A stretch of DNA of 64,000 nucleotides from contig CM119267.1 of NCBI GenBank assembly GCA_051294375.1, positions 12,409,081 through 12,473,080 on the forward strand, given 5' to 3'. Of the stretch, positions 1 through 64,000 are shown in pieces; the first letter of the stretch is position 1, and each line of letters begins with the position of its first letter. A model generated the notes under the pieces. That model had not been told where the DNA came from, did no database searches, and saw only the letters and a program-made list of their open reading frames with translations. This DNA comes from Paraspadella gotoi (taxonomy: Eukaryota; Animalia; Chaetognatha). A program made the position numbers and the translations under genes.

Positions 1-77
1 ATTCTCACCTCACCCATTATCGCCCTCACTCGTTTATCACCTCACACATTCTCACCTCACATGTTTTTGAGTCGCAC

Positions 78-3000
78 CTTTCCGAGATCCATAAATGGTG
101 AAAGCGGGAAAATCACGTCTCCCCCGTCGGTCGGCCCGATATCGGAGTTGGGGGGCGGAAGTGGGAGGGATGGGAGGTCGATTGGGCGAACGTTTGTATA
201 CTGTATAGTTGGCTGGATCGAGTTCAAAGTTAGGCCTTGCCTGTCTGTGATTCCTGTACTTTCCATAAGTATATGAAGTTAATTTTTTTTAAATGTGAAG
301 CGCATTATTGAATATATACTTTTTAAAATATGACCGCTCAATAATATGCAAATGAGATTAAAGAACAAATTTTTCAAAATATTGGCATATAAATTAAAAT
401 CTTTACTGTCTTATCTCAACAGCAATATTTATTTATACATAAAGTTAATAACTCTTAAAATTTATATTTTTTGTATTTTTTGTATTTTTTAAAGGATATA
501 ATAATATATAATAATAATAAATAATAAATAAATAAAATAAATAAAAAATAAATAATAAATATATATATATAATAATAAATAATATGAAATTGGTACAACC
601 AATATAAAAATTATCCATTCATTTAATAAATAAGCTATCTTGCCCCTGACTTTGGACAGGTTTTGGTGGTTTAAGGCCTCCATCACTCTTACAAGATAAT
701 GACATAGCAGGTCCCTGCAAGCTTTCAAACAAGACTCTCTCACAGTCCCGTTTATTCACTCCCAGAGTACCTGGCTTCCCTATCAATGAAGTGGAAAATA
801 TTTCAAAGAATGTTTCAATTGTATATAATAATTAATATGATTAGTAATGAAAATTATTAAAGGATTTAAAGTATTATCCTTCACGTCATTCAGGAAAAAT
901 TAGTATTATTAAAATTTTAGCAAAGATCTGGGAAGATTCTAATTATAAAACTAAGAAAATGATAAAATAAAATAGTTACGGTTTTTACTAAAAAGAGGGG
1001 ACGTGCACTATAAATTATTTTAGATGATAAACAATTTCATGATTATTACAAGAAAACCTTTTATAACTATTGAGTCAACATTAGTCAACATTAGTCAATT
1101 TTTAACCAGTATTTTATGGTCTTTATTTTAACTTACCCAGATATCCAACAGAACCAAATTTATTTAAAAAATCACTACTAACTGATGCATTTAAATTAAG
1201 AGTTCTATCAATAAAAAGTATTGACTCTTTTATGGATAATTTTCATGAAGTTCAGAACAAAGAGGAGATGTCAAATTTACTCCTCAATTTTGAGGAAGGA
1301 AAAAAATCTGGATTCTTAAAATATTAAATAGGAAATCCGTAAGTTAACTTTGTTACCATTTCATCCATAATGCAAAAATTCTAACCAGAGGAGATTTTTA
1401 TATATATACTTGTCTCTTTGACGTCTGGGAAGGTTTTTGTTACTTTGTCATTTTGGTTTGAGAAAAAAAGGGAACGGTAAGCATATGCAGCTTTTCTTTA
1501 GGAAAAAACCGCTTCTGAATCTATCAATCTATGAATGCTCTTTGTCTTACATACCATTTGAAGGATTCTACCAAACATATATTTATTAGCGTGCTTATTA
1601 CCTTCAACACATTAATTTTAAAACTAAGAACCTAAAGAAAAAAACCTGTTGTTAAATTGATGGAAAACTCAATATGTAGCTTCTTACTTTGTGTCATCAA
1701 CGCTAACTAAAAGTAGATCTAGGTGCAAACAACGGCTGGAGGCAGACATAAGGAGTCTTTGTCTTTCCAAATTTGTCACAATTTATGCCACGATTTGTCA
1801 AGACGAATAAACGTTTGGACAGCTTAGATTTAGAAACTCGTTTTGTTGAATTCTTAAAATTCAGTCAGAACCCCTTTCTCGATGGGCGACCGGCCTAACA
1901 AAGAGTCTTTATGAATATGTAGATGGCGCGGCTTTAACTCACTTTGAAGTGGCGGCGTCATCTAACGAAGTTGACGAGCGTCTTGGATCTCGTGATGATT
2001 GCAAAGTTTGTCAAGCTTTGAATTAAAAGTTTCTTAAACCAACTTGCTTAGTTAATGAATAAAATTGATCTTAATAAAATAATCAAAGCATATAGATATT
2101 CTGATGTTTTTGCCATCAAGCAATCACAATATCTATATGATTAACATTGCAAGAAATCAACCAATTAATTATCTAATTAATAACAAGTAAAATGGTGAAC
2201 ATCATAATAATTAATAAGTAATAAATTAGTAATGATAACGGATTCCAGTTGAATTACTAAGTTGTGAAAAAGGTAAAAATGGTTTTCAAGTAGAACTAAA
2301 GAATCATAAGAACTAGTTTCTCTTCAGTCAGCTTATTTACTTGGGAAAAATAGGTTGTTCATTTGTTTAGTTTAAAAATAGTTTAATCGATAATAAGGAA
2401 GTTTTGAAATAGTCTTTATATCGATCTGTGATGGTTAATCAATTAGCATGGATCTGAGTGGAGGGTTAACTTCGGGTTCGAATCATATAAATGAATGACG
2501 AGAAAATTAACGAATAAAGAGTGGAGAAGAACGTTTAGCATCTGTATTAATTGTATTAATGTTTATAAAAATCCTGTAAAACTCGTTAATAACGGGCGAT
2601 AAAAAATGAACATATGTTTATCTTGGGTCTCGCCCAAATAACAACTCTGAAAAAGACAAAATATTGACAAAAGACCGGTAAATGTATTGGCCGAATTGGT
2701 GAGAACAAATTAAGGATGATAAAAATTAAGAATTTAACAGAAAAAAAAAGTAACAAAGAGTAACAAAAAATAATGGGCGAGGAATAATATTTGTTGCGGT
2801 CAGGGGCTTTATTTATTTCGGTCTTTAATATTTGTAGTCGGGCATTGCCTAGATTCACCCCGCCTAGAAATCATGACACTTTCAGTTGTGACCCGGTGCC
2901 TCATATGATAAGCCATCAGCTCATGATGGCCGTAAAGCCGCCTTGGGGGCATGGCATGGCATGGCAGCCCAGACCCGTTCCACGGCTGCTAGAGGGGATT

Positions 3001-3931
3001 ATAGAAGTTACGGGACAGTCATCTTCAGCCCACGTAGCGCCTTATCCACATATTATTCATGAATCTTAATATATTGCTTTAAATACGAGAAATAAAACAG
3101 AACTAAAATTCGATTCGCAATTGAAGATTTTTTAAAAAATTTTAAAATCTGCAGTGGATCCCGAATATTTTTTCGGAAATTATTATTGTGAAATCAAATA
3201 AAACTACATTAAGTAAAGGAATCACCGACAGGCAACATATTTTGAAAAATTATATGTGCATATGATCCGCCCTACTGTTTATTGGTTCTATTGGTTGTAC
3301 TAATTTCATATATATTATGGTGGACTAAAATCCACCAACCGTTCATCAGCGGCCATTGGTGCCGGAGGCAAGCCCTTCGCCTCCCAACCCAAAGGTCCGG
3401 GGTTCTAGCCCGGTGGTCGTCTGGCAGTTAAGAGGGACGGGGCGCTTAACCCGCCTGTAACATGGTGTTACAGCCTGATCCGAAGCTCAGGGACTGCTTA
3501 CATTGAACGGTTCTGTCATTAACACATCAATAATTACTCTCTCTTCAATATATTATAAAAAGTTTACACAGTTGACACAATCCGCCATCGACACCTCATC
3601 CGTCCTCAACACGTCCTCCTCTTACCCTTCCTCGTTTTCCCTCCCTGGCGCCGCAAAGGTGAGCTTTTATGTCTTGGGAGAACACGACATCAAATTTGGA
3701 TCCATAAATGTGTAAAATCGCTACCATTTCACTCTCTCTCTCTCTCTCTCTCTTATATATGCGTCACCAGACTTACTGCTCTTCCTTCCGAATTCGACCT
3801 GTCGCTGACCTAAGCTTCATCACCTTCATTGTTCCTAACCTCCGAACTTCCTGCCAGAAGCCATTGTCTTCGTCGTCGGCGTCTTCATCGTTTTCATCGT
3901 CGTTGTCATCTTCGAATTGAACACTTTTGAC
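78..3931 (-). CDS. Candidate exons of an unidentified gene (3931-3777, 3672-3626, ~244-78)
   Basis: GC-rich segments with AG/GT boundaries that join in phase: VKSVQFEDDNDDENDEDADDEDNGFWQEVRRLGTMKVMKLRSATGRIRKEE-QHKSSPLRRQGGKTRK-DRQGLTLNSIQPTIQY...LPLPPPNSD. No homology recognised. Confidence 0.3.
582..3311. mobile_element. Possible 2.7-kb TIR element with decayed coding remnants
   Basis: Inverted repeats ATATGAAATT(G/A)GTACAACCAATA at 582-604 and 3289-3311 (22/23 match). The left ~240 bp recurs at 18637-18836. Stop-interrupted reading frames at 1140-2025 have no recognisable motif. Confidence 0.35.
3313..3547 (+). mobile_element. Solo LTR, family 1 (tRNA-like 3349-3420, twister 3424-3497)
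   Basis: ~235 bp repeat also found at 11601, 18388(-), 25907, 29813, 32056 and 43592. Flanked by ATATA/ATATA (possible TSD, but low complexity). B-box-like GGTTCTAGCCC at 3401-3411. Confidence 0.8.
3424..3497 (+). ncRNA. Twister ribozyme, type P5, family 1 LTR
   Basis: GCAGT-taa-GAGG-GA-CGGG-gcgct-U^AA-CCC-GCC-[TGTAACA tgg TGTTACA]-G-CCTGA-TCCGAAGC-TCAGG-g-ACTGC. T1 pseudoknot CGG/CCG. Predicted cut 3447/3448. Confidence 0.8.
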
Positions 3932-4156
3932 CTGGCAACAGAAGGGCTCTTTCTCTTCCTCTGGTTAAACAAAGAATGGTTAAACAATCGTTAAACAATG
4001 GTTTTAAACATATGAGTTCCGTTGGTTGAGCTTTCGTTGCAATTTTTATCGGCGTTTGATTTGGTCCTCATGATTTTTTTGTCAAGTCATCAAATTTGTG
4101 TTTTTCTGGTTGGGCCCTCGGCATTTTCCAATAAAATAGAATAAAATGCAATGGCT

Positions 4157-4191
<35 letters not shown>

Positions 4192-5639
4192 AAATGACAT
4201 GAAAGAAGTAAATTCGACAGACATCACAAAGACAAAAGATGAAAGAAATAACAATTTAACAAACTGGAATCTAATTTATTGACATTAAAATATAGTTTTC
4301 ATAACTAAAAATAACCACAACAAAAAGGAAACCGTATAAAATTTTTCGGGAATCGAATCGGCTGGAACCGGATAAGAAAAAAAATCGGCGTCAAAGATTC
4401 CTCCGGGGAGATGGAATTTCTTTTTTTTTTTCGGCGTCAAATATGCAAATGAGAATCTGAGAAAAAAGAGAAAGAAAAGGGGGCGTTAATTAATGAAGCG
4501 ATGGTCGACGGACGTCTTTGGGGAATATTTCCTCTCTCGATGGATTTCCGATGGAAGTAATAGTAATGAAGTTAAAAAAAAAGGAAAATAGAGAAAAGCG
4601 GAAATGAACGAGTTTGAACAAACATTTCCGGATCTGCTCACTATCATTCAGCGGTAAGAAGCTAATCAGATGATATGTTATGATTAATCTTATCCTTTTT
4701 TTACTTAATACAATTTACTATCAAAGTTGTAGTTTTTTTAAATCCGTAATTTCATATAAAATGAAAAAAAAAAAAAAATACCGAGTAGAATATCATTTTT
4801 GTTTTTTCCATTTAAACCTATTTTCAATTGGAAGATTCCATCGAAACTTGATTTCCATCTTAATCATACACTTTTTCACTTGCATACAAAATTTAAAGTC
4901 AATAACCAGATCCACTCATAAGTAGCGTTCAAAGCTTAAAAGGTGACAGACAAACGGACGGAAGGACATCACTTTTGTTCACATGATTTTGTTTTGTTTT
5001 GTTTTGTTCTGAGATGATTTAATATTGTGGGGTGGGACAGTGAGGCCGACAAAATGTATTATAGAGTCGGAATACGCGATAATCAGATCCGGCTAAAATG
5101 TCTTAAGTATGAAATCTTGGGACAGTACCGATTATTTATAAAAGTAACAGAAGAGCCACCAAGGGCGTACGTGGGACACACAGATCGACCAAAAAGTGAC
5201 TTTTATTGAGTAGCTTCGCGAGTACTCGCGGGGCTACTAAAAAGAGAAGAGAAAATTGCGAGAGAGCAAGTTGGCGATTTGCCTGAAAAATAATTAAGGT
5301 GGCCTGGAAATGATGCTAGATGGTATTTTCGACGTTAATGGATTTTTCATATTCGCATTCCTTTCGCGTCAATCATAATTTTTTTTTTGGCCAGAAATTG
5401 TGGAACCAATTTTTTTATGCCCCCCTTCCATAGTCTCTCTCTCTCTCTCCCCAAACATATAAAATCCGCTCAGCCCGGATGAACAGAAAATTAAGTGCTA
5501 AAATTGACAACTGACGAAATTCAATTGACAAACGGACAAATGGATAAAGGGAGAAGAGACTCACAACTCGCGTGATGCCACTTAAAACTTGAAAAGGAAA
5601 TTCGGCTCCTGTCGACGACGATTGACGAAGATTGAGTCG

Positions 5640-5990
5640 TCCTTCAGAAATATCAAAGATGGCGAGAAGATTTAGCTAAATCTAAAATAGTGATGAGACT
5701 CGGCTAAATCAAAGACATTGATGGGATTTGACTAAATCAAAGATTGTGAAAAGATTCTGCTGAATTCCGCTAAATTAAAAATGGTGATGAGATTCGACTA
5801 AATTAAAGAGGCTGCTGACATTCGGTAAATATAGAGACGTTAAAGAAATTCAGCTAAATGAGAATTTAAATTTGTCCGAATAAAAGATAGAGAATCAAAG
5901 ATAGGATCAATTTTCAGTTAAATATGTCGTTGAGATTTCGATGAGATCAGTCAAAAGATGGCGAGAATCAAAGATTGGGTAAAATCTAAT
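5640..5990. repeat. Degenerate ~28-30 bp tandem repeat (consensus-like GCTAAATCAAAGATGGTGATGAGATTCG)
   Basis: Recurring CTAAAT..AAAGAT..GAGATT units. Confidence 0.55.
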
Positions 5991-6202
5991 CAAAAAAACC
6001 TAACTGACCGACCGATTTTAGGTTATTTCAATAGAGTCTCGCCCACAACCGCGACAGAGAGGCGTCGCTCTCTCTCTAGTCGCTTCGCAGGTGAGACGAA
6101 GCTCAGAGTCTGATTCGACCAACGAACGCGTAAACACGAAAACCCGAGGGATAAGAGTTAAAAAAAAATCTGAGGCAAGAATTGAATCAAAATAGATGCC
6201 CC

Positions 6203-6251
<49 letters not shown>

Positions 6252-7084
6252 CTAACCATTTTTTTTCTCATCCACCTTAATTTTATATGTTTCTCTGCGC
6301 GTCGTTCTAAATTTTTTTGCTCACGGCAGTTCGCACATAATTATCAGTGAAAAAGAGAGAGAGAGAGAGGGCTCTAAATGGAGAGGTTATAAACGCTGAG
6401 CCGAAGAGGATATTTCACGGACAGATTATGAATCAAATGGGAGAAAAAATGGAGAGAATTTTTTTTATTTTTCTCTAACGAAAATGGAACTAAATAAAAG
6501 TTAAATGTAGTAAAGCAGTACCACCGACCGGAGTGAGAGAGATAGATAGATAGAAAATAAATAGAGTGCGAGAAAGAGAGAGAGAGATAGAGAGAGAGCG
6601 AGAGAGAGAGAGAGAAAGAGAAAGAGAAAGAGAGAGAGAGAGAGGAAGGTAGAAGGGATAGAGAGAAGGGATATAAAAGACAATTAATTAATAGAGAGGG
6701 AGAGAGGCAACTTGTATCACAAGAATTGGGGAGAGAGAGAGAGAGACAGAGAGAGGAAGGAAATGACCGAAAAAAGGATAAAGAGGGTAAGAAAGAAAAA
6801 GATAGAGACAATAAAAAGAGAGAGAGTAGAGAAAAGAATATCTTTACGAAAACCAAATAAAAATAATGTTAGGTAAGAAACGAGCAAATATATACATGTA
6901 AAAATAAGTTTGAGCAAAAACTGTCGGATCTGCCTACGATAATTAAGCGGTAATATGCTAATCCGTGTGATCAGCTCATAAAAAATTGTAACATAACAAA
7001 TCATAACAGACTTTTTAATAAATGTATGAAAAAATCTATGAATCAATTGATCTATTAATCATTACCAGTAGCTGCGCCAATACC

Positions 7085-7382
7085 AACTTGCATGATTTGG
7101 TCGACTTGCATAATTTTGTAATTTTGCATAATTTGGTCAACTGTCATAATTTGGTCAACAAGCATAATTTGGTCAACTGGCTTAATATGGTAAACTGGCA
7201 TAATATGGTAAACTGGCATAATTTTGTCTACTGGCATAATTTGGTCAACTGATATAATTTTTTCCACTTACATAATTTGGTCAACTTACAAAATGTGGTC
7301 AACTGGCATAATTTGATCAACTGGCATAATTTGGTCACTTGAATAATTTGGTCAACTGGCATAATTTTGTCACCTGGCATAA
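7085..7382. repeat. 18-bp minisatellite (GGCATAATTTGGTCAACT)n
   Basis: About 16 degenerate head-to-tail units with no unique spacers. Confidence 0.9.
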
Positions 7383-7583
7383 ATTGCTCCATAAATTAAT
7401 CAATAAAATCAATCAGGGAGAGAGAGAGACTAACTTTTATAAATTCAAATAAATGTCTTTTGGTTTTCTAATTTAAACTGTTTTCCACTCCTACGATTCC
7501 ATTAAAATTTTATATCCAGCTTAAACACATTTTTTCCTAGTTCCTACCCACACACAAAATTTCATTTTAATTTATTAATCCAA

Positions 7584-8525
7584 TTTTTAGTCGGATCTGC
7601 TAATCGCAGATTCCGACTCTATAATTCACTTTGTCGGTCCATCGGTCCACTCCCCCAAATATTATCGGTAAATCATTTTGATTATATATCAGAACATCGA
7701 ATTATGATAAATTATGCAAAAAAAACGATGTCCGTCCATCCGTCTATCCATCCGTCCGTCTGTCCTTCCGTCCCCCCTAGCAAAAAACTCCCATTACTCG
7801 TGATTGGATGGTTGGATTGGAATGAAATTTTGTGTGCTGGTAGGAAAGTGTGTGATTGAGTAGATAGAATTGTGCGAGTGGAAATGAGTTTAAATGGAAA
7901 AAACATAAGTCACATTTACTTGAATATTTTTACTAATTTTAACCCATAATTACTTGAATTAGGCATAATTGGATATATAGATTGAGATGAAATTTTGTGT
8001 GTGGATAGGAAAGTAGGATATATAAAGTTTTGATGGAATCGAGGACTGGTAATAAGCTTGCATGGCAAAAACCGAAGTCAAGATGACTTTAATTTTTATT
8101 ATTTTTACTTACTCAAATGTTTTAATTAAATATAATTAAATTAATTAAATAATTAATTAATTAATTAAGTGAAAATGATGCAATTTGAAAAAAATGATGC
8201 AAGTTAAAAAATTACGCAAGTTGACAAAATGGAGCAAGTTAAAAAAAAGATGCATGATGAAAAAATGATGAAAGTTTAAAAAATGATGCTGAAAAAATAA
8301 AAATAGGTAAACAAATTATTCTACTTTGTTTATAATTATTTCTACCATACTAACAGTTCAGTTTAATCCCTTGCAAGCGATTTACATGTATTAGTGAGTT
8401 AAGGTACAATCTGTTATGATCAGTTAGGTTCACAAATTGAAAAAATTATCGTGATTTATCATCTGATTAGCTGATTACCACTTATTTATCGTAGGCAGAT
8501 CTGACATTGTTTGCTCAAACTTGTT
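7584..8525 (+). mobile_element. HINE/DINE-1-like element, full length (related fragments at 4770-5060, 6905-7050, 8527-8900, 9940-10326)
   Basis: Same 5' inverted repeat, GTCC microsatellite, AAAATGATGCAAGTTG minisatellite and 3' GCAGATCYGACATTGTTTGCTCAAACTTGTT. Confidence 0.75.
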
Positions 8526-11500
8526 AATAATTATAATAATTATGAGTAAATATAAGTAAAAATACTTCAAGTAAATATAACTTTTGTTTTTTCCATTTAA
8601 ACTCATTTCCACTTGCACGATTCCAACGAAACTTTATATCCAGCTCAATCACACACTTTCCTACCCACACACAAAATTTCATTCCAATCCATCCAATCAT
8701 GAGTAATTGGAGATTAATGCTCAGGGGGGACGAACAGACGGACGGAAGGACAAACGGACAGACAGACAGTTGGACGGATGGACGGATAGACATAATTTTT
8801 TTTGCATAATTTAATTCGATGTTCTGATATGAAAACAATTATTTACCGACAAGATTTTGGGGTGGGACCGACGGACCGACAGCAGATTCCGACTAAAAAA
8901 CTATAAGCGAATAAAAAAAGGTTAAAAGGAGAAGAAAAGAAGAAAAGAAGCGACGGCGAGGCATCCGCTTTCCGCTCATAAGAAAAAACCGAAATTCTTA
9001 TTGGAATTCGATGAGGGAATTTCGGCAGAAGAAGAAGAAAGGGTGGAGTTGAGGCAGTGGTAGGGGGAGGGGAATGGGAAGGAGAGGTCGAGGGGGAGCA
9101 AAGCCAAATGTGGAGCAAAAGGAAAAACAAAGAGAGGAGCGGTTCTGGAGGTTTTTTGATAAAAGAAAAAAAATTAGGAAAGGGAAAATGGATATAGGAG
9201 CTTTTAAAGTTTTTGAATATAAAATAAAAAAATAAACAATAAAGATAAATAATTTTACTACTAGATTGATTTTGGTTTATGAGTTCTTTTGCTTTTACTT
9301 CACATAATGTCAAACAATCATCGGCACTTTTTTACATCGATGACCCCTTGCTGCGGCTCCTGAAGCAGCAGATTAAATTACTCGAACAAAATTTATCTCT
9401 TTTGCTGCTTCCATCGTTGCTTTATGCGTCACTTCTTTCCTCGTCGCTCTCACCGTCGCAACTGCTTCCTCCATTGTTCAAATTATCAACAAATTATTAA
9501 CAAACCAGAATTTTGTTGTTGTAAAAGTAGCGTAGGAAAAGACAACCCTAGTCACTAACCTTAATCCCTAACCCTAATCCTAATATATATCCCCTAAACT
9601 AACCTTATCCCTAATCAAAACCCTAAACAATTAATCCATCTTTCAAATTGTCGATCCCGATCCTGACTCATCCACCCAGAGAGAGAGAGAGAGAGTGAGA
9701 TTCGCTGCTCCGTCAGACGGCAAGAGGGCATCGAAGAGCATTTCGCCGATAATTTAGCGGTAAGCTGCTTATCAGATAGGATGTCCGGTGAATGTGAGAA
9801 GAAAATTTATAAATAAATAAATAGAGAGAGAAACATAACTCATCATAACATTATAAATCATAACATATTTATTAATCAATAATTTAACCGAATCAATCAA
9901 TCAATCAATCAATCAGAGAGAAATAGAGAGAGAGAGAAACTTTTAAAAATTCAAATAAATGTGTCTTTCGGTTTTTAATTTAAACTCTTTTCCACTCCTA
10001 CGATTCCATCAAAAATTTATATACAGCTTGAGTCCATACTTTCCTACCCACGCACAAAATTTCAATTTAAGAATCCAATTTTTAATAACTATAATAATTA
10101 TGAGAAAATATAAGTAAAAAAACTTTATGTAAATGAGACTTTTGTTTTTTCCATTTAAACTCATTTCCACTTGCACGATTCCATCGAAACTTGATATTTA
10201 GCTCAGTCACACACTTCCCTACCCACACACAAAAATTTTATTCAAATCGATCGATCCAATCACGAGTAATTGGAGTTTAATGGTAAGGCGGGATGGACCA
10301 ATGGTGATAAGTAGATCCGACTAAAAATTCAATGCAATTTATAATTTGTGAGCGTGTCCTTAAGAGAAAACAATAAACATGGGTGCTGGAGTCTGGAGAA
10401 GAGGAGAGCGTAGTAAAAAACTCACCAAAAAAAAAAGAAAAGAAGGTAAAGGTCGAAAGCTTTAGTTGGAATTAAAGAATGCACTTATCTAACAGGGAAA
10501 AATGAAAATTGGGTTCACTGAGAAAAAAAAAGGACCAGGGCGTATGGGAAATGGGAAGAGGATGGGGTGATGGGAAAAGGTTTGGGATAGGAAAATGGGA
10601 AAAGTTTGGTATGGGAAAAAGGCTGGGATGGGGACTTGATAGAAAACCTTGGAGATGATGAAATACGTAGCAAAGAAAAGCCAGCGTTTGGTTCTCGAAG
10701 AATGAAATGTGACCAACTAAAAACAAGCGCTACAGTGATTAAAAAATGAAATTGGTACAACCAAGAAAATAATTGCTCTTTAATGATAATGAAGCGCTTC
10801 TTAACGCGCGACCTAGATAATCCGAGATTATCGCAAATAAAACAAATCTAAGTTTCATCTCTATTCTTCTAGAGTGCCCTAATTTGTGCCCTAATTAATT
10901 ATTGAATTCAAATCCGTGTTCAACTGCTCTCAAATAAGTATTTTTGGAAACCAAACAGTTCTAACATGTAAAACACCTTAACTATAACCTTATATTCTTA
11001 GAACCATGTAATAAAGCAGAAACAGTAACCACATTTTGAGATAATGCAATTTCCAATCTCAGGTACAAATATTCATGGTAAGTAGACAAATAAGTAAGGA
11101 ACCAAGGCAATGGTGAATGTATGGTAGTAGAAGGACAAGTTTGCAAGAAGGAGGTAGGAGGAGTTCAAGGTAAAACTACAAAAAAAAGACAATGCTAAAT
11201 TAGTATTAAATAAACCTTAAACTTAAAAGTAACATATATAACCTAAGTACAATTCAATATAAATCCAATGTAAACTAACCTTCAATTTGGGTTCCAGAAT
11301 AGAGAATAAAACATTGGCAGCTTTAGCACAAAACATTATTTAAAGTATTTTCCTTTTCATTTTTACACACGTGTTTTGAATTGAGAGTAAAAGTCTTGTG
11401 AAAGATTAACCTGAAACACGCTCGTTAGTTAGCTCTCGTAACAGCTGATCGCGGGGAAGAGTAAATTCAGATATTCAACGGAAACAAATGATTCTATCGA

Positions 11501-11600
11501 TCTAAACGAAACTAAACAATTATAAAAAGGCCTCGCTTTCTCCAGATAAAGTAATGACATTTTTACAACCAATATAATAATAGCTGGAATGACTAAGAAA

Positions 11601-12082
11601 TTATGGTGGACTAAAATCCACCAACCGTTCATCAACGGCCATTGGTGCCGTTGATGCCGTTGATGCCGTTGATGCCGTTGATGCCGGAGGCACCAAAGGT
11701 CCGGGGTTCTAGCCCGGTGGTCGCCTCGCAGTAAAGAGGGACGGGGCGCTTAACCCGCCTGTAATATGGTGTTACAGCCTGATCCAAAGCTCAAGGACTG
11801 CTTTTATTGAACGGTTCTGTCATTAACATATATCAATAATTACTCTTTCTTCATTGGTAAGCCCGACTTCCAAACACAACAGCAACAACAACACTTTCAG
11901 GCGACATGCCTCAACCTGGTGATGCACTTTCCACCAACAACACATAAAGGCGACATGCCTCAACTTGGTGACAAACATTCCACCAACAACAACAATTCAC
12001 TGAAGAGCCTGATCCGAAGCTCAGGGACCGCTTATTTGAATGGTTCTGTCATTAACACATATCAATAATTACTGTCTCTTCA
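11601..12082 (+). mobile_element. TRIM-like element, family 1: 5' LTR, PBS, short internal region, 5'-truncated 3' LTR
   Basis: LTR 11601-11853 ends CTTCA and is followed by TGGTAAGCCCGAC (11855-11867). Internal region has two GGCGACATGCCTCAAC repeats. The LTR 3' part recurs at ~12007-12082. Confidence 0.8.
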
Positions 12083-24800: not shown

Positions 24801-27195
24801 GGGTAGGGAAAGTGTGTGATTGACCTGGATATGAAGTTTTCGATGGAATCGTTTGAGGGAAAATGAGTTTAAATGAAAAAAACAAGAACCTGTTTAACTA
24901 ATTGATTATCATTATGCTTCTTTTTATTTTTAAATGTCAATGCAAGATGTATTAATTATCAAACAATTAATCAGTTAATTAATCAGTTAGTCAATTAATT
25001 AATAAAAAATTAATTAATCAGTCAATTAATCAATCAAACAAACATTTCAGATAAATTGCTAATTATTAAATAATTAACTTGAATAAATTAATTATTAATT
25101 AATTAAATAATTAATTAACTTGAATTAATTAATTAATTAATTACCGTATATGATCGTGGGCAGATCCGACATTGTTTGCTCAAACTTGTTTTTACAGGTT
25201 CTTCAATCTGGACTGATACGAAAAACTTAAAATATATCAAAACGAAGAGCATTCAGGTTATAAAATTTTTTTCGTACTAATAGAAAAATACTTGACATTA
25301 TAGCTAGGATAGTTGGTATGTTGTAAACATTTTTTTCAGAGGGTAAAATACATGAAGAATAATTACAAAGACGACTTTGTTGATAAATATAGTTATCATA
25401 GTAAATAAGTAGGTTTTACTTGAAAATTTTTTTAAATAACAAATCACCAAACTGAATTTTTATCACCAAAAATTTTATTTTCATATCAGCATAACTATAC
25501 AATCAGCGTTATTACTGATTAAATTGTTAAAAACTGTTAAAATTTGACAAAAAAAAAAGGAAGAAAGTGACTCCGCGCTTGAAAGCCCGTAATTATACTA
25601 TTAGGAAATTTGAACATTTTTTAGGTCAATGTAAACGTCAAGTAGTTTTCTAACTAATAAATGTTATAAAAATAATATGCAGTAAAAGAATTACGAGTTT
25701 AATCAAATCTTTTTGTATCAGTCAAGATTAAAGACCTTGTCAGATTAAGGCGTAGTTGCAGTTGCAGATCAAAATTCAAATAGTATTTCATGAAGAGTCT
25801 TGACTAAAGAATATTGAATATATAAAATTTTTTTTTTAAATCTCAATTTTTGCATACGCCCATATTTATAGATAGTACTTACCATAAAAAATGTAAAAAA
25901 ATTTAATATTATGGTGGACTAAAATCCACAGCCGTTCATCAGCGAGCCATTGGTGCCAGAGGCAAAGTCATTCACCTCCCAGCCCAAAGGTCCGGGGTTC
26001 TAGCCCGGTGGCTGCCTAGCAGTTAACAGGACGGGCGCTTAACTCACCTGTAACGTGGTGTTACAGCCTGATCCGAAACTCAGGACTGCTTGACTGCTTA
26101 TATGAACGGTTCTGTCACTAATACATAACATTATTACGTCTCTTCAAAACTATAAATAAATATTTCTAAATATTTTTAACTGTTATGTCTTAGATGAGAT
26201 TAAACAATAAGTTTTTCAAGGGCATTTTCTTCCAAAGCCGCGCGAGAAAACCGAGTAGTCGCCTCGTGCATCAAAAAAAGCATATATCAAAGAATTTCAA
26301 AAACAATCTAATATATCGTCTAAAAGCTAAGAGAGACGAAGGCACGGAGAAGCCGATCGGCCGCCGCGCGGCTGCTCCCGGACGCTGCTCTGATACGAGG
26401 GCTTCTGAGTATAGCCATGTCATACACGCATTTGTTTGTTTTATTTACATGAATGATTCATCGCGTCAATGAATGACTATCATCGCATCAATGAATAACT
26501 ATCATCGCATAAATCATTTGGTTATCATCACATCAATCATTTGGTTATCATCGCATCAATTATGGTTATTCATCGCATCAATATTGGTCATCATCGCATC
26601 AATAATCCTCGATCCTTATGCTTTTACATATCTACCTTATCTAATTAATCCAACTCATTCAACTTCGTCAAACTCGCAGAAATTCCGGCACGCCCCTCTG
26701 TAAAGGAATCGAAGGGATCGAATCTTCAGAATGTTGACCATCGGCGCCGGATCGATTGTAGGCATCGTCGTGCGTCGTCATCGCTCTCGTCGTCGTCTAC
26801 GTCGCAAAGGTGTGTGAAACAAGCGACGAGAGAGAAAACGAACAAGAAAACGATGATAAAATAAGCAATACATAGCTTATTCGTGACCTAATTGTTAAAA
26901 TTTTTGAGATTTTTCATTCACATAAATACTATTTGCTATCTTTTTATAGTAATCTCAAATAAGTAGCTTATTTGAATTTTAGTAAATATACAACATAAAC
27001 GACGACGTTAAGTCTCATTCACAATCTAAATCATATTTACTTTTTATTAAAGGAATACACTTACAAGAATGGCAGCTGCGCAGCTGGCGGCGGCTGAGCG
27101 GCGTTGAAGAAAGCGGCGACCGATACGAATCCGATGTACAAAGATCCCGTGACAAACGTCACCAGAAGAACTCGGAGTAACTGAACAATATATGA
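21875..27195 (+). CDS. vWA-TM-NPxY membrane protein gene, copy A (exons 1-2 clean, exons 3-5 with indels)
   Basis: Exons 21875-22081, 22336-22523, ~23419-23660, ~26630-26809, 27053-~27195. CACCATG start, hydrophobic signal peptide, canonical splice sites except the exon 4 acceptor (probable base error). Confidence 0.7.
23717..25190 (+). mobile_element. HINE/DINE-1-like element in intron 3 of the vWA gene, carrying a nested hAT MITE (also 41355-42866; MITE-less version 28403-29096)
   Basis: Same family termini and internal blocks as 7584-8525. Confidence 0.7.
24181..24798. mobile_element. hAT-type MITE (identical copy at 41819-42436)
   Basis: TIRs TAGGGTGGAG / CTCCACTCTA. Perfect 8-bp TSD GTGGGTAG (24173-24180 and 24799-24806). 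No ORF. Confidence 0.85.
25907..26146 (+). mobile_element. Solo LTR, family 1, in intron 3 of the vWA gene (same insertion also at 29813-30053 and 43592-43833)
   Basis: Full-length match to 3313-3547. Twister core reads TAACTCACC instead of TAACCCGCC in all three copies. Confidence 0.8.
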
Positions 27196-28124
27196 GCGGT
27201 TGGACGTATAGAATGCAACATTTTTATGTCTAATGGTATTTATCTTGGAAAGCAAATAATTTGTTCGTTCTTATTTATAACTGATAGAAAAAACATATTG
27301 ATTTCATACATTTATACTACCTCATTAAACTAATATTGTTAAAAAGCAAAGTCGCCATTATATAGATAGGCAAGTTCCCTGGTCGTTTATCATGTTATTA
27401 TAAATATTTTTGCTTTACTGATAGGAAATGATGTCAATATTGTTTGATGTAACATTTTCATATCAATCAATTGAAAATAAATCTACAAAAAAATGGTCAT
27501 TTTCCACGCCTAATTTTTAAAAACAAATCTGGCGTTCGTTAAATTTTCTATTTGGTTCCACTTAAATATTTAGCCTTCGGCCGAGTGACTTAATTGGTGA
27601 TAAAAATAATCGGTTTTCTTTTGATATGTTTTTGAACAAAAAAGATAGAACAATGGAACTGGTATCATATTGAAAGCCATTAATTATGGGCATCTTTTTC
27701 CAAATAATTTTTCTTCAATTGTTTTTAAAGGATTTTTTTAAAAATCTGAATCGGAATCTTAGTCAAAAGTATAACAACTTTTGAAAAATGTAAATTAAAC
27801 TTTATTTAAAAGGGAAGATATTTATACCGGACTTCTGTTAGTTTGAAACACGTTCCGCCTTAATGCACACTGTAGTGTAGAGGGTGTGAGGGAGCGGTTT
27901 CTTTTTTTTGGGATATTTTTTAATAAAAACAATCAATTAAGCGTTTTTAACTTAATTTGATATGTTTAACATGTTGAATTATAAGATATCCATATAAAAA
28001 TTTATACATAAATGGTTCTTCGAAAAATGTTGTTCGTTCCCTCAATTTATAGAATTTTAATTAAAGTTAAATTTAGAATTTTTACTCCGCTTTAGTGTTC
28101 ATTTGTTTCTCACATCTCGATCAG

Positions 28125-31105
28125 AGCGCCGACGACAGCCGACTACGTCCGCCTGGGCATCGTAATCACCGACCGCTCCGCCGACGACGTCGAACGACTC
28201 CAAGATCTCCTTCGCCGCCGCGACGAAGCCAAGATCATAATGTACGCCGTCGGAGGGGAGCCCGTCGTCGAGTCGCTGAAGAGGATCGCCGACGACGATG
28301 AAAGGACCTTCGTCGTCGACATGGAGGACGTCAAAATCGTCGAGGGAATCAAGGAGGTGAGGAGTGGTTGCAATCGAGGCTGACGTTGTTCTTTTATTTC
28401 TTTGCTTTCAGCAGATCCCGACTCTATAATTCACTTTGTCNNNNNNNNNNNNNNNNNNNNNNNNNGGGTCCGTCGGTCCGCCCCCTCAAGTCACTTGTCG
28501 GGCATTCGACTCCATGATTCATGTCAGCAAACATCCGAGCATTATCAATACAACTTATGCAAAAAAAGTACCGGATGTCGTCGCCGTCTGTCTCCGTCCG
28601 GCTTCATTCCGTTCGTTCGTCCGTCGTCGCGTCCGTCACGTCCACCCACCTTAGCAAAAAAACACTAACTTACTCGTGATTGATGGAGTGGATTGAATAA
28701 AGATGTTTTGGTGACTGGGAAGGAGTGTTCGGGATTGACCGTGGATGTGAAGGTTTCATGTAAATCTCTCTCTTTTGTGAAACAAAGAACCTGTTTAACT
28801 AATTGATTATCATTATGCTTCTTTTTTATTTTAAATGTCAATGCAAGATGTATTAATTAATCAAACAATTAATCAGTTAATTAATCAGTTAGTCAATTAA
28901 TTAATAAAAAATTAATTAATCAGTCAATTAATCAATCAAAACAAACATTTCAGATCAAATTGCCTAATTAATTAAATAATTAACTTGAATAAATTAATTA
29001 TTAATTAATTAAATAATTAATTAACTTGAATTAATTAATTAATTAATTACCGATAATGATCGTGGGCAGATCCGACATTGTTTGCTCAAACTTGTTTTTA
29101 CAGGTTCTTCAATCTGGACTGATACGAAAAAACTTAAAATATATTCAAAACGAAGAGCATTCAGGTTATAAAATTTTTTCGTACTAATAGAAAAATACTT
29201 GACATTATAGCTAGGATAGTTGGTATGTTGTAAACATTTTTTTCAGAGGGTAAATACATGAAGAATAATTACAAAGACGACTTGTTGATAAATAATAGTT
29301 ATCATAGTAAATAAGTAGGTTTTACTTGAAAATTTTTTTATAATAACAAATCACCAAACTGAATTTTTATCACCAAAAATTTTTATTTTCATATCAGCAT
29401 AACTATACAATCAGCGTTATTACTTGTTAAATTGTTAAAAACTGTTTAAAATTTGACAAAAAAAAAAGGAAGAAAAGTGACTCCGCGCTTGAAAGCCCTG
29501 TAATTATACTATTAGGAAATTTGAACATTTTTTAGGTCAATGTAAACGTCAAGTAGTTTTCTAACTAATAAATGTTATAAAAATAATATGCAGTAAAAGA
29601 ATTACGAGTTTAATCAAATCTTTTTGTATCAGTCAAGATTAAAGACCTTGTAGATTAAGGCGTAGTTGCAGTTGCAGATCAAAATTCAAATAGTATTTCA
29701 TGAAGAGTCTTGACTAAAGAATATTGAATATATAAATTTTTTTTTAAATCTCAATTTTTGCATACGCCCATATTTATAGATAGTACTTACCATAAAAATG
29801 TAAAAAATTTAATATTATGGTGGACTAAAATCCACAGCCGTTCATCAGCGGCCATTGGTGCCAGAGGCAAAGTCATTCAGCCTCCCAGCCAAAGGTCCGG
29901 GGTTCTAGCCCGGTGGCTGCCTAGCAGTTAACAGGACGGGCGCTTAACTCACCTGTAACGTGGTGTTACAGCCTGATCCGAAACTCAGGGACTGCTTGAC
30001 GCTTATATTGAACGGTTCTGTCACTAATACATAACATTATTACTGTCTCTTCAAAACTATAAATAAATATTTCTAAATATTTTTAACTGTTATGTCTTAG
30101 ATGAGATTAAAACAATAAGTTTTTCAAGCATTTTCTTCCAAAGCCGCGCGGAGAAAACCGAGTAGTCGCCTCGTGCATCAAAAAAAAGCATATTATCAAA
30201 GAATTTCAAAAACAATCAATATATCGTCTAAAAGCTAGAGAGACGAAGGCACGGAGAAGCCGATCGGCCGCGCGCGGCTGCTCCCGGACGCCTAACGAGG
30301 CTTCTGAGTATAGCCATGTCATACACGCATTTGTTTGTTTTATTTACATGAATGATTCATCGCGTCAATGAATGACTATCATCGCATCAATGAATAACTA
30401 TCATCGCATAAATCATTTGGTTATCATCACATCAATCATTTGGTTATCATCGCATCAATTATGGTTATTCATCGCATCCAATATTAGGTCATCATCGCAT
30501 CAATAATCCTCGATCCTTATGCTTTTACAATCTACCTTAATCTAATTAATCCCAACTCATTCAACTTCGTCAAACTCGCAGAAATTCCGGCACGCCCCTC
30601 TGTAAAGGAATCGAAGGAGAATCGAATCTTCAGAATGTTGACCATCGGCGCCGGATCGATTGTAGGCATCGTCGTGGCGTCGTCATCGCTCTCGTCGTCG
30701 TCTACGTCGCAAAGGTGTGTGAGAACAAGCGACGAGAGAGAAAACGGAACAGAGAAAACGGATGATAAAAATAAGCAATACATAGCTTATTCGTGACCTA
30801 ATTGTTAAAATTTGAGGATTTTTCATTCACATAAATACTATTTGCTATCTTTTATAGTAATCTCAAATAAGTAGCTTATTTGAATTTTAGTAAATATACA
30901 AAATGAACGACGACGTTAAGTCTCATTCACAATCTAAATCATATTTTACTTTTTATTAAAGGAATACACTTACAAGAAATGGCAGCTGCGGCAGTGGCGG
31001 CGGCTGAGCGGCGTTGAAGAAAGCGGCGACGATACGAATCCGATGTACAAAGATCCGTGACAAAACGTCACCAGAAGAACTCGGAGTAACATGAACAATA
31101 TATGA
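28125..31105 (+). CDS. vWA-TM-NPxY membrane protein gene, partial copy B (exons 3-5)
   Basis: Exon 3 28125-28356 is fully open (..APTTADYVRLGIVITDRSADDVERLQDLLRRRDEAKIIMYAVGGEPVVESLKRIADDDERTFVVDMEDVKIVEGIKE). Exons 4-5 at ~30530-30714 and ~30962-31105 have indels. Confidence 0.6.
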
Positions 31106-31712
31106 GCGGTTGGACGTATAGAATGCAACATTTTTATGTCTAATGGTATTTATCTTGGAAAGCAAATAATTTGTTCGTTTTATTTATAACTGATAGAAAA
31201 AACAATTGATTTCAATACATTTATACTCCTCATTAAACTAATATTGTTAAAAAGCAAAGTCGCCATTATATAGATAGGCAAGTTCCCTGGTCGTTTATCA
31301 TGTTATTATAAATATTTTTGCTTTACTGATAGGAAATGATGTCAATATTGTTGATGTAACATTTTCATATCAATCAATTGAAAAAAATCTACAAAAAATG
31401 GTCATTTTCCACGCCTAATTTTTAAAAACAAATCTCGCGTTTCGTTAAATTTTCTATTTGGTTCCACTTAAATATTTAGCTTCGGCTCGAGTGACTTAAT
31501 TGGTGATAAAAATAATCGGTTTTCTTTTGATATGTTTTGAACAAAAAGATAGAACAATGGAGACTGGTATCATATTGAAAGCCATAATTATGGGCATCTT
31601 TTCCAAATAATTTTTCTTCAATGTTTTTAAAGGATTTTTTTTAAAATCTGATCGGAATCTTAGTCAAAAGTATAACAACTTTGAATGTAAATTAACTTTA
31701 TTTAAAAGAAAT

Positions 31713-32290
31713 ATTCGCCTCCCAACCCAAAGGTCCGGGGTTCTAGCCCGGTGGCTGCCTAGCAGTTAAGAGGGACGGGGCGCTTAACCCGCCTGTAACA
31801 TGGTGTTACAGCCTGGTCCGAAGTGCTGGTACTGCTTATATGAATGGTTTTGTCATTAACACATATCAATAATAACTGTCTCTTCATTCCAAACACAACA
31901 GCAACAACAACACTTTCAGGCGACATGCCTCAACCTGGCGATGCACTCTCCGCCCAACAACACATAAGGCGACATGCCTCAACTTTGGTGACGAACTCTC
32001 CACCAACAACAATTCACTGAAGAGACGCAAAGACTTCTCCTACGGGAGGGGGGGATGTATGGGTGGACTAAAATCCACTAACCGTTCATCAGCAGCCATT
32101 GGTGCCGGAGGCAAGTCATTCGCCTCCCAACCCAAAAGTCCGGGGTTCTAGCCCGGTGGCTGCCTAGCAGTTAAGAGGGGGGCTCTTAACCCGCCTTGTA
32201 ACATGGTGTTACAGCCTGATCCGAAGCTCAGGGACTGCTTATATTGAATGGTTCTGTCATTAACACATATCAATAATTACTGTCTCTTCA
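31713..32290 (+). mobile_element. TRIM-like element, family 1: partial 5' LTR, internal region, PPT, full 3' LTR
   Basis: LTR ends at 31886 and 32290 (CTCTTCA). Same internal region as 11868-12006 but PBS deleted. PPT GGGAGGGGGGGA at 32044-32055 directly precedes the TG-start LTR at 32056. Confidence 0.8.
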
Positions 32291-33817
32291 AAATAAATAT
32301 AGATTCTGAAAGAGAAAAGATTGAATTATGTTTCTGATATAAACAAAATTTTCTTACTTCAAATGTTTATATAATTACTAAGGATAATGAATTATCATTT
32401 TGTTGAAAATTAAAACCTTTGCATAATGCCCCATTAGCTATAATAATATAGACAATTTTTTATCAAAATAGCACTACAATCTTTAATAACACGCTAATGG
32501 TTTTTTGTTCTTAATTATAATACAAGGCTTTTATCAATAAATAAAGAAAATGAGTTATTTCAAGGCTCCATATTGATACTATGATATCAATGAATTTTCT
32601 TTGTTCCGGAAATGAAATGTACCTAAGACATTGTAGTTTATTAGCTAATACTTTATTTTTATAATTTAAAGGGCATGTTTGGCAAAAAACAGTAAGAAAC
32701 AAAAATGACAACAAATTTTGAGAAAAAAATTTGAATTAATTGCTATTATTTTCTTACTATGACGTCAATTTTTTTTTTCGTTATGTGGTTGAAAGTTAGG
32801 CTTAACCCCAACAGAATCGGAATCAGTGCATGAATCGCTGTATATTTATTTGACTTATACAGTAAATACCGCAAAATAAAAATAATTTAAAAAGGATTCA
32901 GACTAAGCGCGCGTGTTTGTTTTCAGTATTTTTTTAGTCAAGACCTTTATGGATTTCTTTGTTCCGGCGGCGTTGGATAGCTCAAACACTTCAGTTTCAG
33001 AAATCATCCATGGTTTTGTAATATTTACTGCGCTACTGGTCCAAAAAATTGCTTAGAAACCGAAATTATCAGAAACCGCTTCATTCTTTCGATTTTTTTT
33101 CTAAGCGCGGAGCGACCATATGCTACATTATATGTAGTTTCGACTTTCAAGCTAAGCACCGGGCGACAAGTTTTTCACGTATAATGTTTACGTGAAACAA
33201 AACTTCATGGCAGTTTAGATTCTCGCGCGAATTCAGCGTTTTCAATCTTTTTTCCGTTATTTTATTTTGGTAGCTATATGATTCCCTTAAAGAGGCTGGT
33301 TTTACAGGGCGCCACACCCGCAGCGGTGTCACTTCGTTGGCGACAGCGAGACAGCATGTTCATGTAGTCCAGAGCTTTGGATCTGGCAGTAGGCCCATGC
33401 CTACAGGCGGGTTACCCGGTCCATCCACTTTCTACATGACAACCTCAGGGCTCGAACCAGGGACGCACATTGGGATGGTGCATTAGTCCACTGAGCCACT
33501 GAGGCGCTGCGAAAAGAAACAGCTTTAATCGATCTGTGGTGATAGGACCACCAGACAGCCGCCCCCAGGACTCTCGCATATGAGAGTACGAAGCAAGGGG
33601 ATGAAGCGCATGTCTCTCCGCTGAACCTCTCTTTATTCTGGTGGCCTTGCTTTGAGTGGCAGCTGTGTAGCTCAAACCACATCAAGGGCAGAGGAGTATT
33701 ATCATGCCCGGTTGGTTGTGTGTTCGGATCACGTCGGGCTCACATTAAAGAGGCTGGTTTTACAGGGTGCCACACCCGCAGCGGTGTCACCTCGTGGCGA
33801 CAGCGAGACAGCATGTT

Positions 33818-33896
33818 CATGTAGTCCAGAGCTTTGGATCTGGCAGTAGGCCCATGCCTACAGGCGGGTTACCCGGTCCATCCCACTTTCTACATG
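33818..33896 (-). ncRNA. Twister ribozyme, type P5, family 2 5' LTR (second copy 33361-33438)
   Basis: Minus strand CATGTAG-aaa-GTGG-GA-TGGA-ccggg-U^AA-CCC-GCC-[tGTAGGC atgg GCCTACt]-G-CCAGA-TCCAAAGC-TCTGG-a-CTACATG. Matches the twister consensus (UAA, GCC, L4 UCCNAAGC, catalytic GA followed by the T1 strand). Predicted cut 33871/33870. Confidence 0.82.
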
Positions 33897-33900
33897 ACAA

Positions 33901-33965
33901 CCTCAGGGCTCGAACCAGGGACGCACATTGGGATGGTGCATTAGTCCACTGAGCCACTGAGGCGC
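33901..33965 (-). promoter_or_regulatory. tRNA-derived Pol III type-2 promoter inside family 2 LTR
   Basis: A box TGGCTCAGTGG (33946-33956) and B box GGTTCGAGCCC (33906-33916), closed by a CCTCAG/CTGAGG stem. Confidence 0.8.
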
Positions 33966-34300
33966 TGCGAAAGAAACAGCTTTAATCGATCTGTGGTGAT
34001 AGGACCACCAGACCTGTTTATTAACATTTAAAACATTTACTTTTAACTTTTACTTATACATCTAACTATTTCTTTCCACCACAGACAATTTTTTAAAAAA
34101 TATAACAAAGTATTTTAAATTATTACAACGATTTTATATTAAGAGTACGGACATGTTTGCGGCTTGTTGTTCAAGCCTTCATCAGCATTGTCTAAAAATG
34201 TCTTAAACAATATAACAAAATTTACAATTGATTTTTAACTATACCAGTAAAAGGTAATAAAGTAATTTTATTAAAGGTTTTTTGTCAAACATTTTGTCTT

Positions 34301-37300
34301 CTACTTCCCATAGTTGCTCATCTCTGGCTTCAAGCCATTGATCATGGAAAAAGAAAGAACGAATGAAACCTGTTTCATTGCATTATCTAGATTCCAGCTG
34401 TAATGAAATTTGTTTTCCTTTTTGTTTGAAGGAAAGATAAACATCCAAAGGCTTTGCGAAGAGTTTTGTTCTCAATTCTTCAAGTGAAATCCAACCAGAA
34501 TAGTACGATAGAGATTAGGACTTTTTATCCGAGCCGTAGATCGACTGATTGTGAGATTTAATTATCGGTTCTCCCTTATAAGATGCGTTCTAGTCTTTTT
34601 ATGCCTCCTCTTTGGGCCAGCCATTCTCGTAATTGTTGCATGTTTATGAAAGTGTTGATGGTCTTTGATTGCTGCCGTTCTCATCTTTTAAATTCCTTCA
34701 TTAGTTGTTCTGATTTTTAGAACATGTCTAGTCGCTTTCTCTTTTTGCAGATCCAACTCCGACCAAAAATCTAAGAATTGCCGTGTAAATACATTACAAT
34801 TGGCAACTCTGTAAGATTTGTAAGATTCTCTGCTAATACATTTAACACTCGTTTAACATATATTCTTCTCGAAAACCGGCCAATCTGATACCGGTTAGCC
34901 ATTCTTTTAGCATCATTTTCAAAACCATCTATCTTGAGACACATTCACCAGAAACTGTTTCAGTGCTTCCTCTAATATTCTTTTCTAGCTAACTTGACAG
35001 ACATTTTTAAGTCTTCTCCTATGAACGTTCTGAGACTCCCAAAAGTGTTCACTATAACTTGGTTTGACTGCCAATCTATTCATGTAGTTTATTTTAATTG
35101 CTGCAACTTTCATTCGCCTTGAAAATATTGTATCCTTCTTCAATAACAGACGACGATATCCATCTTGACTAAAAAGTGTCTTGTACTGCAAAATTTAGCA
35201 TCCTTTAATTTCTTTGATTCAGCATAACGATTGAATCTTCAATGCAATGTGCCGCTGTCATGATCAGCCCATCTATATAATTCAAAGGATTCATTCACTA
35301 TTTTCTGCAGCTTCTTTTTCCCACAACTTACTTTCTTCTCTTAGCGAGCGAGCACTCTTTCAGATTAAAAAAAATTTTGACATTGATTTCACAAACTTCA
35401 GTCGAATATGACTTCAGAGAGGATATTATGTTTGAAATAGGTTCAATTCCGGTTTTGTGATTTTTCCCTACTTACTTAAATATTTGCATCCCTCTTTTAA
35501 CTATACTATAAATGATTCATAGATGAATCTTAATTTGTATTCAGATTCTTAGAAAGTCTCTTCATAAGGACTGAGCAGTCCATCATAGCATACATATGGT
35601 TATACTATCCTTGTGTTGGGAAATGGGGATTTTCCTTGAACCTACTTCCAGTACTCCCATTCGGAAAGTGATCTTTTTCTTTTTTTATCATAATCATCAT
35701 ATTGATTGTATTTACGAGGCCTGAACTGCTTTGGTAAAACTTTGCCTCTGCCTTTTTCAAAAACATTTTTGCTGATAGATAGTAAAACCTACCTAAATGC
35801 GCATGAGTGTGAGGATCAAAATGTTAAATTTTATACTAAAGATTTTGAAAAACATTTAGCCTTTTTTTAATGGTGTCCTTTTTCCGTTGTTCCCTCAATG
35901 CACATAATAACTTTTTGTGTACCTTAGGTGTTTCATCTTTGGTTTTCGGAAGAATTAACTACTCCCTCTCTCGAGAAAAATATTTGACACATTTACGTTT
36001 ATCAGATGTTCATGAACAAAATCGTTATCTTCAATAACAAACTGAATAAAATCTTTGTTTCATAAAACATCTAAGTTTGGATATTTAATTTCATTCATGT
36101 TTTCCCAATTGTTGTTGTTTCTCTCAGACTATTGCTTATTTCCGTTACAAACTATATGTAGAATTTCTCTGAAAAGAGGTAATGGAATCATTTTGATTTT
36201 TCTTCTCACTCGATGCTGTTGTTTGAAGGTTTAACAAGGTGCTGAATGTAATGGTTCTATCTTTTCATCAGTAAGCATATTTCCCTCCGGTTCTTCCATT
36301 ACTTTATAAAATTTTTGCAAGTCAATTGTCTCTGCATCCACTATTACCAAAAACATCTACTATAGCCAAATTATTTGCAAATTGTTCTATGCTTTTTGTC
36401 CAAATCATTGAACATGTTATGGCACATTAGGATTTTAGCCCTTTAAATTTCATGTACAAATGCCCTTAAACTAAAATTCAATTAACATTAAAGAACTCAT
36501 TTGACAATTTTTTTAATTCCTTATTTCTTTCTGGAACTACATTTATTAGTTTGTTAATCATCTGTTCAGGTTCTGATCGTTCTAACTTTCCCGATTTAAT
36601 CTCAAAACAAACTTTCTTTCCCAATCTTTAAAAGGTTTATGGTTTTTAGTTAATTTGATTAATTTCTTTGGTAATTAAAAAAGCAACTATAAGGCTTGAT
36701 GATTTTTGAAAAGATGTGACATAGAATATTTTTTCTGGCTCATCTATAAGTAGAGAACTGGAAAGTCAGTTTTATTATGATAGTAAAGTTATTTTTTTAG
36801 ACACGAGTTCAGCCAAACTCTGAATGAGACTTTTCAAACTGATTAGACTTAACTTGAGCACATGGATATCTCTTACTGTTGCTCCAAAAGAAGTTGCATT
36901 GCTAAGGTCGCTGCAGCCCCCACCTGGACTATGAAGGCGATTTTCAAAGTACCAGATTCTGCCTCGAATGAGATTTAACAATTCACTTTCGATTTCCAAG
37001 AACCATTCTCTTTGGATCGCAAATGCATCGCCACTATTTTTGCCATGTTGTCCCAACTAATACCACCTCCTTTAAGAATCAGTTCAATCTGATTCTTTCT
37101 GATAACTAAGAATCTCCTTCTTGATGCTTTTGAGGTCACAGGCACGTCTAAGAGTTTCCTCAACCCATAGTGCGTCTTCTTTGTTAACATTGGATTGTTA
37201 CATTTTGATTTGTTCTCTCATGGGAGCCAAATACCAGTTAAAGGGCTCATTCTGAGCAGCCGTTTCTTTTGATATTGTAATACTTGACTAAGGCCTAACT

Positions 37301-39188
37301 TAAAATTGTTTATTTTCTAGTGATAAATCATCGACGAATGGGTAAAAGGATGCTCGACTGCAAGGCGATAAGTTCAATATAAAAGAATCAAGGGTAAGCT
37401 GTAAATTCTAACAAATCTTAAAATTTTTCTAAAAAATTCTCCACCACAGTAAAATTTTCATTCCATAGCACAAAATCTTATATTACCAATTACAACCGCG
37501 TTTTGGAAAAAATGGTTCATTTCGTCTATAATTTTCTGTAAGAGTCTCGGGATTCTTTTGGCCCATTTCTTATAGTCAGAAGTGTACTGGTTGTAACAGA
37601 AGTGGTTACCGAGTAAAAAATATCCAGTTTATAAAAGCTTCGTCAAGGTTTGAAGTTTTTATCTTTCCAAGTTTTATTCTCAAGCCGTTTTTGTTGATAT
37701 TTACTAATAGCAAGAATGCAATCATTTTCTAATGAACTAAGCGTCAACATCAAGCTACCAATATCCACGGTACTTTGTTAAAGACTTTCGAACCGTTTCC
37801 TGCTCCAAATATCAATTTACCGTGATTAATATGTAAAAACCCATGTCTCTACCAGACTGAAAATTATCCATACTTTTACAGAGACTCCTCATGATTACAT
37901 ATTTTTTTTATGAGCTCTATATCATCATGGACAAAAAGTCTCCTTGTCATTAATTAAACCATTCAAGTTACTCGCTTGTACATTGCATCGCATGCGTTGG
38001 TGACTTATTTTTATTTCCTTGACTGTGTCCACAGTAACCTTTTTTAAACACGTTTCAAAGAAACTTCTTCATTTAAAATGCTGGTGGTCAAACGCCACGT
38101 TTTTGCCTAGAAGCTATTTCATAAACTCCGATGTGCGTGATTTCCCAGCATCCTCAAACTTACTTATTGTAAAACAGAAACGAAGGAATGTTCCAGATAA
38201 TGAATCATCCATGTAAGCAATATCAAAAATATACTTTTTCTTCTTCTTTTAACCCAACAACTTCTGACTTTCAAATTTATTGGAAGACTTAACTCCTGAT
38301 TAGAATATAACCTTTTTTCTGTCAGGGTATTCCATAGACTCAAGATGTCTCTATAGATTTTTGAACTTTCCAGGGAAACTTTTTATAGACGGATTTATTC
38401 TTTCGGATTTATTGGGAGATTTGGACAAATTGAGGATTAGCTCCAGGTCTTTTTGTTTCAGTCGTCCTTGTTCAAAGTCGATTCTGGATCGGCCAACTGA
38501 GTTACACTCTCAAGTGTTGAATCCCAGGGTCGACCGCGAGTTCAGCCAGCTGAGCACCGTTGACCTCCAAAAGGCGGTTCAAGGATTATCTAATTTGTCC
38601 AGCTTCTCATCCCAAACGATTCCCATTATTTTCTCTCTTCTTTCTCCTGGTCCTCCAAGAATTTCTTGAAGCGCTCGCCTCGTCCTCGTCCATTAGGCCC
38701 GTGTTTGAGTTCTTCGAAATCGGTAGAATTCTTCTGGATCCTAAACTCTCAATCGCGGGTCACTATCTCTGACCATTTTGGTCTCGAAGTCTGATAGTCC
38801 AATGGTGCGTCGACCGAATGGGCGATATCGTTCCTGGCCCGTCATCAACCTGTTCATCGCTTCTCGGTCCTCGTCAGAGAGCAGGTTGGCGCAAAACTTG
38901 AGTGGCAGATACTGAGGTTAAAGTCAAATCTAAGTCGTCCTCGACGGCGACTCTCTTTGATTCCTGGGGAACAGAATCTCGAATTGCGAAGGAAACAGCC
39001 GGTTTGTTGGTCTTGGATCCGCGCCGGCGCTTCCCCTTCTTTTACGTCGTTGCATATCTGTCGCTTTTTGTTTTTGAGCCACTTTGAGAGCGATCCCGCC
39101 CCCTGAACGTGACACGCCTTAATCAGGCCGGCGCCTCGCGGCCCCCGTTCCATTGTTCCACACCAAGACGACAGGGCGCAGAAAGTAT
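34301..39188 (-). pseudogene. Second, indel-riddled copy of the HEPN-SAMD9-like gene (probably unpolished long-read sequence or second haplotype, not a true pseudogene)
   Basis: Colinear and near-identical to 47171-51950, differing mostly by 1-2 nt indels. Ends at a 25-N gap at about codon 8. Confidence 0.7.
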
Positions 39189-39519
39189 NNNNNNNNNNNN
39201 NNNNNNNNNNNNNGGGAGAGAATGAGAGAGAGGATCTCAACTCTCGTGCCCGGCTTTTTCCCCGCAGATCGTTCGTTGTTAAACTTTTATATTCAAGTTA
39301 TCGACAGATTTTGCGAGAGTTCTGCGACAAAGACGACGACGAATACGACAACGACAGCGACGACGACGCTGCATAAATATGTTTTCAATTTATCGTGCGG
39401 AAAGCTCTCTTCCATAACAGTTTCCCGGATTAATTCATCTGACAGGAAAAAACAGTTTTGAATCGTATTAAACTCACAAATTGATTTTGTCAAAAAACGG
39501 TGATTTCATGACGTCACGC

Positions 39520-42500
39520 ATGTATCTTCCTTCGCTGAGAACTTTGTGTTTTGTTCGTTTTGATTTCGTTTTTCGTCGTAACATCGTTCCGGCGCACGAA
39601 AGCGCCCTCTTGTCAAATCGATCCCAATCGTCGTCCATCGTCTTGCGCTATCGACGTCCGTCTACGAGAACTCGTGCTGGATGTCTCCCTAAATCGGCAG
39701 CATCTTCATGGCGGGACGTGAGGAAGTTTCTTGGCGACCGGTGAGAATGGTTGTGCAAATGGATCATTTGCAGAAAGATGGAGGCAAACATGTGTGGTAT
39801 GTTGGACGCTTCTTTACATTTAGATAATTAAAGATGGAAGAAGTCTACTTATGAGAGTTTTTAAATATTTTTCAATTTATATTTAGAAGATATATTTATT
39901 AAAATCTAAGTTATTAAAAGAACGGAAATTGTGCACAGTAGTGAGGTTATGTTTTCTTATTGAGACTTATGTAACACGTAGCCTTAGTAATCGCAACCCC
40001 CTTCTCCGCCAAGTTACAATCGCAATTATGGCGTCACTGATGTTAAAGCCGTCTTTCGCCTTTGGCGACTCCATCAAGCTTCTGCAGAATTTCAAACGAT
40101 CGACCTGCCACGGCCAATTGGATTTCGGGAATGAAGACGAAAGTCGGGCAAGAAGACCGTCGAGGACGCGTGGAGGAAATCCTGAGTCTGTTCGAGGGAG
40201 TCGAAGTGAGAACGAGGAAGCATACAGCGAATAAACGATTGCACTCTTAGGCGGGCCAAATTTATATTTTTACAATATGAAAACAGTGCAATAAAAGTCT
40301 TTGTCCATTTACAACGCAAATTGACTTAAGAATGTTTAGATTTTGATTAATTTAATTTTCCTCATGCATGGAAAGCATTTAAATGCTTAAAATAATTTTA
40401 AATTTTTGAAGAAATTTCAATTTTTTAAAAAATGGATCTAATATAGATTAAAAAGTTGATAATGATTAGTATTGACAAATTTTTAAAAATTTAATGATAA
40501 ATGGGTTAAATTTGAAAAACTTTAAAAAATTTATCATCATTCAATAAAATTTGATAGGTTTTTGTAAATTTTCATAGACAAATCTTAAAAATTTCAAAAA
40601 ATTTTATCTTAACTTTAATCTAGCTCTATCAGAAATTCGATAAAAAAAAAAATTACACTACCAAAAAAAAATAATATAAATAGTCCATGCGTTTAACTAT
40701 AAGATAAACCTTGATTTTTTTTTTATTTCAACCGAATTTTGAATAAACACATTAATCAATATTTATACCGGACTTCTTGTTAGTTTGAAACACGTTCGCC
40801 TTAATGCACACTGTAGTGTAGAGGGTGTGAGGGAGCGGTTTCTTTTTTTGGATATTTTTTTAATAAAAACAAATCAATTAAGCTTTTTTAACTTAATTTG
40901 ATATGTTTAACATGTTTGAAAAAGATATCCATATAAAAATTTATACATAAAATGGTTCTGTCGAAAAATGTTGTTCGTTCCTCCAATTTTAGAATTTTAA
41001 TTAAGTAAATTTAGAAATTTTTAGCTCCGCTTTAGTGTTCATGTTGTTTCTCACATCTCGATCAGAGCGCCTGACGACAGCCGACTACGTCCGCCTGGGC
41101 AGTAAATCACCGACCGCTCCGCGAACGACGTCGAACGGACTCCAAAGATCTCCTTGCCGCCGCGAAACGAAAAGCCAAGATCATCATGTACGCCCGTCGG
41201 AGGGGATAGCCCGTCGTCGAGTCGCTGAGAGGATGCGCGCGACGACGATTGAGAAGGACTTCGTCGTCGACTAGGAGGACGTCAAAATCGTCGAGGAATC
41301 AAGGGTGAGGAGTGGTGTGTCATATCTGAGGCTGACGTGTTCTTTTATTTCTTTTGCGTTTCAGCAGATCTCCGCTCTATAGATTCACTTTTTGTCGGTT
41401 GTTCCGACGGTCCTTCTAAGTCTTGTTCTGGGCAATGTCTACGTTATAGTGTCTAGATGTTGTTCTAAGTGGAGACTCGATTTAGGAGGTAATTTGAGGG
41501 TTGGCATAAAGAATATATAAAGGATTTCCGTTCGTCTGTCGTTCCGTCCTGATTTCGTTCGTTACGTTTCGTATCGTTTGTTTTCGTACGAGGTCGCCGT
41601 CCATCCGCCGTCCCGTCCGTCCGCACCTTAGCAAAAAACCCTTTTTTGATTTTTTTTTTTTTTTTTTGTTCTGATGTGTGCTTGGTTCCTGTGGTTTTTT
41701 TTTTTTTTTTTGTGTTTTGTGCTAGATTGGCATCTATTTGTTCTCCTGATATTTCGTTCTTTGTGATATTACTCGTGATTGGATGGATGGATTGGAATGA
41801 AATTTTGTGTGTGGGTAGTAGGGTGGAGTGATGAAAAGACTTGAGTGATTGAACATTATTTTTTGCTGCCTATGGACTATAAATTATGAATTTTAAATTC
41901 TTTTTAAAAAATTTTACATAACAGTATAGCAAATTCAATTATTTATGTAGTAATATCCTTATAAAATGTCAATTTCAAAATAATTTTTTTTATTTTTAAG
42001 AACTGATTTGGATCGCTGATAAAAATTAAGAACTTTATAAATATGTTGTATGATATTTTAATGTTTAGATGACAAAAAAATGACTAAAAAAGTTTAACAT
42101 ATATAAGTTTCTACTACAGAGAATAAAAAAGTCAGGAATTTTCACCTTTTTTTTTTATTTAAACATTGAGATGACAGAATTTTTGATAACATGTTTTATA
42201 TTTTTTGTTCAACTTTTTATGAAGAATCTGAATCTTAATAAAAGTTTTATAAAAATTATTTTTAAAATGTACTATTTTATAAGGATATTACTACGAATAT
42301 ATTATATTTTACTATTCTGTTCCGAGATAATATGAACAAAAAATTTTTTGTACTAGTTAATCATTACTATCTCACATCTATAATATCATTGTTCGATCAT
42401 TCAATATAATTTTTTTGTTCTTAGTGCTCCACTCTAGTGGGTAGGGAAAGTGTGTGATTGACCTGGATATGAAAGTTTCGATGGAATCGTTTGAGGGATA

Positions 42501-44897
42501 AATGAGTTAATAAAAAAACAAAGAACCTGTTTAACTAATTGATATCTTATGCTTCTTTTCTATTTTATTTTAAATGTCAATGCAAGATGTATTAATATAG
42601 TCAAACAATTAATCAGTTATATTAATCATTAGTCAATTAAGTTAATAAATAATTTAATTAATCATCAATTAAGTCAATCAAAACAAACATTTCAGATCAA
42701 ATTGCTAATTAATTAAATAATTAACTGATAGATATTATTAATTAAAAAATTAATTACTGAATAATTATATTAAATAATTAATTAACTTGAAATATAATTG
42801 AATTAATTAATTACCCGATAATGATCGTGGGGCAGATGCCGACATTTGGTTTGCTCAAACTGTGTTTTACAGGTTCTTCAATGCTGGACTGGATACGAAA
42901 AAAACTTAAAATATATCAAAACGAAGAGCATTCAGGTTATAAAATTTTTTCGTACTAATAGAAAAATACTTGACATTATAGCTAGGATAGTTGGTATGTT
43001 GTAAACATTTTTTTCAGAGGGTAAAATACATGAAGAATAATTACAAAAGACGACTTTGTTGATAAATAATAGTTATCATAGTAAATAAGTTAGGTTTTAC
43101 TTGAAAATTTTTTTTAAATAACAAATCACCAAAACTGATTTTTATCACCAAAAAGTTTTATTTTCATATCAGATAACTATACAATCAGCGTTATTACTTG
43201 TTAAATTGTTAAAAACTGTTAAAATTTGGACAAAAAAAAAAGGAAGAAAAGTGACTCCGCGCTTGAAAGCCACTGTAATTATACTATTAGGAAATTTGAA
43301 CATTTTTTAGGTCAATGTAAACGTCAAGTAGTTTTCTAACTAATAAATGTTATAAAAATAATATGCAGTAAAAGAATTACGAGTTTAATCAAATCTTTTT
43401 GTATCAGTCAAGATTAAAGACCTTGTAGATTAAGGCGTAGTTGCAGTTGCAGATCAAAATTCAAATAGTATTTCATGAAGAGTCTTGGACTAAAGAATAT
43501 TGATATATAAAATTTTTTTTTTAAATTCTCAATTTTTGCATACGCCCATATTTATAGATAGTACTTACCATAAAAAATGTAAAAAATTTAATATTATGGT
43601 GGACTAAAATCCACCAGCCGTTCATCAGCGGCCATTGGTGCCAGAGGCAAGTCATTCCCTCCCAGCCCAAAGGTCCGGGGTTCTAGCCCGGTGGCTGCCT
43701 AGCAGTTAACAGGACGGGGCGCTTAACTCACCTGTAACGTGGTGTTACAGCCTGATCCGAAACTCAGGGACTGCTTGACTGCTTATATGAACGGTTCTGT
43801 CACTAATACATAACAATTATTACTGTCTCTTCAAAACTATAAATAAATATTTCTAAATATTTTTAACTGTTATGTCTTAGAATGAGATTAAACAATAAGT
43901 TTTTCAAGGCATTTTCTTCCAAACCGCGCAGAGAAAACCGAGTAGTCGCCTTCGTGCATCAAAAAAAAGCATATTATCAAAGAATTTCAAAAACAATCTA
44001 ATATATCGTCTAAAAGCTAAGAGAGACGAAGGCACGGAGAAGCCGATCGGCCGCGCGCGGCTGCTCCCGGACGCTGCCTGATACGAGGCTTCTGAGTATA
44101 GCCATGTTCATACACGCATTTGTTTGTTTTATTTACAATGAATGATTCATCGCGTCAATGAATGACTATCATCGCATCAATGAATAACTATCATCGCATA
44201 AATCATTTGGTTATCATCACATCAATCATTTGGTTATCATCGCATCAATTATTGGTTATCATCGCATCAATATTAGGTCATCATCGCATCAATAATCCTC
44301 GATCCTTATGCTTTTACAGATCTGCCTTAATCTAATTAATCCAACTCATTCAACTTCGTCAACTCGCAGAAATTCCGGCACGCCCTCTGTAAAGGAATCG
44401 AAGAGAATCGAATCTTCAGAATGTTGACCATCGGCGCCGGATCGATTGTAGGCATCGTCGTGGGCGTCGTCATCGCTCTCGTCGTCGTCTACGTCGCAAA
44501 GGTGTGAGAACAAGCGGACGAGAGAGAAAACGGAACAAGAAAACGGATGATAAAATAAGCAATACATAGCTTATTCGTGACCTAATTTGTTAAAATTTTG
44601 AGATTTTTCATTCACCATAAATACTATTTGCTATCGTTTTATAGTAATCTCAAATAAGTAGCTTATTTGAATTTTAGTAAATATACAAAATGAACGACGA
44701 CGTTAAGTCTCATTTCACAATCTAAATCATATTTACTTTTTATAAAGGAATACACTTACAAGAAATGGCAGCTGCGGCAGCTGGCGGCGGCTGAAGCGGC
44801 GTTGAAGAAAAGCGGCGACGATACGAATCCGATGTACAAAGATCCCGTGACAAAAACGTCACCAGAAGAACTCGGAGTGAACATGAACAATATATGA
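39520..44897 (+). CDS. 5-exon type I membrane protein: signal peptide, vWA domain, TM helix, integrin-beta-like NPxY cytoplasmic tail (copy C)
   Basis: Model assembled from the cleanest exon of each copy, with GT-AG sites and consistent phases (0,2,0,0): E1 21875-22081, E2 22336-22523, E3 28125-28356, E4 44320-44501 (one base missing versus the other copies), E5 44748-44897. Product ~319 aa: MYLPSLRLCVLFVLISFSSTSSA; VQSVFAIDVV; VRLGIVITDRS; KIIMYAVGG; LKRIADDDERTFVVD; TM LTIGAGSIVGIVVGVVIALVVVYVAK; tail ...GDDTNPMYKDPVTKT... Exons 1-3 of this copy carry indels. Confidence 0.75.
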
Positions 44898-45337
44898 GCG
44901 GTTGGACGTATTAGAATGCAACATTTTTATTGTCTAATGATATTTATCTTGGAAAGCAAATAATTTGTTCGTTCTTATTTATAACTGATAGAAAAAACAA
45001 TAATGATTTCAATACATTTATACTACCTCATTAAACTAATATTGTTAAAAAGCAAAGTCGCCATTATATAGATAGGCAAGTTCCCTGGTCGTTTATCATG
45101 TTATTATAAATATTTTTGCATTTACTGATAGGAAATGATGTCAATATTGTTGATTTTGTAAAACATTTCATATTCATATCTTCAAAAATAAATATAGATT
45201 CTGAAGAGAAAAGATTGAATTATGTTCCTTGATATAAACAAATTATTCATCTATACTTCAAATGTTTATATAATTACTAAGGGATAATGAATTAATCATT
45301 TTGTTGAAAATTAAAACCTTTGCATACAAATGCCCAT

Positions 45338-45986
45338 TAGAGTGGAGCACTAAGAACAAAAAAATTTATATTGAATGATCGAACAATGATATTATAGATG
45401 TAAGGATAGTATGATTAACTAGTACAAAAAATATTTTTGTTCATATTATCTCAGGAACAGAATAGTAAAATATAATATATTTTCGTAGTAAGTATCCTTA
45501 TCACTAATATAGTAAATTTTAAAAATAATTTTTATAAACTTTTATTAAGATTCAGATTCTTCATAAAAAGTTGAATCAAAAATATATAAAACATGTTATC
45601 AAAAATTCTGTCATCTTCAATCTGTTTTAAATAAGAAAAAAAGTGAAAATTCTCTGACTTTTTTTTCTCTGTAGTAGGAAACTTTATATATGTTAAAACG
45701 TGGTTTTTAGTCATTTTTTTGCTGATCTAAACATTAAAATATCATATCAACTTATTTTATAAAAGTTCTTAATTTTTACATGAATGTTCCAAATCAGTTC
45801 TTAAACATAAAAAAAAATATTTTGAATTGACATTTTATAAAGATATTTACTAATAAATAATGAATTTGCTATACTGTTATGCTAAAATTTTTTTAAAAAG
45901 GAATTTAAAATTTCATTAATTATATAGTCCATAGGCAGCTAAAAAATAATGTTCAATCACTCAATCTTTCATCAAACTCCACCCTA
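45338..45986. mobile_element. hAT-type MITE, same family, opposite orientation
   Basis: TAGAGTGGAG...CTCCACCCTA with approximate TSD ATGCCCAT / A-GCCCAT. Empty homologous site at ~32425-32437. Confidence 0.8.
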
Positions 45987-47170
45987 AGCCCATTTAGCTA
46001 TAATAATACTAACAATTTTTTTATCAAAAATAGCACTACAATCTTTTAATAACACGCTAAGCATGTAGCTGCTATGGTACAAATTGGTTTTTGTTCTTTA
46101 ATTATAATACAAGGCTTTATCAATAAATAGAGACGCAAATGAGTATTTCTCGAAGGCTCCATATTGATACTATCGATATCATGAATTTTCTTTGCTTCCG
46201 GACAATGAAATGTAACCTAAGACATTGTATTTCATTAGCTAGATCGTTGTATTTTTATAATTTAAGGGCATGTTTTGGGCAAAAACGTAATAAAGAACAA
46301 AATGACAACAAATTTTGAGAAAAAAATTTGAATTAATTGCTATTATTTCTCTTACTATAGACGTCAATTTTTTTTTTCGTTATGTTGGTTGAAGTTAGGC
46401 TTAACCCCAACAGAATCGGAATCAGTGCTATGAATCGCTGTAATTTATTTGACTTACCTACAGTAAATACCGCCAAAATAAAAATAATTTAAAAAGGATT
46501 CAGACTAAGCGCCGTGTTTGTTTTTCAGTATTTTTTAGTCAAGACCTTTATGGATTTTCTTTTGTTCCGGCGGCTTGGATAGCTCAAACACTTCAGTTTC
46601 AGAAATCATCCATGGTTTTGTAATATTTACTGCGCTACTGGTCCAAAAATTGCTAGAAACCGAAATTATCAGAAACCGCTTCATTCTTTCGATTTTTTTT
46701 CTAAGCGCGGAGCGACATATCTACATTATATGTAGTTTCGACTTTCAAGCTAAGCACCGGCGACAAGTTTTCACGTATAATGTTTACGTGAAACAAAACT
46801 TCATGGCAGTTTAGATTCTCGCGCGAATTCAGCGTTTTCAATCTTTTTTCCGTTATTTTATTTTGGTAGCTATATGATTCCCTGTTTATTAACATTTAAA
46901 AACATTTACTTTTTAACTTTTATTAACATGCTAAACTAATTATTCTTTCCACCACAGACAATTTTTAAAAAATATAACAAAGTATTTTTTAAATTATTAC
47001 AACGATTTTTATTATTAAGAGACGGACATGTTTCGGCTTGTTGGCTTCAAGCCTTCATCAGCATTTGTCTAAAAATGTCTAAAAATATAACAAAATTTAC
47101 AATTGTTTTTAATTACCAGTAAAAGGTAATAAAGGTAATTTTATTAAAGTTTTTTGTCAAACTTTTGTCT

Positions 47171-50100
47171 TTACTCCCATAGTTGCTCATCTCTGGCTTC
47201 AAAGCCATTGATCATGGAAAAAGAAAGAAAGAATGAAACCTGTTTCATTGCATATCTAGATCCACTTAATGAAATTTGTTTTCCTTTTTGTTTGAAGGAA
47301 AGATAAACATCCAAAGGCTTTGGAAGAGTTTTGTTCTCAATTCTTTCAAGTGAAATCAACCCAGAATGACGATAGAGATTAGGACTTTTTATCCGGCCGT
47401 AGCATCGACTGAGTGAGGATTTAATTATCGGTTCTCCCTTATAAGATGGTTCTAGTCTTTTTATGCCTCCTCTTTGGGCCAGCCATTCTCGAATTGTTGC
47501 ATGTTTAGAAAGTGTGATGGTTCTTTGATGCTTTTCATCTTTTAATTCCTTCATTAGTTGTTCTGATTTTAGGAACATCTCTAGGTCGCTTTCTCTTTTT
47601 GCAGATCCAACTCCGACCAAAAATCTAAGAATTGCCGTGTAAAACATTACAATTGGCACTCTGTAAGATTTGTAAGATTCTTCTAATACATTTAACACTC
47701 GGTTTAACATATATTCTTCTCGAAAACCGGCCAATCTGATACCGGTTAGCCATTCTTTTAGATCATTTTCAAACCATCTATCTGAGACACATTCACCAGA
47801 ACTGTTCAGTGCTTCCTCTATATTCTTTTCTAGCAACTTGACAGACATTTTTAAGTCTTCTCCTATAACGTTTCTGAGACTCCCAAAAGTGTCACTATAA
47901 CTTGGTTTGACTGCCAATCTATTCATGTAGTTTATTTTAATTGCTGCAACTTTCATTCGCCTTGAAAATATTGTATCTTCTTCAAACAGACGAATATCCA
48001 TCTGACTAAAAAGTGTCTTGTACTGCAAATTAGCATCCTTAATTTCTTGATCAGCATAACGATCTGAATCTTCAATGCAATGGCTCGCTGTCATGATCAG
48101 CCCATCTATTAATTCAAAGGATTCATTCACTATTTCTGCAGCTTCTTTTTCCCACAACTTACTTTCTTCTCTTAGTCGAAGCGGCAAGCTCTTCAGATTA
48201 AAAAAATTTTGAATGATTTCACAATACTTCAGTCGAAATATGACTTCAGAGAGGTATGTTTGAAAATAGTGTTCAAATTCCGGTTTTGTGTATTTTTCCC
48301 TACTTAACTTAAAATGTTGGCATCCTCTTTTAACTATTTCTATAAATGATTCCATCGATGAATCTAATTTTGTATTCAGATTCTTAGAAAGTCTCTTCAT
48401 AAGACTGAGATCCATCATAGCATACATATGGTATACTATCCTTGCTGTTGGGAAATGGGGATTTTCCTTGAACCTACTTCCAGTACTCCCATCGGAAAGT
48501 GATCTTTTTCTTTTTTTATCATAATCATCAATTGATGTATTTACGAGCTGAACTGCTTTGGTAAAACTTGCCTCTGCTTTTTCAAAACATTTTGCTGATA
48601 GATAGTAAAACCTACCTAAATGCGCATGAGTGTGAGGATCAAAATGTAATTTTATACTAAGATTTTGAAAAACATTTAGCCTTTTTTTAATGGTGTCTTT
48701 TTCCGTTGTTCCCTCAATGCACATAATAACTTTTGTGTACTTAGGTGTTTCATCTTTGGTTTCGGAAGAATTAACTATCCCTCTCTCGAGAAAAATATTT
48801 GACAACATACGTTTATCAGATGTATGAACAAAATCGTTATCTTCAATAACAAACTGAATAAAATCTTTTAATAAAACATCTAAGTTTGGATATTTAATTT
48901 CATTCATGTTTTCCCAATTGTTGTTGTTCTCCAGACTATTGCTTATTTCCGTTAAAACTATATGTAGAATTTCCTCTGAAAAGAGGTAATGGATCATTTT
49001 GATTTTTCTTTCATCGATGCTGTTGTTTGAAGGTTTAACAAGGTGCTGAAGTAATGGTTCTATCTTTTCATCAGTAAGCAGTATTTCCCTCCGGTTCTTC
49101 CATTACTTTATAAAATTTTTGCAAGTCAATGTCTCTGCATCCACTATTACCAAAAACATCTACTAATGCCAAATATTTGCAAATTGTTCTATGCTTTTTG
49201 TCCAAATCATTTCGAACATGTTATGGACATAGGATTTTAGCCCTTTAAATTCATGTACAAATGCCCTTAAACTAAATTCAATTAACATTAAAGAACTCTT
49301 TGACAATTTTTTTAATTCCTTATTTCTTTCTGGAACTACATTTATTAGTTTGTTAATCATCTGTTCAGGTTCTGATCGTTCTAACTTTCCGATAATCTCA
49401 AAACAAACTTTCTTTCCCCATTCTTTAAAAGGTTTATGGTTTTTAGTTAATTTGATATTTCTTTTGGTAATTAAAAAAACGCAACTATAAGGCTTGATGA
49501 TTTTTGAAAGATGTGACATGAATATTTTTTCTGGCTCATCTATAAGTAAGAGAACTGGAAAGTCAGTTTTATTATGAAGTAAAGTTATTTTTTTAGACAC
49601 GAGTTCAGCCAACTCTGAATGAGACTTTTCAAACTGATTAGACTTAACTTGAGCACATGGATATCTCTTATGTATGCTCCAAAGAAGTTGCATTGCTAAG
49701 GTCGTGCAGCCCCCACCTGGACTATGAACGATTTCAACAGTACCAGATTCTGCCTCGATGAGATTTAACAATTCACTTTCGATTTCCAAGAACCATTCTC
49801 TTTGGATCGCAAATGAGCAATCGCCATATTTTTGCCATGTGTCCCAACTAATACCACCTCCTTTTAAGAATTCAGTTTCAATCTGATTTCTTTCTTGATA
49901 ACTAAGAATCTCCTCTTGATTGCTTTTGAGGTACAGGACGTCTAAAGTCTCCTCAACCCATAGTGCGTCTTCTTTTGTTAACATTGGATTGTTACATTTT
50001 GATTTGTCTCTCATGGGGAGCAAATATCCAGTTAAAGGGTCATTCTGAGCAGCCGTTTCTTTTTTGATATTTGCTAATACTTGACTAAGGCCTAACTTAA

Positions 50101-62900: not shown

Positions 62901-64000
62901 CGGACCGACCGACCGAAAAGTGACTTATAGGTTGCTCCGAAGTACTCGCGGCCGCAACTAAAAACGAGGGTTGAAATCCTCTTGAAACGAGTGTCCATTT
63001 CCCCTGGCTTGGTTTGATAGTAAAATTATTTATCAAATGCCACAAAAATATGATAAGCTGTCGGAATCGTTTTACATACTGGAATTCTGTCTTGGCATGC
63101 CGACTTGTGTAATAGTTAAGGCAATAGGCAGTCGATTTGAACTGGAAATCTATTAGAGTATATTAGAAACCATTCATATGTTATATTTTTTTCTAAAGAA
63201 TAGATTTTTCGCCCTATAATTACTTTCTCTTAATCTCGTTATTTCTTTCGTTTCGTTGTGTTGTTTGGATGATAGAAGACGTTTTAGATTGTTTAAACAA
63301 CGATTTTATTATTATAATTAAACAATCTAAAACAGTCTTCTATAATTTTTACTCTATATTTTATCATTGTTATAATTACGAAATACGTTATTTCTCGTGA
63401 TGCTACAATTTGCTTTTTAAACGACTGCTTCTTAGGCTTATGTGGCTGCTTTTTGCTGTTTTTTTAAAACTCCTTCATTTATTTAATTTATTACGGACTG
63501 AGTGTTAAAAAAACCAGTTTTAGCAAACAATGTCGGATCTGCCTACGATAATTAAGCGATAATCAGTCTTATCAGACGATAATTCACGATAAATCTTTCA
63601 AATAGTGATCCTAACTGATCATAAGAGATCATACCATACCAAACCAATGCAGTGGCTGCGCCAATACATGTAAATCGCTTGCAAGGATGTATTCTATTCA
63701 CATCATTTTCAACTCGCATCATTTTTTCAATTCTGCATCATTTTTTTCAACTTTGCATTCATTTTTCAACTTGCATCATTTTTTAAAATTTGCATCATTT
63801 TTTTAACTTGCATATTTTTTCAACTTGCATCATTTTTTCACTTTAATTAATTAATTAAAAATATTAATAAAGTAAGTCATAAATAATAAAGATTTCAAGT
63901 TAATGTGCTTAATTTTTTTTTCATTCATTAAACTCATTTCCCACTTGGTAAAATTCCATCGAAAACTTTATTATCTATACTTCGTCACACACTTTCCTAC

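What the first reader, a model, noticed from the sequence alone, without database searches (positions are those of the whole stretch)
33288..34013. Twister-ribozyme LTR retrozyme: Pol III promoter plus twister in each LTR, predicted to make a ~457-nt circular RNA
Seen: two ~268-bp direct repeats around a ~190-bp non-coding core with PBS and PPT-like tracts. Each LTR carries canonical tRNA A/B boxes followed directly by a type-P5 twister fold. The transcribed (minus) strand is essentially free of T4 Pol III terminators (one TTTT, in only one LTR copy) in a genome full of T runs. Known: twister cleavage leaves 5'-OH and 2',3'-cyclic phosphate ends that RtcB ligates. Plant LTR retrozymes do this with hammerheads, and the engineered Tornado system uses Pol III plus two twisters to make circRNA. 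TRIMs with Pol III-gene-derived LTRs are described (Cassandra with 5S; tRNA-bearing Helenus, from memory), but I know of no report of twister ribozymes inside them. Inference: cleavage at 33871/33870 and 33414/33413 releases a 457-nt unit-length RNA that circularises and is reverse-transcribed in trans by an autonomous LTR element primed with tRNA-Trp.
Basis: partly seen in the sequence, partly recalled or inferred. Interest (0 to 1): 0.95.

Follow-up and report, generated by a model that had tools for sequence, protein, structure and literature searches.

The report
Twister-ribozyme miniature LTR retrotransposon
A 725-base non-coding jumping element whose two end repeats each hold a tRNA-type promoter motif followed by a twister-ribozyme-shaped sequence; it would likely cut its own RNA twice into a predicted 457-base circle, a design known from plants but with a different ribozyme.

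Summary
Window 33288-34012 (minus strand) is a miniature LTR element: two ~268-bp LTRs 98% identical, a tRNA-Trp-like primer site, a weak purine tract, a 3-4 bp target duplication and an empty copy of the site at 46880. Each LTR has A/B boxes followed by a type-P5 twister fold. Rfam misses this copy even at E 10, but three further repeat families in the window share the fold with compensatory changes in both pseudoknots and P2, P4, P5. One of them, found by a model trained on this family and a sister family, matches Rfam Twister-P5 end to end (E 4e-4, below the gathering score). Between two families only the B box and ribozyme core stay conserved. The cut sites are 457 nt apart. Cleavage, Pol III transcription and circularisation are untested; no RNA data were available. 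The terminator-free argument fails: the one TTTT lies inside the unit and T4 scarcity is explained by composition. Best reading: a Pol III-driven, twister-based LTR retrozyme, likely in an animal. A published wasp Helenus consensus appears, by eye, to have the same layout with a hammerhead. New variant of a known kind.

The parts
33288..34012 (-). Whole element (family F1), 725 bp, non-coding
33746..34012 (-). 5' LTR (outer end lacks the TG seen at the inner start of the 3' LTR; ends TA)
33900..33963 (-). tRNA-like head of the 5' LTR: A box 33956-33946, B box 33916-33906, 7-bp acceptor-like stem; +1 inferred at 33963
   Evidence: not called as a tRNA
33817..33897 (-). Type-P5 twister fold, first copy; predicted cut 33871/33870; general-base G at 33882
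33727..33744 (-). Primer binding site, tRNA-Trp-like (16 of 19 positions against the bee tRNA-Trp 3' end printed in PMC10886601 Fig S2, compared by hand)
33556..33745 (-). Internal region, 190 bp, not conserved with the sister family (48% vs 46% shuffled)
33559..33566 (-). Weak polypurine tract, followed by C and TG
33288..33555 (-). 3' LTR
33512..33515 (-). Only T4 run of the strand; T3 in the other LTR; possible weak terminator or homopolymer error
33442..33505 (-). tRNA-like head of the 3' LTR: A box 33498-33488, B box 33458-33448
33360..33439 (-). Type-P5 twister fold, second copy; predicted cut 33414/33413; one G fewer in P2
33414..33870 (-). Predicted 457-nt unit-length RNA
   Evidence: circular fold z -2.0 against 100 shuffles
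33284..33287 (+). Target site duplication, left copy (CCCT)
34013..34015 (+). Target site duplication, right copy (CCT, one C short)
46880..46883 (+). Empty site (single CCCT) in the duplicated copy of the region
3316..3547 (+). Family F2 solo LTR: tRNA-like head plus intact twister fold, flanked by ATAT/ATAT
11602..12082 (+). Family F2 internally deleted element with Trp-like primer site at 11855, flanked by AAAT/AAAT
31713..32290 (+). Family F2 two-LTR copy, degenerate; strong purine tract; cut sites 402 nt apart
17722..17812 (+). Family F3 twister fold behind a decayed tRNA-like head
638..696 (-). Family F4 twister without P3 hairpin (second copy 18695-18754); Rfam Twister-P5 match; no A/B boxes found

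Best explanation
This is a recently inserted, non-coding miniature LTR retrotransposon whose two LTRs each carry tRNA-type A/B boxes followed by a type-P5 twister fold, and it likely works as an LTR retrozyme: predicted Pol III transcription, predicted double self-cleavage into a 457-nt RNA, likely circularisation and likely copying by a Gypsy-type partner. Shown: LTR-PBS-PPT anatomy, target duplication, empty site, the fold with covariation, the spacing of the cut sites. [quoted passage not shown] In the P5 permutation the two ends of the monomer carry the two halves of one ribozyme, so they would be held together for a host RtcB-type ligase. The circle holds one whole LTR, so reverse transcription from tRNA-Trp would rebuild LTR-internal-LTR without a repeated R region. 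My step odds: active twister 0.85, Pol III 0.8, unit-length RNA 0.7, circle accumulates 0.6, circle is the template 0.45.
For: Anatomy and recent insertion. Fold: the minimum-energy structure forms P3 (6 bp), P4 (5 bp) and P5 unaided, pair probabilities 0.93-1.0. On 9 copies of three families 87.3% of 204 cells pair (shuffle mean 83.2, 1 of 500 as high; slid controls 27-48%), with both-side changes in T1, P4 (2 pairs) and P5. F4 adds both-side changes in T2 (AC/GU for GC/GC) and in the first P2 pair, keeping the same bulge. A model trained on F1+F2 only finds held-out F3 (E 1e-6) and F4 (E ~2e-4); F4 matches Rfam Twister-P5 over positions 1-58, F3 matches twister-P1 partly (E 0.022). F1 vs F2 identity is 74% in the ribozyme core (shuffled 46%) and 68% at the B box, but background in the rest of the LTR 3' part and the internal region. 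PMC11662667 (sections 32-34): P1 and P2 defects are tolerated; the sensitive parts (both pseudoknots, A+1, A2, general-base G, P4 closing pair, L4 A) are intact in both F1 copies. Precedent for circles: PMC4918200, PMC7229834 (passages).
Against: No RNA evidence of any kind. Rfam does not hit F1, nor does a model built on 33 phage twister cores (F1 absent at E<=10; F3 and two F2 copies are its top 3 of 10 hits). P2 is imperfect, P1 is absent, and the energy model prefers a shifted P2 register that would bury the catalytic G (twister-register P2 pairs have probability 0.0). A TTTT precedes the second ribozyme. Ligation would rebuild an intact twister that could recut the circle. Only 1 of 10 F2 copies or fragments passes the descriptor. 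No autonomous partner was found and no genome was held. No relatives outside the window: 3 matches in metagenomes, none an element or twister, 0 in viral contigs.
Confidence: 0.6

Rival explanations
1. The twister is active but serves as a 3'-end former for an ordinary Helenus-type cycle. Transcripts that escape the first cut and are cut at the second have a 93-nt repeated R region and use normal strand transfer; any circle is a by-product.
For: No T4 lies downstream of the tRNA head inside either LTR; the next one is at 33202, 86 bases outside. Many ribozyme-less animal Helenus LTRs end with a T run after the B box (by eye, not counted). Average cleavage of natural twisters is incomplete, about 0.76, and this one has a weak P2.
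Against: Both copies have the same local context, so double cutting should dominate. Fish Helenus lack both T run and evident ribozyme (by eye), so a terminator substitute is not required. In the tobacco retrozyme the LTR ribozyme efficiently removes the 5' part in vivo (PMC12029980 passages).
Confidence: 0.22
2. The 457-nt monomer stays unligated, held in a ring by the ribozyme's own helices, and reverse transcriptase jumps the nick.
For: The P5 permutation puts complementary halves at the two ends; a ligated circle would rebuild the cut site; twister 3' fragments ligate poorly (30%, PMC8782182 passage).
Against: RtcB circularises animal retrozyme monomers at 30-80% (PMC7229834); both LTRs keep the U^A junction exactly, which needs an error-free jump.
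Confidence: 0.1
3. The fold is an inactive relic or a look-alike carried along in a Helenus LTR, for example from a captured SINE.
For: Direct covariance-model tests on F1 are negative; the predicted P2 register is off-pathway.
Against: Compensatory changes in both pseudoknots across four families, conservation confined to the core, and the Rfam match of F4.
Confidence: 0.06
4. It is not an LTR element but 1.6 units of a tandem SINE-like retrozyme, as in schistosome SMalpha.
For: Same tRNA-head-plus-ribozyme logic (PMC6765202 passage).
Against: Primer site directly after one repeat and purine tract directly before the other in two families, 3-4 bp duplications, solo LTRs, no tail.
Confidence: 0.02

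Closest known systems
Plant LTR retrozymes (PMC4918200, PMC7761336; passages seen)
   Same: Non-coding, self-cleaving ribozyme in each LTR, PBS, PPT, 4-bp target duplication, Gypsy dependence inferred, unit RNA between two cuts.
   Different: Type III hammerhead, tRNA-Met primer, plants, 600-1000 nt circles, probably Pol II (PMC12029980). Here a type-P5 twister, Trp-like primer, tRNA-type internal promoter, 457 nt, likely an animal; circle not shown.
Helenus / TRIMp3 (PMC10886601; main text parts 1-4 of 6, supplement parts 1 and 5-10 of 11 seen)
   Same: TRIM under 1 kb with tRNA-derived A/B boxes in the LTRs, PBS, PPT, 4-bp duplication in animals; a Trp primer occurs in Helenus-2 of Synergus wasps.
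   Different: No twister is mentioned (0 occurrences) and six motif searches of the consensus file found none (line breaks can hide matches). Here about 150 bases with a ribozyme follow the tRNA head, and the outer end lacks TG. Helenus-2_SyJa and _SyUm carry what reads by eye as an unremarked type III hammerhead at the same position.
Schistosome SMalpha and animal non-LTR retrozymes (PMC6765202, PMC7229834, 10.64898/2026.07.22.740005; passages seen)
   Same: Ribozyme-released monomers, Pol III tRNA head in SMalpha, RtcB circularisation.
   Different: Tandem repeats, type I hammerhead, no LTR, PBS or PPT.
Perere-3 twister variants (PMC8501958; abstract, introduction and section 19 seen)
   Same: Twister working in a retrotransposon.
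   Different: Single ribozyme trimming the 5' end of an autonomous non-LTR element; no circle.
Tornado expression system (recalled; mentioned in a PMC7229834 passage)
   Same: Pol III, two twisters, RtcB-type ends.
   Different: Engineered; from recall it uses P3 and P1 permutations so the ribozyme cores leave the circle, whereas here the circle would hold a whole twister.

Membership tests
Twister ribozyme, type P5 | Rfam twister model match | tested here: not met
   F1: no hit at gathering or E<=10. Related F4 matches at 25.9 bits, below 37.6. Positive control: 6 of 14 motif-selected phage loci pass the Twister-P5 gathering score; that model has a long P1 and no P3 hairpin.
Twister ribozyme, type P5 | Two pseudoknots T1 and T2 | tested here: met
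   UCCA/UGGA and GC/GC in both LTRs; both-side changes in F2 (T1) and F4 (T2)
Twister ribozyme, type P5 | Catalytic A+1, A2 and general-base G, L4 adenines | tested here: met
   against the Rfam consensus lines
Twister ribozyme, type P5 | Stems P2 and P4 (P1 dispensable) | tested here: inconclusive
   P4 5 bp and covarying; P2 3 bp with a bulge (5' LTR) or mismatch (3' LTR), a rival register is favoured by energy; P1 absent
Twister ribozyme, type P5 | Site-specific self-cleavage | not testable with these tools
   needs in vitro assay
Helenus (TRIMp3) | Two LTRs, under 1 kb, non-coding | tested here: met
Helenus (TRIMp3) | tRNA-derived A and B boxes in the LTR | tested here: met
Helenus (TRIMp3) | PBS and PPT | tested here: met
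   PBS 16 of 19; PPT weak in F1, strong in F2
Helenus (TRIMp3) | 4-bp target duplication (animals) | tested here: inconclusive
   F1 CCCT/CCT with an empty site; exact 4-bp matches in 2 of 4 F2 insertions with both ends, boundary chosen after trying a few offsets
Helenus (TRIMp3) | Pol III transcription | not testable with these tools
   also unproven for Helenus itself
LTR retrozyme | Self-cleaving ribozyme motif in each LTR with PBS, PPT, short duplication | tested here: met
LTR retrozyme | Ribozyme is a type III hammerhead | tested here: not met
   no hammerhead hit; the fold is twister-type, so it works like a retrozyme but is not a member by the strict definition
LTR retrozyme | Circular RNA accumulates | not testable with these tools
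   no reads available

The most novel reading that the evidence does not exclude
Animals harbour an overlooked group of Pol III-driven LTR retrozymes in which the ribozyme is an interchangeable module (twister in this genome, type III hammerhead in Synergus wasps), both primed by tRNA-Trp; this element is a natural counterpart of the Tornado design and transposes through a twister-made circular RNA.
Probability: 0.45. Interest if true: 0.85.

Novelty: new variant of a known kind. Interest (0 to 1): 0.72.

Why it matters
Eukaryotic twisters are abundant but have one documented job, trimming a non-LTR element. LTR retrozymes are described as mainly plant and hammerhead-based. This element joins a twister, an internal Pol III promoter and LTR machinery, and gives a small, directly testable case: does a twister make a natural retrotransposon circle, and how does the circle avoid recutting itself? 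It also suggests that curated TRIM libraries hide ribozymes that standard Rfam scans miss.

Tried and rejected
Rfam scans of F1 at three scales: no twister. Phage-trained core model R1: F1 not found; its training set was selected for an exact canonical loop, so it penalises F1's compensated positions. T4 depletion as evidence for Pol III: rejected. Metagenome scan: 3 matches, read as unrelated bacterial DNA; viral scan 0. The general descriptor was fitted to these elements and passes only 1 of 18 phage loci tried, so it measures specificity only. Reverse test: model R2 on 80 of 130 loci hit many twister regions (44 matches at E<=1, best E 1e-4), but the loci were motif-selected and two of the non-twister metagenome matches also scored (E 0.19, 0.25), so I give it little weight. 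Circular folding energy is only modestly low (z -2.0 for F1, -2.5 for F2). Host not identified: no homolog of the neighbouring 935-aa ORF at E<=1e-10 among 7988 candidates; its HEPN_DZIP3 domain suggests an animal, from my own knowledge. Earlier findings of this scan: none in 3 look-ups. The supplement of PMC11662667 could not be read and may hold a tested relative. Roth et al. 2014 was not read; its lists of eukaryotic twisters may include such repeats. Repbase and Dfam were not available.

Full report
What is there. Window 33288-34012 is a GC-rich island in AT-rich, repeat-dense DNA. Two direct repeats are 98.2% identical and differ inside by 3 one-base indels and 2 substitutions. The region is duplicated in the window, and the other copy lacks the element: it has one CCCT at 46880-46883, while the filled site has CCCT on the left and CCT on the right. 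The two copies of the region differ by 21 mismatches but 168 gap openings in 2845 columns, so the assembly is probably rich in indel errors. One-base differences in homopolymers should not be trusted, and the duplication may be an uncollapsed allele. Either way the insertion is recent.

LTR signals. On the minus strand the 5' LTR is followed after one base by a primer site matching 16 of 19 positions of the bee tRNA-Trp 3' end printed in PMC10886601 Fig S2 (by hand). A weak purine tract precedes the 3' LTR. A second family, F2, has 5 independent insertions in the window (one of them present three times through duplication). It shows the same layout with a related primer site and a strong purine tract, and exact 4-bp duplications in 2 of 4 insertions with both ends. 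This is a TRIM.

Promoter. A and B boxes start 40 bases apart, inside a head with a 7-bp acceptor-like stem; it is not a tRNA gene. That matches the Helenus definition. F2's intact LTRs have no T run there.

Ribozyme, evidence against. Rfam finds no twister in F1, although it detects phage P5 twisters well (6 of 14 motif-selected loci above gathering). A model from 33 phage cores also misses F1. P1 is absent, P2 is imperfect, and ViennaRNA prefers a shifted P2.

Ribozyme, evidence for. All elements occur in P5 order in both LTRs. P3, P4 and P5 form unaided, and the P3 arm follows the Rfam twister-P1 consensus closely (by eye). On 9 copies of F1-F3 (two duplicates of one F2 copy and one fragment left out) 87.3% of cells pair against 27-48% for slid controls, with both-side changes in T1, P4 and P5 (related sequences inflate the shuffle test). 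A model trained on 7 F1 and F2 copies recovers F3 and an unsuspected family F4. F4 matches Rfam Twister-P5 end to end (E 4.3e-4, 25.9 bits, gathering 37.6) and carries both-side changes in T2 and P2 with the same bulge. Three-base P2 strands also occur in Rfam-passing phage P5 twisters (3 of the 6). F1 and F2 have drifted to background outside the B box and core, yet keep 74% identity in the core. A test of about 2600 natural type-P1 twisters found P1 and P2 defects harmless and pseudoknots and catalytic bases critical (PMC11662667); F1 keeps the critical set. I put an active twister at 0.85.

How it likely works. Pol III would start near 33963, the two cuts are 457 bases apart, and the monomer would have ends that RtcB joins, as shown for animal hammerhead retrozymes (PMC7229834). 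A doubly cut RNA has no repeated R region, so it needs a circle or an end-to-end jump to be copied; plant LTR retrozymes are modelled this way (PMC4918200). The 4-bp duplication and Trp primer point to a Gypsy partner, as argued for animal Helenus. All of this is inference. The main rival is that singly cut transcripts with a 93-base R region are the template.

Comparison and novelty. It meets the sequence features of Helenus and works like a plant LTR retrozyme, but fails the strict hammerhead criterion. Nine paper searches of open-access text returned no report of a twister in an LTR or TRIM in the listings or the passages I read; subscription papers, Repbase and Dfam were not searched. A 2026 preprint still describes LTR retrozymes as hammerhead-bearing and mainly plant. 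Twister-bearing circular RNAs are known from metatranscriptomes (10.1101/2022.07.19.500677 passages), and PMC5680766 passages add nothing on twisters in LTRs. In the Helenus supplement, two Synergus consensuses with a Trp primer carry an apparent type III hammerhead directly behind the tRNA head (read by eye, not run through a tool; not mentioned in the main text). This supports the architecture as recurrent and lowers the claim that it is unique.

Verdict. Real and well supported at sequence level; mechanism inferred. New variant of a known kind, interest 0.72.

Noticed in passing
PMC10886601 supplement, Helenus-2_SyJa-LTR and Helenus-2_SyUm-LTR: An apparent type III hammerhead with loop-loop complementarity follows the tRNA-like head; tRNA-Trp primer; not mentioned in the paper. 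Probably an unrecognised animal LTR retrozyme.
   Followed up: partly
window 638-696 and 18695-18754 (minus), fragment near 52757-52807: Family F4: a compact type-P5 twister in a ~240-bp AT-rich repeat with TG...CA-like ends and no A/B boxes; host element unknown.
   Followed up: partly
window 17609-17846 (+): Family F3: decayed tRNA-like head plus twister, inverted termini, preceded by a purine tract; no target duplication seen.
   Followed up: partly
window 34012, 3316, 11602, about 25910, about 18635: The outer 5' ends of F1 and F2 lack the TG present at the inner start of the 3' LTR, suggesting non-canonical processed ends.
   Followed up: partly
window 3286-3316 and 18631-18660: Two F2 LTRs sit directly after the 3' end motif of the F4 repeat; possible target preference.
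   Followed up: no
window 47171-51970 (minus), decayed copy near 34013-39188: Large ORFs (935 and 643 aa) with HEPN_DZIP3 and weak AlbA_2 and STAND NTPase hits, SAMD9-like by my recall; no close homolog found.
   Followed up: partly
window 21576-51950: Multi-kilobase duplications with many more indels than substitutions; likely an unpolished long-read assembly or uncollapsed haplotypes.
   Followed up: partly
window 14403-15035 (+): Reverse transcriptase fragment (RVT_1, E 2e-11); looks non-LTR-like by eye, not tested as a partner.
   Followed up: no
L011 130-229 and L015 110-209: Tandem twister-P1 pairs in phage contigs.
   Followed up: no
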